Virus record (IMG/VR): IMGVR_UViG_3300011767_000002
Span: 1-64,000 of that record
Strand: one strand, 5' to 3'
DNA: 64,000 nucleotides
Origin: a virus
Lineage: Duplodnaviria > Caudoviricetes
Both the position numbers and the translations under genes were made by a program. Shown in pieces: positions 1 to 64,000 of this stretch; position 1 is the first letter of the stretch; each line of letters starts with the position of its first letter. The notes beneath the pieces were generated by a model. It did not search any database and had not been told where the DNA came from. It saw only the letters and a list, made by a program, of their open reading frames with translations.

Positions 1-17
1 AAAAGAATAACCCCCAG

Positions 18-62
18 CATAGAGCCCCTCCAGCCTGTCTAACGGGCTGGAGGGGCTCTATG
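18..62. terminator. CATA...TATG-closed GC-rich hairpin, probable bidirectional terminator
   Basis: cata-gagcccctccagcc / ggctggaggggctc-tatg inverted repeat immediately after the stop of the 67-270 gene. Confidence 0.7.
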
Positions 63-66
63 TGTG

Positions 67-270
67 TCAGGCTGCGCTAAAGAGTGTAAGCAGCGCTATC
101 AGCGTATCTAGGAGCTTGTTGAGGGTGTCAAGGTTCATTGACGTCCCTGCACGGATGGCTACAAACAAATCCACCAGAAAAGCAACCAAAATGACCGACA
201 AGGTCACAAACAAAACAATGGCTTTAAAGCCTAATTTCTTTTTAGGGGGTGCTGCTTCAAGTTGGTCCAT
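67..270 (-). CDS. Small two-helix membrane protein (holin candidate)
   Basis: 67 aa; KKK followed by a long hydrophobic stretch and a second amphipathic/hydrophobic C-terminal segment; same strand as the upstream operon. Confidence 0.5.
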   Translation of the reverse strand: MDQLEAAPPKKKLGFKAIVLFVTLSVILVAFLVDLFVAIRAGTSMNLDTLNKLLDTLIALLTLFSAA

Positions 271-279
271 GCCGCACCT

Positions 280-750
280 TCACTCAGCCTGAAGGCTGAA
301 CACCTTGGAAAAGGCCTCAAACAACCCGGACCAATCAAAAGACTGGTTGACCGAGAGTGTAGAAACCATGAACACCGCGGCCGCCAAAGTCAGGGTGACC
401 ATGGTGGTCACGACCAGGAACTGTGGCGTCAACATTGCTTTGTACAGGTCTTGAGCTGCTTCTTCTACAGTGACCGGCGTCAGGTTCCCCACAACCGTTT
501 CGCCTCCCACTGGAGCAATCGTACAGGTCTGTGCCGGTTCGGGCTGAAGGTTGGCAGACAGCACCAGTTCACGCACCTCAGCAGACAATCCCTCAAGCGC
601 GGACAGGACAGTTTCCCCAGTCGACTCGTTGCCGAGCCGTTTGTCCTCATCAAGGAACAGGTTTAATGTGTCCGTGATGGCCCCGCCCCATGGGAAGTCA
701 CTCATAAGAGTTTCACTTCCCAGTACCTTTATCACGTCAGACATTAGCAT
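280..750 (-). CDS. Hypothetical virion-associated protein with C-terminal transmembrane segment
   Basis: 156 aa, co-oriented with flanking genes; ALE motif (possible prohead-protease site) and hydrophobic FLVVTTMVTLTLAAAVFMV. Confidence 0.6.
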   Translation of the reverse strand: MLMSDVIKVLGSETLMSDFPWGGAITDTLNLFLDEDKRLGNESTGETVLSALEGLSAEVRELVLSANLQPEPAQTCTIAPVGGETVVGNLTPVTVEEAAQDLYKAMLTPQFLVVTTMVTLTLAAAVFMVSTLSVNQSFDWSGLFEAFSKVFSLQAE

Positions 751-769
751 GACGCATCCTCACTAGCTG

Positions 770-1357
770 TCACTTGACAAAGCCAGTCTCTTTGCGGATC
801 TTTTCACCGTGAGCCACGATTACCGCGATCGCATCGTATTCGTGCTCCGTCAGATTGTCGAGTTGAATGTCCTTGTTATAGGTTATAGTATCCAAGGAAA
901 GAATGCAATCTTTGATCACAGCTTTCTTCATGGTGAACTTTGCCGGTTGAACAGCGCGCTTCGCCTCACCGGGGGTGACCCGGTAAATATCTGACGTGAG
1001 ATAATGCGCCTGCACCGCAAGGCGAATGAAGATCATCATCTCGGTCAGAGTCTCGAAGCTTTGAACACGCCTGGGCATGAAAAACGGTGTCTCTACAGCG
1101 ACTGCATGCGGATTGTGGTAGATCAGTTCGTCCGTGACGCAGTCGTACAGGGTGTTCTGCCGTGCCCAACGGGCACCGTGGGTGATGCCACTGCCGCGGT
1201 GCCGGTCCAATAGCCGTTCTGCCAGAAACGTCTTGGCGTAGTGAAGGTGGTAGGTGCCCTGCCTGAGGTCAAGATCTGCAACAGCCAGGCCAAGCGATGA
1301 GGAGCCGTTGTCGATCCCCATGATTCTGTAGGTGAAGGCTGTGTCTGAAAAACGCAT
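770..1357 (-). CDS. ruvC: RuvC-like Holliday junction resolvase
   Basis: IMGIDNGSSSLG (RNase H-fold first acidic motif), VAVETPF, vTPGEAKRAV and EHEYDAIAVIVAH match the RuvC motif order. Confidence 0.8.
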   Translation of the reverse strand: MRFSDTAFTYRIMGIDNGSSSLGLAVADLDLRQGTYHLHYAKTFLAERLLDRHRGSGITHGARWARQNTLYDCVTDELIYHNPHAVAVETPFFMPRRVQSFETLTEMMIFIRLAVQAHYLTSDIYRVTPGEAKRAVQPAKFTMKKAVIKDCILSLDTITYNKDIQLDNLTEHEYDAIAVIVAHGEKIRKETGFVK

Positions 1358-1383
1358 GATCGAGTCCTCAAGCAGGTGGTGGA

Positions 1384-2259
1384 TTAACCGCCAAGCAGGG
1401 TCATGGACACCGTTGGGATTTGGTTGGTGGCAAGCAAGGGCTGAACGGCGCCGACCTCAAGACTGAAATCGAACCCTTTACTGTTGAAGATCAGCTCGTA
1501 ATGTCCGCTGATGATCGAGGTAATCTGACAGCCAATGACTTCTTTGAAGTTCACGGCCCCGGCCGAGGTGTTGATCGACGTGTCTGCATCGACCCCGGTG
1601 CAGAAGCCGAATTCACTGATGATCGCCATGCGGCGGTCGCCAAATAGGATCTCGGCGACGTTGTACATCTCTGCCACGTCTTGTTCAGTGAACGGCATCG
1701 GCACAATGGCACTGGTGGCCAGGTACTCGTTGCTCGTGGTCACTGCCCCGGTGTTCGGGATGCTGGGGGGTGTTGGACTGAGGTTGGACTCGGTGTACTG
1801 GTAATCCTCGATGATGGTCTGGTCATCGACGATGGTGCGCTTGGTCAGCCGCGGGACCACCCCGGTCAGGTCCAGGCGCTTGCCGTAGTAGGCGTAAAAG
1901 TTCACGCCGTCAACGGTGATGGTCTTACGCAAGCAGTACTTGGAACGCTGCCCGGCGGTCAGGTCGTCATTGATTGGACGCACCACAAACGGCAGGTGAT
2001 GGTACAGGCCCGCATCACCGGAACTGTGGTCCACCACCTGGCTCAGTGGGATGTTATTCGGCCCCATGGTGGTGGAGTGCCCACCGATGCCGATGGTGAA
2101 GCACTTGAGTGACGGCCGCAGGTTGGCCGGGACTTTAGCGCTGGCCTGGATGTCGAACTTTTGGTTCAGGGTAGTGTTGTCAAACTGAGTAAACGGGGCG
2201 TTCAGGAACGAACTGACCTGCAGGTAGTTCGACAGCTGAGTCGGGACAATCTTTTGCAT
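1384..2259 (-). CDS. Conserved jumbo-phage virion structural protein (tail/baseplate region)
   Basis: 291 aa ORF with phage-like codon usage inside a structural operon; resembles phiKZ-family virion proteins (recall). Confidence 0.65.
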   Translation of the reverse strand: MQKIVPTQLSNYLQVSSFLNAPFTQFDNTTLNQKFDIQASAKVPANLRPSLKCFTIGIGGHSTTMGPNNIPLSQVVDHSSGDAGLYHHLPFVVRPINDDLTAGQRSKYCLRKTITVDGVNFYAYYGKRLDLTGVVPRLTKRTIVDDQTIIEDYQYTESNLSPTPPSIPNTGAVTTSNEYLATSAIVPMPFTEQDVAEMYNVAEILFGDRRMAIISEFGFCTGVDADTSINTSAGAVNFKEVIGCQITSIISGHYELIFNSKGFDFSLEVGAVQPLLATNQIPTVSMTLLGG

Positions 2260-2306
2260 GTGGGCTGGCCTATACCGGTCAAATTAATAAAGGTACATAC
2301 GATTGG

Positions 2307-3323
2307 TCACTGGTCCTGGATTGGCAGGTGGTCAATGCGCGTGCGACGTTCCCATGTACGGGAATCGTAATAGCCCATGACCCACTGCCCTCTCAGGTTG
2401 GTGCAGTGCGTGTCCGAAAACTGGATGATCAATACCCTGGAGACCCTGGGGTCGTCAATATATACCTCACCGGTGTTAAGGCCATTGTACACGACCTTGG
2501 CGCCGTAGAGGTTAAAGGGATTGGCTGTTTGGGTAAAGACCCAGGCGTCCTGCGTGATGCGTTTAGCCGAGTCCACAATCCATTCGCCAACGAGTTCGCC
2601 GACCTTAAGGTCTCGCATAAGGTGGTCGTGATCGACGAAGCGGTCATTGGGCAGGATCATCTCCGCGGGCATCTTGTGATGGTCTTCCGGGCCTAGATAC
2701 CGGCGCACTTCCAAGGTGGTCTTCACGTTGCGGTCCAGGAACTGTACGGCTTCGCGGATGTAGACGTTGATCTCACCCACCCACAGCGGGTGATTGGGCT
2801 TGGCCGTGATGATGGCATTCCACGCCACCGGGGGGACGTAGTCACTGCATTCGGCGGAGGCCAAGATACTGCCCATGTGCGTGCGGAACAGAACGTTACT
2901 CAGATCGACCTGACGGAAAGTAATGTCCACCAGGTCCATATCGAGGTAAAAATCATACTGTTCGCGCAATGCGTTCAAAATAACCTCAGGGGTATTCTCA
3001 ACGGCGTAAATAACGAATGGCACACTGATGAAGAAATCTTGCAGCACTTGACGACGGTAGGTCAGGTGTTGCACACCTCGCCAACCCGATTCAGGGGTGG
3101 GAGTGACCGCGATCCGAGTCAAGGTACCTTCGGCAGGTCGGTGGTTGTCATAATCGTTCAGGTGCACGACACTGAGTTGCGGTGCTTGGTCGACGACCGC
3201 TTCGGGTTCGCCGAAGGTCACCTGCCAGGGCTCAATGGCCGTTTTGTTGGTCAGGTTAAAAATGTCCAGTAACATTTGGGCTGCGGGTTTGTTATACCGC
3301 AAAGGACGAACGTACATACCCAC
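2307..3323 (-). CDS. Virion structural protein, baseplate-associated paralog family
   Basis: 338 aa; shares xYxRxxL and W/YxGE motifs with the two upstream ORFs; C-terminal NPFNLYGAKVVYNG domain. Confidence 0.65.
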   Translation of the reverse strand: MGMYVRPLRYNKPAAQMLLDIFNLTNKTAIEPWQVTFGEPEAVVDQAPQLSVVHLNDYDNHRPAEGTLTRIAVTPTPESGWRGVQHLTYRRQVLQDFFISVPFVIYAVENTPEVILNALREQYDFYLDMDLVDITFRQVDLSNVLFRTHMGSILASAECSDYVPPVAWNAIITAKPNHPLWVGEINVYIREAVQFLDRNVKTTLEVRRYLGPEDHHKMPAEMILPNDRFVDHDHLMRDLKVGELVGEWIVDSAKRITQDAWVFTQTANPFNLYGAKVVYNGLNTGEVYIDDPRVSRVLIIQFSDTHCTNLRGQWVMGYYDSRTWERRTRIDHLPIQDQ

Positions 3324-3327
3324 CTCA

Positions 3328-3771
3328 TTATGCTTTCAAGATGGCCAGTTCGCCGTACCACCTTAGGGAGGTGGGGGCGGCAACCAGCCGATTGGTTTCA
3401 GGGGTGATCACCTCGGTAAGGAAGTCATCGGCAGCAAACACCACCCCGGTGCGACGGGTGATGATACTGGCCACGTCATGGCTGACAATCTCACCGCTGT
3501 AGTCCACCGTAAAGCTGTGACCGAACACCTCGCCGATGTCCTGGCGGACCACGGTGATGTCACAACTGTTAATGAACCGATTGGCCTCGGCATTGGGTGC
3601 GGCCTGAATGGCACTGAGGCGGACGATGACCTCCGGCCCTGCGCTGGCAAACACCTGGTCAACCGTTACAAACCGAGGATTGAGCTGGGTGCCATGGGTG
3701 TCATTGAAGGCGATCAACAGTGCTTCCAATGGCGGGTATTGCAATAATTGATCTAACGTGAAATTGGCCAT
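3328..3771 (-). CDS. Virion structural protein, single-module paralog
   Basis: 147 aa, tightly packed in operon; LRWYGEL C-terminal motif. Confidence 0.6.
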   Translation of the reverse strand: MANFTLDQLLQYPPLEALLIAFNDTHGTQLNPRFVTVDQVFASAGPEVIVRLSAIQAAPNAEANRFINSCDITVVRQDIGEVFGHSFTVDYSGEIVSHDVASIITRRTGVVFAADDFLTEVITPETNRLVAAPTSLRWYGELAILKA

Positions 3772-3773
3772 GT

Positions 3774-4754
3774 TCAGACAGCCCTGTAATCGATGGTCAG
3801 TTCGCCAGTGTACCTGAGGTTGGTTTCACTGAAGAAGACGGTAAGGGTGTTAAGCTCCCCTGGGGCTATCGGAGCGTACGCTTCCTGCACGACATCACTC
3901 AAGGTCAATGGCATTCCGGTCAGGAGTTGCACCTGTTCAAGGATGTACCAAGTGGTTGGGGTCGAAGGCCCTTCGATCTCAAATTGTGCGCCATTGGTAC
4001 TCCAGCCAAAATCGTAGCGGGCGTAGGTCACGGTGATCTTACCCAGGTAATAGCCGTCACCCACTGCTTCCACTTCAATGGTGGTGTTGTCGGTGATGTA
4101 GCCGTTGACTTTAACCGGGTCGCTCCAGACCAGCAGTTCGGGTTCCAACTCATACGGCAAGGTATTTGCCACGGTCAGTTGCTGAAGCAGCTGGGTGGTG
4201 GGGTCATCTACAAAGTCGACCACATCCAAAAACCCAACCACAGCGGTCGTGGTCAGGACCTGTGCCAACTGTCGCTGGAGGGGCTTGACTGTGAACTGGT
4301 GATTGCCGTAGAGTAGAAACCGGTCGGGTAAAACCGACACCGTCAACGGACCGACCTGTTCAACGAGGCTGTCTTCTATCTGATCGGACCGGTCGTGCAG
4401 CGCCTGTCCTGTCAAATATACCGCCATTAAGTCGCGCACCGTGGCAGGTAAGTCGGCCCGGATGACCGACCCGTACCGGGCAGCCACTGCCGATAGCGCT
4501 ACCCGGCGGTAGCGTAGGGTGAGACCATCGCGATACTTCCACAGGTTGACATGAGCCTGCCCGCGGTCAACCGTTACCTCGACGCTGGCATCTGATGGGT
4601 CGAGAGGATCGACCGTAACAGCGCCGTGTTGAAAACCAGCTGGGTCTAGGTCGTCTTTTAACAGGGTTTGCAACAGGTGGTTAAACGCCGACCGGTCAGA
4701 TTCCTTCAAGGCAGCCTGAGTGAGCTGAACACCATTAAGGGTTTGTAAAGTCAT
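3774..4754 (-). CDS. Virion structural protein, two-module paralog
   Basis: Start taken at MTLQ (overlaps stop of upstream gene); internal duplication of the module; LRYTGEL ending. Confidence 0.6.
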   Translation of the reverse strand: MTLQTLNGVQLTQAALKESDRSAFNHLLQTLLKDDLDPAGFQHGAVTVDPLDPSDASVEVTVDRGQAHVNLWKYRDGLTLRYRRVALSAVAARYGSVIRADLPATVRDLMAVYLTGQALHDRSDQIEDSLVEQVGPLTVSVLPDRFLLYGNHQFTVKPLQRQLAQVLTTTAVVGFLDVVDFVDDPTTQLLQQLTVANTLPYELEPELLVWSDPVKVNGYITDNTTIEVEAVGDGYYLGKITVTYARYDFGWSTNGAQFEIEGPSTPTTWYILEQVQLLTGMPLTLSDVVQEAYAPIAPGELNTLTVFFSETNLRYTGELTIDYRAV

Positions 4755-6924
4755 TGCTCTGCGTCCTGTCAAATAGATCCACGATAGGCGCGGAAGACAT
4801 GGCTGGGATGGTTACCCGAAGACCTGTGAGCGTCGACAAATCGACCGTCTCCTGGCGCATGGCAACCATAGTAGTGCCTAACACCACCCCTCGTTGTATA
4901 TATTGGTTCAGCCCCGACAGGGCCATCTCAAGCCCCAGGCCCAAACCCATGTCATGGGCTGATCCGTGATCAAATGACCGGATACTGACCGCATTGGCAT
5001 CGATCACTCCTTTGAGCTTGGCGGCGCCGTAGAAATCCACGACCTTGGCCTGAGGAACCGGGGTGCGTAAGTCGTGCCCGGCTGAACCCCCGGTGTTATG
5101 GTACCGAAGGTGTGGCCAGTCAAACATGACCACGGCTTCTTCGTTGATCTCTTGGATGTACTGCACACTGTAACTGGACAACTGAGACATGATGCCAAGC
5201 ATCGCGGCTTGGACGTCCTTAAGGGTCTGGGCGGTGCGCAGTTCCAACCCAGTGGCCTGGTTGAGGACCGACAACATGATCTCATCCAGTTCCGCCGGCG
5301 AGTACGCCTCGAAGGTCAGACCGCGGTCGCGGAGCCATTCGGCATACACCTGACCGTGGTCAAGGTCCACGGGGATGTCCGCATAAAACCGATCAGTCAT
5401 GGCCCGTATTTCAGCATACTCGTAGAGCCCCTCACGGAACACGTACAGGTCGCGGTGAGACAGCATGCGGGTATGGATCTGAGTCGCAGCTTGCAAGAAC
5501 GCATCCACTGACACGTAGTTGGTGATGGTCACGTTATCCCGAAGGGCTTCACGGATAAAGGCGTCAGACGTGAATTGCCGGGTGGTGATGTTGCGCAATT
5601 CCTCAAAGGTGGGCAGAGGGGTGCGTCTGACCCGTTTAGCCATCAGTGACGGGATCGTCAACAACTCAATTCCAGAACGGCGCATGTACACGTATTGAAA
5701 GACGATGTACGCCTCTTTCATACTGAGTTTAAACGAATCGCCCCCGTTAGGCATCTGGAGGGTCAGGACCGTTTCGTACAGCCCTTTGTCTGCCAGATAA
5801 ATCCATTGGTTGAGCAGTACATCGGACAAGGTATAGGGTTCTGACTCCTTGAGGTCCAGGACGTTCGATTCCAGCACCTTGGTGTCCAGCTCAGCACTCA
5901 GGCTGCGCATCATGGACATGGGTACATATTGCTCGGCGTATTCGGTCTCCTGAATGTTCGACCGGGCCAGCCGACGTTGGAGGTTTAGCAGGCTCGGGGT
6001 GTCCTTGACATCTTCGCCCAATGCTGCCGCGAGGCCGTTGACACTGATTCGGGTGTATTGGATCTCCGGGTCAAAGTTCGCGGCAATGTCGCCGTCGTTC
6101 TGCTGAATGGTGTAGGTGGCCAGCGGAAAGTTGCGCTTGGTCAGCACCTGGTGAGTCAGTTCTTTAAACAGCTCATCTTTACCATTATTGCGCATGATGT
6201 ATCGAATGTTGCGGTAGAAGTACAGCCGCTGCGACTCGTTCATCTCGTTGTAATACTGGTCCAACGGCCCGAAAGAGGCCAGGTATCGGCGAATGTGGTA
6301 GCTGTGCGCCATATTCGTGCGGCAGTTGTCCAGGCGGATACTCTTGATCGCTGCCGGCAGGGACATAAAGAGCAGCGCCAAGCGGGCCGCAATGAACAGG
6401 CTGTTATTGATACGGTAGTCGTCATTGGCCCAGCGGACAAACTGAGCATTGATCCACTCTTGCAACTTTCCGATCAGGTTAGTTTCCCGGCCTTCAACCA
6501 ACGAACGGTCATAATAGAGAATACTATGATCCGGCGCAGCAATGGCTGCGTCCATGTCAACCGGATTCAAGATCCCGTGGATGAGCATGTCCTGGTGAGG
6601 GTAACGGTTGATCAGTTCTTTATAGTAGCGAGTGCCGTACTGATACTCACGCCAGGTGGCGCGGTGGATGTCCATGTTAGCACGGGTGAAGTCAATCTCT
6701 TCATGGGTGTCCATGGAGGTGACTTTCATCAAGGTGTCGGTAGGGTGGTACTGACCGGACAGGTTGAGATAATACTTCCAGGTGTTAGGGTGATTGTCCA
6801 ACACCTCGTGCTGAAGCATCCGCAAATAGCCGTTAATGGTGTCGCAGGTCGCCTCATCTTTCACCACGAGGGTGGCTGCGAGCTTGACCACCGATTCGTG
6901 ATAGATCTGATAAATTGTACTCAT
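4735..6924 (-). CDS. Large virion structural protein (phiKZ gp128-like)
   Basis: True start most likely MSTIYQ at 6924 (avoids overlap with portal); divergent from the portal as in phiKZ-like phages. Confidence 0.7.
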   Translation of the reverse strand: MSTIYQIYHESVVKLAATLVVKDEATCDTINGYLRMLQHEVLDNHPNTWKYYLNLSGQYHPTDTLMKVTSMDTHEEIDFTRANMDIHRATWREYQYGTRYYKELINRYPHQDMLIHGILNPVDMDAAIAAPDHSILYYDRSLVEGRETNLIGKLQEWINAQFVRWANDDYRINNSLFIAARLALLFMSLPAAIKSIRLDNCRTNMAHSYHIRRYLASFGPLDQYYNEMNESQRLYFYRNIRYIMRNNGKDELFKELTHQVLTKRNFPLATYTIQQNDGDIAANFDPEIQYTRISVNGLAAALGEDVKDTPSLLNLQRRLARSNIQETEYAEQYVPMSMMRSLSAELDTKVLESNVLDLKESEPYTLSDVLLNQWIYLADKGLYETVLTLQMPNGGDSFKLSMKEAYIVFQYVYMRRSGIELLTIPSLMAKRVRRTPLPTFEELRNITTRQFTSDAFIREALRDNVTITNYVSVDAFLQAATQIHTRMLSHRDLYVFREGLYEYAEIRAMTDRFYADIPVDLDHGQVYAEWLRDRGLTFEAYSPAELDEIMLSVLNQATGLELRTAQTLKDVQAAMLGIMSQLSSYSVQYIQEINEEAVVMFDWPHLRYHNTGGSAGHDLRTPVPQAKVVDFYGAAKLKGVIDANAVSIRSFDHGSAHDMGLGLGLEMALSGLNQYIQRGVVLGTTMVAMRQETVDLSTLTGLRVTIPAMSSAPIVDLFDRTQSNDFTNP

Positions 6925-6960
6925 CGTTTTAAGTTTCCAATCGAATAAATGAGGTAACAC

Positions 6961-9894
6961 ATGTCTGAGCAACCAAGGCGGTTCCCGAGGTATGCCTCGC
7001 AGCGTTCCATTCCAGATGAAATCAAGGCGGTAATCGGCAAGCTCGGTGCCGATCCCCAAGGGGCGGGCCACCAACGTAAAAATATGCGTTTGCCCGATGG
7101 TCGGGTGCTAGCGCATGTCGCCAACACGACCATCGGTAACATCCGTGACGCCCGTAACCTGTTTCAGGTCCTGCCTGACATGGATTATGCCCGTCAGATC
7201 ATTATCTCGGCGACCTTGTCACCTGGGGATCTGACCGATTCCAAAGTCCTTTACAGCGTTAAAAACGATGACCTGGACAGCAACCTGACAGGACCCCTGT
7301 TGAGGATGGTTGGCGAGTTCTTCGATAATTCCTATAGGATTAGGACCCTGCTTCACCCGATCCTCAACGATGTCATGTTCGAGACCGGGTCCTACCCGAT
7401 CCTGATTATGCCGGAATCGTCCGTAGACCGGATCATCAATTCCGACAACTATGCCGGGGTGTCGATGGAGTCAGCCATCGGCATGCTGGACAGCCACCTG
7501 AATCAGGAAACCGACAGTCAAGGCAACTACCTGCCATGGGGTATTCTGGGCAATCCAACCACCCCCTCGTCCAAGGCAGTAGATTCCTACACTGGCGTCT
7601 CCTTTGAAAGCATGAACTTTAATGGCGCCACAAAATACAACCGGGGCGTCGATGTCAGCAAACTGACCATCAGCCTTGAATCCTTGGTTGAAAATAACGA
7701 AGCCAACAAGGATCTGCATGCCGGATTGACCAAGGTGTCCAAGTCGATGCAGAAACTGATTGCAGACAAGGGCACCACCATTGAGGTGATTGACAACCTC
7801 AGCATCCTCAAACGCCCGATGATTGTTGAGACGCGGCGCAAGTTAGCCGTCCGACGCATCTATGGGGGTCGGCTGCATCAGCGCGCGTCATTGGAAAGTC
7901 GTGCGGGGGCGGGCGATAAAGAGGCTGCACGTAACTTGGCCGCCGTGGAGAAAAGCCTCTACAGCAAACGCCGGTACCAGCACGTGCCCGTGCAGCCGTT
8001 GATGACCCATCGTCAGACAGAGACCAAAACCTTCGGCCATCCGCTGGTGATGCACCTGCCTTCAGAATCGGTGATCCCGATCCACGTACCTGGCAACCCG
8101 TCTGAACACGTAGGATATTACGTGATGTTGGACATCGACGGCAACCCCATTAACGTGGCTGACCAGTCCTCGTACTATGACGACATCAAGTCGCAAATGA
8201 ACAACGCGGACGGCTACGCCAGCCAGGTGATCCAGCAAGCCCGTCGTGGGTTTGAAGGCATGGGTGGGGTGAACAACGAGATCATCGATGAGATGGGTCG
8301 GGTTCATTCGGATGCCGTGGAAGCAGATTTGTTGTCAAGGCTGCGTTCAGGGGCCTTGTCTGGGAACTACGAGCTGGGCAAGACCGAGAACATCAACCGG
8401 ATCATGCTGGCGCGGCATCTAAAAGGTCAGCGGACCATGATGCTGTTCGTCCCACCGGAACTGATGACGTACATCGCCTTCGACTACAACGAATACGGGG
8501 TGGGTAAGTCGGTGCTTGAAGACGGCAAGATCCTGGGGTCTATTCGAGCAGCGTTAATGCTGGCCAACACCCTGGCCACGATCAACAATGCTGTCGGGGG
8601 CAAGACCGTCAACATCGAACTCGATCCTGAGGATGAAGACCCGGTCAGCACGGTTGAGTTTCTGTTGGCCGAACACGCCAAGACCAACGCCCAAGGCTTT
8701 AGTCGGATCGTGGGCTCGACGCACCCATTGGGGCTGGCCGATCAGATCCAGAACCATGGCCTGAACGTGGTGGTGAGCGGTAACTCCCGGTACCCGGAAA
8801 CCAAGTTTGATGTCAGTTCACGCGATGGCACGGCCAAGCCTGTGGACACCGAACTGGAAGAAATGATGCGCAAGCGCCATATCCAGATGTTCGGCTTGAG
8901 TCCAGAAACCATGGAAGGCATCAATCAAACGGACTTTGCGACCACCGTGGTGCAGAACAACCTGATGTTGCTCAAGCGGGTCATTCAGACCCAGGAGAAG
9001 TTTGAACCCTTCTTGACGGACCTGATCCGCAGTTACACCCTCAATTCCGGGATCTTCCTGGAAGACATGCGGGCGCTGATCACGGAAAACAAGAAGTTCC
9101 TGCCTGAAGAACTGCGCAACGACAAGGAGCTGTCGGAAGAGGAAAAGGTGGATGCCTTCCTCTTTGAGTTCATCGAAGCCTTGCACGCTGGCCTGCCGGC
9201 CCCTGAGGTCGGGGACATCAAGAAATCGATGGAGTCCTTTGAAGCGTACAGCGACGCATTGGACAAGGTCATCGATGCCTACCTCAACGAGGAGATGTAC
9301 GCGACCGATTCGACCATTGGCATGGAAGAGGTCATTCCGAACGTCAAGGCCGTGGTCAAGGCCGAGTTCCAACGGCGTTGGCTGCGCAGCAACAACATCA
9401 TGCCTGAACTTGATGTCTTTACCACCGTTGATGAGGAAGAGGGACCTGCTTTCGAACTCATGGAACTGGCCAGTAACCACACGGACGGCCTGAACAACTC
9501 GCTGTCTAAGTACATCAAGAAGGTGCTCAAGGCCGCTGCGAAGCGGGCTAAGGAACTGGAAAAGATCGAGAAGGCTAAGCAGGAGTTGCAGGAAGTCAAG
9601 GACGCTGCCGGGGTGAGCGGCGACGGTGGCATGGACGATGGTTTTGGCAATGAACCAACCGAAGACCTAGACGGTGACGGTCTTGGCGGTGATGACATTC
9701 CAATGGATGATGAGTCAGGGCTTGATGAGGTTCCGTTGGATGAATCAGCTACGCCTGAGGAAGAAGGTGAGCTGGACGAGGAGCCCTTAGCTGAGGAAGA
9801 GGAGACTCCCGCTGAAGGTGACGTAACCGCGGAAGAAGGCGCAGAAGGAACCGAGGGTCTGGATGACCTGGATCTGGACGCACCTAAAGTGTAA
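6961..9894 (+). CDS. Portal protein (phiKZ gp129-like)
   Basis: 977 aa, RBS gaggt; GSYPILIMPE, PSESVIPIHVPG and GKSVLE blocks; several S-x-E sites; acidic C-terminal tail; divergent from a gp128-like gene. Confidence 0.8.
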   Translation: MSEQPRRFPRYASQRSIPDEIKAVIGKLGADPQGAGHQRKNMRLPDGRVLAHVANTTIGNIRDARNLFQVLPDMDYARQIIISATLSPGDLTDSKVLYSVKNDDLDSNLTGPLLRMVGEFFDNSYRIRTLLHPILNDVMFETGSYPILIMPESSVDRIINSDNYAGVSMESAIGMLDSHLNQETDSQGNYLPWGILGNPTTPSSKAVDSYTGVSFESMNFNGATKYNRGVDVSKLTISLESLVENNEANKDLHAGLTKVSKSMQKLIADKGTTIEVIDNLSILKRPMIVETRRKLAVRRIYGGRLHQRASLESRAGAGDKEAARNLAAVEKSLYSKRRYQHVPVQPLMTHRQTETKTFGHPLVMHLPSESVIPIHVPGNPSEHVGYYVMLDIDGNPINVADQSSYYDDIKSQMNNADGYASQVIQQARRGFEGMGGVNNEIIDEMGRVHSDAVEADLLSRLRSGALSGNYELGKTENINRIMLARHLKGQRTMMLFVPPELMTYIAFDYNEYGVGKSVLEDGKILGSIRAALMLANTLATINNAVGGKTVNIELDPEDEDPVSTVEFLLAEHAKTNAQGFSRIVGSTHPLGLADQIQNHGLNVVVSGNSRYPETKFDVSSRDGTAKPVDTELEEMMRKRHIQMFGLSPETMEGINQTDFATTVVQNNLMLLKRVIQTQEKFEPFLTDLIRSYTLNSGIFLEDMRALITENKKFLPEELRNDKELSEEEKVDAFLFEFIEALHAGLPAPEVGDIKKSMESFEAYSDALDKVIDAYLNEEMYATDSTIGMEEVIPNVKAVVKAEFQRRWLRSNNIMPELDVFTTVDEEEGPAFELMELASNHTDGLNNSLSKYIKKVLKAAAKRAKELEKIEKAKQELQEVKDAAGVSGDGGMDDGFGNEPTEDLDGDGLGGDDIPMDDESGLDEVPLDESATPEEEGELDEEPLAEEEETPAEGDVTAEEGAEGTEGLDDLDLDAPKV

Positions 9895-9897
9895 CGG

Positions 9898-9931
9898 CAT
9901 AACGGGAGGGCCTTCGGGCTCTCCTGCTATG
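9898..9931 (+). terminator. CATA...TATG hairpin with TTCG loop after portal
   Basis: cata-acgggagggcc-ttcg-ggctctcctgc-tatg directly after the portal stop. Confidence 0.7.
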
Positions 9932-10087
9932 TTCCTTGACCGTCTCGTAAATTAATCCTTCGCTGACTAATTCTCTGAATAAATTCAAAATGCTATAAAA
10001 AGCATTGTTGGAGCTTGCGGAAACAATGCGCTAGCGGAGGAGCGGAGCGACGACTTCTTCTTTTCTTTTCTGTGAACTGCGTAAGCC

Positions 10088-10294
10088 ATGATGAATCGAG
10101 TACCGAATAAAGCAGTCCTACAAGCAGACCTTGAATTTATCACTACAGTCCTTGAGAGTATAGAACAAGCCGCTAAACTAAGACAAGAACAGCTCAACCT
10201 AGCTGTACTCGATTATGTATCCAATGACCTTACTGAAACTCGCAATACCCTTATGATCCGTAAAGTATGGCTTGAGAATCGTTTGACACACTAG
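10088..10294 (+). CDS. Hypothetical protein
   Basis: 68 aa helical-looking ORF following an AT-rich region. Confidence 0.5.
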   Translation: MMNRVPNKAVLQADLEFITTVLESIEQAAKLRQEQLNLAVLDYVSNDLTETRNTLMIRKVWLENRLTH

Positions 10295-10303
10295 GGATGG
10301 GAT

Positions 10304-10441
10304 ATGCACACAGCGATCTTGTTATTGGCGATGGCATTGGTTGGGATATTAGGCTGGTGCCTGTATTGGGCCTATGAGAAGTTGCAGAAGACCGGGGATG
10401 GTTGGCCATTCCGATTGGGGCCTGTGGGCTGCTTGAGGTGA
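10304..10441 (+). CDS. Small membrane protein (45 aa, not in supplied track)
   Basis: MHTAILLLAMALVGILGWCLYWAYEKLQK...; aggga upstream; follows the previous stop. Confidence 0.45.
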   Translation: MHTAILLLAMALVGILGWCLYWAYEKLQKTGDGWPFRLGPVGCLR

Positions 10442-10775
10442 TTGCATTCGGTTGGTTCTGTTATCAGCATGTGCGGATTGTGAACATCGCATGGTGATGT
10501 GTCTGAGGCCTGACTGACGACATAAGGGAGGAGCCACTGGCTCCTCCTGTTATGTTGGATGTCACAAATCACCGATGTTGAGATTAGGGAAGGCGCGATC
10601 CTCACCCCAGATGATGCGCCCTCGATGTGCCGCCATAATCATGCTGTGTAGCATTGTAAGTCACCAAAGTAAGCCAATAGAAAGAACCCTCATAGGATTC
10701 GTCGGACTACACCGTCAATAAATAAAAACCCTGTATATGGGTGTGGTCAAGGAAATACCTTGATCGTGAAATACG

Positions 10776-11150
10776 ATGAGGAAACATGGAATGGACACAG
10801 TTAAACTCTCGTACGACGCTACAGCTTGGCAGGAGGTTCAGTGCCCCACGACTGTAGACTCGGTACTGCGCTTTATCAACAACTGCGAACGTGACTTGCG
10901 ATTATTACCTATCTTGGCCAAGAGCGGTGACCAAGAGACGGGATTGGTCTATGAAGTCATGGTCTCGGATGACCATGAGCACCTGTACATGGTGCTCGAT
11001 GGAGCGTGGACTATCCATGAGCTTAAGGTCGCCCCAGAAGGGGGATTGGACCTGATTGAAGTGTATACGCCTAGCAAGGGTCAGGCAGATACCTTAGCGC
11101 ATCTGTCAACGACACTTAAGGCGTCGAAAGGCTTTAGTTTAACCTTGTAA
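10776..11150 (+). CDS. Hypothetical protein
   Basis: 124 aa ORF with normal composition, no competing ORF. Confidence 0.6.
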   Translation: MRKHGMDTVKLSYDATAWQEVQCPTTVDSVLRFINNCERDLRLLPILAKSGDQETGLVYEVMVSDDHEHLYMVLDGAWTIHELKVAPEGGLDLIEVYTPSKGQADTLAHLSTTLKASKGFSLTL

Positions 11151-11168
11151 AGCTCAATGGTAAAATTC

Positions 11169-11194
11169 GATTCGAATCCGGAATGATCATACAT
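11169..11194 (+). promoter_or_regulatory. Putative early promoter, ATTCRA-N12/13-TACAT class
   Basis: gattcgaa-N12-atacat, same spacing as the copies at 11938 and 62034. Confidence 0.55.
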
Positions 11195-11291
11195 CATTTC
11201 ATTGAAGTGGTCACTTCTTTGTCTTAGATAGCGCGTCCTTTAAGTTACAGGGATGTAAAATCGTAAAAAACTACCGGCATGGATTATGGTA

Positions 11292-11427
11292 TAAGGGACA
11301 GGTACCAATGCCCTTACATAGCCCCGAGCGTGCGATAGGCAATAGCCATCGCCCTCGGGCTATGACCCTATGTCAGTCTGCCGTTATGTCGACCTCACCT
11401 AAGGCGCTGCAGATAGCTTCTTTTTTT
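11292..11427 (+). ncRNA. Structured ncRNA candidate, copy 1
   Basis: taaggg/ccctta stem with acaggtaccaatg loop; catagcccc-gag/ctcgggctatg outer stem enclosing gcgataggcaatagccatcgc; ends at a T-tract; no ORF over 60 aa. Confidence 0.6.
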
Positions 11428-11474
11428 GGTTGCAGGGACAAATGGTAAAAAATAACAAAGCTGACCTCTTGTAT

Positions 11475-11580
11475 AGGAGTAGGTACCGTTGCTCCTGAGA
11501 TCGTCACAGGTGCGCGATAGGCAATCGGCCATCGCCCCTGACGATCTACTATGCCGTCAGTCGGAGTTTACTGGCGGTGA
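11475..11580 (+). ncRNA. Structured ncRNA candidate, copy 2
   Basis: aggagt/gctcct stem with aggtaccgtt loop; agatcgtca/tgacgatct outer stem enclosing gcgataggcaatcggccatcgc; ccgtcagt/actggcgg 3' hairpin. Confidence 0.6.
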
Positions 11581-11613
11581 TGACCACCTTGCACTACCAC
11601 GAGGGAACCGTAC

Positions 11614-11802
11614 GTGACCACGACATCGCGTGCAGCCAATGATACCCCAGTGCTTGATCGTCCGTTACCTGTGCCCAAGGAGTCTGTGGCATTGGTCAAC
11701 CGGGTCTTATGTGATGCCTCGGATTACCGTCCGGCCACAGGACCCTTGCAAAAGATATTGTTGTGCGCTGCTCATAAAGCGTACGACCTGGCGCGGCGGT
11801 AA
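11614..11802 (+). CDS. Hypothetical small protein
   Basis: 62 aa, GTG start with gaggg upstream, followed by a terminator. Confidence 0.4.
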   Translation: MTTTSRAANDTPVLDRPLPVPKESVALVNRVLCDASDYRPATGPLQKILLCAAHKAYDLARR

Positions 11803-11880
11803 ACGCTAGCTGCGAGCCGTTCCGTTACAATGTTCACCCGATCTCCTCGCAGCACCTTACCGCTGGCGGTTGCCCAGCAC

Positions 11881-11925
11881 TGACCAGAAAGGCGCTTCGG
11901 TGCTTTTCTGGTCAGGTTCTTTTTT
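11881..11925 (+). terminator. Intrinsic terminator
   Basis: tgaccagaaaggcgc-ttcg-gtgcttttctggtca stem-loop then ttctttttt. Confidence 0.8.
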
Positions 11926-11937
11926 GCCACCAGAATC

Positions 11938-11975
11938 TGATTCGAACATTTTTCAACGATACATAGTACAGGTGA
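11938..11975 (+). promoter_or_regulatory. Putative early phage promoter
   Basis: 38-bp element with 35/38 identity to 62034-62071, each upstream of a small-gene cluster. Confidence 0.75.
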
Positions 11976-12025
11976 GCACGGAGAAACCATCTCCGGCCCT
12001 TAACCTTAATCGTTGGAGATGTATC

Positions 12026-12565
12026 ATGAGTAAAGAATTGGCTATGGGTCTGGGCATTGCGGGTGTGGCTGTTGCTGGTTTCTTCATTAAGCGGGGCTTG
12101 CAAAAGCGGGCGATCAACAAAGCCCAGAATGATCCAAAGTTGGTCGAGGCGGTAGTCAAGGCCGCCGCGTTGGACGCTCGGGTCACGGAACGAGGTACCT
12201 CTTTGAGCGACCCAATTGAAACCTTGGCGATTCATGCATTCGATCGGCGTTTCAAAGAAGCCTTGCCGTGTCATTTCGATCTGGCGTGGGCGAACGGTAC
12301 GGGTTATTTCAATAACGCGGTGAAGAAGCCAATGGACGTTGGTTCGGTTTACAAGACCTTCGACGACACCGGTCGGCGACTTCTTTTGATCGGAACCGAA
12401 CATGGAACCGTAGTGCTCTTCGACCGTTACACCCCAGGCCAGGGCCCATCGGTGATCGTCAGCAACACCCCTCGGGAACTGCGTGACTTGATTCCGAACG
12501 GGGCCTTGGATGCCGAATCCCTGGATGAGATCTTCGACACCCTGATCGACACCGTCAATCAGTGA
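12026..12565 (+). CDS. Membrane-anchored hypothetical protein
   Basis: Start MSKELA with ggaga RBS; Gly-rich N-terminal TM then KRGLQKR; soluble domain with WANGTGYF motif. Confidence 0.7.
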   Translation: MSKELAMGLGIAGVAVAGFFIKRGLQKRAINKAQNDPKLVEAVVKAAALDARVTERGTSLSDPIETLAIHAFDRRFKEALPCHFDLAWANGTGYFNNAVKKPMDVGSVYKTFDDTGRRLLLIGTEHGTVVLFDRYTPGQGPSVIVSNTPRELRDLIPNGALDAESLDEIFDTLIDTVNQ

Positions 12566-12621
12566 ACCATAAGGGCTGGGAGCTCCCAGCCTTACCTCCC
12601 CCAAGTTTAAAGGAACTTATC

Positions 12622-12726
12622 ATGTTTGCACGCATCGCTACCACCGTCGTTATCCTTGTCGCCGCCAACATCGCACTGGACATGTATGCCACGTCGAAGT
12701 TTCGCCAGAAGTTGATCAGCCGTTGA
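12622..12726 (+). CDS. 34-aa single-pass membrane peptide (not in track)
   Basis: aaggaa RBS; MFARIATTVVILVAANIALDMYATSKFRQKLISR. Confidence 0.55.
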   Translation: MFARIATTVVILVAANIALDMYATSKFRQKLISR

Positions 12727-12845
12727 TTTACACCCTGTCCGAGTTGCCCGGATTACGCTTATGAAACACCTCGAACCTGTCCAATAACCCTTTCGCCAAA
12801 CCGACTAGGGCCGGACCATTAACCCCGTGCGTTAGGAGCTTTCGC

Positions 12846-13109
12846 GTGACCATTATGAATACACAAACCTTACGTTTACCGCAACTTGATGAGGAGTTTC
12901 CATTCTTCACCTGCATGGTCCTTGAGGGCCGGGAACTCATGGTGTCAGCCAGCGCCATCAATCTGAAGAAGCTTCCGGTGATGACCTTCTTCCGGGACTT
13001 CTATTACCGCCTGCCGACCGGCGAATATTGCAAATGCGCGGCCGTAACCTGCAAGTACCCTGAGTGGGCCGACCGTTTCTTCGAAGATGTCCACACCTAC
13101 CTAGGTTAA
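12846..13109 (+). CDS. Hypothetical protein
   Basis: 87 aa, aggag RBS upstream. Confidence 0.55.
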   Translation: MTIMNTQTLRLPQLDEEFPFFTCMVLEGRELMVSASAINLKKLPVMTFFRDFYYRLPTGEYCKCAAVTCKYPEWADRFFEDVHTYLG

Positions 13110-13133
13110 CCCCAGCCCAAAGGAGGGCGTACC

Positions 13134-13298
13134 ATGTTTAGTAAATTGTTCAGCAATAAGACTCACGCTCTCCAGACGGAGCTGACCCATGCTACCCGTA
13201 TGTTCGCACATGCCATGCGTGTCTACGGCATTCGCAGCACACAGGCGTTGGCTTACGAAGCCAAAATCAATCACCTCGAAGCCATGCTGGCTAACTGA
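13134..13298 (+). CDS. 54-aa hypothetical protein (not in track)
   Basis: aaggagg RBS; MFSKLFSNKTHALQTELTHATRMFAHAMRVYG... Confidence 0.6.
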   Translation: MFSKLFSNKTHALQTELTHATRMFAHAMRVYGIRSTQALAYEAKINHLEAMLAN

Positions 13299-13312
13299 TT
13301 AGGAGTGTCACC

Positions 13313-13447
13313 ATGAGCAATACTACTTTCGCTGTTCTGGCTGTTGGCGGGGCTATCCTTGGCAGCGCCCTGGGCTACAAGGCTGTCAAGGCGCTGCCAG
13401 ACCGTTTTACTGTGTTCGGTAAGACCTTCGTCCGTAAGACAAACTAA
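13313..13447 (+). CDS. 44-aa single-pass membrane peptide (not in track)
   Basis: aggag RBS; MSNTTFAVLAVGGAILGSALGYKAVKALPDRF... Confidence 0.6.
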   Translation: MSNTTFAVLAVGGAILGSALGYKAVKALPDRFTVFGKTFVRKTN

Positions 13448-13461
13448 GTAAGGACTACCTC

Positions 13462-13833
13462 ATGCGCGTTGTCTCCTACGGCGAATTCTGCTCGTTACCA
13501 GAAGGGACTCTTTACTGCCGCCTTCATGCCGGAATCTTTGGTGAGTTTGAAATTAAACGGTCTATGGTGGCTAATGGAGACTGGATGTTTCAGGCACTGT
13601 CCCCCATCTATTTCGAACCTGATGAAGAAGAAGGTTCGTACTTCACGACCCTGGACCGGTCACTGAAAGAGAAGGCTGAGCTTAAACTGGATTTCGACTA
13701 CTTCCATACGAACAGCGACTACGATGACTTTCATGGCATGACAGCGGCATCTGGCAAGTACACATTTGCTATCTTCACCAATGAAGAAATCATGTCGATG
13801 ATGGGTCGGTTGGCATTTGCCGCTGGCCGGTAA
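13462..13833 (+). CDS. Hypothetical protein
   Basis: 123 aa, aagga RBS, followed by a CATA...TATG hairpin. Confidence 0.65.
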   Translation: MRVVSYGEFCSLPEGTLYCRLHAGIFGEFEIKRSMVANGDWMFQALSPIYFEPDEEEGSYFTTLDRSLKEKAELKLDFDYFHTNSDYDDFHGMTAASGKYTFAIFTNEEIMSMMGRLAFAAGR

Positions 13834-13844
13834 TAGCTCGACGG

Positions 13845-13877
13845 CATAGAGAGGCGCCCTAGGGCGCCTCTCTTATG
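13845..13877. terminator. CATA...TATG hairpin between convergent genes
   Basis: cata-gagaggcgccc-ta-gggcgcctctct-tatg then tttctttttt. Confidence 0.75.
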
Positions 13878-13897
13878 TTTCTTTTTTGTTTAAATCA

Positions 13898-14086
13898 TTA
13901 CCCTTGTCGCCGAAAGTGGTTGACCAGGTTAACAATGCTGTAGCCATCGGTCTCAAGGTCGCGGTCAGGATGATGTGCATCGTGTCCTGATTGTTTAAGC
14001 CAGTCCAGTGCAGACTGGTACCCTTCCGGGGTCAGTGGGAAATCAACATGGGTCGAGTGTGCAGTAATGGCAGGTGTGGACGACAT
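13898..14086 (-). CDS. Hypothetical small protein
   Basis: 62 aa, convergent on the hairpin at 13845. Confidence 0.45.
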   Translation of the reverse strand: MSSTPAITAHSTHVDFPLTPEGYQSALDWLKQSGHDAHHPDRDLETDGYSIVNLVNHFRRQG

Positions 14087-14166
14087 GATAGGGGCACCCT
14101 AGTGAGATAATTCAGCTAGGGATAGCGCCCTCAGCTGTGAAGAGTCATAGAATGGGTAAAACCAAC

Positions 14167-14400
14167 TTAGTTATGGTTAAACGGTTTCTGTCCCATCAAC
14201 TCTTTACTGCTGACCCAGAACGCCTGGTCTCCAGAGGGAGTGTGCGCCACCCGGTAAGGGTATTCTGCACCTTTCTGGTAGTCGATGACGTATAGCTTAT
14301 CGCCTCGAGTAGCATGATAAAACGTAGGGTGGTCGCCAGTGGCGGGGGTAGTGATTTCCCTTGTGGCGTACACGGTAGTGCCTGTTTCAAAGAGAGGCAT
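14167..14400 (-). CDS. Hypothetical protein, possibly SH3-like beta barrel
   Basis: 77 aa, aagga RBS; GDKLYV...YxV...FWV pattern. Confidence 0.5.
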   Translation of the reverse strand: MPLFETGTTVYATREITTPATGDHPTFYHATRGDKLYVIDYQKGAEYPYRVAHTPSGDQAFWVSSKELMGQKPFNHN

Positions 14401-14508
14401 GACAACATTCCTTACGGTGAATAATTCATAACACAGGTTTGGGCAGTTTAAAATGATGCGACATAGAGAGATGCCCTAGGGCATCTCTCGTCTGTTTCTT
14501 TTTTTGGA

Positions 14509-15228
14509 TCAGACCTTCAGGTTCTTCGGGTGCAGCCCTGCCACCAATTTCTGCGTGACTTTGGCGCAACATTCCGCTTTGGTGATCCGGCCATCTTTAT
14601 TGATGTCCAATCCTTTGTTTTGCACGTAGGTCGTTGGACGGGTCTTCTGATCCCAGAGCACGTAGTCATCGGGTTTGCCGACTCCTGCTGGCCAGAGGAT
14701 GCGAAGGTAGATGTCCCCGAGCGTCTTCAGTTTGCCCTTGTACGGCTGGAAGAACTTGTGCACAAAGATCAGTTGCTCTTCGGCCGTTAGCTTCACCAGC
14801 GCGCCTACAGTGGTCCCACAGTCTTTAGCCGCGGCGGCTCCAAACTGAATCAGGCCGTAGTACGGGGCGCCTGCCCCGTTCTTGATCGTAGGAGAGAAGG
14901 TCTCACCGGTTTCAAACGCCATGCACGCCATCAGTTCATCGGCACCGGTATAGGGCATGTCCAGGCTGTCTGCAATGTGACGGGTTATACGGATGAACTC
15001 AGTGCTGACCTTCTCAGACCAGGCCGTGGCTTTGCAGTACGCAAAGAGGGTGGCATTAATCTCATTGGCAGCCTGACCGGGTTGCTTCAGCTTGCTCGCC
15101 AAGCGCCGCGCGTTCATGAACGACCCATGACTCAGAGGCCCCCATGCGCCGTCAATAGTGCCGGTGTACAGTCCCATGGCCTTCATGTTGCGCTGCAGTT
15201 CTTTTAGGGTGTTAACTGTGGCTGCCAT
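14509..15228 (-). CDS. Modular endolysin: peptidoglycan-binding domain plus lysozyme-like/transglycosylase domain
   Basis: Start MAATVN with gaggt RBS; LQRNMKAMGLYTGTIDGAWGPLS = PG-binding motif; AFETG catalytic Glu, YYGLIQF, NKGLD. Confidence 0.85.
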   Translation of the reverse strand: MAATVNTLKELQRNMKAMGLYTGTIDGAWGPLSHGSFMNARRLASKLKQPGQAANEINATLFAYCKATAWSEKVSTEFIRITRHIADSLDMPYTGADELMACMAFETGETFSPTIKNGAGAPYYGLIQFGAAAAKDCGTTVGALVKLTAEEQLIFVHKFFQPYKGKLKTLGDIYLRILWPAGVGKPDDYVLWDQKTRPTTYVQNKGLDINKDGRITKAECCAKVTQKLVAGLHPKNLKV

Positions 15229-15871
15229 TGGCGACCTCACTTTGAATGTGCGAGAGAATACGGTCGTAGCAAGCCCGTGTGGTATCGAACGGGTAATCGG
15301 CTAGCGACGATTCGAAGGACTGGTCTGGGGTGGCAACGAATTGCCAGTCGAACCGCAGTCCCTGACTGACGATGGTCAAGGGAGTATCTGCTGTGGCTTC
15401 AAGTCGCGTGATGTGCACGGCATTGGCGTACGCGTAAGGCGACTTACGTTCTAGTGCCCGCCAGACACTGGCACTGGTCACTTGTTCAGCGGCTTCCTGG
15501 CTATAGCTTTGCAGCGACATGGGGTCAGCAATGGCTTTTTTGGACAGGAAGTCATTGATGATGGCATCTTCCAAATACAGCATCTTACGCACCAGGCTCG
15601 GCTTAGTCCGCAGGTACAGCTTACGGACATTGGGCCGGTTCTTGGGCACGTATTCCTGAGCCGTGCCGCCCAGGTGCGGAGGGAGGCTGTCGGCGGGCCA
15701 GTGTTCCAAGGTGTAACCCACAATGGCGTAGCGCAGGTCACTTAAGAAGTTAAATACGGACACTTCTTTGATGCGACAATTAGCATTGATCTGAAGACCA
15801 TTGTGGTCATTCAACCGCGCCACCCGGAAATGACCGCGGTCAGGGTGAGGATATAGGGGTTCGTCGCTCAT
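15212..15871 (-). CDS. Hypothetical protein downstream of fibre genes (possible assembly chaperone)
   Basis: 219 aa, overlaps the endolysin start; function inferred from position only. Confidence 0.5.
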   Translation of the reverse strand: MSDEPLYPHPDRGHFRVARLNDHNGLQINANCRIKEVSVFNFLSDLRYAIVGYTLEHWPADSLPPHLGGTAQEYVPKNRPNVRKLYLRTKPSLVRKMLYLEDAIINDFLSKKAIADPMSLQSYSQEAAEQVTSASVWRALERKSPYAYANAVHITRLEATADTPLTIVSQGLRFDWQFVATPDQSFESSLADYPFDTTRACYDRILSHIQSEVANGSHS

Positions 15872-15888
15872 GAATCACCTTAAAGGTA

Positions 15889-17055
15889 TCAGCTTTCAAA
15901 GAACGCAATCACTTGGTCAAGAATGCCGTATGTCAATGGGTTGGCACCGTAAGGCAGTCTATCGACCAGAACAGTGTTATCACACCATCCGGTGGACTGT
16001 GCGGTGGGAACTTGGTTATTGTCCTTACCGTGCCAGCACTTAGCCGGGTAGTAAGGCTTAATGGGTACTGCAGAAGCTTTCAAGGCAGCGGTAGAACCGC
16101 CCAGATATCGAGTCAGGCCGGTATTAACCGTCGAACCAAATGTCAGCGTAGGATCAAAGATTCCGTTAATCCCTGCAAACTTGGTGATCTGAACAATGCG
16201 TTCGTACTCGGTCAATGCCCGTGCAGCAATCAGCGCACCTGCACCGATCGCAAGGACATACACCTTACCGTACCGTTCTTTAAGCAACTTCAACTGTCTC
16301 AAAAGTTCGACATGCGCAGTGTCAATTGTCTTGACACCTGAGGAGGCTTCTGGGAATCGAAGTCGATAGCCATGGTAATTTTCCAATGCCAAGCGGGTGA
16401 TGATCCCATCGATGGCCGGAACGGATTCGTTATATCCAGGCGTTGTTTGGAAGTCATCGCTGTAGACCACAGCTACCGCTACATCACTGCTCTGACCACT
16501 GACAATGTACATCGGGGCATTAAATGCCCATGGGCGTGTTTCGTCACCACTGTAATCGGAGATGTAGTAGTAGTGCCAGTGACTGCCTGCTGAACTGGTG
16601 GTAGATGATCGAGTCCTCAAATAACCCATTCTGGTCCATCCTGATTCAGGCGTGACCTCATAGCAGTGAGAATAGTAATAGGGAGATGTCCCCGACAATC
16701 CTGTCAGGGAATGGGTTCCGTGGCTGGCAGAGCTTATACCCACTGAGTGAGTATGTGCAATCATGCTGTCCTCGGTTCTCTTCCCTACATCCGTTTGACT
16801 CTTGACCGGCTTTAGGAAATAATTTCCAGGGGCAGGAAGGCGGAATGTGCTGCCTTCGGTTCCATTCCCGGCATAACTACCACTGGTGTAGTAGTGTCCT
16901 ATCTTTTTAAATAATTGGGGAAATTTACTGATCTTGACTCGATCACCGTTAGCCGGCAGGCGACCCGGCATGGCTTCACGAGTCAGACCTTCTACGTATA
17001 CCCCTGCGTAGGGGGTGGGGTCGAGTCCCACCCCCATGGATTTCATACCGATCAT
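15889..17055 (-). CDS. Tail-collar/HxH fibre protein fused to a degenerate alpha/beta-hydrolase domain
   Basis: PANGDRV..FPQLFKKIG..GSTFRLP collar motif; HTH/HWH motifs; C-terminal VYVLAIGAGA and WHGKDNNQVP. Confidence 0.7.
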   Translation of the reverse strand: MIGMKSMGVGLDPTPYAGVYVEGLTREAMPGRLPANGDRVKISKFPQLFKKIGHYYTSGSYAGNGTEGSTFRLPAPGNYFLKPVKSQTDVGKRTEDSMIAHTHSVGISSASHGTHSLTGLSGTSPYYYSHCYEVTPESGWTRMGYLRTRSSTTSSAGSHWHYYYISDYSGDETRPWAFNAPMYIVSGQSSDVAVAVVYSDDFQTTPGYNESVPAIDGIITRLALENYHGYRLRFPEASSGVKTIDTAHVELLRQLKLLKERYGKVYVLAIGAGALIAARALTEYERIVQITKFAGINGIFDPTLTFGSTVNTGLTRYLGGSTAALKASAVPIKPYYPAKCWHGKDNNQVPTAQSTGWCDNTVLVDRLPYGANPLTYGILDQVIAFFES

Positions 17056-17059
17056 GTCA

Positions 17060-17659
17060 TTATCCTAGGTGGATGCATAGAACCGCGCCGTAACCTTTCG
17101 GTTCTACAATTCCACGATTGTTTGCCGTGGGGATGCTGCTCCCGCTAGTACTGCCGCCACTGTGGCTATGACTGCTGTGTCCGGCTGTACCGGTGGTTGG
17201 ACCGTAACGTACTGAGTTTTGTCCGCCGGCTGCACTGGTATATACCGGTCCGGACGACCCTGTCAGTTTTGAACCACTGACGCTCGGATGAGTGTGGTTA
17301 CCATCGCTATCAGTCCACCCACTATGGTAATGTGACTTGAGTTGTCCTGCCACAACTGTACCGACTGCTTTATTCAAGTTTCGACCACTGCTGTTTTTTG
17401 AGTTCCATGCACGAACGAAGGTCGCGTCAACTCCAGCGCCTGCATTATAATCAGGTAGTCGAAAATGCGCGGCTGACCCTACAGTGGTCTGACCGTGAGT
17501 ATATCCAAATATCCCGAACAGCACAGGGTTATCCAATACTGGCAGCCATCCGCCACTGAGTGGCATCCAGGGGGCGCTAACGCTCGCACTGCTTAAGTAG
17601 CGGACAGAACCTGCCAGTTTCATTTCGGTGGCGCTAGACGGATTTTCTAATTTGATCAT
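17060..17659 (-). CDS. Short tail-collar domain fibre protein with HxH motifs
   Basis: LFGIFGYTHG..HFRLPD collar motif; HYH, HTH, HSH; ends like collar proteins (EPKGYGAVLCI). Confidence 0.7.
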   Translation of the reverse strand: MIKLENPSSATEMKLAGSVRYLSSASVSAPWMPLSGGWLPVLDNPVLFGIFGYTHGQTTVGSAAHFRLPDYNAGAGVDATFVRAWNSKNSSGRNLNKAVGTVVAGQLKSHYHSGWTDSDGNHTHPSVSGSKLTGSSGPVYTSAAGGQNSVRYGPTTGTAGHSSHSHSGGSTSGSSIPTANNRGIVEPKGYGAVLCIHLG

Positions 17660-17668
17660 TGTCGCCCC

Positions 17669-18268
17669 TTAACTACCGGTGTAAAACATGGATGTACCCT
17701 GCGCACAGACACAGAGCGCCATGATCACGTGTTTAGGCACTGTTTCAGCGCCCCCTCCCCCGGAAGCAGATGCACTGTGACTATGGCTACCTGACGATGA
17801 GAACGTAATAGTGCTTCGTCCAAACCCTTGGTCAGACATCATGCCACAGTTCCACAGATAGTCCTGACGAACCGCTTCGTCTACCCAATCGCGGAAACTC
17901 ACGGTATGGTCATGACTGCCGCCCGATCCTGAAGACCCACCGCCATGTCCGTGCCGGCCTACTTCATCGCTAACGGTTTGAAACGGAAGATTACCGACTC
18001 GATCATAGGGACGGATAAAGTCGATGATTTCAGGTACCCTGAAATTTAACCCACTCTTGCCGAACGCATATCCAATCGCATGGAACAACGCCGGGTACTG
18101 ACTTGGGCTGTAATAGTTACCGTTGGCCAGTAAAAAGTGGGCAGGGATGGTGCTCTTGGGATACCAGACTAGATCGCCCGGTTGGACCAGTAGGCTGTCA
18201 GGGGCTTTCGGGTCGAGCAAATGAGCAGTGTACCTCTTGCCGTCTGAACCAATTACTTCACCGGCCAT
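17669..18268 (-). CDS. Short tail-collar domain fibre protein with HxH motifs
   Basis: Start MAGEV with ggaga RBS; FLLANG..YPALFHAIGYAFG..FRVP; HGH, HDH, HSH; ETVPKHVIMALC. Confidence 0.75.
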   Translation of the reverse strand: MAGEVIGSDGKRYTAHLLDPKAPDSLLVQPGDLVWYPKSTIPAHFLLANGNYYSPSQYPALFHAIGYAFGKSGLNFRVPEIIDFIRPYDRVGNLPFQTVSDEVGRHGHGGGSSGSGGSHDHTVSFRDWVDEAVRQDYLWNCGMMSDQGFGRSTITFSSSGSHSHSASASGGGGAETVPKHVIMALCVCAQGTSMFYTGS

Positions 18269-18270
18269 AG

Positions 18271-19806
18271 TTAGATCTCCCACCTGCCAGTAGCAGCATT
18301 CCAGATGCAGGCAATGTCGTCTCGGCGGTTATACAGGACTTCGGCATCGGTACCGTTGATGGTTTCGATGGTGGCATCGCCAGACCAGATGACAGGTTCT
18401 ACCGACGGCAGCTTCCAGAACAACACCATGTCACCGGTCTTAAGCCCTGTTTTGGCCGGTAGTTTCACTCGACAGTTGGCCACGATCACGTAGCTGTTAA
18501 ATATTTCGGCATTAGTGTTGACCGACACGACTTGTTTCTGACCCGAACGACGAATAGCCTCGGTAAGCTCAATCCTGAGATCATTTATCAACTTACGGAT
18601 CGCATTGTGTTCTGCTGTATTGACTGCGCTGTCGTTCTCGAGTCGTGTATTGATGGCCCCTAACAGAACATCTAGTACTTCTTTAAGCCGGAGCGGAGTG
18701 AGGAATCGGTTGTTGGCACTTCCTTCTTTAGCCTCCGCAGTAGAGGCGGTTGGAAAGTTGTCCACAAGACCTAGACCGACTTGTGCTTTGGTGACCGCAT
18801 GGGGGTTTGATTTGTTGGCGATGTGGGCATCGAGCAAGGTACCGGCATGAGTCATGATTGCCTGGTAGGTTCGCTGTGGCGTCATGTACCGGTCGGTTAC
18901 CGTGGCCGATTCGGCTTCAGCTTGCGTGGCAGTCGGATAATTTTCAACCAAACCCAACCCGACTTGTGCTTTGGTGGTCTCATGGGGGTTGTTTTTATTA
19001 GCGTTGTGTTCAGCCACTTCTTCTGTGGCAATGCGCTCGGCCAACAACTGTGACATGGCAGGGGTCATGAACCGATTAAACGCAGTGCCGGCTAACGCTT
19101 CTGAGGGAGAAGCGGTTGGAAAGTCATCAACCAAACCCAACCCGACTTGTGCTTTGGTGACGGCGTGAGGGTTGGTTTGATCCGCCCGGTGGTTGGCCAG
19201 TCGTTCGTCGACCTGGTCAATGGCGTACTGCAGAGTATCGCGTACATAGATGATCTGCGCGCGTAGCTCATCGTGAGATGCTTCATCGCCGACCAAGATA
19301 GCTTGGGCGATCCGTTCCAGTTCCCACACCACGAATTCCCAACCGTAGGTGTCGCCGATGTCATGGATATGGGGGGCAGGGGGATATGACAGCGGTCGTC
19401 CGACGATTGACCCCCATTTAACTGGACGCTCATCAAGGTTTAGCTCATTGATCAATTCAATGAGGGCATCAAGGTTCCATGAATATTCACCACCGACTAC
19501 TTGATAGTCGTAACTCACGCGAATAGGCGCCTGTACCTTTAGCAAGACGACACTTTGAACATCACGGCCGGAACGTAAGGCGGCTTGAGCGTGAGGCTGT
19601 GCCAGTAGATAGTCGTCTACTGGTCTTAGGGTTTCGCCTGTGTCAGCGTTGATTATTTTAAAGGTCTCGGCATAGAAAGAACCTCCTGCCGGGACAAACG
19701 CACGTGCACTGTTGGTCAGTATGTCACGCTCTTCTCCAACAATGGTGTTGGTAGGTGACGTTGCACTCAGATCTAGCGGGTATTGGACGATTTTAGGTAG
19801 GCTCAT
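18271..19806 (-). CDS. Tail fibre-like virion protein with 61-aa NPHxVTKAQVGLG repeats
   Basis: Three repeats at 183-bp spacing; N-terminal domain paralogous to that of 19878-22313. Confidence 0.75.
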   Translation of the reverse strand: MSLPKIVQYPLDLSATSPTNTIVGEERDILTNSARAFVPAGGSFYAETFKIINADTGETLRPVDDYLLAQPHAQAALRSGRDVQSVVLLKVQAPIRVSYDYQVVGGEYSWNLDALIELINELNLDERPVKWGSIVGRPLSYPPAPHIHDIGDTYGWEFVVWELERIAQAILVGDEASHDELRAQIIYVRDTLQYAIDQVDERLANHRADQTNPHAVTKAQVGLGLVDDFPTASPSEALAGTAFNRFMTPAMSQLLAERIATEEVAEHNANKNNPHETTKAQVGLGLVENYPTATQAEAESATVTDRYMTPQRTYQAIMTHAGTLLDAHIANKSNPHAVTKAQVGLGLVDNFPTASTAEAKEGSANNRFLTPLRLKEVLDVLLGAINTRLENDSAVNTAEHNAIRKLINDLRIELTEAIRRSGQKQVVSVNTNAEIFNSYVIVANCRVKLPAKTGLKTGDMVLFWKLPSVEPVIWSGDATIETINGTDAEVLYNRRDDIACIWNAATGRWEI

Positions 19807-19877
19807 GACATCCTCGATAAACTGAAAGAAACAAAAGAAGTCCTGCTGTATCGGTTAGGATACAGCAGGTTTAATCG

Positions 19878-22313
19878 TTATTGGAACAGCGCCAATCCTT
19901 CATCAAAGACAGATGCCATTTCCGCTAAAGTAGCATCTAGTTCTTGATCAACTCTCGCTGAAACCAGTGCAGGGGTCATGAACTTATTGGTTGCCGTACC
20001 TATCAGTGCGTCTGACGGTGATGCAGTACCATAATTGTCCACAAGACCTAGACCGACTTGTGCTTTGGTGACTTGATGTGGGTTGTCCTTCCTGGCTACA
20101 AAGTCCTGCAGAGCCTTTATCTCGGCACTGCCTTCAGTAAATACCCGAGGATAGAACATGCCTGTCGGTTCGGCGGTGGTCAGATCAGCGACGCTCGCTG
20201 GCACCGTGACAGTCGCTGCTGTAAACCGTTTATACGATAGTTCAGTGACAGAAATGTCGTGATGTGCATTATCCAGTTTAACATACAGATGCATGATAGA
20301 TTGGACGTCACTGCCTTCCTGTATATAACCAACGGTGAAGGGGAGTGTGCCGGGAGTCAGTGCCTTAATGACACACCCATCCCAACCAGGAATTTCTCCT
20401 TCGGTCTGACCCAGTGTTGAAGCCGCTCCACCGATTTCAACCAGTGCTGAGAAGCGCTTATCAGCATTGTACTCAGACGAAAACATCCCCACCGAAACGA
20501 TCAAGCTGGTATCTACTGTCGGGTCGGCACTACTGGCATCTACCGTTCCGATTTTTATCCAATGTACCGGGACTTCGATCTGTGTCCCGCCTTCATCAAC
20601 AATGGTTCTGATTGCTGGATAATTGAACTGAAGCGAATTGCCGGTTTCAAGGTCGTCCAATCGTCCAGTCAGTTCTTCCAGCGACCCTCCGACAGTCCCG
20701 GTGACTTCATTCACCAGTGTGGCGTAATCTTTACCACCTAGCAGGTCTGCGTTGGCTGCGGTGCCTGTCAGGATATCCGCCTTGGTTTCGTCGTATGTTT
20801 TACCTGCAAGCATGGATGAATCAGCCACTTGCTGGCTTCTGACCCATGCTTGGAAAGTTGGCTGGTCCATGCCAAACGCTTTGGTTGCGTCGGCAGCGGT
20901 ATCCTCTAGACCAATTTTGTTCGCCAACAGTGCATCAATCCCTGCTTTATCGTAAGTACCTACTTGAGCAGCTGTGACCTTGTGAGGATTTTCGAAATCG
21001 ACCATGTGGGCATTGGACGAACCGCCTACCAAGGCATTGATTGCATAGCGAGTTGCCAGCGGGGTCATGTACTTCTCGTTAGATGTACCTTCTCCTGCTT
21101 CTGCCTGATTAGCAATGCCGTAGTTCTGCACCCATCCCAAACCAACCTGGGCTTTGGTTACCCCATGGGGATTTTCGAAATCGCCCATGTGAGTCAGTAG
21201 GTCGGCACCCACTGTTTCGCCCAAAACCAAGCTCAGTAGTCTAGGAGTAATGATTGAGGCATGATCAAATCCTTCGAGTGCGGCTTCGTCTGTAGCCAAC
21301 CCGATGTTAGGGACATTTCCCAAACCAACTTGTGCTTTGGTGACGGCGTGCGGATTGCCCCGATCCCCAGCATGTGCGGTAAACGCATTGGCCACGATCG
21401 CTTCAATAGCTTCGCGGACCCGTAAGGGGGTCATGTACCGTGCATTCGAAGAACCGGCTTCAGCTTCTGCTTGGCTGGACAATGCGTAGTTCTGAACGTT
21501 CCCCAAACCAACTTGTGCTTTGGTCACCGCGTGAGGATTGTTCGCATCACTCATGTGGTTGTTCAAGGCCAACATGGCAACAGCGTCGATCAATTGTTTC
21601 GTGCGCAACGGGGTCATGTAGCGGTTGTTGACCAACCCACCAGTTGCTTCGGCTGGCGCGGCCACCGGGTAGTTATCCACCAAACCCAGACCGACCTGTT
21701 CCTTGGTCACCTGATGCGGATTGGCAGTGTTTTCCATGTGATCGACCATGCCGCCTTCGTTCTTCTGAACGATGGATTGACCGATCTCTTCCAACATGTC
21801 AACCACGTCACCCATGCCGACAAAATCATCGATGTTAAAATCGTGATTCACCACCGGAAATTGAACAGGTAGCTCAGTGACTTGTTCCCAGGTAGCAATG
21901 CGAGGGTTGTACGCCGTGTTGGCCAATACCTCGGTCATGGCTTGGTCGTCGAGGACCCACTCACCGCCAATGGTCTGGAACTGCATGCGCAGCTGACCTT
22001 CTAAGGCTCGGTCGTAGAAGGTGATGGCGGCGTAGATTGCCTTTCCAATGGTATGTGAGGCTTGGGCAAAATGATAGCCGAAGCTATAATGAACACCTTC
22101 TTCCAGCGGCAGGCCTGCCGCTGGGTTGTTGACGTTGGTGCCTGCAGGGTACAGACGCAGTTTGACGCTGTCCGCATAGAACGGACCGCTGCGCGGAATG
22201 ACGTAATAATGGTCAAGCATGCCACGCGAGCGAATCGCTTGTGTTTCAGAAACCAGGTTGGTCTCTGCGAGCCCCGTCGGATCGAAAGGGTATTGTGGAA
22301 GTACAGTACTCAT
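19878..22313 (-). CDS. Tail fibre-like virion protein with multiple NPHxVTKAQVGLG repeats
   Basis: 811 aa; at least six NPH repeat units plus a central non-repeat domain. Confidence 0.75.
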   Translation of the reverse strand: MSTVLPQYPFDPTGLAETNLVSETQAIRSRGMLDHYYVIPRSGPFYADSVKLRLYPAGTNVNNPAAGLPLEEGVHYSFGYHFAQASHTIGKAIYAAITFYDRALEGQLRMQFQTIGGEWVLDDQAMTEVLANTAYNPRIATWEQVTELPVQFPVVNHDFNIDDFVGMGDVVDMLEEIGQSIVQKNEGGMVDHMENTANPHQVTKEQVGLGLVDNYPVAAPAEATGGLVNNRYMTPLRTKQLIDAVAMLALNNHMSDANNPHAVTKAQVGLGNVQNYALSSQAEAEAGSSNARYMTPLRVREAIEAIVANAFTAHAGDRGNPHAVTKAQVGLGNVPNIGLATDEAALEGFDHASIITPRLLSLVLGETVGADLLTHMGDFENPHGVTKAQVGLGWVQNYGIANQAEAGEGTSNEKYMTPLATRYAINALVGGSSNAHMVDFENPHKVTAAQVGTYDKAGIDALLANKIGLEDTAADATKAFGMDQPTFQAWVRSQQVADSSMLAGKTYDETKADILTGTAANADLLGGKDYATLVNEVTGTVGGSLEELTGRLDDLETGNSLQFNYPAIRTIVDEGGTQIEVPVHWIKIGTVDASSADPTVDTSLIVSVGMFSSEYNADKRFSALVEIGGAASTLGQTEGEIPGWDGCVIKALTPGTLPFTVGYIQEGSDVQSIMHLYVKLDNAHHDISVTELSYKRFTAATVTVPASVADLTTAEPTGMFYPRVFTEGSAEIKALQDFVARKDNPHQVTKAQVGLGLVDNYGTASPSDALIGTATNKFMTPALVSARVDQELDATLAEMASVFDEGLALFQ

Positions 22314-22458
22314 TGTAGCTCTCCGTTGGGATCTCCGCTAGCGCAGCTGCTAGGGTGTAGTAACTGGCCCAAATTCTGAGTCATTTTAGAAAAAACAAAC
22401 TGTGTCTAATACGGAATATCAAACAACTGACATACCATTATCATGGGAGAGTCGATAA

Positions 22459-23715
22459 ATGTACGAATATCAGCGCGCGGTTGTTAAACACCGCTTGCCC
22501 AAGGTCCGCTTCGAAGAAATCGACGCCCGTGCCCTCAGCCTTAAGACGCTTTTACAGCAATACGCCGAAGTCTATCTGGTGTTGCGGCATTCTGCTCTTA
22601 CTGGCGATCACACGTTACGGTTGTCGGACATCACCGTTCAACTGGCCGCGGTGACAGAAGCGATCACTGTCAGCCAATGGTTGGTTAACAACGGCAATAC
22701 CACGCTGCCGGTTATCAAGGGTCAACCGCAAGTCAAGACGCAAGCGGTTATGGCGCGCGATGCATGGCAGGCAGGATTTAAGGTGGACCTGTGTGTCCCA
22801 AGCGGTTCGCCCTTCAATGACGCCACTGATTACGACAAGACCGACATCTGGTTGACCCGCCCGGAAACCAATTACGTTGCCAATCAGCAACACTGTCTGG
22901 CAACGGTCAATGGGCTTGTTCACCGGCTCGATGCTGACAAAGACGGCATCTATATCAAGGACGGCGGGATCACGTTCCGTATGCAGGAGAATGCCACTGT
23001 CGGGTTGATGAGTTTCAGTAATATCGGACGGGTGCATACGGCCAGCATCACTCCTGAGATGGTCCATAACCTCGACCCTAGTAAGCTCTACTCAGAATGC
23101 TTCTACTTGCACTCCCCAATCGACCTGACTAATAAAGTAGTGGGTATGGTCATCGGCGGGTATCTGCATCTGGCAACCAAGGATGTCACAGTCGTCGGCA
23201 CCCACAGCGTCAAAGTGGACATGCGGCGCATCCCGTTTCTGGAACGGTACATGGAATCGCGGTATCAGATTGATCAATCATCCATGGCGCGGTTCCATGA
23301 GGTCAGTGCCACTAACGCGCTCGACTACGACATGCAAGGCTTTTACAGCAACGAATGTATGTTGGAGTTGCTAACGTTGAGCCAGTCGTTCCTGGTGGCC
23401 ATTGAAGTGGATCACCTGATGACCGAGGTGGTTCCAGCGACGCGGACACAGCTACCCGGTCGGTTCTATTTCGATGAACGTCCACTGTGGCCGTTGCGGA
23501 CTCAGCTGGGCCTCCTGCCCTCGTACCTCTCGGAAGATGAGAACGGGGTCTGGGTCGTGCGGATCGATAACAACCTGCGTCAACACCGCTTCATGGATAC
23601 CCGCGATTCTCGCTGGCTACCCAAGGTCGATGAGAAACGCATCTCAGGTCAGCCTGAAACTTACCAACGTGGCGAGTTCCTGAAATGGACCCACAGTACG
23701 GTCACAATTGTCTAA
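22459..23715 (+). CDS. Conserved virion structural protein
   Basis: 418 aa, ggaga RBS, typical phiKZ-family location near the spike genes. Confidence 0.65.
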   Translation: MYEYQRAVVKHRLPKVRFEEIDARALSLKTLLQQYAEVYLVLRHSALTGDHTLRLSDITVQLAAVTEAITVSQWLVNNGNTTLPVIKGQPQVKTQAVMARDAWQAGFKVDLCVPSGSPFNDATDYDKTDIWLTRPETNYVANQQHCLATVNGLVHRLDADKDGIYIKDGGITFRMQENATVGLMSFSNIGRVHTASITPEMVHNLDPSKLYSECFYLHSPIDLTNKVVGMVIGGYLHLATKDVTVVGTHSVKVDMRRIPFLERYMESRYQIDQSSMARFHEVSATNALDYDMQGFYSNECMLELLTLSQSFLVAIEVDHLMTEVVPATRTQLPGRFYFDERPLWPLRTQLGLLPSYLSEDENGVWVVRIDNNLRQHRFMDTRDSRWLPKVDEKRISGQPETYQRGEFLKWTHSTVTIV

Positions 23716-23719
23716 CCAC

Positions 23720-23753
23720 CATAGAGGAGGGGCAATTGCCCCTCCTCACTATG
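23720..23753. terminator. CATA...TATG hairpin between convergent genes
   Basis: cata-gaggaggggc-aatt-gcccctcctc-ac-tatg. Confidence 0.75.
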
Positions 23754-23755
23754 CG

Positions 23756-24019
23756 TTATGGGATATCCATGTCGCTTGAGCCGGTAGCCCCGTGACCGCA
23801 GGACGCTACACTCGATACCCGAGTGACTGGAATGCCCTCGATGGTCATCCACGGCGAGGCAGTCGCGATGACCGGTCCGGAATGAGGTGCTTTACCGTGC
23901 CCGGCGACGGCGTCCCCTAGCAATGAGATCGGACTGCCATTCCAAGTCCAATGGGGTGCACCAGGCCCCACAATGACCCCGCCTGCAGAATCTTTACCCA
24001 CTAACGATACAATGCCCAT
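23756..24019 (-). CDS. PAAR-repeat spike tip protein
   Basis: 87 aa; NGSPISLLGDAVAGHG..H..IEGIPVTRVSSVASCGH Zn-binding PAAR pattern; stop/start overlap with the spike gene. Confidence 0.85.
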   Translation of the reverse strand: MGIVSLVGKDSAGGVIVGPGAPHWTWNGSPISLLGDAVAGHGKAPHSGPVIATASPWMTIEGIPVTRVSSVASCGHGATGSSDMDIP

Positions 24020-24822
24020 CAGCTCATCCCTTTAAAGTTCGGTGTCTTAAGGGTCGTGCCACTGCTCTGCAACGTGAACACGCTACCGCCACCGTTTAAG
24101 GTGATCTTCTTGGCTTTCACGTCGACGTTATTGACAGCCTCCAAGTAGATGTTCTTCGGGGCATAACCGTTGATGTCTTGCCTGTTCAGTTCAAAGAAAG
24201 TCCCCAGCTGGTTCTGAAGCTTGATGTGAACGTTCTTGGAATCGAGAAAGCCATAGTTGCCCAAGTTATCCTGCAACACCACTTTACCGTTGGCCAGATC
24301 AAATTGGAAGTCATAGGTGCAGAACTCACCGTTCTTCTGACTGGTGGACAGGGTGATGGTTTTCTGATGGCTACTGATCTCCAGAAAATACATGTTCTCC
24401 AGATCCAGCCCGTCCTGGTCCATGTTGGGATTGGCTGCAATGCCGATCACCACGGTCTCCAAGCGCCGAAGCTTATCATCCTTACCTAAGCTGGTCCAGA
24501 AGTATTCGTCGTTACTGCCGAACTGCCAGACCTTGACCATCTCGCCCCGCTGGACATCGGGCGGTGTCCGGCGATTGGTGCTGGGTAACCATTTAGCGGT
24601 CAGGTTGGTAGACACAAATGCCGACCCGGCCACGGCTTTACCGTCACTGTTCTGGCCTTCGTATTCTAAGGGGTCCACCCGCTCGACAATTTCACCGTCT
24701 AGAAACGATAGCTTTTCATGTGGGGTAATGATCAATTCATCACTGCCTAATTTCTTGTTCTCCGCTGCGGTTCCGATCATCACGCAACGGAACATGCTGA
24801 CCGTATTGTCAAACATAATCAC
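24019..24822 (-). CDS. Baseplate central spike (phiKZ gp164-like, gp5/gpV-type)
   Basis: PPDVQRGEMVKV OB-fold-like N-terminus then beta-helix-like repeats; adjacent to PAAR. Confidence 0.75.
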   Translation of the reverse strand: MIMFDNTVSMFRCVMIGTAAENKKLGSDELIITPHEKLSFLDGEIVERVDPLEYEGQNSDGKAVAGSAFVSTNLTAKWLPSTNRRTPPDVQRGEMVKVWQFGSNDEYFWTSLGKDDKLRRLETVVIGIAANPNMDQDGLDLENMYFLEISSHQKTITLSTSQKNGEFCTYDFQFDLANGKVVLQDNLGNYGFLDSKNVHIKLQNQLGTFFELNRQDINGYAPKNIYLEAVNNVDVKAKKITLNGGGSVFTLQSSGTTLKTPNFKGMS

Positions 24823-24880
24823 CTCTTGTTAAACGAAACATACGACACCTATCCTACAGAATTAGGGGAAGGGCTTACCC

Positions 24881-27349
24881 ATGTTTATTACCAAACTTGT
24901 TTTACACCGTTGCAGGCGGTTTTACCTTAAGGGTATTGAGACCTTCGAAATCAACCCGACCATGAAAACCCAGATCATCCTGGGCACCAACGGGTCAGGT
25001 AAATCCAGCCTGCTAAAGATCGGGTTCACCGTATTGCCAGCCGATGCCCGTGACTTCCTTAAAGGGGGTTACAAGGTGGTCAATTACCTGCACAATGGCA
25101 AGGTCTACGAGCTGCGCAATGACTTTGCGGGTAAGTCGCCTCTGCACAGTTTTATCTGCGATGGCGAGGAGTACAACGAAGGTCACACGGGCGCTGTCCA
25201 GAAGGAACTGATTCGTGAACACTTCGGCATGACCCAGGAGCTGCATCAGGTCTTGTCCGGTCAACTAAACTTCACCGACATGAATGCCATCCAACGGCGT
25301 GAATGGATCACCTTGCTGTCGTCAGCTGACTTTGATTATGTCATCAAATTGCACGGGCGGATCAAGCGAGCCGTGCGCGATACCTCAGCGGTGATCAAGC
25401 ATCAGTCTGGACGTCTGGTGCAGGAAACCGCCAAGAAGATTGACGATGAGACGTTCAACACTCTGCGTCGGCAGTCACAGGACATCACCAATAAACTGAT
25501 CCGGTTGCACCAGCATTCTAAGCGTGATGGAATTGCCGATAACTTCGACTATTACAGTCGTCAGTATCATGATCTCAGCAGTGATATCGATGGATTGTTG
25601 GCCCGTGCCAAGTATTTACGGGTGGCGATCCCCAAGGCCGTGAAAAGCACGCAGGACGACGCGGTCATCGAACTCAAGGATGGCCTTCGCTCGCGGGCGC
25701 AAATGCTTGAGGCGGCCTTACACGAGGTCTCAGAGCGTCATCAGGAGATCGACAAGCAGCTTCACGACATTTCTGAGCTGGAAGAGATCAATCCTGAGGA
25801 ATTACAGGCCAGACTGGCCGAGTTGACTGAAAAGAAGACCCAACTTCAGGCCCGGTTTAAAACAGGGGCGGAGGTAGACCGTCTGCCGAACCACCAGTAC
25901 TGTTTTGCCGCGATTCAGGAAACCATCGAGACCTTGCATGGTGTTAACCAAGTCGATGCACTGTACTTGGACCGGGCAACGATTCAGGGTAAGCAGCGTG
26001 AACTCAGTGAGCTGCAAGAAAAGCTGATGGCCGGGACCTCTCGAATCGGGGAACTGGAATACCGTCTGGATCACATCCGTAACTGCTCAACCATCCAATG
26101 CCCTAACTGTAACCATCATTTCAAAGAAGGCATTGGTGGGGACGAGGAAGGCACCATCAAGGGCTTGCTGGAGAAAGGTACCCGGTTCAGGCAATCGATG
26201 GAGGAGCGTATCCAGGTGGTGCGCAGCTGGCTGCAGGAAGCTCAAGCGGCAGGCGATGTGGTCCACACCTTAAACCGGCTACGAGACCATAACCCGGACC
26301 TGGTGGAACTGTGGAAACTGCTGCAAGCCAACGGTGGGTTCTCTCGGGGCCGTGAACTGGCACCCCTGTGTACCGACTTCATCAGCGACGTGAAGACCAA
26401 GCTGGCGATCCTGGATGTCGATCAGGAAATGCGTCCGTTGATTGAACGGCTCAATGCCCTCAAGCAGTTAGATCAGTCCAGTGGTCTACGGGATGTGGCC
26501 CATTCGTTGAGTGAGCGGGTGCTGGATTTGAAGATGCACCTGGTCGACACCCGTGAAACCTTGAAAGAGGTGGAGCAGTTCTACGACCGGATCATCGAGG
26601 CCCGTGAGATAGCCCAGACCGTTGAGTACGGCATGCAACGCATGAACGAGCTGATGGACCAGATGGTCAAGTTCGTGGCCGTGGAGGAAATCGAGGCGCA
26701 AGTGCGCAAGCACCAAGTGCAGTTAGGGATGCTCGAGCAATCCTTGGCCGAAGCCGAAGTCCAGATGGGGATCGTCAATGACCTGAACCGTTCGCTGGAA
26801 CAAGCCAAAGCCGAAGAGAAAGCCCTGATCCTCTTGGAGAAGGTCCTCTCGCCACGCGATGGCATCATCGCTGAACAGATCATGGTGTTCATCAACACCT
26901 TCATCACCAGCATCAATGATGTCATTGCCAAGGTCTGGGGATATAACCTCGCACTGGACACCTGCAACTTGGAAGAGGGGGATCTGGATTACAAATTCCC
27001 GATGTATGTCCACACCGCTGAGAACATGATTCCGGACATCCAGTTCGGTTCAGACAGCCAGTTGGATATTGTCAACCAAGCCTTCCGTCTGGTGGTCTAC
27101 AAGTTTCTGAACCTGGAGGGCTTCCCGCTCTACCTGGACGAGCTGGGCCGGACCTTTGATGAAGTCCATCGTCTGAACCTGACCTTGGCCCTGAAAGACC
27201 TGATTGACGATGAGACCTATTCGCAGGTGTTCTTCATCAGCCACTCCTTCGAAAGCCAGAACAGTTACCCCAACAGTCAGATCGCGGTGATCGACGATGC
27301 GCACGTGTCATTAAAACGTGCCTACAACGAGCACGTGACCATTACCTGA
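24881..27349 (+). CDS. sbcC: SbcC/Rad50-like SMC ATPase
   Basis: Walker A GTNGSGKSS, coiled coils, zinc hook CPNC, Walker B LYLDELG, FISH H-loop. Confidence 0.9.
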   Translation: MFITKLVLHRCRRFYLKGIETFEINPTMKTQIILGTNGSGKSSLLKIGFTVLPADARDFLKGGYKVVNYLHNGKVYELRNDFAGKSPLHSFICDGEEYNEGHTGAVQKELIREHFGMTQELHQVLSGQLNFTDMNAIQRREWITLLSSADFDYVIKLHGRIKRAVRDTSAVIKHQSGRLVQETAKKIDDETFNTLRRQSQDITNKLIRLHQHSKRDGIADNFDYYSRQYHDLSSDIDGLLARAKYLRVAIPKAVKSTQDDAVIELKDGLRSRAQMLEAALHEVSERHQEIDKQLHDISELEEINPEELQARLAELTEKKTQLQARFKTGAEVDRLPNHQYCFAAIQETIETLHGVNQVDALYLDRATIQGKQRELSELQEKLMAGTSRIGELEYRLDHIRNCSTIQCPNCNHHFKEGIGGDEEGTIKGLLEKGTRFRQSMEERIQVVRSWLQEAQAAGDVVHTLNRLRDHNPDLVELWKLLQANGGFSRGRELAPLCTDFISDVKTKLAILDVDQEMRPLIERLNALKQLDQSSGLRDVAHSLSERVLDLKMHLVDTRETLKEVEQFYDRIIEAREIAQTVEYGMQRMNELMDQMVKFVAVEEIEAQVRKHQVQLGMLEQSLAEAEVQMGIVNDLNRSLEQAKAEEKALILLEKVLSPRDGIIAEQIMVFINTFITSINDVIAKVWGYNLALDTCNLEEGDLDYKFPMYVHTAENMIPDIQFGSDSQLDIVNQAFRLVVYKFLNLEGFPLYLDELGRTFDEVHRLNLTLALKDLIDDETYSQVFFISHSFESQNSYPNSQIAVIDDAHVSLKRAYNEHVTIT

Positions 27350-27358
27350 GGACATGAC

Positions 27359-27736
27359 ATGAACTTAATTGCCACCACAGCCCGCTTCTACCTAGGTGCC
27401 GCGACCACAGGGACCGGGGTCGGTAAATGGTCGTGGCCTGCGCGTGATCTGCCGCTGCTGTATGAGCTTAGTTATAAGCTAAACTGCGGTTGTTCACTCG
27501 AGCCTGACCTTGACACGTGGAAGAAGTACGGGTTGTTTACCGCCCAGAGTCAGGACGACGGTAAGACGTACATCATGTCGGTCCAGGAACTGGTCGAAAG
27601 CGTTGGTGACACCCAAGTAACGGAAATGCTGCTGCACGGTCAAGCCCGTTACTTATCGGTCAGTAAAGATGAGGTGCTCGATCGATTAGGGTGTCCTCGT
27701 ATCCACGACCTGACTGTCGATCCGGGTAGCCGGTAA
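27359..27736 (+). CDS. Hypothetical protein
   Basis: 125 aa, gagga RBS directly after sbcC. Confidence 0.6.
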   Translation: MNLIATTARFYLGAATTGTGVGKWSWPARDLPLLYELSYKLNCGCSLEPDLDTWKKYGLFTAQSQDDGKTYIMSVQELVESVGDTQVTEMLLHGQARYLSVSKDEVLDRLGCPRIHDLTVDPGSR

Positions 27737-27749
27737 CCGCACGAAACCG

Positions 27750-27783
27750 CATAACAGGGAGGGGCAACTGCCCCTCCTCTATG
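27750..27783. terminator. CATA...TATG hairpin between convergent genes
   Basis: cata-acagggaggggc-aact-gcccctcctc-tatg. Confidence 0.75.
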
Positions 27784-27793
27784 TCGGCTTGCT

Positions 27794-28495
27794 TTATTCG
27801 ACCAGTTCCAGTACCGGGCGCCAGCCCATCGATGACGATGCCGAGTTACTAAGTTGCTCACCGGCGTACGATATCGACGCACGATCCCCCCGAAACACGA
27901 TATAGCCACCGCCAGGAACTATTTGCTCTTGGCACCAGCTCCGACGACCAAGGTCATCATAACCCACACCCAGCTCGGTGTCTCTGAACTGAGCAAAGTC
28001 ACCTGCCTCAATCCCTTCCGACGTCAGAACACCGCGGCCAGCGACATGGTACATCAATCGGTTCCACTCAGAGCCATGGGTTATGGCAGTATCATTCCCC
28101 GTGGAGAACGACCTAGCATTTGGCCCAATGCCCTTCATGTTTCGGATTAAAAATTGGTTTTCGCCAAGGAGATGTATCTCGCCGTATCGCAGGTCATGGT
28201 TCATGAGCCTATCGTTACTTACGCTATGTCGGATAGGTCGCTTAGCCACTAGAAGTCGCTTGCCGTCTAATGCAAACCCCAACCACCCGGCAGTGGAGTT
28301 AATCTGGGTTCCAGAGCCCTGACCAGTCAGTCCGACCATCGCAGCCAGGGTTTCACCGCTGATCACTTCATTTGCACTAAACTCACCATAGTAACCATGG
28401 GACATGTCGCCTTTCAGCAATTTCTTCCCGAGTAGCAAGGGATGTAGATTTAATTTACGTCGCTTTTCAGATGCTGCTATGATCAATGGATTCAT
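27794..28495 (-). CDS. Virion protein of probable C-type-lectin/FGE-like fold
   Basis: GSEWNRLMY, SWCQE, RG and terminal GWRPVLEL motifs; visibly more AT-rich than its neighbours. Confidence 0.6.
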   Translation of the reverse strand: MNPLIIAASEKRRKLNLHPLLLGKKLLKGDMSHGYYGEFSANEVISGETLAAMVGLTGQGSGTQINSTAGWLGFALDGKRLLVAKRPIRHSVSNDRLMNHDLRYGEIHLLGENQFLIRNMKGIGPNARSFSTGNDTAITHGSEWNRLMYHVAGRGVLTSEGIEAGDFAQFRDTELGVGYDDLGRRSWCQEQIVPGGGYIVFRGDRASISYAGEQLSNSASSSMGWRPVLELVE

Positions 28496-28554
28496 GGTCT
28501 ACCTCGTCGCGTAAATAGTCCGGAGGAGTTAACTAACTCCTCCGATATGTCGTG

Positions 28555-29910
28555 TCAGAGTTGTGGTTCACCGTCGGCGATTGCATCGCCTAGCGACGCA
28601 TCGTTGTACGAATACTTACTGGTCACGATCAGCTGGAACCGATCCAGGGTATACGTGAGGTACAATACCCCGTCACGCACCAGGCGAGAGAACTTCACCG
28701 GCACCGACGAATCAGGGGTCATGCTCTCGGCCACCGCCAACATCTCAGCCAAGGTGGTCACCAGTCGGCGGGTTTCAGGTCCCATCCGACCAAAGTCCGT
28801 GCTGAGCGAATCGACGTTAATGTAGTCGCTGTACCGCTGCACAAACGAGGTGATGCCGTCACGATTGTGAGGACCACCCGTCACCATCACGGTGATGGCT
28901 TTGTGACTCGCCCCAAAGACCTCAGCATTGGCGGTCAGGTAGATGTCGGTGTAACCATCGCCTTTGACCAGCCGTTTGAGGTGCTCGATGCCTGCCAGGA
29001 CATTGGTGACCGAACTGTACAGCCCGGCTTCGAGTTCACGATTGGTGACAGAATAGTTTCCCCAGAGCGGGACGAAGACAAATTCGGTGGAAGTGAAGAT
29101 CTCCGGGAAGATCTCGGCCCACTCGTCCTTGCTCCGCGGGCTGTTACTCAGGATGTAATCGCGCAGTGCCTCTTTGATCGCATCGACGTTACGCCCAGCA
29201 ATGCCGTAGATAACTGGGGTCCAGTACGTCGGTTGCCGAAGGCTGAGGTCGGTTGGGTCAACCGGGTCGAACCACTCGTACATCTCACCGCTGATGAAGG
29301 TCTCAGGGTAGCCGTCTTTGGCTTCCTGGACTTTCTCCATGGTCAGGTTGTGCGTCTGGCGACCAAGCGCTGCCTTGACCATGGACGCGCCGAGGAAGAA
29401 CACTTCCAGGTCATCGACCGGTGGCACGATTTCGATCTGGTACTCATCGTACTGCTGCTCGAAGACCTCCGTGGCGTACCAGAGTTTATACTGCAGAGAA
29501 TCGTCGGCGACTGCCCGGATCTCAATGACCCCCGGCATCCATACGTTGGGCTGAGCTTCTACCATGGCCCCAGTGGCCCAAATCGAATACTGCTCACTCC
29601 ACTGTTGGACAAAGGCCACGCGGAAGGATTCGATGCTTGGACTGAACACCCCTGCCAGAGCCTGTTCATAAATCCATTTGTTCACCAGCAACAGTTCGCG
29701 TGCCAAGACGGGGTCAGTCTGCTCGACCGAACCGTCACGTGCACTTGAGAATACCACCAGCGTATGGCCCGGTGCGGCCGCTGAATTGAGGTACTCTTTC
29801 TCACGGGCATAGGTGATAGCGCGGGGCGATAATTCCCCTACCGGAGCCACCACCGTGCGCGTATTGTCAATCAATGCACCGATCAGGCCAAACGCCTTCA
29901 GTTTATACAT
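28555..29910 (-). CDS. Conserved virion structural protein (phiKZ gp157-like)
   Basis: 451 aa; conserved-looking W..IFP.IF...EF.FVP.W block; synteny with RNase H. Confidence 0.65.
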   Translation of the reverse strand: MYKLKAFGLIGALIDNTRTVVAPVGELSPRAITYAREKEYLNSAAAPGHTLVVFSSARDGSVEQTDPVLARELLLVNKWIYEQALAGVFSPSIESFRVAFVQQWSEQYSIWATGAMVEAQPNVWMPGVIEIRAVADDSLQYKLWYATEVFEQQYDEYQIEIVPPVDDLEVFFLGASMVKAALGRQTHNLTMEKVQEAKDGYPETFISGEMYEWFDPVDPTDLSLRQPTYWTPVIYGIAGRNVDAIKEALRDYILSNSPRSKDEWAEIFPEIFTSTEFVFVPLWGNYSVTNRELEAGLYSSVTNVLAGIEHLKRLVKGDGYTDIYLTANAEVFGASHKAITVMVTGGPHNRDGITSFVQRYSDYINVDSLSTDFGRMGPETRRLVTTLAEMLAVAESMTPDSSVPVKFSRLVRDGVLYLTYTLDRFQLIVTSKYSYNDASLGDAIADGEPQL

Positions 29911-29991
29911 GTCGTTCTCCGGGCTGATAGCCGCGTACTCTATGACAGTCGTTAAAAATAACGTTTATACGTCCATACCATTTTAGGGAAT

Positions 29992-30450
29992 ATGATGTAC
30001 TTTATCACTCTGTTCAAGTTGCTCAAAGCGCTTGGCCTGTTCCTTCGGGAAATCTGGCTGCGTGATCGCACCTTCAGACAGTTTGTACGCCAGAACCTTC
30101 CGCTGATCGTGACCACCGTGGGCTTTATCTCGATGACCATCCTGTTCATTCACGTGTTCAGCATCGTCAAAGAGCAAGAGTACATGCTAGGCCGCTATGA
30201 GCGACAGCAAGCTCGGCTACAAAAGGAACTGGATACGCAGATCCCGTTGCTCACAGAAAGGGCTGACCTTTACCAAGAGCGGTACCAGGCCCTCAAGGAT
30301 TCCCTTGAGCTGGTCCCACCGCCACCACAAGTGGCCGCCGTCCAACCGGCACCTTCACGCCCACGTCCACGCCCACCGGTGGAAAAACCCATCACAACCA
30401 GAGCCCCATCAGACGAGATCGTCCAGCGCTGGAAGCGACTCAGTCAATAA
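29992..30450 (+). CDS. Inner-membrane protein, i-spanin candidate
   Basis: Single TM, then coiled-coil and Pro-rich C-terminal region. Confidence 0.55.
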   Translation: MMYFITLFKLLKALGLFLREIWLRDRTFRQFVRQNLPLIVTTVGFISMTILFIHVFSIVKEQEYMLGRYERQQARLQKELDTQIPLLTERADLYQERYQALKDSLELVPPPPQVAAVQPAPSRPRPRPPVEKPITTRAPSDEIVQRWKRLSQ

Positions 30451-30460
30451 GGAATACCAC

Positions 30461-30823
30461 ATGCAATACAGACGTATTATCAGGGACCTCAGGCCGGCTT
30501 CCTTGTTCTGGCTGGTCGTTTCGCTGGGATCGTGTGCGTATACCCAGACCGTGAACAATTACTCCAATGTAACGGCCTCGACCCAGTACCAATGGGCAGT
30601 GACCCCGGTAGACGACGAATGCCACCACTTTACCCGCATGGTGCGGATGGGCCACAGTCGCCCAACACTACCACCCATTGACCCCCGGACCTTGACGGAG
30701 CGTGAAGTCAGCGACCTCATTTTCACGTACGCCGAACGGCTTAAAGTCTACCTGGACAATGAAGAAGCGTTTCTGGCAGAAGACATTGCTCGGCACACGT
30801 ACAAGTGTGTCCCAAAGCAGTAA
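30461..30823 (+). CDS. Lipoprotein, o-spanin candidate
   Basis: Start MQYRR (aagga RBS); basic N-terminus, hydrophobic core, lipobox LGS-C; Pro-rich mature part. Confidence 0.6.
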   Translation: MQYRRIIRDLRPASLFWLVVSLGSCAYTQTVNNYSNVTASTQYQWAVTPVDDECHHFTRMVRMGHSRPTLPPIDPRTLTEREVSDLIFTYAERLKVYLDNEEAFLAEDIARHTYKCVPKQ

Positions 30824-30852
30824 TGTTTTTCAAAAAGGATTTAGGATATCAC

Positions 30853-32391
30853 ATGAGCATGGCCGAAATGCCAATTATGTCTGTCGAAGGTGTAGTAATG
30901 ACGGAAATCAAGGAGCAGCCTGCAACTGTCGGATACAACGGAATTCTGTATTCGGACGGCGGGTTCTACAACAGTGACAAGGCTGGCGGCTGGGGAGTCC
31001 ACGGGTACATCTACTCGGCGGATAGCTTGCCAACCAAAGGAAGCGGTGCACCTAAGGCTACGCCAACGGCCAAAGGCTACACCGATTCCAAGGATGAGAC
31101 TCAAGCAGTCAACATCCTCAATTACATTGATGCCTTTGGTGGGGTGCCAAAGGCCACGAGCAACAACCACACCGAGTTGATTGCCACCAAGGAAGCGCTT
31201 ACCTACGCGCTGGAGAAAGGATTAAGCCACACCCTGATTTATTCCGATTCGCAGTACGTGGTCGAGGGCGTCAACAAGTACCTGGACCGTTGGAAGCAGA
31301 CGGGTTGGCGTAACCGCAATGGCGATGACGTTGCCAATAAAGAAGATTGGCTTGCCGTCGATGCGTTGTTGAAGAAATTCAAAGAAACCGACAACGCGGT
31401 GACGCTGGCTTGGATCAAAGGACATAACGGCCATACCGGAAACGAGATGGCTGACCAATGGGCCGGTAAAGGAAACTGCATCGGCATGAACGGGTATGAC
31501 CTTCGCTACACCCTAGAACAACCTCCAGAAGGATATTGGAAGTCGATCAACAACCACAACCGCATGCTCGATCAACCCAAGTGGTATTTCAGTTCGGACG
31601 CCGCTGAGCGTAGGACCAGTGCCTGCGGTCGGCACATTTACTGGACGGGGCAACACGGTGATGACGACGATGTCGCCAAGCCACAGTCCGATTCGAGTAA
31701 CGCTGTCCTGTATCTCAAGGAGGAGATCGCGGTCCTGGAAAAGGTCCGTCAGCATTACATTGCAGAAGACACTCATCAGGTGGGGCATCTGTTCGTAGGC
31801 GCCCTGCGTAACCTGTTCAACGCCACGGTCTCCGTCGACATCCTGCGGTTCGGCATGTCGGTGTTTCGCCGCAACAAGGCTAACATGAGCCTGGCCACGG
31901 AGAAGAAGGTCCCGGTTGTTCACCACGTCACGCCGACAGGGCTATCGTACTACAACGTCGATAACCTGGAGAACATGACCACCATCCTCAATCAGTTTAT
32001 GGCTGGGGACAAATCGGTACTGGTGACCGAGTTGACCGACCTACTATATGAAGCCGTGGAGAAGAAAGCCGTCGTGACCCGCAAACTTCGCAAAGAGATC
32101 ACCAGCGCGGTGAAGCATCTCGATGTGAACGTAGGTTATAACACGGGGTTTGCTCGCGAGCTGAGGGCGATGGAAGAAGTTCCGGTTAAGCAGGCCAAGG
32201 TCCGCTTTATCGTAGGTTCTGACATCATTGGTCGGAATGCGCTGTCGGCACTCGCAGATACCGTTGTGCGAGTGGTGGCCCTGACCTGGCGGGAGTCGGA
32301 CACGGTGATTCGGTATGCAACCGTCATCGAAACGACTGACGACATTGGGATCTGGGCTAACCCGTTCAGCAATTTCAAACTGGTTAAATAA
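30853..32391 (+). CDS. rnhA: RNase HI with long C-terminal extension (phiKZ gp155-like)
   Basis: YSDGG, NNHTELIA, YSDSQYV, WIKGHNGHTGNEMADQWA catalytic motifs. Confidence 0.9.
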   Translation: MSMAEMPIMSVEGVVMTEIKEQPATVGYNGILYSDGGFYNSDKAGGWGVHGYIYSADSLPTKGSGAPKATPTAKGYTDSKDETQAVNILNYIDAFGGVPKATSNNHTELIATKEALTYALEKGLSHTLIYSDSQYVVEGVNKYLDRWKQTGWRNRNGDDVANKEDWLAVDALLKKFKETDNAVTLAWIKGHNGHTGNEMADQWAGKGNCIGMNGYDLRYTLEQPPEGYWKSINNHNRMLDQPKWYFSSDAAERRTSACGRHIYWTGQHGDDDDVAKPQSDSSNAVLYLKEEIAVLEKVRQHYIAEDTHQVGHLFVGALRNLFNATVSVDILRFGMSVFRRNKANMSLATEKKVPVVHHVTPTGLSYYNVDNLENMTTILNQFMAGDKSVLVTELTDLLYEAVEKKAVVTRKLRKEITSAVKHLDVNVGYNTGFARELRAMEEVPVKQAKVRFIVGSDIIGRNALSALADTVVRVVALTWRESDTVIRYATVIETTDDIGIWANPFSNFKLVK

Positions 32392-32401
32392 CGGATTAGA
32401 C

Positions 32402-32782
32402 ATGTACCGATCTGTTGCGATAAATCAATCACACGGATTTTGGCCGACCTTGAAACGCACTTTGTTCATGGCCAGTCTATATTTCCGTTTGATCCGTAAC
32501 TACAACCCCAACGATTCGCTGCTGGATGAAGTCAATAAGCTGTTCTACCTGGTGAACAACCCGCAGTCACTGTCCTTCCCTGCCATGGTCTGCCGAACGC
32601 TCTGGAAAGAGAAGACGGTTGATGAGGTGGTGACTCATTGTGATGCAGGTGAGTTCAAGCAGGCGGTGGAGCTGGTGTACGGCACCATGCCTCGATGGTT
32701 GAGGTATCTGGATCGTGAAACCATGTTACGTGATGTAGAAGATGTGCTACGGAATTCGCAGCACCTTGAAAAACTGGTGTGA
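32402..32782 (+). CDS. Hypothetical protein
   Basis: 126 aa from the ATG just after the RNase H stop. Confidence 0.55.
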   Translation: MYRSVAINQSHGFWPTLKRTLFMASLYFRLIRNYNPNDSLLDEVNKLFYLVNNPQSLSFPAMVCRTLWKEKTVDEVVTHCDAGEFKQAVELVYGTMPRWLRYLDRETMLRDVEDVLRNSQHLEKLV

Positions 32783-32787
32783 GCCGG

Positions 32788-32825
32788 CATAGATGGGAGG
32801 GATCACCCCCTCCCATCGACTTATG
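32788..32825. terminator. CATA...TATG hairpin between convergent genes
   Basis: cata-gatgggaggg-atcac-cccctcccatc-gact-tatg. Confidence 0.7.
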
Positions 32826-32833
32826 CGCGAGCC

Positions 32834-33691
32834 TTATTTTTTAAGCTCTTTTACACTGTCCTTAAGCGCCTCGGAGAACTGACGGAGACGGTACAACAAG
32901 GTGCCGTACGACTCCATTTCTTTAGCGATGTTCAAGGTCAGTTCAACCAGTTCTTGGAGGGCGACGTCTACTGTTTCCTGGTTGGAGATACTCTTGTCGG
33001 CGGTCCTGGCTTGGATCGCATCCATCAACGTATCGGCCAAGGTCATGGTCCGGGACACGGCGTCCAGAGACTTCTTCGCCGGATGGGTCTTGTCCAGCAG
33101 CACCGCGTCGTTGACGTTAGCGTGGACCTGACCGATATCGGCCGCGCGGTCAATCACAGCGCCCAGAGCACGATGAATGTGGTTACTGCGAGGGTCGAAG
33201 TAGGTCTTGCCTAGAGTCACCATGGCCTCGGTCAGCCCGAGGGTGGTGGGGCCGGTGTGACCAATTCCGGAGAACGCACCCAGTAGTGAAGGATCGTGGA
33301 TGATGCGACCCAGAGTTTCATTGAAACTGCGCACCATGTATTCCATCTTGGTCGCCTTGACCATGGCGGCGTTCAGTTCAGCACTGTAGGGCAACCACTG
33401 ACCAATGAAACCCTCTGGAACGATGATGGTCTTGTTTGAGGCATCGACAAAGCCCTGACGGGCTACAATACCGTTCATGTCCTGAGGGACCAGCTTGGTC
33501 ACAGCCAATGCCACGAACTGAAGTTTGCCGAAGAACGCCCCAGCATTTTTGAAGAAGGCTTTGACTCGCTGAGGTGAACCGACGGTAAATGCACCACCGG
33601 ACAAGCCTTCCAGTGAGATCACGCGGGCCTGTTGCTCAAGGGATTCCAAGGAGACGTCGTTAAACGTGCCGTAAATATTATCGAACTGCAT
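32834..33691 (-). CDS. Protease-processed head protein (phiKZ gp153-like)
   Basis: N-terminal VSLESLE and ISLE prohead-protease motifs; located between RNase H and UvsX. Confidence 0.7.
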   Translation of the reverse strand: MQFDNIYGTFNDVSLESLEQQARVISLEGLSGGAFTVGSPQRVKAFFKNAGAFFGKLQFVALAVTKLVPQDMNGIVARQGFVDASNKTIIVPEGFIGQWLPYSAELNAAMVKATKMEYMVRSFNETLGRIIHDPSLLGAFSGIGHTGPTTLGLTEAMVTLGKTYFDPRSNHIHRALGAVIDRAADIGQVHANVNDAVLLDKTHPAKKSLDAVSRTMTLADTLMDAIQARTADKSISNQETVDVALQELVELTLNIAKEMESYGTLLYRLRQFSEALKDSVKELKK

Positions 33692-33778
33692 CGAAATGAC
33701 TCCGTGTTAAAAGAAAGTAGTTTTTCATATCGTTTGCCTACAACCGATTCCCCATCTTGAAATGGAACCTGAAGTACC

Positions 33779-35338
33779 ATGTCTAATAGCCCATTTGCCA
33801 AGTTTAAGAAGGCCGCCTCGATTCGCCCTATGTGGAACATCGGTGCCTGTTTTGACATCCAGACCGGCAAGTACTACAAAGGAAAGCATGGGGAGTCGAT
33901 CCTCTGTGGCGGTCTTAACAATTTCACCGGTGTGGCGGGTCTACCCAACATGTTCAAGACGGTGATCTCACTGTTTCAGCTCGGTGCTGTAATGAACCGG
34001 GTTTCGTTGGCCATTATGATGGCGCATGACTCAGAGAATACGCTGTCACCAGGCCGGATCATGAATGTGTTCCGGCAGTTCCCGGAACTCTTTGAGATCG
34101 ATCTGATTGAAGCCGAACGACTGGCCTTTACGGATGCGACGACCTACACCGGGAACGAATGGTGGAACGTCATGCGCGAATACGCTGAAGACCGCCGCAA
34201 GGACAAGTCCATCCAGATCACTACACCGTTCGTCGATGAGGTGACCAAGGAACTGATCAAGATACCCAGTCCGACCTTGGCGTTCCTGGATTCCTTGTCC
34301 GGCCTTCAGACCGAAGGCGTGATGAACATGTACGAAAAGGGCGATGTGGGGTCGAAGGATCTGAACATGGTGGCCATGAAAGGCGCCGGTGCTAAAAGCC
34401 AGCTGGTCGATCAGGTGACGTCTGTCACGGGCGGTTCGGGTCTGCACATCCTGATGACCGCACACGTGGGTCAGGAATACCAGCTCGATATGTACAAGCC
34501 GAACGTCAAGCGGTTGAAGTTCCTTAAAGGTGACCTCAAACTCAAGAAGGTCCCGGAGAACTTCAGCTTCCTGACAGCCAACTGCTGGTACTGTGTCTCC
34601 CTGGTGCCCTTGCTCGACGCGGACAAGCTGCCTGAGTTCCCACGCGACGAAGAAGACGACCTTAAGGGCGACACTGACCTGATCTGCATCACCTTGGTCA
34701 ACTTGCGAGGCAAGTCGGGTCCGTCGGGCATTCCGTTTGAAGTGGTGGTGTCTCAGTCTGAAGGCCTTAAGCCTGAACTGACCGAGTTCACCTACTGCAA
34801 GGGGTATGACTACTTCGGTATCAGTGACAAGGACGGTAACAAGGCCAAAGGCAAACCCAACTTCCGCCTGGACCTGTACCCATCCCAGAACCTGACCCGT
34901 AAGACAGTCCGCCGCCTGTTGGAGACCGAGGCTCGTCTACAACGCGCCATGAACATCACCTCTGAAATGTGCATGATGCGCAACCTGTGGCACGACCTGC
35001 CAGATGGCCTGCTGTGCACCCCAAAGGAACTCTACGACGACCTGATCGCCGCTGGATACGACTGGGACCTGCTGCTCGACACCCGTGGTTTCTGGTTGCC
35101 GTTGGAGGAGAAAGGCACTTACGCCGACATCCCCTTCCTGTCGACCATGGACCTGCTCAACATGCGAGCCGGTACCTACCGTCCTTACTGGTACGATCAA
35201 GCTGTCAAAGCCAAGGCTGTGACCACTGCAGCCATTGTGGCACGCGGCGGCAAGGCAGAGGATGCATCAGCCAAACCGACCACGGCGCAAGAACTGCTGC
35301 TGAAGATCAAAGACCGTCAGGCGGAGAAAGCGGTCTAA
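33779..35338 (+). CDS. uvsX: UvsX/RecA-like recombinase (phiKZ gp152-like)
   Basis: Variant Walker A GLPNMFKT, DSE, Walker B AFLDSLS, ILMTAHV. Confidence 0.8.
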   Translation: MSNSPFAKFKKAASIRPMWNIGACFDIQTGKYYKGKHGESILCGGLNNFTGVAGLPNMFKTVISLFQLGAVMNRVSLAIMMAHDSENTLSPGRIMNVFRQFPELFEIDLIEAERLAFTDATTYTGNEWWNVMREYAEDRRKDKSIQITTPFVDEVTKELIKIPSPTLAFLDSLSGLQTEGVMNMYEKGDVGSKDLNMVAMKGAGAKSQLVDQVTSVTGGSGLHILMTAHVGQEYQLDMYKPNVKRLKFLKGDLKLKKVPENFSFLTANCWYCVSLVPLLDADKLPEFPRDEEDDLKGDTDLICITLVNLRGKSGPSGIPFEVVVSQSEGLKPELTEFTYCKGYDYFGISDKDGNKAKGKPNFRLDLYPSQNLTRKTVRRLLETEARLQRAMNITSEMCMMRNLWHDLPDGLLCTPKELYDDLIAAGYDWDLLLDTRGFWLPLEEKGTYADIPFLSTMDLLNMRAGTYRPYWYDQAVKAKAVTTAAIVARGGKAEDASAKPTTAQELLLKIKDRQAEKAV

Positions 35339-35403
35339 TTATCTGAGGCCAATGTGCAACCTGTGCGTTGGCCTCATTCCCTATTAATTCGGAGAGACCC
35401 ATC

Positions 35404-35688
35404 ATGACGCAACAAGTCGTCTCTGCCGTAGTCGATCTACTGGCAGTTAAAAACCCCCACGCTGCGACACGGTTTGCCCGTGACTTTCGCTGCGAGGCTC
35501 TGAGCGAAAGCGACGAGATCCGTCAACTGAACCGCTTCTGGCGTGAACAGCTCGCCGCGCTGCACACCTCGACCATCTCGGCCCGTACGTGCTTGGTGGA
35601 CGACATTGCCCCGCGCGATTGGCTGCGTCATTTCCAGCAGTTGGTCCTGCCAACCATCGTTTCGTTCGACCTTCCGGTCAAGCACTGA
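35404..35688 (+). CDS. Hypothetical protein
   Basis: 94 aa from an ATG with ggaga RBS. Confidence 0.55.
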   Translation: MTQQVVSAVVDLLAVKNPHAATRFARDFRCEALSESDEIRQLNRFWREQLAALHTSTISARTCLVDDIAPRDWLRHFQQLVLPTIVSFDLPVKH

Positions 35689-35699
35689 GGGACATCCGT

Positions 35700-36401
35700 A
35701 TGACCAGTCGTCAAGAGGTCACCGCTTTCATTGTGGATGCCATTGCGGGGATTATTCCGGGTGACACCTATAACGCCGAGTTGACCAAGCAGCGTCTGGA
35801 CGCTATGTCGGATACCGAGTTTGACGAGTACCTGCGTGCACTCGCTAAGCCTGAATCGGAAGACGCCCGTGCCACTCAAGAGATTTTGCCGTTTTACTCG
35901 CCTAACCTGAAAGACCCTCGCATCACCATGGAGAGTCTGATGGCTGTGGCTGAGCGGATCGGCCATCCATTCTTCGAGCAGCTGTGGCTGACCGATCCTC
36001 AAACGGGTGACACCTTCCTCACCCCGCAGAAGTACCTGGTGCTGGACATGACTGTTCGCCGTCAGGCCCAGATGCTCACCAAGAAGTCTTCGATCCCTGA
36101 GAATGCCCGCCATGTCGATGAGATGTCTGGCCAGGTGACTGGCAAGTCCAAGGGCTCTAAGATCTCGTTCCCAGAACTGCAAGCGCAGTTGGCCCAAGGA
36201 CTTGAAATGACCTTGATTGAAGAGACCAAGGTGCGTGGCGGTGACCGGTTGGCACAGGTCGAATTCGACCGCCAACTGATCGAGCACGGCGAAGCCAGCC
36301 TCGAAGAAGTTACCGAAGGCGGGGGCGTGACCAACTCTACATCGACTGTGGCGATTCTGTACCGCGGTGCGATGATCGATAACAACCTGGACGAGGTATA
36401 A
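35700..36401 (+). CDS. rpoB: Virion RNA polymerase beta, C-terminal split subunit (phiKZ gp149-like)
   Basis: VDEMSGQVTGKSKGSKISFPELQAQLAQGLEMTLIEETKVRGGD aligns by eye to the bacterial beta C-terminus QQPLGGKAQFGGQRFGEME..LQEMLTVKSDD. Confidence 0.8.
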   Translation: MTSRQEVTAFIVDAIAGIIPGDTYNAELTKQRLDAMSDTEFDEYLRALAKPESEDARATQEILPFYSPNLKDPRITMESLMAVAERIGHPFFEQLWLTDPQTGDTFLTPQKYLVLDMTVRRQAQMLTKKSSIPENARHVDEMSGQVTGKSKGSKISFPELQAQLAQGLEMTLIEETKVRGGDRLAQVEFDRQLIEHGEASLEEVTEGGGVTNSTSTVAILYRGAMIDNNLDEV

Positions 36402-36405
36402 CAGG

Positions 36406-36894
36406 ATGTCATTTGCTGAAACCGATAAACGGGTTTTAGAAGGACTGACCGCGTCACTCAAAAAGTGGGTGGCGCTGTCGTTCAAAGATCCGGTGAACGA
36501 GGCCCTCAACCTCAGGGCAGTGATCCTCAAAGAAGACCTTCCAGAGCTACGGCGGATTCGTTGGTACACCGTCAAGGATCTGGTTGAAGTTCAGAAGGTC
36601 TGGCTGCGTTACATTGAAAATGAGACGCACGAAGGCGAGATGAAACAGAGTCTGTACGACTTCTACATGAATGGCGCCACTTACCTCTGGTTGCAAAACC
36701 CGACGGCCTCGGCACATTACGAATCATTCATCAGCCACTTGGCCACTACCCTGGCGTGGGCCAAACGGTGTCAGGCCATCCCGGCAGACAGCCGTGAGTA
36801 CATGGGTAATTCAGAAGAGCTAACTGCGCTGTTGAAAAACAACCATTGGCTGGTGTTCATGGTGTTACTGTCAGTGACTGACATCGAACAGTAA
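36406..36894 (+). CDS. Hypothetical protein
   Basis: 162 aa, tightly coupled to the previous gene. Confidence 0.65.
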   Translation: MSFAETDKRVLEGLTASLKKWVALSFKDPVNEALNLRAVILKEDLPELRRIRWYTVKDLVEVQKVWLRYIENETHEGEMKQSLYDFYMNGATYLWLQNPTASAHYESFISHLATTLAWAKRCQAIPADSREYMGNSEELTALLKNNHWLVFMVLLSVTDIEQ

Positions 36895-36930
36895 TCTTTT
36901 TGGCAATACATTATCTTTAGGACTCCGTAC

Positions 36931-37704
36931 ATGTCAACCACCAGTGCCTTCAACCTACTCCTGGACATGGATTGTCTGTTTGATACCCGGATGGGAACCC
37001 TGCTGGACGTGGCACCTGACCTGGCTTCGACGCTCTCCGTTAAGGCGTACCGTCAGCGGCAACTGGATGACTTCACGACAGTGACTGAAGGTAAGGTCAG
37101 CACAGAAGCCTTCCAAGCCCGCTATGCGACCCGTGACCTGGAGATTCTGAAGAAGAGCCTGATCACCGGCATCGTCCCCATCTTGATCACTTATGTCGAA
37201 GGGTTGCAGGAACGTCTCTTTCGTAAGATTGACGTATCCGGCATCAACATCGACTTGAATATTTACCCGTACACGCTGCCTGGTCCGTTACTGGAATCCA
37301 TCCAGAACCACCTGCGGGCGCTGTTCCCACCCTTTGTTGAAATCGGTGTGGGGCGGTATGGGCCGGAACAACTGACCCCGGAATTCTTCGACCTGTATTA
37401 CAACGGGTGGGTGACCTACGACCTCCATGCATGGCTGGCGCAGCACCATGATGCACTGTTGATCAAGCCGCTGAACCAGCTATCGGTCATAATCCCCAAG
37501 CTCTTTACTAAAGAGCCTGGGGAGCATGAGAACACAGAAGATGAAACTTTTAAAGGGGCTGACCGCCACGGGCTGTTCGAAATGGTCATGGAAGATTTCC
37601 TGCACCTCGAACACATCCCTGTGGAGGACTTTTGTTACCTGACCCCTGGCAGTTATCTGCTGCCGGAAGATCAATCTTCGGCTTCGGCATCCGAAGCCCG
37701 CTGA
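36931..37704 (+). CDS. Conserved hypothetical protein with HAD-like DxD motif
   Basis: LLLDMDCLFD near the N-terminus; agga RBS. Confidence 0.6.
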   Translation: MSTTSAFNLLLDMDCLFDTRMGTLLDVAPDLASTLSVKAYRQRQLDDFTTVTEGKVSTEAFQARYATRDLEILKKSLITGIVPILITYVEGLQERLFRKIDVSGINIDLNIYPYTLPGPLLESIQNHLRALFPPFVEIGVGRYGPEQLTPEFFDLYYNGWVTYDLHAWLAQHHDALLIKPLNQLSVIIPKLFTKEPGEHENTEDETFKGADRHGLFEMVMEDFLHLEHIPVEDFCYLTPGSYLLPEDQSSASASEAR

Positions 37705-38195
37705 GCTGCTTCGACCGAGGTGACAAAGTCGTCGTAGTTTACTGGCTGTGTACCTTGGGCGGTGACGTCCGGCACCAGCGGCGGCGCTGGCAGGACAGCG
37801 GCAGCGTCTGGACGCTCTGCGACCGGACCTTTATTGCCGGTCACCAGGTCGACTGCAAACGGGTTGCGGCCGCCCAACATACCCAACAGCGCATTCTGTG
37901 CCTGAGCCAGACGTTCGGATTCATTGACCTGACGTTCTTCCACGTCGATCTTCCGAGTGGTCAAGGCAGCTTGGTCCAGGTCACGCAGGACTTGCAAGAA
38001 TGTGATGGCGTCTTTATCGATATGGGGTACACCACCCTTGAGGTGCTTCTTCACCATGGCCACTCGGATGCCCTGAGTGGTCTTGATGATGTCTGATGGA
38101 TCAACAGACTCGTTGATCTGCATCGGCGCGTCGCCAAGGTATTCATTATCTGCAACTGGCAGTAGGTCGCCGTCGATGGGATTGATGTCAGACAT
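37671..38195 (-). CDS. Hypothetical protein
   Basis: Start MSDINP with ggag RBS; coiled-coil centre. Confidence 0.6.
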   Translation of the reverse strand: MSDINPIDGDLLPVADNEYLGDAPMQINESVDPSDIIKTTQGIRVAMVKKHLKGGVPHIDKDAITFLQVLRDLDQAALTTRKIDVEERQVNESERLAQAQNALLGMLGGRNPFAVDLVTGNKGPVAERPDAAAVLPAPPLVPDVTAQGTQPVNYDDFVTSVEAAQRASDAEAED

Positions 38196-38264
38196 TGCAT
38201 AAACTCCGAGAAAAAACGTAGGTCGCTCATAGGATTGAATATAAGCGGCAGTGTTGAGGCACAC

Positions 38265-38744
38265 ATGTTGAGAAAGTTTTTCACATGGCTTAGACGAAAA
38301 GAACCGGAACCGCTGGTCGGTGCCACCATCTATGAAACGTTATTAAACCAACTGGGAGACCTCGATGAATTGACCAAACGCACCTTCTCACCCTCTAAAG
38401 CCAAGGCTGTGACCATCACGACCGCCACCCAGTCCTTGGGTGAGCTGCGCGGGTTTCTGGTCGAGGCTTCAGTGTTTGTTAGCCGCCAAGAGTACATGCC
38501 CGAGAAGTGGAAATCACGGGTAATCAGGTTGAGCAAAAGGACACTGGACGACTACATTGCAGACGGAGATGACCTGATCCATCCCCTGGACTGGCTTGCA
38601 CAACACCGTCACTACATCATTAAACTTCTCGATGCGTTCCTGAAATTGGAACACGCCGAGCAAGACTACTATCAACGTAAATGCAACTTCGTTATCGAGG
38701 ACCTTCTCGTTCTGGCTACAGCCAGCCGAGACTGCCTACGGTAA
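38265..38744 (+). CDS. Hypothetical protein
   Basis: Start MLRKFF with gagg RBS. Confidence 0.6.
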   Translation: MLRKFFTWLRRKEPEPLVGATIYETLLNQLGDLDELTKRTFSPSKAKAVTITTATQSLGELRGFLVEASVFVSRQEYMPEKWKSRVIRLSKRTLDDYIADGDDLIHPLDWLAQHRHYIIKLLDAFLKLEHAEQDYYQRKCNFVIEDLLVLATASRDCLR

Positions 38745-38763
38745 TCCATCTAGGAACCCATCC

Positions 38764-39396
38764 ATGAGCAAAGAACAACGTCGGATGATGGATGACGAAA
38801 ATAAGCTTCTACAAGAAGCCCGTAATCCATTGACCAAACTGTTCCGACTGATTCTTCGGGAGCTTCACATTGAAGCTAAACCTTGGAACAGGCGCCTCAC
38901 CGCGTTTCTTTCAAGTCCACTGTCACGCGTTCCCAAAAATGCAAAAGACATCGGTCAGGAACGGAACAACTTTAACCGTGCGATTGCCAAACCGCACATC
39001 ACCTTCAAGACCTTTCAAAAGGCGATCCAGATCCTTGGCCCTGTTCGGTATTCTATGAGCATCACCATGACCATGCGTGACGGTCGTGAGATCCATGTGA
39101 CCACCGATTCGTTCAAGAACCCGTACGCCAAAATTGACGACCTGGCCGCCACAGTCAGTGGCAAAGGGATGTCCCCTGACATGGACAACGTCGATTATGA
39201 CGACGAAGACGATGAACATCAGGTGACCGAAGAAGCGGTTGCGAAGATGATCGACGAAATCGGTCCTAGCGACCCTGTTGAACCACCCACTATCCGACTG
39301 ACCCATAAGTCGGTGGAACCGGCGAAACGTCAACGGCTGTCTCAGTTGATGACGAAGTCCTTCCCAGCACCCACTGATCGTGAGAATGACCAATGA
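38764..39396 (+). CDS. Hypothetical protein
   Basis: 210 aa, agga RBS; basic helical N-half and acidic C-half. Confidence 0.65.
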   Translation: MSKEQRRMMDDENKLLQEARNPLTKLFRLILRELHIEAKPWNRRLTAFLSSPLSRVPKNAKDIGQERNNFNRAIAKPHITFKTFQKAIQILGPVRYSMSITMTMRDGREIHVTTDSFKNPYAKIDDLAATVSGKGMSPDMDNVDYDDEDDEHQVTEEAVAKMIDEIGPSDPVEPPTIRLTHKSVEPAKRQRLSQLMTKSFPAPTDRENDQ

Positions 39397-40013
39397 CCGT
39401 GTCAGCCATTACTCACCCAATGCCCAGTTACCAAAGGAATTCCACCATGACTCTGGACACCCCCTCCAAGCCCTCGGGTCCTGCGGGACTGATCCCCGAA
39501 GAAGATGGTAAGACTCACATCAACGTCTATTCCCGTGGGGTCACCCCATTAGGACGTTCGTTGAGCAATCTCTCCGAGTGCAACATCGAGCACCCCTACT
39601 TTGGGCATTTCCGGACCCTGGAAGGCCTGTGGTTTTACATGAAAACCGGGTTCAAAGACGACAACTTCCGAATCATCAAGGGACTGGCCGCCCGTGACCT
39701 GGGTAAGAAGCTACCCAGTGAGTTCTACCCGCTGTTCAGCAAGATGTTCAAGCTGGGCATGTTGGAGAAGTTGGAAAAGAACCCTGGCTTACAGCGCGAC
39801 CTCCTGGCCAATGACTTACCCCTGGCGCATTACTACGTCTACGGTAAGAAAGTGATCGTTCAGGACCGTCATCAATGGCAGTTGGATTATTGGATGCTGC
39901 TGCGCTCAGCCCTGAAGAACACTGGATCGCTAGCGGCCATCCGGGCCGAGATTGAAGACGACATCAAGTACCAACTAAGTAACTTGGACAAGGCGTCTGA
40001 TTCACCCGAGTAA
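39393..40013 (+). CDS. NADAR-like protein (T4 gp30.3-like)
   Basis: LSNL..HF.TLEGLWFYMK..GLAARDLGK..NPGLQRDLL follows the NADAR pattern LSNF..F..LEGF...K..GLAA...G..N..FRDAL. Confidence 0.6.
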   Translation: MTVSAITHPMPSYQRNSTMTLDTPSKPSGPAGLIPEEDGKTHINVYSRGVTPLGRSLSNLSECNIEHPYFGHFRTLEGLWFYMKTGFKDDNFRIIKGLAARDLGKKLPSEFYPLFSKMFKLGMLEKLEKNPGLQRDLLANDLPLAHYYVYGKKVIVQDRHQWQLDYWMLLRSALKNTGSLAAIRAEIEDDIKYQLSNLDKASDSPE

Positions 40014-40088
40014 CCGTACGGATTGCGTGAGGGGCTTCAGGCCCCTCACGACTCCCTACTTTCTTTTTTTCTTTGTCAGGGAGGCGCT

Positions 40089-41090
40089 ATGTCACTCATT
40101 TCAATCCCGTTGTTTAAATCCAATAAGACCGAGGCCCTGGAACCGGCTGACGCCTACGACATCAGTTCGAGTCGGCCGATCAACAAGGTGTATGAGGCTG
40201 CAAAGAACACCACTGCCAAGCTGTTTGACCGTGCCGGGGGAGCCCAAGGGTTGGCCCAAGGGGTGATCAACCTGACCCAACAGAAAAGCGCGGGTGCCAC
40301 GGGGAAGCAGTTGTTGGAAAGTGGCTTGGGGATGTTTGGGGCCAGCAGTGCAGGGATTCTTCGCACCGTGGGTGGCGGCATTATCGACAAGGCTGGGGCG
40401 TTTATCGACCTTGACCCCACCATGGTCAACCGCATCAAGACCACCGGCGAATCCATGGTCCGCAAGGCCCAGTACGGTGACTATAGCGACATCAGCGATT
40501 ACAGTGACCTGCTGGTTCTGATGGGTGACATGACCGGCAACGAAACCATCTCACGCAGTGTCAACGTCGGGTTAGAGTCGGCCGTCTGGGCAGCCTCATT
40601 GACCAAGGCCGTAGAGTATGGGTCGTATGAATACATCGGCAGTGTCAAAGACCACATCGACCCTGAGGTCTATCGCCAAGCAGTGATCTTCAGTATCCCA
40701 GCAGTGGCCAGTTCAGGGTCTCTGGAGGCAGTGAAGGAACTGATTACCGCCCTCGGTGCTGAAGTCGTGCATGCTAACAAACCTGATTTCGTCGGGGTGT
40801 TCATCAACCGGTTTAAAGCTCCGGCAGAACCGACAATGGATATGCCAGCCTACGCCGACCAGGTCGTCGACACCATGACTCAGTTAGACAGTCGCTGGTA
40901 CCTGTATGACCGGGAAGGCCAAGACATTTCTGATTTCAAGTACCTGTCGGCAGCATCACCGGATGCGGTGGCTTATCTCAGTCATCATCCCGTGGTAGGC
41001 CCCCTGGTTCAGATTGCACCGCTGTTCCCTGAGAACACTGTCGATGCGGTTATGCGAGAACAATTCCCGTTAATGGTTTCCCTAAGCTGA
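40089..41090 (+). CDS. Virion structural protein (tail/baseplate)
   Basis: Start MSLISI with ggagg RBS; convergent with the gp139-like gene. Confidence 0.65.
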   Translation: MSLISIPLFKSNKTEALEPADAYDISSSRPINKVYEAAKNTTAKLFDRAGGAQGLAQGVINLTQQKSAGATGKQLLESGLGMFGASSAGILRTVGGGIIDKAGAFIDLDPTMVNRIKTTGESMVRKAQYGDYSDISDYSDLLVLMGDMTGNETISRSVNVGLESAVWAASLTKAVEYGSYEYIGSVKDHIDPEVYRQAVIFSIPAVASSGSLEAVKELITALGAEVVHANKPDFVGVFINRFKAPAEPTMDMPAYADQVVDTMTQLDSRWYLYDREGQDISDFKYLSAASPDAVAYLSHHPVVGPLVQIAPLFPENTVDAVMREQFPLMVSLS

Positions 41091-41092
41091 CG

Positions 41093-41126
41093 CATAAGAG
41101 CCCAGGGCATTGCCCTGGGCTCTATG
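41093..41126. terminator. CATA...TATG hairpin between convergent genes
   Basis: cata-agagcccagggc-att-gccctgggctc-tatg. Confidence 0.75.
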
Positions 41127-41130
41127 TTGC

Positions 41131-43215
41131 TTATTGCCGGTCGGTGGCGTGGGCCATGGCCTTGGCAGCATCGCCAAACATGCCTGACATGGCCCACATC
41201 GCCGCACGTTCCGGCGACTTGGCATCGTCGAAGGCGGCTTGCTGACGCGCCAGGCGAACCGCCCACTTACGCAATCCGTTGATTTCCGCTTCCAAGGGTA
41301 GTCCTGCCAGAATGGCCAGGTAGTCGGTGTAGTTGTTATCGTCGTCGTACGTCGACCCCAACATGGCCGAAGCGGCCGCACTGCCCAGGTTAGCCACGTC
41401 CACGTCGCTGTTGGTCAACCAACCCACACCCTTACCAATCCCATACCCTGCGGCCTGAATGACCCGGTCTGAAAATTCAAACGAGGGGTTCACGTGCATG
41501 TTGACCGCGTTGGTCAGGTCAATCAAGCCAAGCTGGATGTCGACCCCCAGGAACCCACCGTTGTTGTTCCAGCCGATGTCGCCCGCACCCCGCGTGATGG
41601 TCAGGGAATCGACCATGGCCAGACGGGAGTGAGCCCGCCCTTGTGCGAAGTACTCCATGAGAAACGGCGAGGTGTGTGACTGTTTACCCGTCGCCAATGG
41701 CACTGCCATGGCGAAGATGCAACACAACGGCAAGATCAGGTTCTGAAGCCTGGAGACCGGATCACCATACGGAGACCGTAAGGGGATGTTCAGTGATAGC
41801 TTGTTGAAGTCACAGCTGGAACTATCCCAGACTTTGGGGATGTCCACGTAAGCCGAGCCTGCTAATTGTGCCAAGCCCTGGATACCAATCGCCTGGGTGG
41901 CCCCGGACATGAAATCCTTCAAGGCTTCGTAAGAACCCCCGATGATTCCCGACCCTTCCAAATTACCGTCAAACATGCTAAAGCGCGTTTCACGGGCACT
42001 GGCTGAGATGGCATTGATCTGCCCCTGAATAGAAGAGTCTTTGGTGGAGTTGTTAAAGGACTCGCTTTGCGTTCCAGTGAAATCCACCCGGACGCTCAAG
42101 AACTCAGACCCCATCCGCGCCTCGGACAACAATGCCTCTTCCATGCGGTTGATCACGCCGTCTTCCAGCCGTCCGGTTTTCTCCACCGCTTCTTTGTTAG
42201 CCAGGGCATCGTCGTCGCTGATGTACCCCAGCATCTCATTGGACTTCCAGAGCTCCGTATAGGCCGCTAGCGTGGCGCTGGAGGAGTTCCGGACAGACTC
42301 ATACACCTTGCCCATGTCTTCGCCGTACAGGCGCTGTTTGAAGATCTCACGCATGGCCTTCTTGGAGCTGACACCCTGCAGTTCCGAGTTCAGCAACTTA
42401 TGGCGGTTGTTGACCAACCGTTGTCCGCGTTGGGCGATGGCAAAGACATCCAATCCCCCGTCTTTACGGTAGATCGAGGGAATCAGGCGATGAAACTCAT
42501 TGACGTCTGCCTGGGTAATCTCATCGTCCTTGGAATGCAAGGGTTTGCTGCCTTGGTAGATCGGACGAGGAATCACCCCCATGTTGGCTGCAACGCCATT
42601 GACCATGGCTGACACCGCGGTCCAGTACGGCAACATCGATGGCTTGAGGTAATAATACTTACTGGCCGGTCGCCGCAAGAAGAACCGAATCACTTTACCG
42701 GCCATGATAAACGGCATCATCGGGATCGTGGCAATGGACCCCAATGCCCAACCCAGGTTATAGAAGAACCCAGGGGCGCGCCCTGACCGCGCCATGCTGG
42801 CGGCCGGGACAGAATAGTAGTTCGCATAAAACGAGGTCATGCTGTTAAACTGTGGAAACCCCATGCGAAAGTGGACCACCTGCATGTTGTCGTCAAACTT
42901 CTCACTGTACACCCGTCCAATCCCATTGGAGGATGACGTGTTGGTGGTGTTGGTGCGTGAGACCTTGGGCACCAGGACCGTCTTGCCCCGTGCGTTGGCA
43001 CTGCTAAACAGGTTATGTTTCAAATCGGCATAACGGGTGAACTGGGGCAATGGGTTGATGACGAAATTGCCGCCTAGGGTGGTGTCAGTGGCCTTTTGCA
43101 TCGACGTCGAATAGATACGGTTGACCACCGCCTCGTTCCCACCGATGATGGTATCTGATGGCAACAAGAATGCCGACTTCACCCAGCTGTCATCTAAGAT
43201 GTTATCCATGTACAT
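41131..43215 (-). CDS. Baseplate/tail virion protein (phiKZ gp139-like)
   Basis: 694 aa; INPLPQFTRYAD, LRSPYGDP, SPFLMEYF blocks; downstream of the tape measure. Confidence 0.7.
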   Translation of the reverse strand: MYMDNILDDSWVKSAFLLPSDTIIGGNEAVVNRIYSTSMQKATDTTLGGNFVINPLPQFTRYADLKHNLFSSANARGKTVLVPKVSRTNTTNTSSSNGIGRVYSEKFDDNMQVVHFRMGFPQFNSMTSFYANYYSVPAASMARSGRAPGFFYNLGWALGSIATIPMMPFIMAGKVIRFFLRRPASKYYYLKPSMLPYWTAVSAMVNGVAANMGVIPRPIYQGSKPLHSKDDEITQADVNEFHRLIPSIYRKDGGLDVFAIAQRGQRLVNNRHKLLNSELQGVSSKKAMREIFKQRLYGEDMGKVYESVRNSSSATLAAYTELWKSNEMLGYISDDDALANKEAVEKTGRLEDGVINRMEEALLSEARMGSEFLSVRVDFTGTQSESFNNSTKDSSIQGQINAISASARETRFSMFDGNLEGSGIIGGSYEALKDFMSGATQAIGIQGLAQLAGSAYVDIPKVWDSSSCDFNKLSLNIPLRSPYGDPVSRLQNLILPLCCIFAMAVPLATGKQSHTSPFLMEYFAQGRAHSRLAMVDSLTITRGAGDIGWNNNGGFLGVDIQLGLIDLTNAVNMHVNPSFEFSDRVIQAAGYGIGKGVGWLTNSDVDVANLGSAAASAMLGSTYDDDNNYTDYLAILAGLPLEAEINGLRKWAVRLARQQAAFDDAKSPERAAMWAMSGMFGDAAKAMAHATDRQ

Positions 43216-43268
43216 GACCTCTGATAAACGAAAAAGGAAGTGAGGGGTCGCCCCCTCACGTCCAGGGT

Positions 43269-46200
43269 TTACACCCGACCAACTGAGACCGTGCCCCGTG
43301 CTGCTGCTTTCGGGGTATTGATCGTGGGGCTTTGTGTGGTCCGGGTCCCTTGAGCCACCAGCTCAGCGGCTGGACCGTTTGGGACTGAGCCACCTAATCC
43401 ACCACCCTTGACCAACTCGACGAGCGTGATCAGCTGCTGGAGCTGTGATTCATTCACCCCCACCAGTCGTTCAAGGTTACCCTCCAGTCCACCGTAGGTG
43501 TTCGTGGAGGCCTTGGCCTGGTTTGAACTTTGTGCATCCGCTGTCCGAGCTGCCAGCATCAGACCAGCTGGGCTGGTTTGTGTCTGTCGGGCATCGGCTT
43601 TGTCACTGAGCGCTACAGTGTCATTGGCAGCGGGTGCTTCTACCACACTATTGGCCGGCGCTGTTCCAGCCACCGCAGGTTTGACCATCGACGGCATGGT
43701 GGCGTCTGCTGACACCGCCAACGCAGTTTCAGCCGGAGTTGCTGACCCAGTGTCCTGTGGAGCATCCTCATTACCCGCGAGCTGCGTAGCCTCACCGGTT
43801 TTAAGGGTTTGGGCAACTTGTGGCGCATCGCCTTTACGGTGCTTCTTGATCTTCTCGTCGAAGTCATTGTACACCGCTGCCACCGAGCGAGGCCGTCCAC
43901 TGCGGTCCCGGAAGATCGCTGGGTTGGACTTTGCTTGAGCAGCGCCGACATGGTTAATTGCCGGGTCGGTGGGGGGTGCCGATAGGAAGCGTTTTGCGCC
44001 GCCTGGCCCCAAGAAGTGCGCCAAGTAGACATCCGTGTCCGTCACGTTACGTTTGACGGCCCCTTTGATGGTCTTGATGTTCTCTTTGAGGTATTCAAGT
44101 CCAAGGAGCGCATTCGCCCGTGGGTCATGTTGCGTGGTGTCTGGGTTGATGCCGTACTTGGCCGCATGCCGACCCATGAGGTCCTTCCATGTCCCTTTGA
44201 TCACCTGGTAGTAACTGGCGGCTGAAGAGAGCACACCTGCCGAGGGGTTGCGAGGGTTCTTATACGGCAGGGCATTGGGCCGGTAGTTCGATTCGACACC
44301 GGCGATACTGGCTGCCAGCGAAGGATCGATGCCGACCATGTTAGCCGCTGCCATCAGGGTCTCCTTGTTGGCTTCCCAGCCGTCTCCCTTTGGCTCGGGG
44401 ATGTCGTTGATGTTACCGCCCGAGCCCCCTCCCGGATGACTGACCGGAGTCCCGGTCGCCAATTCAGTTGGACCGACTGCACTGCCTGGCGACACGGACT
44501 GTCCCTGACTGTTCATGCCGCCTTGTTGCGGAGCCTTTTCTTTATCTCCACCAAAGAAGCCTTTGACCCCCGACCACATCTTACCGAAGACACCTGACTC
44601 AGATTCGCCCGCATTCGCGTTCGCTTGTGGCGCACCGGAATTAGGCCCGGACTGCCCAGCGGTGGCTGGACGGTTCGTCTGACTGGGGTCTTCGACCACC
44701 AGGTTACCGTCTTTGTCTCGGATCTGACCTTTGTGGATCGCTTCTGGCTCGATCAGTTCCTTGTCGGTGACTTTCTGATACAGGGTATCCAACGCGGCAT
44801 CGGTGGAGGCGGCATCGGCGTTGAGCACGTACCATTTCCAAGGCGACTCTTCAATGTCCCACACGGAGATCCCGGCGTTGTCGCGTGCCAGCACCGTTTC
44901 CCGCAAGACCTCTACCAGCTGGAATGTCTTCAACCGTTTAGCAGCATCTTTGGCATCGATGTTGGCCCGGACTCGAACTGCAGAGCAGTACGCCAGGAAA
45001 GTAGGCACGAAACGTCGATGGAACCAAATGTACACCCCTTTGGCTTCTTCGCTATGGGGTGGAAGGAACAAAGCTTCAGCGATTTCATACGCTTTATCCA
45101 AGTCCTTCAAGGAGGCCTGCTTGTCCTTGTCGTAGTTGACCATGGACCAAAGGTTGTTCTCCAGCGTGGCCAGCATGTACATCTTAATCTCGGTGATCTC
45201 GGTCAAGCCGTAGGTGCGATACCGTACGGACTGGCTGTCATCCATGTTTGTGGCCAAGGCCGAGTTATGGACAACGCTGACCACCGTGGCACTTCCGACC
45301 GTTGCAGTCGTGGTAACCACCCCTTTCAGATTAGCCGCATTGGCCGTGGTGCTGCTAGCAGTTTGCTTATGACCGATGTTCAGGGCTTTAGCCGGCTGGC
45401 CCGGTTCAGCGGGGGCGGGGGCCTTACTGTTAACCTTGGTGGCTGCTGCTGTTCCGGCAACCGCGCCGGCTGTAACAACCGCACCTGCAGTTGACGTCTC
45501 TTGAGCCTTCTTCCCCGACGGATCACCTCTGAGGACCTCAGCCGTCAACGCTTTTCGAGCATCGTCAACATGGTCTTCCACATCCCCGGCGTCCAGGTCC
45601 AGGTCTTCATCCTCGAAAGGACCAACCATGGCATTGAGCGCATCGCTACGGTCTTTCATGGAGACCTTGGTCAGGAAGTCCAGCGCCACCTTCCCTTTGA
45701 GTTTCCCGTCTACCTGAGACAGGTCAAGCGACTTGGTCAGGACGTAGTAGTTTGAAACATGCAGCAGGTACACTGCCGAGAACCGGCCCTTGATATACCG
45801 GATTGCCCGTTCTACTTCCGGACTGCCATCTGGGTCTTCCACGTTAAGCTTCAGGATCGCCGCCACCGATTCAAACGGTACCGACTGGACATTGACCGAC
45901 GCTTTACCCTCAGCATCCACCGAGGTGTGTTGAGCGAAGAGTTTCTCCAGCTCCATCAGCATCTTGACTTCCGTGCTGTCAGGTTTTGGATGAACCCCGT
46001 ACTGCGCCATCCGGACACGGGTCAGCGGAGCCAATTTATCCCGCGTTGCACTGTAGATGTACGCCCCAGCCGCCAGTGCCGTGCCAGCGATGGCAACCCC
46101 TGCCAATACTGGCGCACTGACCAGTCCGGCTGCACCCATCAACGCCCCCAACGCCAGACGGCCTGCGGTACCTGCCACCATGCGAGTCAACGGGTTGGTC

Positions 46201-49200
46201 AATGCGAACTTAGCACCTTTAAAGCCCAGACCCAACCCCTTACCCAACAGCTTGGTGGCACCCCAGCCAAGCTTGGCCGCCCCACCTACAGCTTTGCCGC
46301 CGAGTTTGAGGCCCTTGCCAAAGGTACCCATCTTGTCCAATAGCCGTCCACCGGCGTTGGTCAACCGTCCCAGTTTACCCTTGCGTTTAGCCCGTCGGCG
46401 GTTCTTGCGCTTACTGCGCCCTTCACCATCAGACCCATCGCCGAACAAATCCGACAACGAATCCAGTACGCCGCCGCCTTCATCGCCCTCGTCCTCATCG
46501 CCGCCCTTAAGTCGATTCATTAATCCGGCCAACACCCCACCTTTAGCAAACAGGCCTTGGACACTGTCGAACTTGCCCTTGAGCTTGTCCTTACCTTCCT
46601 GAACCAATTCTTTCCGGCGAGCAAACATGTCGGTAAATGAGTTCTTACGGACTTTCTCGGGGGTGACCTGCTTAAGGGTCTCGTACTGCAGCTGCACCGA
46701 CCGCAGCATCAAGGTGACCATGTCCTCTTGTGGTTCGCCGGTGAGATCGGCCGTGACATCGGCACCGGTCTTGGGGTTTATGAAGCGCCGCATCAGCTTT
46801 GTCATGCGGGGCCTAAACTTGCCGCGGAACTGAGCCATTTTACCTTGTGCCGAGTTGGCAATTTCAGCCACCCCTTGACCCATTTTATCAGCTGCTTCGC
46901 CGAAGGAGTCACTGCCGCGGACGTTGTTGACTTTATCGCCCAGAACCGCAATGTGTTGCTTGGCGGTCTGAATACCGGTTTGCGTCAGTGCCCCAGCTTT
47001 AGAGCCCTTAAACTTATCGGCCAGTTCCGAAGCGTGTTTGATCACCCGGCCCTTGTTGTCAGCAATCACCGACCGCCCGACCAGGTCTTTGTATTCCAGG
47101 ATTGTCCGGTTCTTCAAGTCCACCACGTCGCCCTGGATGTCTTCCCAGCGCTTAAGGGTTTCACCTGTGACCTTATCCCGGTATTGGCCGGCTTTGAGTT
47201 TCCATTCTTGAAGCCTAGGGTGGTCCTCGCCCTGCACCCAGATGTCCTTGGCTTGTTGTTTCAAGTCACCCAAGGACTGCGACATTTCCGTGTACTTCTC
47301 ATCCGTCCACTGGGGGACCAGTTCACGGTACAGGTCGTACTTATCCCTGACTTTGTTCTTCGCGGCTTGGAACTTCTCGCCCACGTAATCAATCCGAGGG
47401 GTCGGCGCAGATGAGTCACAGCACGTGGTTGGCAAGCCCTTCAACAGCCCTACGGTTTCGGCGTGGAAGTCGCGAGACTCACGGATCAAGGCGATTAAGG
47501 TGCTCTTGTCACCTAAGTATCGTTCGAGTCCTCCGAGCCGTGCTTGGGCATGCCCCGACAGGCGTGCAGAATCAGCTCGATCAGCGCGGCGGGTAAGATC
47601 GCCACGAACTTTATCAACGCCAGAAACACGATCAGTACGCTGACGATCGCTATGATCAGCATTCGGGCCGCCTTGCGGACCTCCAGCTTCGCTTGGTTGG
47701 CCATCTTCATCGAGTACAGAACTCCAGATCTTGTCGAAATTAATGCGGTCTTCTCGACCCTGGCGCTCAATGTACCCAAGCTTACGCAAACTGTCCTTGC
47801 CGAGCACATCACCCAAGATCCGGATGCGGTCACCGCTGGCAGGAATCATGTTCGACATGCGCAAGAACTGATCGCGGATGTCGTTGAACCGCCGCTCACC
47901 GGCTTCAGAGGTGTCGGTTTGCTTGCCTTCGTAATCCAGTCCGAAGCTGTCGATGATCAAGGAGGTGATTTCATCCACCACCCCTACATCTTCATTGGGG
48001 TACTGCGCCGGGTCAGCCAACCGATCCGGTTTAAGGTCACGTCCATTGGCCAGCTCATCAAGCAGTTTACGCTTGAGGGCGCGCTGGGCTTTGGAGGACA
48101 TGACGTCCCCACCAATCGTCTTGAGGAAGTCATCGGCCGCGGTGCGCAACGAGTCGCGCTCAGACCGGGACATGATCTGCCGGCCGACATCGGCGAGCTG
48201 GTCTTTCTCCGCGGTAAACCCACCCCGAACGACGTTATAGACCTGCTTAGCGCTGTCTTTCTCACCGGTGACCGCGACGCGGGACCAGTGGGCGATTTCC
48301 GACAGGTACCCAGGGATGATCTCGATCAGAGACCGTCGGGCGATCTTGTCGAATTTGTCGACTTCGTCCAGGGATTCAACAGAATCACCGCCGGTGCGCG
48401 AATCCAGACTGAATTGCGGCAGGAAGCTTTTGAACATCTGCGTCATCACAGACTTAAAGCCGGAGCCTTGGGTCTCAGATTGCGCGTATTCGTTGACTTG
48501 CTGTGGCAGTCCGGTGAAGGTCTTTCTCAGTTTCTCTCCAGTCTTGGCCAGGATCTTGTTGTTCGCCAAATACGGCGACAAGTACATCGACGCATGGTCA
48601 CGAACCGTAGACCCAATCATAGAGCCAAGAACCTGACCCCCCAGTTGGTGCCGGCTCATGCCTATGTCTTCGGTCATGGCCATGCCTTCTTTCAAGGGGT
48701 CGAGCACCCCTTGCACCATACCCGAGACGTTTTCCATCGTCTGCTTGATATAGTTTTGCGACCAGTTAGAAATCGAGTTGAGGCCGTTGCCCATCAGGCG
48801 CTGTTTCGCCAACTGGCCAAACATCTCACTGCCACGGATCTTGACCGCTTCCGGCAGGGCTGTGTTGTGACGAATGGTCTCCAGCAATTGGGTCTGCTTG
48901 GAGGTCGCCTCGACCATCAGGTCTGTCAGTTGTTTGGTCGTGGTGTATTGGCGGTAGTTAAGCTCCAGCATCTTGTGCTGATAGCGTGCCGTCACTTTAT
49001 CCTGATACCCTACCAAGCGACCCAGGCTGCGGTTGATTGCAGACAGGGCTTCGATGTTGGACTTGAACCGCGCCTGCTCCATCCCCTTGCGTTCGAGGTT
49101 TTCCACCTCATCGCGTGTGGCGCGCTCTTCGTCTACACTGGCTTTGGCTTTAAAGATTTCAGCCAAGCCCGCCAGGTCGGCAGCTTCTTGTTCCTGCTTG

Positions 49201-49634
49201 TATTGCGCCGAGGACGCAACCGGGGCATCGTCATGGTCTTCTAACGCATTATTGAGGCGGTCCGAGACCTTCTTGGGCAGGACCCGGTTACCTACCAAGT
49301 TCATGGCCTTGCGGCCAAAACTCTTACTGCCACGGACTAACTCAGGCGACTCTCCGGTCACCTTATCGTATAGTGAGCGGGCATCGGTTGCGACGTTTTC
49401 AATAGTGTCAGCAGCCAGGCCATAGCCGTCTGGCAACGCCATCGATAGTGCGCGGCGCAAGGATTGAGGACTGGTCAGCTCTTGTTTGAGTCCGGTCAGA
49501 GTCCCATTTACCACTTCGTCGACGGGACTTCTCGAACTGCTGTCAACTTCGGTGTCGGCATTCCATTCTGGAATGTCAAAATCGAAGTCATCCAGATCAA
49601 GGTTGTCCAAGTCGATGTCGTCTTTATTTGCCAT
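43269..49634 (-). CDS. Tape-measure/tail lytic transglycosylase (phiKZ gp181-like)
   Basis: 2121 aa, helical; SLT domain IAGVESNY..SAASYYQVIKGTW..YLAHFLG near the C-terminus. Confidence 0.85.
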   Translation of the reverse strand: MANKDDIDLDNLDLDDFDFDIPEWNADTEVDSSSRSPVDEVVNGTLTGLKQELTSPQSLRRALSMALPDGYGLAADTIENVATDARSLYDKVTGESPELVRGSKSFGRKAMNLVGNRVLPKKVSDRLNNALEDHDDAPVASSAQYKQEQEAADLAGLAEIFKAKASVDEERATRDEVENLERKGMEQARFKSNIEALSAINRSLGRLVGYQDKVTARYQHKMLELNYRQYTTTKQLTDLMVEATSKQTQLLETIRHNTALPEAVKIRGSEMFGQLAKQRLMGNGLNSISNWSQNYIKQTMENVSGMVQGVLDPLKEGMAMTEDIGMSRHQLGGQVLGSMIGSTVRDHASMYLSPYLANNKILAKTGEKLRKTFTGLPQQVNEYAQSETQGSGFKSVMTQMFKSFLPQFSLDSRTGGDSVESLDEVDKFDKIARRSLIEIIPGYLSEIAHWSRVAVTGEKDSAKQVYNVVRGGFTAEKDQLADVGRQIMSRSERDSLRTAADDFLKTIGGDVMSSKAQRALKRKLLDELANGRDLKPDRLADPAQYPNEDVGVVDEITSLIIDSFGLDYEGKQTDTSEAGERRFNDIRDQFLRMSNMIPASGDRIRILGDVLGKDSLRKLGYIERQGREDRINFDKIWSSVLDEDGQPSEAGGPQGGPNADHSDRQRTDRVSGVDKVRGDLTRRADRADSARLSGHAQARLGGLERYLGDKSTLIALIRESRDFHAETVGLLKGLPTTCCDSSAPTPRIDYVGEKFQAAKNKVRDKYDLYRELVPQWTDEKYTEMSQSLGDLKQQAKDIWVQGEDHPRLQEWKLKAGQYRDKVTGETLKRWEDIQGDVVDLKNRTILEYKDLVGRSVIADNKGRVIKHASELADKFKGSKAGALTQTGIQTAKQHIAVLGDKVNNVRGSDSFGEAADKMGQGVAEIANSAQGKMAQFRGKFRPRMTKLMRRFINPKTGADVTADLTGEPQEDMVTLMLRSVQLQYETLKQVTPEKVRKNSFTDMFARRKELVQEGKDKLKGKFDSVQGLFAKGGVLAGLMNRLKGGDEDEGDEGGGVLDSLSDLFGDGSDGEGRSKRKNRRRAKRKGKLGRLTNAGGRLLDKMGTFGKGLKLGGKAVGGAAKLGWGATKLLGKGLGLGFKGAKFALTNPLTRMVAGTAGRLALGALMGAAGLVSAPVLAGVAIAGTALAAGAYIYSATRDKLAPLTRVRMAQYGVHPKPDSTEVKMLMELEKLFAQHTSVDAEGKASVNVQSVPFESVAAILKLNVEDPDGSPEVERAIRYIKGRFSAVYLLHVSNYYVLTKSLDLSQVDGKLKGKVALDFLTKVSMKDRSDALNAMVGPFEDEDLDLDAGDVEDHVDDARKALTAEVLRGDPSGKKAQETSTAGAVVTAGAVAGTAAATKVNSKAPAPAEPGQPAKALNIGHKQTASSTTANAANLKGVVTTTATVGSATVVSVVHNSALATNMDDSQSVRYRTYGLTEITEIKMYMLATLENNLWSMVNYDKDKQASLKDLDKAYEIAEALFLPPHSEEAKGVYIWFHRRFVPTFLAYCSAVRVRANIDAKDAAKRLKTFQLVEVLRETVLARDNAGISVWDIEESPWKWYVLNADAASTDAALDTLYQKVTDKELIEPEAIHKGQIRDKDGNLVVEDPSQTNRPATAGQSGPNSGAPQANANAGESESGVFGKMWSGVKGFFGGDKEKAPQQGGMNSQGQSVSPGSAVGPTELATGTPVSHPGGGSGGNINDIPEPKGDGWEANKETLMAAANMVGIDPSLAASIAGVESNYRPNALPYKNPRNPSAGVLSSAASYYQVIKGTWKDLMGRHAAKYGINPDTTQHDPRANALLGLEYLKENIKTIKGAVKRNVTDTDVYLAHFLGPGGAKRFLSAPPTDPAINHVGAAQAKSNPAIFRDRSGRPRSVAAVYNDFDEKIKKHRKGDAPQVAQTLKTGEATQLAGNEDAPQDTGSATPAETALAVSADATMPSMVKPAVAGTAPANSVVEAPAANDTVALSDKADARQTQTSPAGLMLAARTADAQSSNQAKASTNTYGGLEGNLERLVGVNESQLQQLITLVELVKGGGLGGSVPNGPAAELVAQGTRTTQSPTINTPKAAARGTVSVGRV

Positions 49635-49718
49635 CGAAAATTCTCCACATTGGCTTATAATACTAAGCCTCCTTCATACCAACTGTCGAAAAGACTCAAA
49701 AACTTACAGGTACGTACG

Positions 49719-51368
49719 ATGAATTACGCTGAAGTACCCGCGAAAGTCTGGCCCATGGTCTTGACTAAGGAACGGGTCAGTCGGATGACGCCGGTGACCA
49801 GTCTGGATATCTACGACGGCGCCAGCAGTGAGTTTCATGACGAGGGGCTTTACTCGACAAAGATCTTCGGGCGCATGGGGTCTGAGGAACGTGACCGTAA
49901 CTTTTCTTACCTCGATCTGAAAGTCCGGATCTTCCACCCGAAGATCTTCCGGGATCTGATGAGCCTCAAGGCCATCTACCGCGGCATTGTCACCGGGCGG
50001 GAGACCGCCATCTTTGACCCGGTGACCAAGGACTTCGTGGCGGACAAGTCAGAACATGCCGAGACCGGCTACAGCTTCTTTGTCCGACACTTCCATGAAC
50101 TGGAACTCAGGAAAAGCAAATCCCCGACCCGCATGATCCGGGTGGAGTTTATCAACCAGTGGCGTAACGAGGCCTTGACCCGATACATCCCCATTCTGCC
50201 CGCCGGACTGCGCGACATCGAGATCAGTGACACCGGTGCGGTGAGTAAGAACGAGATCCATGACCTGTATTACCGGGCCTTGTCCATCAGCAACACCATT
50301 CCCGTGACCAGTAACATGGAATCACCGGCATTGGACATTGCCCGCAACGCACTGACCAATTGCATGATGGAGATTTACGAACTGATCGAGGGGATGTTGT
50401 CTGGGAAGAACGGGTTTATTCTGGACAAGTGGGCCAGTCGACGGGTGGTCTATGGAACCCGTAACGTCTTGACCGTGATGGACACCTCCATCGCCAACCT
50501 GAGCGACACCAACGCCCCAGGCTTTGATGCCACCAGCTTAGGGTTGTTTCAGGTGATCAAAGGCCTGACCCCGGTGACGGTACACCACTTACGTCGGACG
50601 TTCGGGCACCTGATTCAATCGGGTGAAGGCCAAGCTCAACTGATCGATAAGAAGACGCTCAAACCGGTGTGGGTCTCATTATCCCCGGAGACGCGGGACA
50701 CCTGGACCACCCGTGATGGGTTGGTTAAAGTCATTGACCGTTACCAGATGGTGGAGATGCGGCACCGTGCCGTGGAAATCGAAGACCATTACCTGGCCCT
50801 GATCTATAAAGGAGCGGATAAGACGTTTCGTATCTTCTACGACATCGATGAACTGCCTGCTAACCTGGACCGGGCACACGTACACCCGATCAACCTAGTG
50901 GAAGTCTTGTACCTGTGCGGCTACGCGCATTGGAACAAGTACTTCGCACAGATCTGCCGCTACCCGATCTCAGGCAACCGCTCGATCTATGCCAGCCGTG
51001 TCTATGTCAAGACCACCGTGGTCGGTGAACGCCGAGTGGAGCTGGATGACCAGTGGCAGCCGTTAGAAGGCGATGAGTTCGTAGCGCTTGAGTTTCCGAT
51101 GACCGGGTCTACGTCTTATATGGACACGCAATCTCCGCACTCAACCAAGCTTGTAGGATTGGCGGCGGACTTTGACGGCGACACCGGCAGTGCTACATTG
51201 GTCATGTCCAATGAAGCCCTGGCTGAGAATGACCGGATTTTACGGTCTCGGCAATATTGGGTCGACACCGACGGCAGCCTGATGAGCTCCTACGACTACG
51301 ACACCATCAAGTACGTCACCACCAACCTGACAGGACGATTCAACCATGGCCGTAATGTTTCTCTATGA
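49719..51368 (+). CDS. rpoC: Virion RNA polymerase beta-prime, N-terminal/catalytic subunit (phiKZ gp180-like)
   Basis: GLYSTKIFG, RYIPILPAGLRD, catalytic ADFDGD; start taken at MNYAEV. Confidence 0.9.
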   Translation: MNYAEVPAKVWPMVLTKERVSRMTPVTSLDIYDGASSEFHDEGLYSTKIFGRMGSEERDRNFSYLDLKVRIFHPKIFRDLMSLKAIYRGIVTGRETAIFDPVTKDFVADKSEHAETGYSFFVRHFHELELRKSKSPTRMIRVEFINQWRNEALTRYIPILPAGLRDIEISDTGAVSKNEIHDLYYRALSISNTIPVTSNMESPALDIARNALTNCMMEIYELIEGMLSGKNGFILDKWASRRVVYGTRNVLTVMDTSIANLSDTNAPGFDATSLGLFQVIKGLTPVTVHHLRRTFGHLIQSGEGQAQLIDKKTLKPVWVSLSPETRDTWTTRDGLVKVIDRYQMVEMRHRAVEIEDHYLALIYKGADKTFRIFYDIDELPANLDRAHVHPINLVEVLYLCGYAHWNKYFAQICRYPISGNRSIYASRVYVKTTVVGERRVELDDQWQPLEGDEFVALEFPMTGSTSYMDTQSPHSTKLVGLAADFDGDTGSATLVMSNEALAENDRILRSRQYWVDTDGSLMSSYDYDTIKYVTTNLTGRFNHGRNVSL

Positions 51369-54300
51369 CCGCTATGTCAAGCTGTTTGGCATCCGTCGCT
51401 TGGGCGGGCTGGAAAACCCCAAGGTCCGACCGATTGCCCGCCTAGCGTTTCCACGCGGCACCACGTTCCACCACATGCCCATGTCTGAAACCGAACTGGG
51501 GCCGGCCAACGACCACATGGCGATCCAAGCGGCTCAACGCTTGGTCTACATCGACCACGTACCAGACCTGCTAGCAAAGGAAGGCAATCCCCGCCCTACC
51601 TATAAACTCCTCGCGCCAATGCAAACGCAGTACCGCCGGGAACACATGATGCTGCGCCCGATGCGCGACTACGAAGGGGCGACCAAAGAACTGCTTAACA
51701 CCGTGGTGGTCAACTACGCCATGGTCGGGCAAATGTACAAATACATGCGGTCTGCACTGAGTCGGTGGTGGGCGTGGAAGAACATGCGCTCTACCATGTG
51801 GGAACGGATCAACCAACTCAAGACCCCGCACGAACGCCATCACATTGTCGTGTTTGATGTCCCAAGCTCCCTGCCCTCGTTGTCGGATCTGCGCAAGGCA
51901 GAACGGGGCATCAGCCCCGTCTTGATGAACAAGGTCTTCAACACACGTGAGCGGTTGGACCTGCTGGATATCTGGACCTGGCTCGGCGAGCACCGGGCGC
52001 TGGCGCCCATGGCGCGGCTGGATATAACCCGGCTGCACGAAGTGGACCTATTGATTCGCAAGGACACTGGTTGGCTCACGTTGAACCTAGGCACCCTCAA
52101 CAGCTGGCGTCGCGAAGATGCTGTGGTCTCCTTGGAAAGCCTCCAGGAAGAACACCCTGAAGAGTCGTTCGATTTCGAGGCCACCTACGACCGCTATGTG
52201 TCACTGGAAATGGCGGGGGATGACACGCTCGATGCTGACCTGATTCATCCGTCCATGGAAGCCGCAACGGGACTCGATCCTAAGATCATTCAGATCCGTT
52301 TCCTGAAGATGCTGACCAAGGTCATTAACCAGACCAACCCACTGGTCACAGTGCCTGACGAACCAGAGGAAGTGGCGGCCGATGACGAACTGCGCGAGCA
52401 GGAAGAAGCCCGCGATGATGCCGACACCGCACAGCAATTAAGAGAAGAGGCCGGCACCGCGGCTGAATTCATCGAAGCCGAGGAAGAAGAACTGGCAGCG
52501 GAACTGGACGCCCCAAGTACCGGCGGGAACGATGCGATCATGACGGATGAGGACGGTGAGTTGATCATCGAGGCCGATCCCGATACCCGCGAAGAGGCAC
52601 CCCTGGCCATCAGTTCTTCTGCCGTCTCCCATACCCTGACCAGCGCAATTCAGTCAAAGCTCGACGAGCTGGTGGACAAGGACCTGTACACTGCGGCGCA
52701 ATACCGGCGGATGCAGCGCTTGGCTGAGTCCTACAAGTCCATGCCCGACCCATGGGACAAGGGTCAGACGGTGGAAGAAGCCATGGTCATCACAGATGAG
52801 GACTTGGTGCTCGGAGATGCCGAGAACTACCCGAAGTCTGATGCAGTGCGCGATGAAACGATGTTGCAGTCCACGGTTGAAAAGATGGACAGCCAGTACA
52901 TCGAAAAGGTCATGAAGAAAGACATCCTCAATGCGGTGATGTCGGTTCAGAAGGCTGGGATCGCGGTCACGGGTTACACGGTTGAGACGGTTGAAGATGC
53001 CGTGAGCCACTACGAGATCCACAAGGTCCAACTGACTCCGGTAACCGGCAAGCCTTCCACGATCAGCTTCCGGGTCCCGGTGGTGGATAAACGAGGCGTC
53101 TATGTCAGCAACGGGCAACGCTATCGCTTACGAACTCAAAAGGCCGATATTCCGATTCGGAAGGTCAATGAGTCGCGGGTGGCGCTGACGTCTTATTACA
53201 GTAAACTGTTTGTCGAGCGTTCGCAGCGGGCAGTGTTCAACTACGATAACTGGATTGGCAAACAGATCATTGCCAAGGGCCTGGACCAAGCTGACACCAG
53301 CATCACCAATGTAAAGGTGGCCAACGTCGCTGACTATGCACTCGACCTCCCCACGATCTACACCGTGATCGGGACACGGGTGATGAGCTTTGAAGCGAAC
53401 GGTCATTATTGGTTCGACTATAAGAACCGCTTGCGTTCAAGGCTGTTCGAACAAACGGCGCTGACACACTTGGAGACCGCGCACAAAGGCATGGTGGTCT
53501 GCGGACGCCGCGACCAGCGCTACATCATGGTCGACCGCAGCAACATGTTTTATTTGGCCAGTCTGGACAATGACCACGTCAGTGAACTGGGACACATCGA
53601 AGACATCCTCGGGTTGCCGCGGGACAAAGCACCGGTGAACATGGCGGAGATCAGCATCTTCGGTAAAACCATGCCGGTGGGCATTGCCTTGGCGTACCTG
53701 ATTGGGTTTGACCGGCTGCTGGAGATGAGCAAAGCCCAGTACCGGGCGGTGCCATTGGGCACGCGGTTGCAGATGGCCGATGACGAGTATGCGATCAAGT
53801 TCCTCGATGAGACACTGGTCCTGGATAAGAGTGACGCGCAAAACAGTCTGGTGTTTGCAGGGTTCTTGCACTACCACAAGCAAGTGCGGAGCTTCAGTCG
53901 ACACAGCTTCAATAACAAGGACGTGTACTTCAACCTGCTAGAAGCCAACAACATCGGCTTGCGCTACCTGCGTGAGCTGGACCTGATGAGCGCCATGTGG
54001 GTCGATCCGATCACCAAGGGCGTGTTGGAGTGGATGAAGGAGCCGACCGAGTTTATCCCATTGCTGCTCAGGGCATGTGAACTGCTGATCACCCGGTATG
54101 TGCCGGATAAGGTCGAGAACGCAGAAGGGCTGGTAGAGTGCATGGAGCGTGCCAAGGGCTATGAACGGATTCCAGGGGCGGTGTATGGCGAACTGGTCCG
54201 GTCCATTCGGGTGTACAATTCGCGCAATGCCAGTAACGGCTCACAGGTGACGATGAAACCACACGAGATCTGGACCAACATCGTCCAGGACCCGGCGTCG

Positions 54301-54620
54301 GCCATCGTGGATGACATCAACCCCATTCAAAACCTCAAGCAGAAAGAGATCATCACTTACGGCGGCCGAGGCGGGCGCAGTAGTCGGTCGATGACAGCCG
54401 AGGCGCGACTGTATAAGGAAAGTGACATCGGGTTCATTTCCGAGAGCACGGTGGACTCTGGTGACGTGGCGGTGATTACCTACATGACACCGAATGCCAA
54501 TATCACCAGTGTACGCGGTACCGTGCGCGCGTTCAACAAGGACACTGACGGTTCGGCCAACTTGGTCTCGACCTCAGCGCTGGTCTCGCCTTTCGCTGAT
54601 CGAGATGACCCCAAACGGGT
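51346..54620 (+). CDS. rpoB: Virion RNA polymerase beta (phiKZ gp178-like), exon 1
   Basis: TYGGRGGRS, ESTVDSG, SPFADRDDPKRV correspond to beta HDDANRA; the frame then runs into the intron. Confidence 0.85.
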
Positions 54621-54969
54621 GTGTAAAATCGCCCTTACTTCTTTAATTGCTGGAACCCCCTAAAGCTGTCTCACCACTGCGCGGCGAAAGCCAAAGCCAC
54701 GGTTTGAAAACGAGACAGATACTGCAATGGGCAATCAGCAGCGAAGACCCTACCGACTGTCGGGAGACAGGCCAGGGGTAACGTTCATCGACTATCCCGC
54801 AAGGGAGTACTCAGGCAGCGCCTGGGGAAACAGGAAGCACAGGTTTGACTCCAAGGCCTGTGAAGATATAGTCAGCTCCTTAGGGAAAGCCTAAGGCGGG
54901 TGTCTGCGCACACCGGGTTTCGAATAGGACGTCAGACGTGACAAACAGCGTTCGAAACTGGACAACAGG
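54621..54969 (+). mobile_element. Group I intron (IA2-like), no homing endonuclease
   Basis: P aattgctggaac 54645, Q aatcagcag 54733, R gttcatcgacta 54783, S aagatatagtc 54863; P7 GACUA/UAGUC; U.G pair at the 5' splice site; terminal G; removal restores DDPKRVNFIGIQ. Confidence 0.9.
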
Positions 54970-56089
54970 GAACTTCATTGGGATTCAGCAGTCCCACGTG
55001 ATTTCGGCAGAAGGCTACCGGGAATCGCCAATCTCCACCGGGTACGATCACATCCTGGCCCACCGGGTCGATGAGATCTTTGCGGTCCCAGCCGAACAGG
55101 CCGGAGAGGTGGTGGAACGGTCCGATGAACACATGGTGGTGGCCTACGAAGACGGGACCTTTGCGCACATTGACTTGGCGACCCAGTACGGGGTCTCGGC
55201 AGGTTCGGTGTACCCGCAAAAGCAAGCCAGTACCTTCCAGCTGGGCGACAAAGTGCAAAAGGGCGACATCCTCAAGTACAACTCGGGCTTCTTCAAGCCT
55301 AGTAAATTCCATCGCCATCAAGTGCAATGGATGGCTGGAGTGATTGCGCGGACCGCACTGATGGAAGCGTCCTACACCCTGGAAGACTCCTCGGCTATGG
55401 ACGATTGGCTGGCCCAGCAACTGGGGTCACAGGTAACCAAAATCAAGACCATCGTGGTACGGTTTGACCAGACAGTCAGGAACTTGGTTAAGGAAGGGGA
55501 CAACACCGACATCACGAGTATCTTATGCACGATTGAAGATGCTGTAACAGCGGATTCGGGACTCTTCTCTGATGACGACCTTGAGACCCTTCGGATGATG
55601 TCGTCCGCGACCCCTACTGCAGGGGCTGTAGGCGAGGTGTCGAAGATTGAGGTTTTCTACCACGGTGACACGGACGACATGTCCGATTCGCTGTTGGAGT
55701 TGGTCACTGCCCAAGACAAACGTCGCCGTAAGGTGGCCAAGCGTCTAGGCAAACCAGTGGTCACAGGTCAAGTGGATCAGTCCTTGCGCATTGACGGGAA
55801 TGGTCTGGAACTCGATCACGTCGCCATTAAAGTCTACATCACTCACCGTGAAGGCATGGGCGTGGGCGATAAGGCAGTGTTCTGTAACCAAATGAAAACG
55901 GTCGTGGGTCACCGCTTGAGCGGGATCAATGAAACGTTCAGTGGGCGACAGATCAATGCCATCTTCGGCGCGAAATCGGTCATGGACCGGATTGTATTGT
56001 CCGCCCTATTGATCGGGATGTCGATTTCGGTGCAGACCGCGATCGGTGAGAAAGCTGCAGCGATGTGGCTGGGTAATGACACCAAGTAG
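54970..56089 (+). CDS. rpoB: Virion RNA polymerase beta (phiKZ gp178-like), exon 2
   Basis: NFIGIQQSHV, EDS, GDK..NQMKTV and GAKS motifs of the beta C-terminal half. Confidence 0.85.
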
Positions 56090-56161
56090 TTGACATCCGG
56101 GGGCTGAGAGGCTCCCGGATCTCCTTTTACAGCGCCTCGAATTATTTACAGGAACTTGCTC

Positions 56162-56356
56162 ATGAGCAACGCTACTACTTTCAACAACCTTGCGGTGCTT
56201 GCAAACGCCGTAGACCTGGCGGTGGAGATCATCTCCAACGTATCAGGCAGTCTCGTCTCCAACCATCTGGATGGCGTGGCACTGAATGACCGGACCATTG
56301 CAGCCATTGCCGCGGCCGATATCAACAACGTCATCGAGGGTCGTGAACATGCTTAA
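56162..56356 (+). CDS. Small conserved hypothetical protein
   Basis: agga RBS; stop overlaps the next start. Confidence 0.55.
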   Translation: MSNATTFNNLAVLANAVDLAVEIISNVSGSLVSNHLDGVALNDRTIAAIAAADINNVIEGREHA

Positions 56357-57701
56357 CCGTACCTCGATTGAAGCCGCCCTGCCGATTGCCCAGCGGCTGG
56401 AAGAACGTGGCCTTCAGGTCCTTCCCAGTGACAACTCTCCGCTGATGAGCCTGACGGTCTCGGTGGACAACACCTTGATCGACCATGCGTTTGGTGAGAA
56501 CGCCGACGTGGTCAGTGTGCTGCAAAACCGGGCTGGCGGCGATGCTCACCGTTTGGCGAAAGCAGACATCATCAACCTGGCCTCACGTTCAGTGTGCCGC
56601 GTCCATGAAGTGACGCGTGACACCGTTCTGCCCCATATCAAAGAACTGGCGGCAGCGGCCCAAGAGTACGTCAATCAGCGCCGGGTCGAAGCGTCGCTTC
56701 CGTACTCCGTGGTGATGAAGGAAATCCCGGCGATCTACACCAACGCGGCACTCAAGCAGTTGGCAGACCGGTATCCGGTGCCGTCCCAACTCGACTACGC
56801 CGTCAGGCAACTGGCCAACGTCACGTTGGAGCGGGTCAAGGAACTGTGCAAGACCGGGATGACCGGAGTAGACGCTGAGCTGAACCTGACCCTGAGCCTG
56901 AACAACGATGAAGGCTATGCCGCCATCATGAAGGTGTTGGCCGGGTCGGTGGGGGTGAACCAAATCCACGTCGATTACTTGCCAGGGCTGTTGGTTACTG
57001 CGCAGGCGATTTACGGTGAGCCTGAGCCAGGCGTCAACCTGACACTGGTCGAATACAACGACCAGTTGAACCGCCTGCTGGGTAAGACGGCGGCACTGGT
57101 GCGGGGTCAGATCCTGCGCTACGCTGAGATGGAAAAGCTGGGTACCCTCTATTCCATTGATGGCCGTGATTCGCTGACCACCATCGTGGTCATGGGCAAG
57201 GTGTACCGGCGGCTGCTGGAACAAGGCCTGACGCCTGAAGCCTTGATTGGTAACGAAATGACCAGTCGGCGTTTCAGTCACGGTCAGTTGATTGAGAACA
57301 AGGCGGCGCTGGAACAGGTCTACAACCGCGAAATGAACCTGCGCAGCATCAAGGTCCAAGCGGAGATGATGGGCATTGTGCGCACGGCGTTGCGCAACGT
57401 GGTGGGGCAGTCCATCATTGCCAAAGACCTGGGCGAAGCTGCAGCCGATGCCAGTCGCAAGTTGGCTGAGCTGTGCGCCAAGGTCAATGAACGGAACTGT
57501 GAAGACCTCAATACACTGGTCACCGAGATCGTCTGTGAAGTGTTCTATCCGAAGACCGATGCCCTGACCTTCATTCGACTGATGAACCGGGTTGGCGCAA
57601 CGGTGTCGGATGACACCGATCCTCGTGAAGTGGCGCTGCTGGCCACCATCAAGTACGTCAACCATTGGCTGTGCCGTCAGATGGGTCTGGTACAGGCCTA
57701 A
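56349..57701 (+). CDS. Head/virion protein (phiKZ gp177-like)
   Basis: Start MLNRTSIEAA; synteny between RNAP beta and the protease. Confidence 0.7.
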   Translation: MLNRTSIEAALPIAQRLEERGLQVLPSDNSPLMSLTVSVDNTLIDHAFGENADVVSVLQNRAGGDAHRLAKADIINLASRSVCRVHEVTRDTVLPHIKELAAAAQEYVNQRRVEASLPYSVVMKEIPAIYTNAALKQLADRYPVPSQLDYAVRQLANVTLERVKELCKTGMTGVDAELNLTLSLNNDEGYAAIMKVLAGSVGVNQIHVDYLPGLLVTAQAIYGEPEPGVNLTLVEYNDQLNRLLGKTAALVRGQILRYAEMEKLGTLYSIDGRDSLTTIVVMGKVYRRLLEQGLTPEALIGNEMTSRRFSHGQLIENKAALEQVYNREMNLRSIKVQAEMMGIVRTALRNVVGQSIIAKDLGEAAADASRKLAELCAKVNERNCEDLNTLVTEIVCEVFYPKTDALTFIRLMNRVGATVSDDTDPREVALLATIKYVNHWLCRQMGLVQA

Positions 57702-57750
57702 TCGTCTTTAGCCGGAGGGGTGTCCCTCCGGCTTTCATCAGGATGTTGCA

Positions 57751-58482
57751 ATGAGCATCAAATCGAGCAAGTTTATCCGTGACGCCGCTCGCGTTCACAA
57801 AGCCCTTGAGAAAACCAGCGAAGGTTCGTTTGTGGCGTTGAAGCCCGTTAAGGTCTACATTCCCTCTCGGTTTCCTCAACGCGACTTGGCTACCTTTGAA
57901 GACGAGATCACCTTTGTAGGGATCTGCGCTATTGTTCTGGACGATCAGTATTACATGGCGTCCAAGATATGTGCACCGATTCGAAGCGAACCTACCCTGG
58001 TCAACAGTGCTGTGATCGACGAGGTCGAGTACATCGAAATGCATTACGAGCCCGGTGATCGGGTCATCTGTAGTGACGACCTTGTGATGATCGACAACCT
58101 GCTGTATCGGATCTACGACGAAATCATTGCTAAAGGCCGGGTACCTTGGTACCTATCTTACACCGAACTGGGCGGGATCTTTCAGACCTCCCTTAAACAC
58201 GCCGGCGTGCGGGTGGGTAAAGCCCCGACGGTCATGGAAATCATTGCGGCAGCCATCTGCCGTGACAGCGATGACCTGCGCCGGTATTATCGGCAAGTAG
58301 TCGAAACCTACGAAGACATCACTCAGTCACCCCCGACGTATATTCCGTTACGGAACGTCAGTTACGGGGCCACCAATACCATCGCCAAAATAACTGGCTC
58401 ACGCTTTGACGAAGGGATGACCAGCGCCATTGTCAACCCCGGTGAACGCGTTGAGCGGACTGAGAAGATTCTTCGCACGTAA
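57751..58482 (+). CDS. rpoC: Virion RNA polymerase beta-prime C-terminal fragment (phiKZ gp176 / SPN3US gp244-like)
   Basis: HAGVRVGK..VMEIIAAAIC and PLRNVSYGATNTIAKITGSRFDEGMTSA align by eye to beta-prime QGVKINDKHIEVIVRQM and GITKASLATESFISAASF. Confidence 0.7.
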   Translation: MSIKSSKFIRDAARVHKALEKTSEGSFVALKPVKVYIPSRFPQRDLATFEDEITFVGICAIVLDDQYYMASKICAPIRSEPTLVNSAVIDEVEYIEMHYEPGDRVICSDDLVMIDNLLYRIYDEIIAKGRVPWYLSYTELGGIFQTSLKHAGVRVGKAPTVMEIIAAAICRDSDDLRRYYRQVVETYEDITQSPPTYIPLRNVSYGATNTIAKITGSRFDEGMTSAIVNPGERVERTEKILRT

Positions 58483-58492
58483 AGGTGTAGTT

Positions 58493-59275
58493 ATGGAACG
58501 TATTGTTTATCAATGTAACGTGTTGCAAGGCATCAATAAGGTAGGGGACCTTAAGAAGCTGGACAACGGTTACTTCGAAGTACGGTTGGGGGCCCTGGGT
58601 GCCTTCAATTCCCAAGGGTGGCTGTACAGCGAACCCGAGGGACGTCGCTTGATCGAAGGGTCGGGCGGATTGATGCGTATGATGGACACCGCTCGCCTGC
58701 GCGGTGAGTGTGGTCATCCGCGGTTCCGTGCTGGCATGAGTCAGCTGGAATGGTTCGGTCGGGTCAACGACATCTATGAACCGAACGTCTGTGTGCACAT
58801 CCGCCGTATCCGTCTGGAACCCGGCGTGGATGAGAAAGGCCGCGCCGTGACCATGGTGGTCGGTGAAGTCAAGTCGTCGGGCAAAGAAAGCGTGTGGCTG
58901 GACAAGCAGTTGGAGAACCCTCACGAGGACGTCTGTTTCTCCATCCGGTCGTTCACCGAGGACAAGGTCGTCGGGGGCGTGAAGACCAAGTTCCTGAAGA
59001 AGATTGTGACCTGGGACAACGTCAACGAACCCGGCATTGCCAAGTCCTCCAAATACGGCACAGCGTCGCTGGAGTCGTTAGGTGGGAGTGACCTGCCGCA
59101 GGCTGAACTGGAAACCGCATTCTTCATGGACGCTCTGCGTCGTGAAGCGAAAACCCTGCCAGCCGTGGGCGTAGGTGCAGGCGTTGGGTTCGAAAGCAAT
59201 GCCAACCTCATGTCGTTGATTGCTGAAATCGAACGGCCCATTAAGTCGTTTGTTCCCAGTGCTTGGAGGTGGTAA
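58493..59275 (+). CDS. Prohead protease (phiKZ gp175-like)
   Basis: LRGECGHP (His), FSIRS (Ser), TWDNVNEPG (Asp); C-terminal ASLES autocleavage-type site. Confidence 0.85.
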   Translation: MERIVYQCNVLQGINKVGDLKKLDNGYFEVRLGALGAFNSQGWLYSEPEGRRLIEGSGGLMRMMDTARLRGECGHPRFRAGMSQLEWFGRVNDIYEPNVCVHIRRIRLEPGVDEKGRAVTMVVGEVKSSGKESVWLDKQLENPHEDVCFSIRSFTEDKVVGGVKTKFLKKIVTWDNVNEPGIAKSSKYGTASLESLGGSDLPQAELETAFFMDALRREAKTLPAVGVGAGVGFESNANLMSLIAEIERPIKSFVPSAWRW

Positions 59276-60586
59276 ATGCAGACCCCCATCGACGCCTTGT
59301 TGGTGGATGCTGCTGAACGGATGGAGTCAGACACCACGCTGGCTCCAGCGCTCACGGTCATCTCTGAATTGGCCGATGTTGATGACAGCCGTCTGACCTT
59401 GGAAAGTTGTGTAGAACAGCTGGCCATGGCAGACGGGTCTGTGGTCGATATTCTGATTGCTGAACAGACCTACCGTGACTGGCGTGCAGATCACCCTCAG
59501 CTGGCCCTTGGGCAAGCACAGACGGGACCGGCACTGGAGCGCGAACTTCGTGCGGCCATGGAAATGCTGAATCAGCCCTCCATGGAATCGGACATGCTTC
59601 AGGCACTCAAGCGCACGTTCGGTAACATGCTCACCCAAGCCAGGACCTTCGGCAAAGACTTGGTTGACCTGCGCAGTTCCATCAGTCAGCACAAGGAGGC
59701 GATCAGTAACCGTCCGGTGTTGATCGACAGTGTGAACGCCTACCACTTCCTGACACGGGCAAACAAGCCGGTCAAGAACCTGGGCACCTGCATTGACGAA
59801 GACCTGAAGTTTGTAGCGGCGTGCGACACGCACTACAAGCACTTGTTTGAGACGTCGGGGGATCTGGGCAAGCGATTCCGAGAAGCCTGCAACAGTGACT
59901 CGAATGATGCTATTCGAGACGCCATTGATCATTTCGATGGCAACCTGGTGGACCGCAGCACCTTTACCAACCTGACCAAGTTTAACCTGCTGGGTAACCG
60001 GACGGTTTATTTGGACAAGCGCGGGTTCCCGCAGTTCAAGAAAGCCCCGACGGTGTGGAAGTTCAGCACCAAAGACAAAGACGAGAAGAACCTCGCCACG
60101 CAATTGGCGAAGAAGCAGATCCATGGCTTCTCCATTGGCGGGTCTGTCAAGTCAGTCAAAGGGGTGGTGGGCATGAACGTGGTGGTGGCCAAAAAACAGG
60201 TCGTCGCTCAGGTTCAAGCCACTGGTGGGGAGACGGATGTTGCCGCCTTCCTCAAGACCCTGGATAAAGCCATTGTACTCAATAACCAGGTGACCAAGTT
60301 TGCACAGATGGCTACCTCCATGGGTGAGAAGGTCAACCGCCTGTCTTCGGACATGGACGATGCCTACAACAAGGTCAGCTCAGATCGCAGTGAGGCGGAC
60401 AACGTGGTCCGGCTGCGTGAACTGAGAGCCCTGCACCGCTCTGCTCGCCGCAGTGTGTCGCAGTACATGTTCCTAGGTAAGGCCATTGCCACGATGATGG
60501 AAGACCATGCCGCGTACGTGTACCGCAACATCACCCTGATTGCTAATGACGTGTTGAAGAAAACCGTTAAGGACACTGAGAAATGA
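59276..60586 (+). CDS. Protease-processed internal head protein
   Basis: Acidic N-terminal propeptide with TLE, ALE, SME motifs; coupled to the protease gene. Confidence 0.7.
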   Translation: MQTPIDALLVDAAERMESDTTLAPALTVISELADVDDSRLTLESCVEQLAMADGSVVDILIAEQTYRDWRADHPQLALGQAQTGPALERELRAAMEMLNQPSMESDMLQALKRTFGNMLTQARTFGKDLVDLRSSISQHKEAISNRPVLIDSVNAYHFLTRANKPVKNLGTCIDEDLKFVAACDTHYKHLFETSGDLGKRFREACNSDSNDAIRDAIDHFDGNLVDRSTFTNLTKFNLLGNRTVYLDKRGFPQFKKAPTVWKFSTKDKDEKNLATQLAKKQIHGFSIGGSVKSVKGVVGMNVVVAKKQVVAQVQATGGETDVAAFLKTLDKAIVLNNQVTKFAQMATSMGEKVNRLSSDMDDAYNKVSSDRSEADNVVRLRELRALHRSARRSVSQYMFLGKAIATMMEDHAAYVYRNITLIANDVLKKTVKDTEK

Positions 60587-61983
60587 GTAACCTACATCTT
60601 AGGGCTGCGTTTGAATCTGCAGCGCCTATTGCTGATAAACTCGACCAAGAAGCGTACTTGGGATTGGTTGACGACCTTCGTGACGGGTCTATTGAGAACA
60701 CCCCGGATGACGTGGTGGTCGAAGAAGCCCAACTCGCTCAGGACATCGTCGTGGTAGACGATCTGGTTGAGCGGGTTAAAGGCCTTGATGATACCGGCAC
60801 CGTGACCATGGAAGCGCTAGGCATTGCGCTGGAAGCGATCACCGGCAAGTACGGTATCAAGGGCACCAGGGCGTCGATGGAGAGCCTTTCGGGCGAAGAC
60901 TGCAAGATGGCCTTCATTGAGGGTGCAAATAACTTCAAGGCGTCTCTGGAGGCCGCTCTGTCGGTATCTCAAGAGTCTTGGGCGGTAAAGGATCTGTGGG
61001 ACGCTGCTGGCGCGATTGAACGTAATTCCACCGAATTGGAATCGGCAGTCAAGCAACTGGAGGACAAAAAACAATGGTTCTCCGAACACGGGACCAAAAT
61101 CAACTCGCTGGGACAACTGGTCTACCTGACGGTTAACGAGCAGATGACCAAGAACGTCGCCAAAGACACCGAGACCACCCTCAAGCATGCCGAGACAATA
61201 CTCGATGTCGCAGAACAAGCAGCTGACACTGCCAGTAAGATCCGTGACCTGGTACGCGCCACGGGTGTCGCTGATGACGAAGACGCCTTATCACTGCTGA
61301 AGAAAGTGGTGGCACTTAAGAACCCATCGATGGCTGCCAAGCAGAAACTAGACGGTGTCTTCCTTCTAGGTAACCGCCATGCAACATTCACAATCACCGC
61401 AGTCAAGAACAAGCAGGGCTTGGCGATCGGCGATTGGGAAAAGGTCGGGATGTACACGGAGACTACGTTGGGCCGCAGTAATCACGGTATCCGGGCTTCC
61501 AAACTGGTTCGTATTCCGGCATGGCTGCTGGCGCAAGGCTTGGCGTCTAAAGTCGCTTTTGCTGTCACGGGGGCTGCTTCGGTTTCATTCGCAATCAGTG
61601 TTGGCGTGGCCTTCACTGCCACAGGTGCCTTGAATGACCGCAAGGCGGGTAAGTCGATTCACCATAACATCAAATTCGAGGAGATCCATGCCTCGCTTAA
61701 GAAAGCGGCTCAGCAGGCCCGGCGCTCCGCCAGCACTCGTCGCAGTATGCCAGGGCGGTTCGAACGCATGTTCACGCTCCGGGATGAAGTCAACTCCCTG
61801 ATCGCTGAGAAGTCCAGTGGGTTGTCAGCTGAAGGGCAGGCGGCGATGAAAACCATCAAGACTATTTACTCCAGTGCTGAAAAGCTTAGTTGGGCCCTGA
61901 ACATGTGGGGCTTCCGCCTTACCCGTGAGGTGGTTACTAACAGCAATGCCATTGCACGTAAGTTGGTCGCCGCTAGTCGGTAA
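60583..61983 (+). CDS. Protease-processed internal head protein
   Basis: AFE, SIE, TME, ALE, SME, SLE, SQE motifs in the acidic N-terminus; overlapping start/stop. Confidence 0.7.
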   Translation: MSNLHLRAAFESAAPIADKLDQEAYLGLVDDLRDGSIENTPDDVVVEEAQLAQDIVVVDDLVERVKGLDDTGTVTMEALGIALEAITGKYGIKGTRASMESLSGEDCKMAFIEGANNFKASLEAALSVSQESWAVKDLWDAAGAIERNSTELESAVKQLEDKKQWFSEHGTKINSLGQLVYLTVNEQMTKNVAKDTETTLKHAETILDVAEQAADTASKIRDLVRATGVADDEDALSLLKKVVALKNPSMAAKQKLDGVFLLGNRHATFTITAVKNKQGLAIGDWEKVGMYTETTLGRSNHGIRASKLVRIPAWLLAQGLASKVAFAVTGAASVSFAISVGVAFTATGALNDRKAGKSIHHNIKFEEIHASLKKAAQQARRSASTRRSMPGRFERMFTLRDEVNSLIAEKSSGLSAEGQAAMKTIKTIYSSAEKLSWALNMWGFRLTREVVTNSNAIARKLVAASR

Positions 61984-61990
61984 TAGCATA

Positions 61991-62032
61991 CATAAACCCC
62001 CGTCCCGGTTCTGGCCAGGGCGGGGGTTTATG
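61991..62032 (+). terminator. CATA...TATG hairpin ending the late operon
   Basis: cataaacccccg/cgggggtttatg stem. Confidence 0.7.
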
Positions 62033-62033
62033 T

Positions 62034-62071
62034 TGATTCGAACTTTTTTCAACAATACATAGTACAAGTGA
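62034..62071 (+). promoter_or_regulatory. Putative early phage promoter
   Basis: 35/38 identical to 11938-11975. Confidence 0.75.
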
Positions 62072-62119
62072 ATAGGAAGAACGATCTTCCCACTATCCCC
62101 GTTCTTAGGAGAACATCAG

Positions 62120-62509
62120 ATGTCCCAAGTTACTCGCGAAACCCTGAAAGCCAAACTCGCCGACGTGTTCTCTGGAAAGGAAGCCGGAGGCGAATACGTG
62201 GTCTTCAGTAAAGAAGCACTGACCCAGATGAATGCCATCGCCGAGCGCCTCAAAGAAGAGAGCCGTTTCGATGAACGCCTCCTTGCCCAAGAAGACCTGG
62301 ATGTCGCTGATCAGATCATCAGTTACTTCACCCCCAAGGCTATCGCCGGACGGGTAGAGAACGGTATCTTACTACCGTGCAAGGATGAGGAATTCATGCA
62401 AGCCATTGACGCCATCAAAACCGAAGGTGCTCTGATGGAATACTTCGTGGTGCTGCCAGTCGTGCTGGTGGCTGAAGTGGCCAACGAAACACGTGCATTC
62501 TACCGTTAA
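62120..62509 (+). CDS. Hypothetical early protein
   Basis: 129 aa, aggag RBS. Confidence 0.7.
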   Translation: MSQVTRETLKAKLADVFSGKEAGGEYVVFSKEALTQMNAIAERLKEESRFDERLLAQEDLDVADQIISYFTPKAIAGRVENGILLPCKDEEFMQAIDAIKTEGALMEYFVVLPVVLVAEVANETRAFYR

Positions 62510-62544
62510 GCAATACCCATACCCTCAGTCTTAAGGAGACTACC

Positions 62545-62679
62545 ATGGATAAGCTATTTGCAGTTGGTGTTGGCATCGGCCTTGGCTGGTGGCTGAAAGC
62601 TCGCAGTGACGAGCGCAAGAACCTGCGTCGTGAAAACGAAGCACTAAAAACACGCCTCAACGAGAAAGAGGACAAGTAA
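62545..62679 (+). CDS. 44-aa membrane-anchored coiled-coil peptide (not in track)
   Basis: aaggag RBS; MDKLFAVGVGIGLGWWLKARSDERKNLRRENEALKTRL... Confidence 0.65.
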   Translation: MDKLFAVGVGIGLGWWLKARSDERKNLRRENEALKTRLNEKEDK

Positions 62680-62681
62680 TC

Positions 62682-62819
62682 ATGGAATACAACGCCCTGT
62701 CCGACTGCCTCGTCATGGCAGTCCTGTTTGCAGTAACGTTGGCTGGCTGCTACTTCGGATGCAAAGCTGACGCTCGCAAGAAAGCCGCCCTGCGCGGCGC
62801 CACCCGTATCGCTCACTAA
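62682..62819 (+). CDS. 45-aa membrane peptide or lipoprotein (not in track)
   Basis: gagga RBS; LVMAVLFAVTLAGC lipobox-like segment then basic tail. Confidence 0.55.
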   Translation: MEYNALSDCLVMAVLFAVTLAGCYFGCKADARKKAALRGATRIAH

Positions 62820-62846
62820 CCCGCACCATCCCTTAGGAGATTCACC

Positions 62847-63155
62847 ATGGCACTTATCGAAATCATCAAGCAAGCTGGCACTGTCGTTGTTGAAGCTGTT
62901 CAAGAACACCCTGTCGCGGCCGCTGTAGGGGCTGTCGCAGGCGTTGGCATCGTGGGTGGCGTCGTCTTCTGGCGTAAGCGTAAGAAGGCCACCAAGGCGC
63001 TCATTGACGCTAAGAAAACGATGGACACCATTGAGGCCGTCGCCAATGGCCAGTTGGTGATCGTGGAGAGCCCGGCCCTCAATGCCGTGCGCGATGCAGT
63101 CAATAACCTGAACGAGGTCACTGGTGGAGCTGCATTAAGCGGCGTCGCCAAGTAA
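62847..63155 (+). CDS. Small single-pass membrane protein
   Basis: aggag RBS; Gly/Ala/Val TM followed by WRKRKK. Confidence 0.7.
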   Translation: MALIEIIKQAGTVVVEAVQEHPVAAAVGAVAGVGIVGGVVFWRKRKKATKALIDAKKTMDTIEAVANGQLVIVESPALNAVRDAVNNLNEVTGGAALSGVAK

Positions 63156-63170
63156 CACGTTCACTCTCAG

Positions 63171-63198
63171 AAAGGGCCTTCGGGTCCTTTCTTTTTTT
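63171..63198 (+). terminator. Intrinsic terminator
   Basis: aaagggcc-ttcg-ggtccttt followed by a T-tract. Confidence 0.8.
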
Positions 63199-63211
63199 GT
63201 TGTCCAGATTC

Positions 63212-63237
63212 AATTCAATCTATTTGAAGCGCTACAT
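63212..63237 (+). promoter_or_regulatory. Putative early promoter, degenerate copy
   Basis: aattcaat-N12-ctacat, same spacing as the other copies. Confidence 0.5.
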
Positions 63238-63340
63238 TATCAAGTTGAATATCGGAAGCTGATTGTAAATAAAAACACTCGGCGCCTCTGATGTGCGTTA
63301 ACCCGCGTCACACAACGAAAATTTAAATGGAGTACAAACG

Positions 63341-63805
63341 ATGTCCGATGCACTGAACAAAGTCAGCGAGCGTATCAAGACCCTAGCTCTGAAAGTGGAA
63401 GAAGCCATCACTTTCGACGACGATGGTGCAGCTGTACTGCCTGAGTCTTTCGTCAAAGACAACCTGGTCGAAGGCGTCACCATCGAATCGATCAAAGCCG
63501 GTCAGGACGAAGAAGCCTCTTTCGCATCGGCACTGGCCTTGGGCCTGGGCACTGCCACCCACGTCCTGATGAAAGAGAAGAACGACCTCGAGCGCACCAC
63601 TGCGACCCTGGACTTCGGCAACAACACCATCCGCGCTGCGGTTGATCGCAAGGTCATGGTCCGCGCACCGGGCGCGACCGAAGAGCGTGCCAAGTACGGC
63701 AACACCACTGTGCGTCTGGACAGCGGCGCCACTGCCAAGCGCGGTGATCTCAAGCGCATCCTGAGCCACACCACTGAGATGTACGCTCAGTCGTTTGACA
63801 AGTAA
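63341..63805 (+). CDS. Conserved hypothetical protein
   Basis: 154 aa, ggag RBS, strong codon bias; followed by a hairpin terminator. Confidence 0.75.
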   Translation: MSDALNKVSERIKTLALKVEEAITFDDDGAAVLPESFVKDNLVEGVTIESIKAGQDEEASFASALALGLGTATHVLMKEKNDLERTTATLDFGNNTIRAAVDRKVMVRAPGATEERAKYGNTTVRLDSGATAKRGDLKRILSHTTEMYAQSFDK

Positions 63806-63883
63806 GCGTCCTGTGGTTCACAGCCAGTCACTTCGGTGACTGGCTGTATATGCGGTTTATTTTTTCTCGCGTCAGGAGGATGC

Positions 63884-64000
63884 ATGAGGGCGTACAATTA
63901 CCTGAATCTGCATGACGCACAGCGTTTGGAGAACTTCTACGTCGCGCAGGCGAAAGGGGTTCAGCACCCGGATCAACTGTCTGTAAGTGAACGTCTAATC
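63884..64000 (+). CDS. Partial ORF running off the window end
   Basis: aggagg RBS; MRAYNYLNLHD..., open to position 64000. Confidence 0.5.
   Translation, partial: MRAYNYLNLHDAQRLENFYVAQAKGVQHPDQLSVSERLI

Follow-up and report, generated by a model that had tools for sequence, protein, structure and literature searches.

Two tandem units on the + strand of a 64,000-nucleotide stretch of phage DNA (the whole of which is hereafter the window) are real elements whose single-stranded structure on that strand is under selection. As the preliminary description of this DNA had proposed, they belong to a previously undescribed phage RNA family, in that covariation is strong and Rfam holds no match. 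From sequence, we consider it probable that each unit is a phage-type cassette which makes a two-hairpin small RNA, that the same RNA also serves as a 5' leader, and that it is recognised by a shared partner.

The window is the opening 64 kb of an IMG/VR contig (G000) of 79,940 bp that is estimated to be 30% complete and that derives from a phiKZ-like jumbo phage; the encoded proteins include an RNA polymerase beta-like protein of the multisubunit kind (51346-54663) and homologues of phiKZ virion proteins. A 977-aa protein encoded at 6961-9894 is a homologue of phiKZ gp129, which we take to be the portal protein, and the units lie 1.4 kb downstream of its gene. This region had been described as free of reading frames. 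Inspection shows it instead to be an island of small genes, terminators (in which it is dense) and promoter-like repeats that runs from the gp129 homologue to ~14.5 kb entirely on the + strand, the strand that also carries the genes and terminators flanking the units. Within the island, unit 2 precedes a 62-aa gene (gene C, 11614-11802, +, with a GTG start after GAGGGA), whose orthologues are placed likewise in relatives, and an intrinsic terminator with a 16-bp stem and a T-run (11880-11925, +) closes the transcription unit formed by unit 2 and gene C. No Pfam or PHROG family was matched by gene C, by the 231-aa gene A considered below, or by the 124-aa and 179-aa ORFs of the island.

The layout proposed for the two units, about 180 bp apart with a common upstream motif and differing stems, is borne out at each step. 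Their starts are separated by 182 bp, and in both units GTAAAAAA (11263-11270 and 11445-11452) stands 19 nt ahead of a TATA (11290-11293 and 11472-11475), a combined pattern that occurs twice in 64 kb and is expected 0 times in shuffled sequence. The promoter-like element of unit 1 (11257-11293) consists of an A-rich/TAC block (11257-11275), a 14-nt non-conserved spacer and TGGTATA ending at 11293; that of unit 2 (11440-11475) consists of AAATGGTAAAAAATAAC (11440-11456), a spacer and TTGTATA ending at 11475. Hairpin A follows at 11292-11316 in unit 1 (stem TAAGGG/CCCTTA) and at 11475-11496 in unit 2 (stem AGGAGT/GCTCCT, including a U-G pair), the unlike stems enclosing AGGTACC in both cases, with GGTACC in the loop at 11301-11306 and 11482-11487, respectively. 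Hairpin B comes next, again with unlike outer stems but with an exact shared 12-mer, GCGATAGGCAAT; in unit 1 (11317-11364) a long irregular stem carries the apex GCGAT-A-GGC-AATA-GCC-ATCGC with its bulged A, and in unit 2 (11497-11548) an outer stem of GAGATCGTCA/TGACGATCT carries the same apex around the loop AATCG. The tail of unit 1 (11365-11429) contains TATG at 11369-11372, an imperfect hairpin and a T-run at 11418-11427, while that of unit 2 (11549-11562) contains TATGCCGT at 11550-11557, which matches TATKYYGT at 8/8 positions. Both units share CTATG, as had been noted, but the GTCAGTC once thought to belong to a common tail is not conserved across the family, where only TAT is invariant and the usual reading is TATGCCG.

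Selection on RNA structure, which had been suspected from the two units, is confirmed by strong covariation across 25 copies. Folding of the + strand of both units beats that of shuffled sequences (z = -4.3 and -3.4; 0/200 shuffles as good), and unit 2 folds clearly better on the + strand than on the - strand. In an alignment of 25 distinct copies comprising the window units and those of relatives (A5), 97% of cells form standard pairs, as opposed to 32-46% when partners are slid, and 17 of the 23 pairs show compensatory changes, values that 0 of 500 shuffles reached; covariation is also strong in a 19-copy set, and RNAalifold likewise supports the fold. In hairpin B, 18 pairs form an irregular, bulged helix, and 14 of them covary. 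The core stem of this hairpin changes from GCGAU/AUCGC to GCGGU/ACCGC or GCGAC/GUCGC, and the apical stem from GGC/GCC to GAC/GUC or GGUG/CACC.

Only a handful of bases are invariant against this background of drifting stems: the first GG/CC pairs of hairpin A, the GGUACC in its loop, the GCG/CGC at the base of the apex stem in hairpin B, and the UAU after hairpin B. The hexamer is present in 25/25 copies, amid variable stems and within a loop whose 3' half also varies; the hairpin A loops measure 9-13 nt, a purine lies directly 5' of GGUACC in 24/25 copies, and the hexamer is mostly unpaired by prediction (mean unpaired probability 0.78). The hairpin arms around GGTACC are asymmetric, with 4-5 nt on the 5' side and 5-8 nt on the 3' side. 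In hairpin B, the bulged A beside the apical stem is present in most copies with some variation, and the loop is variable in both length and sequence (AAUA, AAUCG, AACG, ACAUUC) with no complement within the unit. The outline of this apex is that of the MS2/PP7 coat-protein operator hairpin, in which a 5-bp stem, a bulged A and a 3-4-bp stem carry a small A-rich loop. The likeness is one of shape only; no coat-like protein is known here, and the hairpin B loop varies in sequence.

The family was delineated by pattern scans of IMG/VR, JGI metagenomes and GTDB genomes that were filtered by two covariance models (R1 and R2), with whole-record searches added. Extra scans (IMG/VR, one JGI metagenome scan and one of GTDB) yielded 9 further distinct copies, all with GGUACC; no member with another loop hexamer or another apex appeared in the IMG/VR, JGI or GTDB scans, in which the remaining pattern matches were chance. 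All members fall within a clade of phiKZ-like phages with genomes of ~250-277 kb, and complete relatives carry 1-3 copies, near-complete ones of 254-277 kb having one or three, always on one strand and in a single cluster within the island that lies behind the gp129 homologue. A blastn search against 50,697 phage records found the element only in Pseudomonas phage pPa_SNUABM_DT01 (L027, MW735835.1; hereafter DT01), whose single copy, found with model R1, occupies an unannotated gap (41361-41519) between PA10_00041 and PA10_00042, 34 nt ahead of the latter and with no RNA feature annotated. Model R2 found no match in ANB1 (Phikzvirus), PhiPA3, Noxifer, RP31 or Xoo-sp14, and in phiKZ-type genomes the gene after gp129 follows immediately on the opposite strand. 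The R2-negative chimalliviruses and this other layout behind gp129 together indicate that the island is specific to the clade.

An Rfam 15 cmscan of 10500-12500 with E values up to 10, against models that include Phage_pRNA, HIV DIS, CRISPR-DR repeats and small ribozymes, returned three chance matches, none on the units, and ARAGORN reported 0 tRNA or tmRNA genes in the window. An Rfam scan at gathering thresholds of the window, the DT01 locus and relative L023 likewise matched nothing on the units; its sole match was a group I intron (RF00028) at 54565-54896 on the + strand, scoring 55.3 bits against a gathering score of 50. This intron overlaps the end of the RNA polymerase beta-like ORF, whose reading frame seems to resume in 54938-56089.

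Examination of the neighbourhoods reveals three paralogous types of unit. Type 1 units precede gene A (231 aa). Type 2 units are followed by a hairpin and a U-run, and then by the promoter block of the next unit. Type 3 units, which include window unit 2 and the single DT01 copy, precede a 55-64-aa gene with the motif LVRRLLxDxV; gene C is the orthologue of this gene, which stands after the unit in most relatives and corresponds to PA10_00042 in DT01. Other genes are found downstream as well (a 268-aa gene in L003 and a different ORF in L026), with identical loops in the RNA. In most copies, a Shine-Dalgarno (SD) sequence and an ATG lie 5-37 nt past the model match, and gene C orthologues follow in 11 genomes. 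Several copies nonetheless stand alone (the type-2 copies of L023, L024 and L025, and those of L030, L058 and L069), followed by a terminator, as in L030 and L058, or by the next promoter, and these keep the fold and all of the invariant bases, some by means of compensatory changes. The early reading of the pair as tandem noncoding RNAs thus survives as to the structured RNA family but not as to free-standing RNAs alone, since the units are cassettes of promoter, two hairpins and terminator flank that mostly lead into small genes.

Unit 1 has a mixed origin. A three-way alignment shows it to be a chimera that is type 1 up to TCACCTAAGG and continues thereafter with a type-2 terminator, the junction falling near 11396-11406 (TCACCTAAGG) within a 10-11-nt stretch common to the tails of the two units. 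Relative to L023 (15880-16880), ~1 kb is missing, comprising gene A, a 50-aa ORF and a type-2 unit. The deletion evidently arose by recombination between the repeated tails, and the position of the junction within the stretch that the tails share shows the repeats to be drivers of rearrangement in the island.

Upstream of the RNA, the block AAATnGTAAAWAAWWAC is placed exactly 19 nt (counted from GTAAAWAA) before TRTA-GG in all 18 copies for which upstream sequence is available, and the spacer between the A-rich/TAC block and TRTA is unrelated between copies. The element of unit 2 has a PWM score of 47.6, the best in the contig. Each genome also has one orthologous site at which the same bipartite motif stands without the RNA, a control search with the reversed pattern giving 0 matches. 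In the window this site lies at 63265-63295 on the + strand (A-rich/TAC block, 19 nt, TGTG; PWM match at 63259), and it is orthologous in G002, G003, G005 and DT01. These properties support a motif that behaves like a promoter, is separable from the RNA and is strand-specific; a sigma-70 scan at the units found no host-type promoter. That the A-rich block might instead be transcribed and serve as an (AAN)n site of the Hfq/Crc type was rejected, since its distance to TRTA is fixed across a spacer that is not conserved and it is also found without the RNA.

The phiKZ middle promoter has a TACT centred 22 nt before the start site with an A-rich repeat ahead of it (Wicke et al., PMC8244752), and the units resemble it in having an A-rich repeat and a TAC(T) ~22 nt before the presumptive start; a middle-type promoter class for the units would follow from this match of a motif to the verbal description of one from another genus. 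In DT01 the block reads GTAAATAAATACT, and applying the 22-nt spacing to it places the start at the GG with which hairpin A begins. A start at the GG after TRTA, within a few bases, is accordingly the likely one throughout the family, and in unit 1 transcription would begin within ~3 nt of 11294-11296. Such a start would make hairpin A 5'-terminal. A helix (P1) that would close the structure by pairing the 5' UAUA with the UAUG of the tail was also considered and set aside, since it is 85% pairable but lacks compensatory changes and does not exceed shuffled sequences; with transcription starting after TRTA, this helix would be absent from the RNA altogether.

A second promoter-like element (ATTCGATTCGAA, ~12 nt, then GATCATACAT or GATACATAGTA) is found on the + strand at 11160-11200, upstream of unit 1. 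It recurs on the same strand at 11935-11975, ~62034-62071 and ~63200-63240, in each case after terminators and before small genes, and stands right behind an RNA unit in relatives L006, L030, L058 and L069. The RNA-free site at 63265-63295 follows a copy of this element by ~40 nt, as does the promoter-like block of unit 1. The second element may be the early (virion polymerase) promoter of the clade.

The tail of the RNA carries a signature of its own. Intrinsic terminators of phiKZ, of which 61 have been described, consist of a hairpin followed by YTTATKYYGT (Putzeys et al., PMC10914365), and the family tail UAUGCCGU fits the flank TATKYYGT of these sites, at 8/8 positions in 9 copies, window unit 2 included, and at 7/8 in most others; here too a motif is matched to a text on another genus. 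Post-gene hairpins of the window phage are themselves followed by YTATG, and in L069 the next promoter-like element comes directly behind the tail with no intervening terminator. Taken together, the flank fit, the phage's own YTATG hairpins and the L069 layout lead us to suppose that a short RNA ends, or is processed, at hairpin B and its tail, and the tail of unit 2 is likely to be such a 3' end or processing point. Compared with the terminator hairpin of phiKZ, however, hairpin B is far longer and has an apex that is conserved, and it is likewise longer and more ornate than the ordinary terminators of the window phage, so that it is the flank motif that carries the terminator reading. Those ordinary terminators were checked by eye. 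GC-rich post-gene hairpins with a closing CATA...TATG and with YTATGYK behind them, most of which lack a U-run, are found at 18-62, 9898-9931, 10521-10554, 13845-13877, 23720-23753, 27750-27783, 32788-32825, 41093-41126 and 61991-62032; they are probably the standard, often bidirectional, terminators of this phage and resemble the phiKZ motif.

These elements can be assembled into a model for the cassette. A phage RNA polymerase would initiate at a promoter of the phiKZ middle type (A-rich repeat and TAC(T/C)), at the GG past TRTA, yielding an RNA that opens with hairpin A and passes directly into the long hairpin B. Termination or processing at the UAUGCCGU tail after hairpin B would then release an RNA of ~85-95 nt, and read-through into gene C (in the window and DT01) or gene A (in relatives) would leave the same RNA as the 5' leader of that gene's transcript, which the 5'-terminal hairpin would also stabilise. 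The retention of the fold and of the invariant bases in stand-alone copies indicates that the RNA itself would be the functional product and not only a cis element, and the pattern in which stems drift and small sites stay fixed across paralogues and lineages fits recognition by one shared factor, a trans-acting partner, most likely a protein of the phage or the host, that the RNA would bind or titrate. We infer the timing class, partner, function and transcript ends from sequence patterns. A protein partner leaves one feature without explanation, namely that the invariant loop hexamer is a palindrome.

In phiKZ and 201phi2-1, premature termination commonly gives rise to short 5'UTR RNAs (PMC10914365, PMC11512511), and the present family is a new one of this kind known in chimalliviruses, the promoter-proximal short RNA or leader. 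As with the short RNAs detected by ONT-cappable-seq in those phages, it is found in chimallivirus-type jumbo phages and places a structured RNA behind a phage promoter, with a terminator in the 5'UTR, a read-through form that includes the downstream gene and conservation among relatives, features that in our case are predicted from sequence. It shows no sequence or structure homology to them (R2 being negative in ANB1 and PhiPA3), and it is unusual in its dedicated promoter block, its multi-copy and modular use, its invariant palindromic loop and its stand-alone form.

The family is of interest in that phiKZ-type jumbo phages, which conduct their own transcription, produce many short promoter-proximal RNAs, among which it offers an unusually clean case: very strong covariation with few invariant bases, pointing to one specific partner, and leader and stand-alone variants in 1-3 copies. 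It also provides signatures of candidate promoters and terminators in a clade that has gone unstudied, and the presence of a member in a cultured Pseudomonas aeruginosa phage, DT01, makes direct experiments possible.

The palindrome left over by the protein-partner reading is the starting point for a different account, in which a kissing-loop dimer formed through GGUACC is central to function, coupling transcripts or serving as a bivalent scaffold for protein; phages with a single copy would form homodimers, and those with two or three paralogues both homo- and heterodimers. We regard this as possible but unlikely. The invariance of a self-complementary hexamer amid varying stems and loop 3' halves speaks for it, as does the accessibility of the 9-13-nt loop with its 5' purine, an arrangement shared with the HIV-1 dimerisation initiation site (DIS), which also presents a six-base self-complementary sequence in a hairpin loop. 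The biology of the two systems is unrelated, though, the dimer is in our case a prediction, and the unit family has no alternative palindromes. The chance that a conserved hexamer would be a palindrome is 1/64, an argument weakened by the fact that the finding was picked for being one. No variant palindrome occurs in the family, searches independent of the hexamer gave no new members, and, because the hexamer never varies, sequence affords no covariation test of dimerisation. GGTACC is moreover common (35 sites in 80 kb), such that the loop would meet many other sites, and dimerisation leaves the conserved apex of hairpin B unaccounted for. Also doubtful is a variant that joins the two conserved sites, whereby GGUACC dimers would offer a protein partner a pair of bulged-A apex hairpins and could, for instance, serve a nucleus-forming jumbo phage as decoys of a host defence or RNA-binding factor; were such a self-pairing module to exist, three-copy phages would tie a free small RNA to the leaders of two accessory mRNAs.

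The presence of an SD sequence and a start codon behind most copies raises another possibility, that the unit acts purely in cis, as an attenuator, an SD-sequestering switch or a stabilising 5' hairpin, and that the stand-alone copies are remnants of gene loss. Unit 1 demonstrates that genes can be lost by recombination between units, the UUCC of the type-3 tail is able to pair with an SD of GGAA, and in DT01, L042 and L029 the SD and the 5' arm of hairpin A look alike. A switch in which the 3' arm of hairpin A pairs with the downstream SD is nevertheless not supported, pairing between cognate partners being overall not significantly better than between non-cognate ones (permutation p = 0.11). 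Stand-alone copies from at least four lineages retain both the fold, with compensation, and the invariant bases, which would not be expected of decaying remnants, and the loops are identical in front of downstream genes as different as gene A, gene C, the 268-aa gene of L003 and the ORF of L026. We therefore hold a purely cis-acting leader to be a weak contender against the shared-partner cassette.

Antitermination of the kind mediated by the put RNA of phage HK022, which consists of two adjacent promoter-proximal stem-loops, would be a more specific cis function, with the two hairpins binding the phage RNA polymerase and allowing read-through of the island terminators. Two adjacent stem-loops at the very 5' end, as in putL and putR, and the terminator density of the island would suit such a role. 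It is improbable all the same: several units run straight into terminators and then meet a fresh promoter-like element, a layout that suggests insulation and not read-through, and every downstream gene group has a promoter-like element of its own. A comparable resemblance exists to the phi10 leader of T7, in which a hairpin starts at +1 after TATA-GGGAGA; the units read TATA-GGGAAC or TATA-GGAGAA and would likewise begin with a 5'-terminal hairpin. The polymerases are unrelated, and the units resemble put and phi10 in shape only.

An element acting at the level of DNA, whether as an origin, as a cruciform or as the operator of a dimeric protein that binds GGTACC, is highly improbable. GGTACC is a DNA palindrome near the presumptive start site, and the 10-12 kb region has the lowest G+C in the window (0.494). 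Against such a role, the arms of hairpin A differ within one genome and are asymmetric around GGTACC, a poor fit to a dimeric DNA site; hairpin B is a bulged, irregular helix rich in covarying pairs; unit 2 folds preferentially as the + strand; and no turn in GC skew marks the units. Weakest of all is the suggestion, made at low prior in the preliminary description, of a ring at the portal that serves DNA packaging as the phi29 pRNA (RF00044) does: the units are small structured phage RNAs with a conserved loop capable of intermolecular pairing near a head/portal-type gene, but this reading is very unlikely given that Rfam searches with E up to 10, pRNA included, found no match, that a pRNA monomer needs two different complementary loops whereas the unit has a single self-complementary loop, sufficient for a dimer but unable to complete a ring, and a second loop that is variable, that copy number ranges from 1 to 3 with units used as mRNA leaders, that the phages are phiKZ-like and not phi29-like, and that the element is missing from phages with the same packaging machinery (phiKZ, PhiPA3, Noxifer, RP31 and Xoo-sp14).

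A genome-wide role for GGTACC as a target or signal was considered separately and rejected, the sequence being merely common in the 80 kb of the contig, where several other palindromes are commoner. The palindrome content of G000 is itself uneven: GGATCC, CCCGGG, ACTAGT and TAGCTA are absent from its 79,940 bp, CATATG occurs once, and CCATGG occurs 61 times, absences that may reflect avoidance of restriction sites. In addition, an imperfect palindrome at 12180-12213, inside the 179-aa gene (12026-12565), has a 10-bp core, GAGGTACCTC, that includes the GGTACC of the RNA loop.

Follow-up and report, generated by a model that had tools for sequence, protein, structure and literature searches.

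Among the group I introns of phages, that of PhiPA3 is one of the closest known systems. It interrupts gp211/209, which encodes the beta subunit of the virion-packaged RNA polymerase (vRNAP) and is a homologue of phiKZ gp178 (PMC11620839); the PhiPA3 record likewise equates it with phiKZ gp178. The intron is situated directly after two Asp codons (PMC11620839): exon 1 ends with ...aacgatgat and is followed by gp210, then by the ribozyme core, and exon 2 starts with atgaaacgcgtc. The intron endonuclease, aimed at the vRNAP beta gene, can decide the competition between co-infecting jumbo phages (PMC11620839). Introns without any open reading frame (ORF) are represented by 13 of the 45 group I introns of Bastillevirinae (PMC11878797), and the polymerase introns of Bastille and SPO1 occupy the same position (PMC3428280). 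The IA2 subgroup is heterogeneous (PMC11878797); the intron of Pf-WMP3 was assigned to it by the presence of P7.1 and P7.2 joined by G-U-A, and it has no P2 (PMC3428280).

The window considered here, i.e. the whole stretch of 64,000 nt that was analysed, belongs to a 79,940-b contig of a metagenome assembly, estimated to cover ~30% of the genome. With a probability of about 0.9, its positions 54621-54969 represent a phage-IA2-type self-splicing group I intron without a homing-endonuclease gene, inserted into the virion RNA polymerase beta gene of an uncultivated DT01-like jumbo phage of the phiKZ type. The corresponding parts of the gene are as follows.

51346..54620, + strand: exon 1 of the virion RNA polymerase beta gene, ending at the second base of a Val codon
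54621..54969, + strand: group I intron of 349 nt, IA2-like, without an endonuclease ORF and without P2 (RF00028, 55.3 bits; 349-nt gap against DT01 and 16 IMG/VR relatives; covariation)
54970..56089, + strand: exon 2, homologue of PhiPA3 gp209, stop codon included (translation, BLASTP)

The group I covariance model of Rfam (RF00028), a check proposed in an earlier sequence-only reading of this DNA, gave a match at 54565-54896 (+) with 55.3 bits and E 2.6e-11, above the curated gathering score of 50 bits. It was the sole Rfam match in the window and in the whole 79,940-b contig. The coordinates of this match do not coincide with the intron ends, as the P1-P2 part of the model was placed on exon 1 and the match ends at P9; the true ends are fixed by intron-less homologues. 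Megablast of 54000-55600 against the closest relative in culture, Pseudomonas phage pPa_SNUABM_DT01 (DT01), resulted in two pieces, in which 1601 query bases corresponded to 1252 record bases, leaving a gap of exactly 349 nt. DT01 has uninterrupted ...aagcgggtgaacttc... at the intron position, and the same uninterrupted motif was found in 16 of the 18 related IMG/VR loci. Thus, exon 1 ends at T54620, the intron occupies 54621-54969 with G54969 as its last base, and exon 2 starts at G54970; these are the boundaries given by the sequence-only reading. A shift of both ends by one base leads to an identical mRNA, but places G instead of U before the 5' splice site, so that 54621-54969 is the canonical choice. 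Removal of the intron restores the reading frame as ...DDPKR-V-NFIGIQQSH, the spliced product read earlier, and this agrees with the uninterrupted homologues. An alternative boundary once mentioned, 54625-54970, would add a Cys and was ruled out, because this extra residue is present in no homologue.

The unspliced ORF (51346-54663) runs 14 codons into the intron and meets a stop codon there. The two exons, of 3275 nt and 1120 nt (stop included), give 1464 codons, collinear with the 1463-aa protein of DT01; exon 1 is collinear with PA10_00093 of this phage. BLASTP of the exon 1 product against PhiPA3 gp211 showed 33% identity over 1120 aa (E 0), and that of the exon 2 product against gp209 showed 45% identity over 367 aa (E 5e-109), which supports the view that the host gene is that of vRNAP beta, equivalent to the intron-bearing gene of PhiPA3. 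A Pfam search of both exons gave no matches, this family being too diverged, and the gene was therefore identified by BLASTP to PhiPA3 and by phmmer to Thermus beta. When the DT01 protein was aligned by phmmer with the Thermus RNAP beta subunit, ...DRDDPKRVNFIGIQQSHV was found under ...EHDDANRALMGSNMQTQAV, in accordance with the suggested register with bacterial DDANRALMG.NMQ.Q; the second Asp of DD corresponds to E. coli D675 in the naming of PMC11620839. The annotation of DT01 gives the same gene identity, and a prohead protease gene follows there. In the studied contig, the beta' gene overlaps with that of beta, so that no gene lies between them.

The helix pairs of the predicted intron structure were checked base by base and are listed below, the three larger domains before their own helices.

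54617-54634, + strand: P1 hairpin, strands 54617-21/54630-34, exon GGGU and intron G paired with the guide CGCCC (54630-54634), loop of 8 nt
54638..54784, + strand: P3 5' strand and P4-P6 domain, all pairs standard
54638-43, + strand: P3 5' strand, cttctt, which pairs with aggaag
54648-53/54735-40, + strand: P4
54656-58/54729-31, + strand: P5
54666-72/54712-18, + strand: P5a, ctgtctc/gagacag
54673-75/54701-03, + strand: P5b
54683-85/54690-92, + strand: P5c, GAAA loop
54741-42/54783-84, + strand: P6
54747-51/54775-79, + strand: P6a
54757-61/54766-70, + strand: P6b
54790..54873, + strand: catalytic P3-P8 domain, pairs checked
54790-94/54869-73, + strand: P7, the guanosine-binding helix
54795-98/54803-06, + strand: P7.1, GCAA loop
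54807-09, + strand: GUA linker between P7.1 and P7.2
54810-16/54820-26, + strand: P7.2
54832-37, + strand: P3 3' strand
54838-43/54857-62, + strand: P8
54863-68, + strand: J8/7
54878..54969, + strand: 3' domain, from folding
54878-84/54890-96, + strand: P9
54899-903/54910-14, + strand: P9.1
54918-24/54951-57, + strand: P9.2
54958-54969, + strand: 12-nt tail CTGGACAA..., ending in the terminal G54969

U54620 and G54631 form the wobble pair of P1 at the 5' splice site. With its 5 bp, P1 is short, and P10 has at most 2 bp; P2 is absent, only UUA being situated between P1 and P3. The P, Q, R and S elements agree with the Rfam consensus, and all 349 nt are accounted for by ribozyme helices. Every helix named in the sequence-only reading (P1 with its U.G pair, P3, the ctgtctc/gagacag stem, P7.1, P7.2, P8 and P9) does pair in the sequence. 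The word minimal, used there for the intron, is not appropriate, since the P5a-c, P6a/b, P7.1, P7.2, P9.1 and P9.2 extensions are present and only P2 is missing.

The P3-P9 part was aligned by MAFFT with the introns of PAP02, YH6, Pollock, 2050HW, PA7, L017, HPP-Temi and PhiPA3, nine introns in all with the studied one. Standard pairs were found in 83.0% of the cells (69 pairs x 9 introns), while this value was 38.6-49.7% when the 3' partners were slid by 1-3 columns; 32 of the 69 pairs changed on both sides, compared with 8-16 in the slid controls, and none of 500 shuffles reached the observed values of pairing or covariation. Changes on both sides were distributed between P3 (5 of 6 pairs), P5a (6/7), P5c (3/3), P6a (3/5), P6b (3/5) and P8 (6/6); P4, P6 and P7 are invariant across the nine introns and so give no evidence either way. 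Covariation in this alignment argues strongly for P3, P5a, P5c, P6a and P8. P7.1, P7.2 and P9 vary in length among the relatives and for this reason were misplaced by MAFFT. Folding of single sequences showed that all eight relatives form hairpins at the places of P7.1, P7.2, P8 and P9 with different stem sequences, and the GUA linker of P7.1 and P7.2 is present in all of them. The minimum-free-energy fold of the studied intron recovers most of the helices, but its z of -1.70, with 6 of 100 shuffles folding as well, is only modestly better than that of shuffled sequences, and the group I case therefore rests on the model score, the covariation and the exact boundaries.

P7.1 and P7.2 lie between P7 and the 3' strand of P3 and are linked by G-U-A, as in the likewise P2-less intron of Pf-WMP3. 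Assignment by this feature (PMC3428280) to IA2, the subgroup named already in the sequence-only reading, thus seems reasonable.

A homing endonuclease of the PhiPA3 gp210 type was not found in the intron. Only two ORFs, of 44 aa and 55 aa, overlap it; both lie over ribozyme helices and neither had a match in a Pfam search, so that the earlier statement that no ORF fits inside holds in substance. It had also been proposed to look for a free-standing HNH gene in the genome. HNH_3, HNH, GIY-YIG, PhiPA3 gp210 and the L019 intron protein (see below) were sought in the 79.9-kb contig with no matches; as this contig corresponds to ~30% of the genome, an endonuclease encoded elsewhere in it is possible.

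Splicing of the intron may be expected from its intact core. In the two-step reaction known for group I introns, the pre-mRNA would fold into P1-P9.2, and free guanosine bound in P7 would attack the bond after U54620, presented by the U-G wobble of P1. The freed end of exon 1 would then attack after the terminal G54969, joining ...CGGGT to GAACTTC..., so that the junction would read ...AAACGGGT followed directly by GAACTTC.... The product would be translated into a single beta subunit of 1464 aa with an intact DDPKRVNFIGIQQ active-site segment.

Two insertion sites should be distinguished in this gene segment. Site A, directly after the two Asp (DD) codons, is used by PhiPA3, L017, HPP-Temi and Serratia phage 2050HW. 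Site B, that of the studied intron, is 11 nt downstream, after ...ccc aaa cgg gt, i.e. after the second base of the Val codon. Exactly at site B, a 1361-nt intron was found in the IMG/VR contig IMGVR_UViG_3300009095_000014 (L019), the only other IMG/VR contig with an intron at this place: exon 1 ends with ...aaacgagt, the intron ends with ...caagtg, exon 2 starts with taacttcatc, and both exon frames fit. The ORF of this intron has 37% identity with gp210 over 317 aa (E 4e-62) and weak Pfam matches to HNH_3 and I-HmuI-like families. Because L019 carries a gp210-family HNH intron precisely there, site B is a true homing site for an enzyme of the gp210 family, other than the site already published. 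The contig IMGVR_UViG_3300018411_000019 (L017) has a 1386-nt intron at site A with an HNH ORF 42% identical to gp210. A comparison of the insertion site with that of PhiPA3, suggested earlier, gave a different position, 11 nt downstream; the idea that the intron protects against competitors had been made dependent on a known homing site, and this objection does not apply, since a gp210-family HNH intron occupies the same site in L019.

Introns in this segment are an exception. In a tblastn census of public phages, the segment was found in 278 records; 267 of these have a single place that accounts for 80% or more of the 120-aa query, and among the 60 matches listed, 57 are one uninterrupted piece. 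A scan of IMG/VR with a 23-mer from P3-P5 gave nothing, and a P9.1 pattern gave the contig of L019 alone. The exact 26-mer from P7.1-P7.2 was not found in a metagenome scan; a looser 16-base pattern gave 120 loci, none of them real. Identity to 15 relatives, measured in 60-nt windows, showed no dip or peak at the junction, a comparison with little power for a co-conversion tract, as all the relatives are ~80% identical.

Some other introns and insertions were observed in the course of these searches. In L017, the same vRNAP beta gene is interrupted by two group I introns that Rfam recognises (1850-2264 and 3712-5097); the upstream one is ORF-less by ORF listing, and the other is situated at the DD site and has the gp210-like HNH gene. 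Phikzvirus PA7 (locus 4961-5265), as well as OMKO1, fnug, Brmt and W10-2, has an ORF-less group I intron (74.8 bits) between two CDS beside the nuclear shell gene, which appears to lie in another RNAP subunit gene. Serratia phage BUCT660 (locus about 478-900) and Yaphecito carry an ORF-less insertion of ~420 nt at or beside the DD site; it was dropped as evidence, as no 3' splice site with a terminal G restoring DDPKR could be placed. Segments ~80% identical to P9-P9.1 of the studied intron are present in Shewanella phage FishSpeaker and Klebsiella phage phiKp_32, the former segment lying between two 'RNA polymerase beta subunit' CDS and adjoining an HNH gene. Wastewater runs of four studies, compared as DNA contigs, contain short contigs identical to the intron interior (within window positions 54638-55062), without exons, and one diverged contig, with 16 differences, that extends over the 3' splice site. 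These pieces give a hint that the element is in circulation among wastewater phages. A look for RNA runs covering the region gave none.

The preferred explanation is that the studied intron would be an endonuclease-less stage or form of a mobile lineage, which in L019 occupies the same site together with a gp210-family HNH nickase. It would be a passenger in this phage, unable to home by itself, and as a side effect it would split the DNA sequence targeted by gp210-family nickases. The endonuclease gene may have been either lost from this lineage or never acquired; loss is plausible. The P3-P8 core of L019 belongs to a different lineage.

Compatible with this explanation is a possible but, in our opinion, somewhat improbable reading in which the ORF-less intron is kept as an immunity allele, splitting the nickase target of co-infecting relatives at a near-zero cost to an essential gene. 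PhiPA3 gp210 nicks the intron-less gene and cripples phiKZ, and escape from gp210 is conferred by mutations 2 nt ahead of the PhiPA3 site, in the codon of the second Asp (PMC11620839); close relatives carry gp210-like endonucleases at the DD site (L017, 42%) and at site B (L019, 37%). Being 11 nt from the DD site, the studied intron parts the Asp codons from the conserved downstream exon, and it occupies the L019-type site outright. Phage HNH nickases differ in this respect: I-PfoP3I is unable to cut intron-plus DNA, but the related enzymes I-HmuI and I-HmuII cut both intron-plus and intron-less DNA (PMC3428280). Overexpression of gp210 lowers the fitness even of PhiPA3 ~10-fold (PMC11620839 supplement), and 16 of the 18 relatives live without any intron here. 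A broader picture, for which we have rather limited credence, is that the DDPKRVNF segment of chimallivirus vRNAP beta contains two homing sites 11 nt apart with gp210-family nickases at both, that endonuclease-free introns (the studied one and that of HPP-Temi) are cheap immunity alleles blocking the nickases of both sites, and that in this arms race introns shift position and shuffle ribozyme modules. It is unlikely that the intron homes in trans, an endonuclease encoded in the rest of the genome or by a co-infecting phage cutting intron-less alleles and repair copying the intron in. There are precedents: the nrdB intron of T4, itself defunct, is mobilised by MobE, and a free-standing endonuclease can act in collaborative homing (PMC2790892); a matching HNH enzyme for site B exists in nature (L019), and phiKZ-type phages have free-standing HNH genes beside the vRNAP beta gene, phiKZ gp179 being named in the annotation of PhiPA3. 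Against this, the searches of the 79.9-kb contig for HNH, GIY-YIG, gp210-like and L019-like sequences were without a match, the overlapping beta' and beta genes leave no place for a gene between them, and the intron is rare, with one other IMG/VR contig at site B.

Two further readings deny that the intron is a functional one or that it belongs to this genome. If the ribozyme no longer spliced, the beta subunit would consist of two polypeptides; phiKZ-type phages already have RNAP subunits divided among several polypeptides, and a GTG at 54938 opens a 383-aa ORF. Such a break would sit inside the most conserved active-site segment, the core elements, the U-G pair and the terminal G are all intact, and no relative is split here without an intron, so we regard a dead intron as very improbable. 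Still harder to believe is an assembly chimera, in which 349 nt were joined in from another phage of the sample. The contig is indeed a metagenome assembly, and in other wastewater runs the intron interior is represented only by short exact fragments lacking the exons, but a chimera would not hit canonical splice sites exactly, with an exon-complementary guide and a restored frame, and one wastewater contig does span the 3' splice site.

ORF-less group I introns are common in phages, and one of them, in HPP-Temi, is already present in the same gene in a public genome. Modestly new are the second insertion site, 11 nt from that of PhiPA3, with a gp210-family enzyme belonging to it, and the occurrence of endonuclease-free and endonuclease-bearing introns at both sites. 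The locus provides natural material for testing the defensive side of the PhiPA3 story, namely whether a bare ribozyme suffices for phage immunity. As to annotation, the gene should be joined across the intron; in public records, for example that of HPP-Temi, it is split into two CDS.

In comparison with the PhiPA3 intron, the studied one shares the host gene and a homologous ribozyme, and the insertion site differs. The core is 77% identical over nt 18-132 of the studied intron, and the P5a-c arm, P7.1-GUA-P7.2 and P9 are common to both. The PhiPA3 intron is 1352 nt long, contains a 330-aa HNH gene between P1 and a P2-like hairpin, with the ribozyme core positioned after gp210, and is inserted after the DD codons, whereas the studied intron, of 349 nt, has neither an ORF nor P2, lies 11 nt downstream and possesses a different guide and a different P9.1-P9.2 tail. 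The intron of Pseudomonas phage HPP-Temi (PP968062) is similar in size (348 nt), also ORF-less, located in the same gene and a member of the same family of ribozymes, with 78% identity over ~100 nt (for HPP-Temi, 70.5 bits in Rfam), but it occupies the DD site and keeps a P2 region of ~75 nt. In its record, this intron (locus 1919-2266) is unannotated, the place being given as two 'RNA polymerase beta subunit' CDS and a 39-aa hypothetical protein. ORF-less introns of Bastillevirinae and the T4 nrdB intron, phage IA2 introns with no working endonuclease, resemble the studied one in that they self-splice, reside in conserved enzyme genes and are unable to home by themselves; they differ in genes and phage groups, and T4 nrdB keeps a defunct ORF, while no remnant is present here.

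The undescribed intron of L019 has the identical insertion site, after CG(A/G)GT, and the same P1 design, with exon GAGU and guide GCUC against GGGU and GCCC in the studied intron, a compensatory change at position -3. P9-P9.1 of the two introns are 79% identical (78.9%, 57 nt), and the tail CTGGACAA is common to them only, site-A introns sharing a different one (TAACGAA...GAAGA...CG); P9.2 of L019 has a different sequence and still pairs. In contrast, the L019 intron is 1361 nt long, encodes a gp210 homologue and has a P3-P8 core of another lineage, which scores only 31 bits in Rfam. At the nucleotide level, the P3-P5-P4 region is matched best by the introns of Litunavirus PAP02 and YH6, situated in the N4 gp16-like RNAP2 gene, with 83.6% over 107 nt for PAP02. 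Their P5b/c arm is nearly identical to that of the studied intron, and the same pairing of 5' exon GGGU with guide GCCC is present; they differ from it in interrupting an unrelated gene, in having a P2 hairpin and an ORF in their 3' portion, and in the sequences of P6, P7.1-7.2 and P8. These introns are found at locus 2453-2716 (PAP02) and 1953-2218 (YH6), with splice sites taken from annotation only. This likeness hints at an exchange of intron modules between unrelated Pseudomonas phages. Module exchange among T4 introns was reportedly described by Bryk and Belfort (1990). In the studied intron, the P3-P5-P4 region is closest to PAP02 and PhiPA3, and P1 with its guide, P9-P9.1 and the tail are like those of L019, a mosaic pattern that suggests the exchange of modules between introns.
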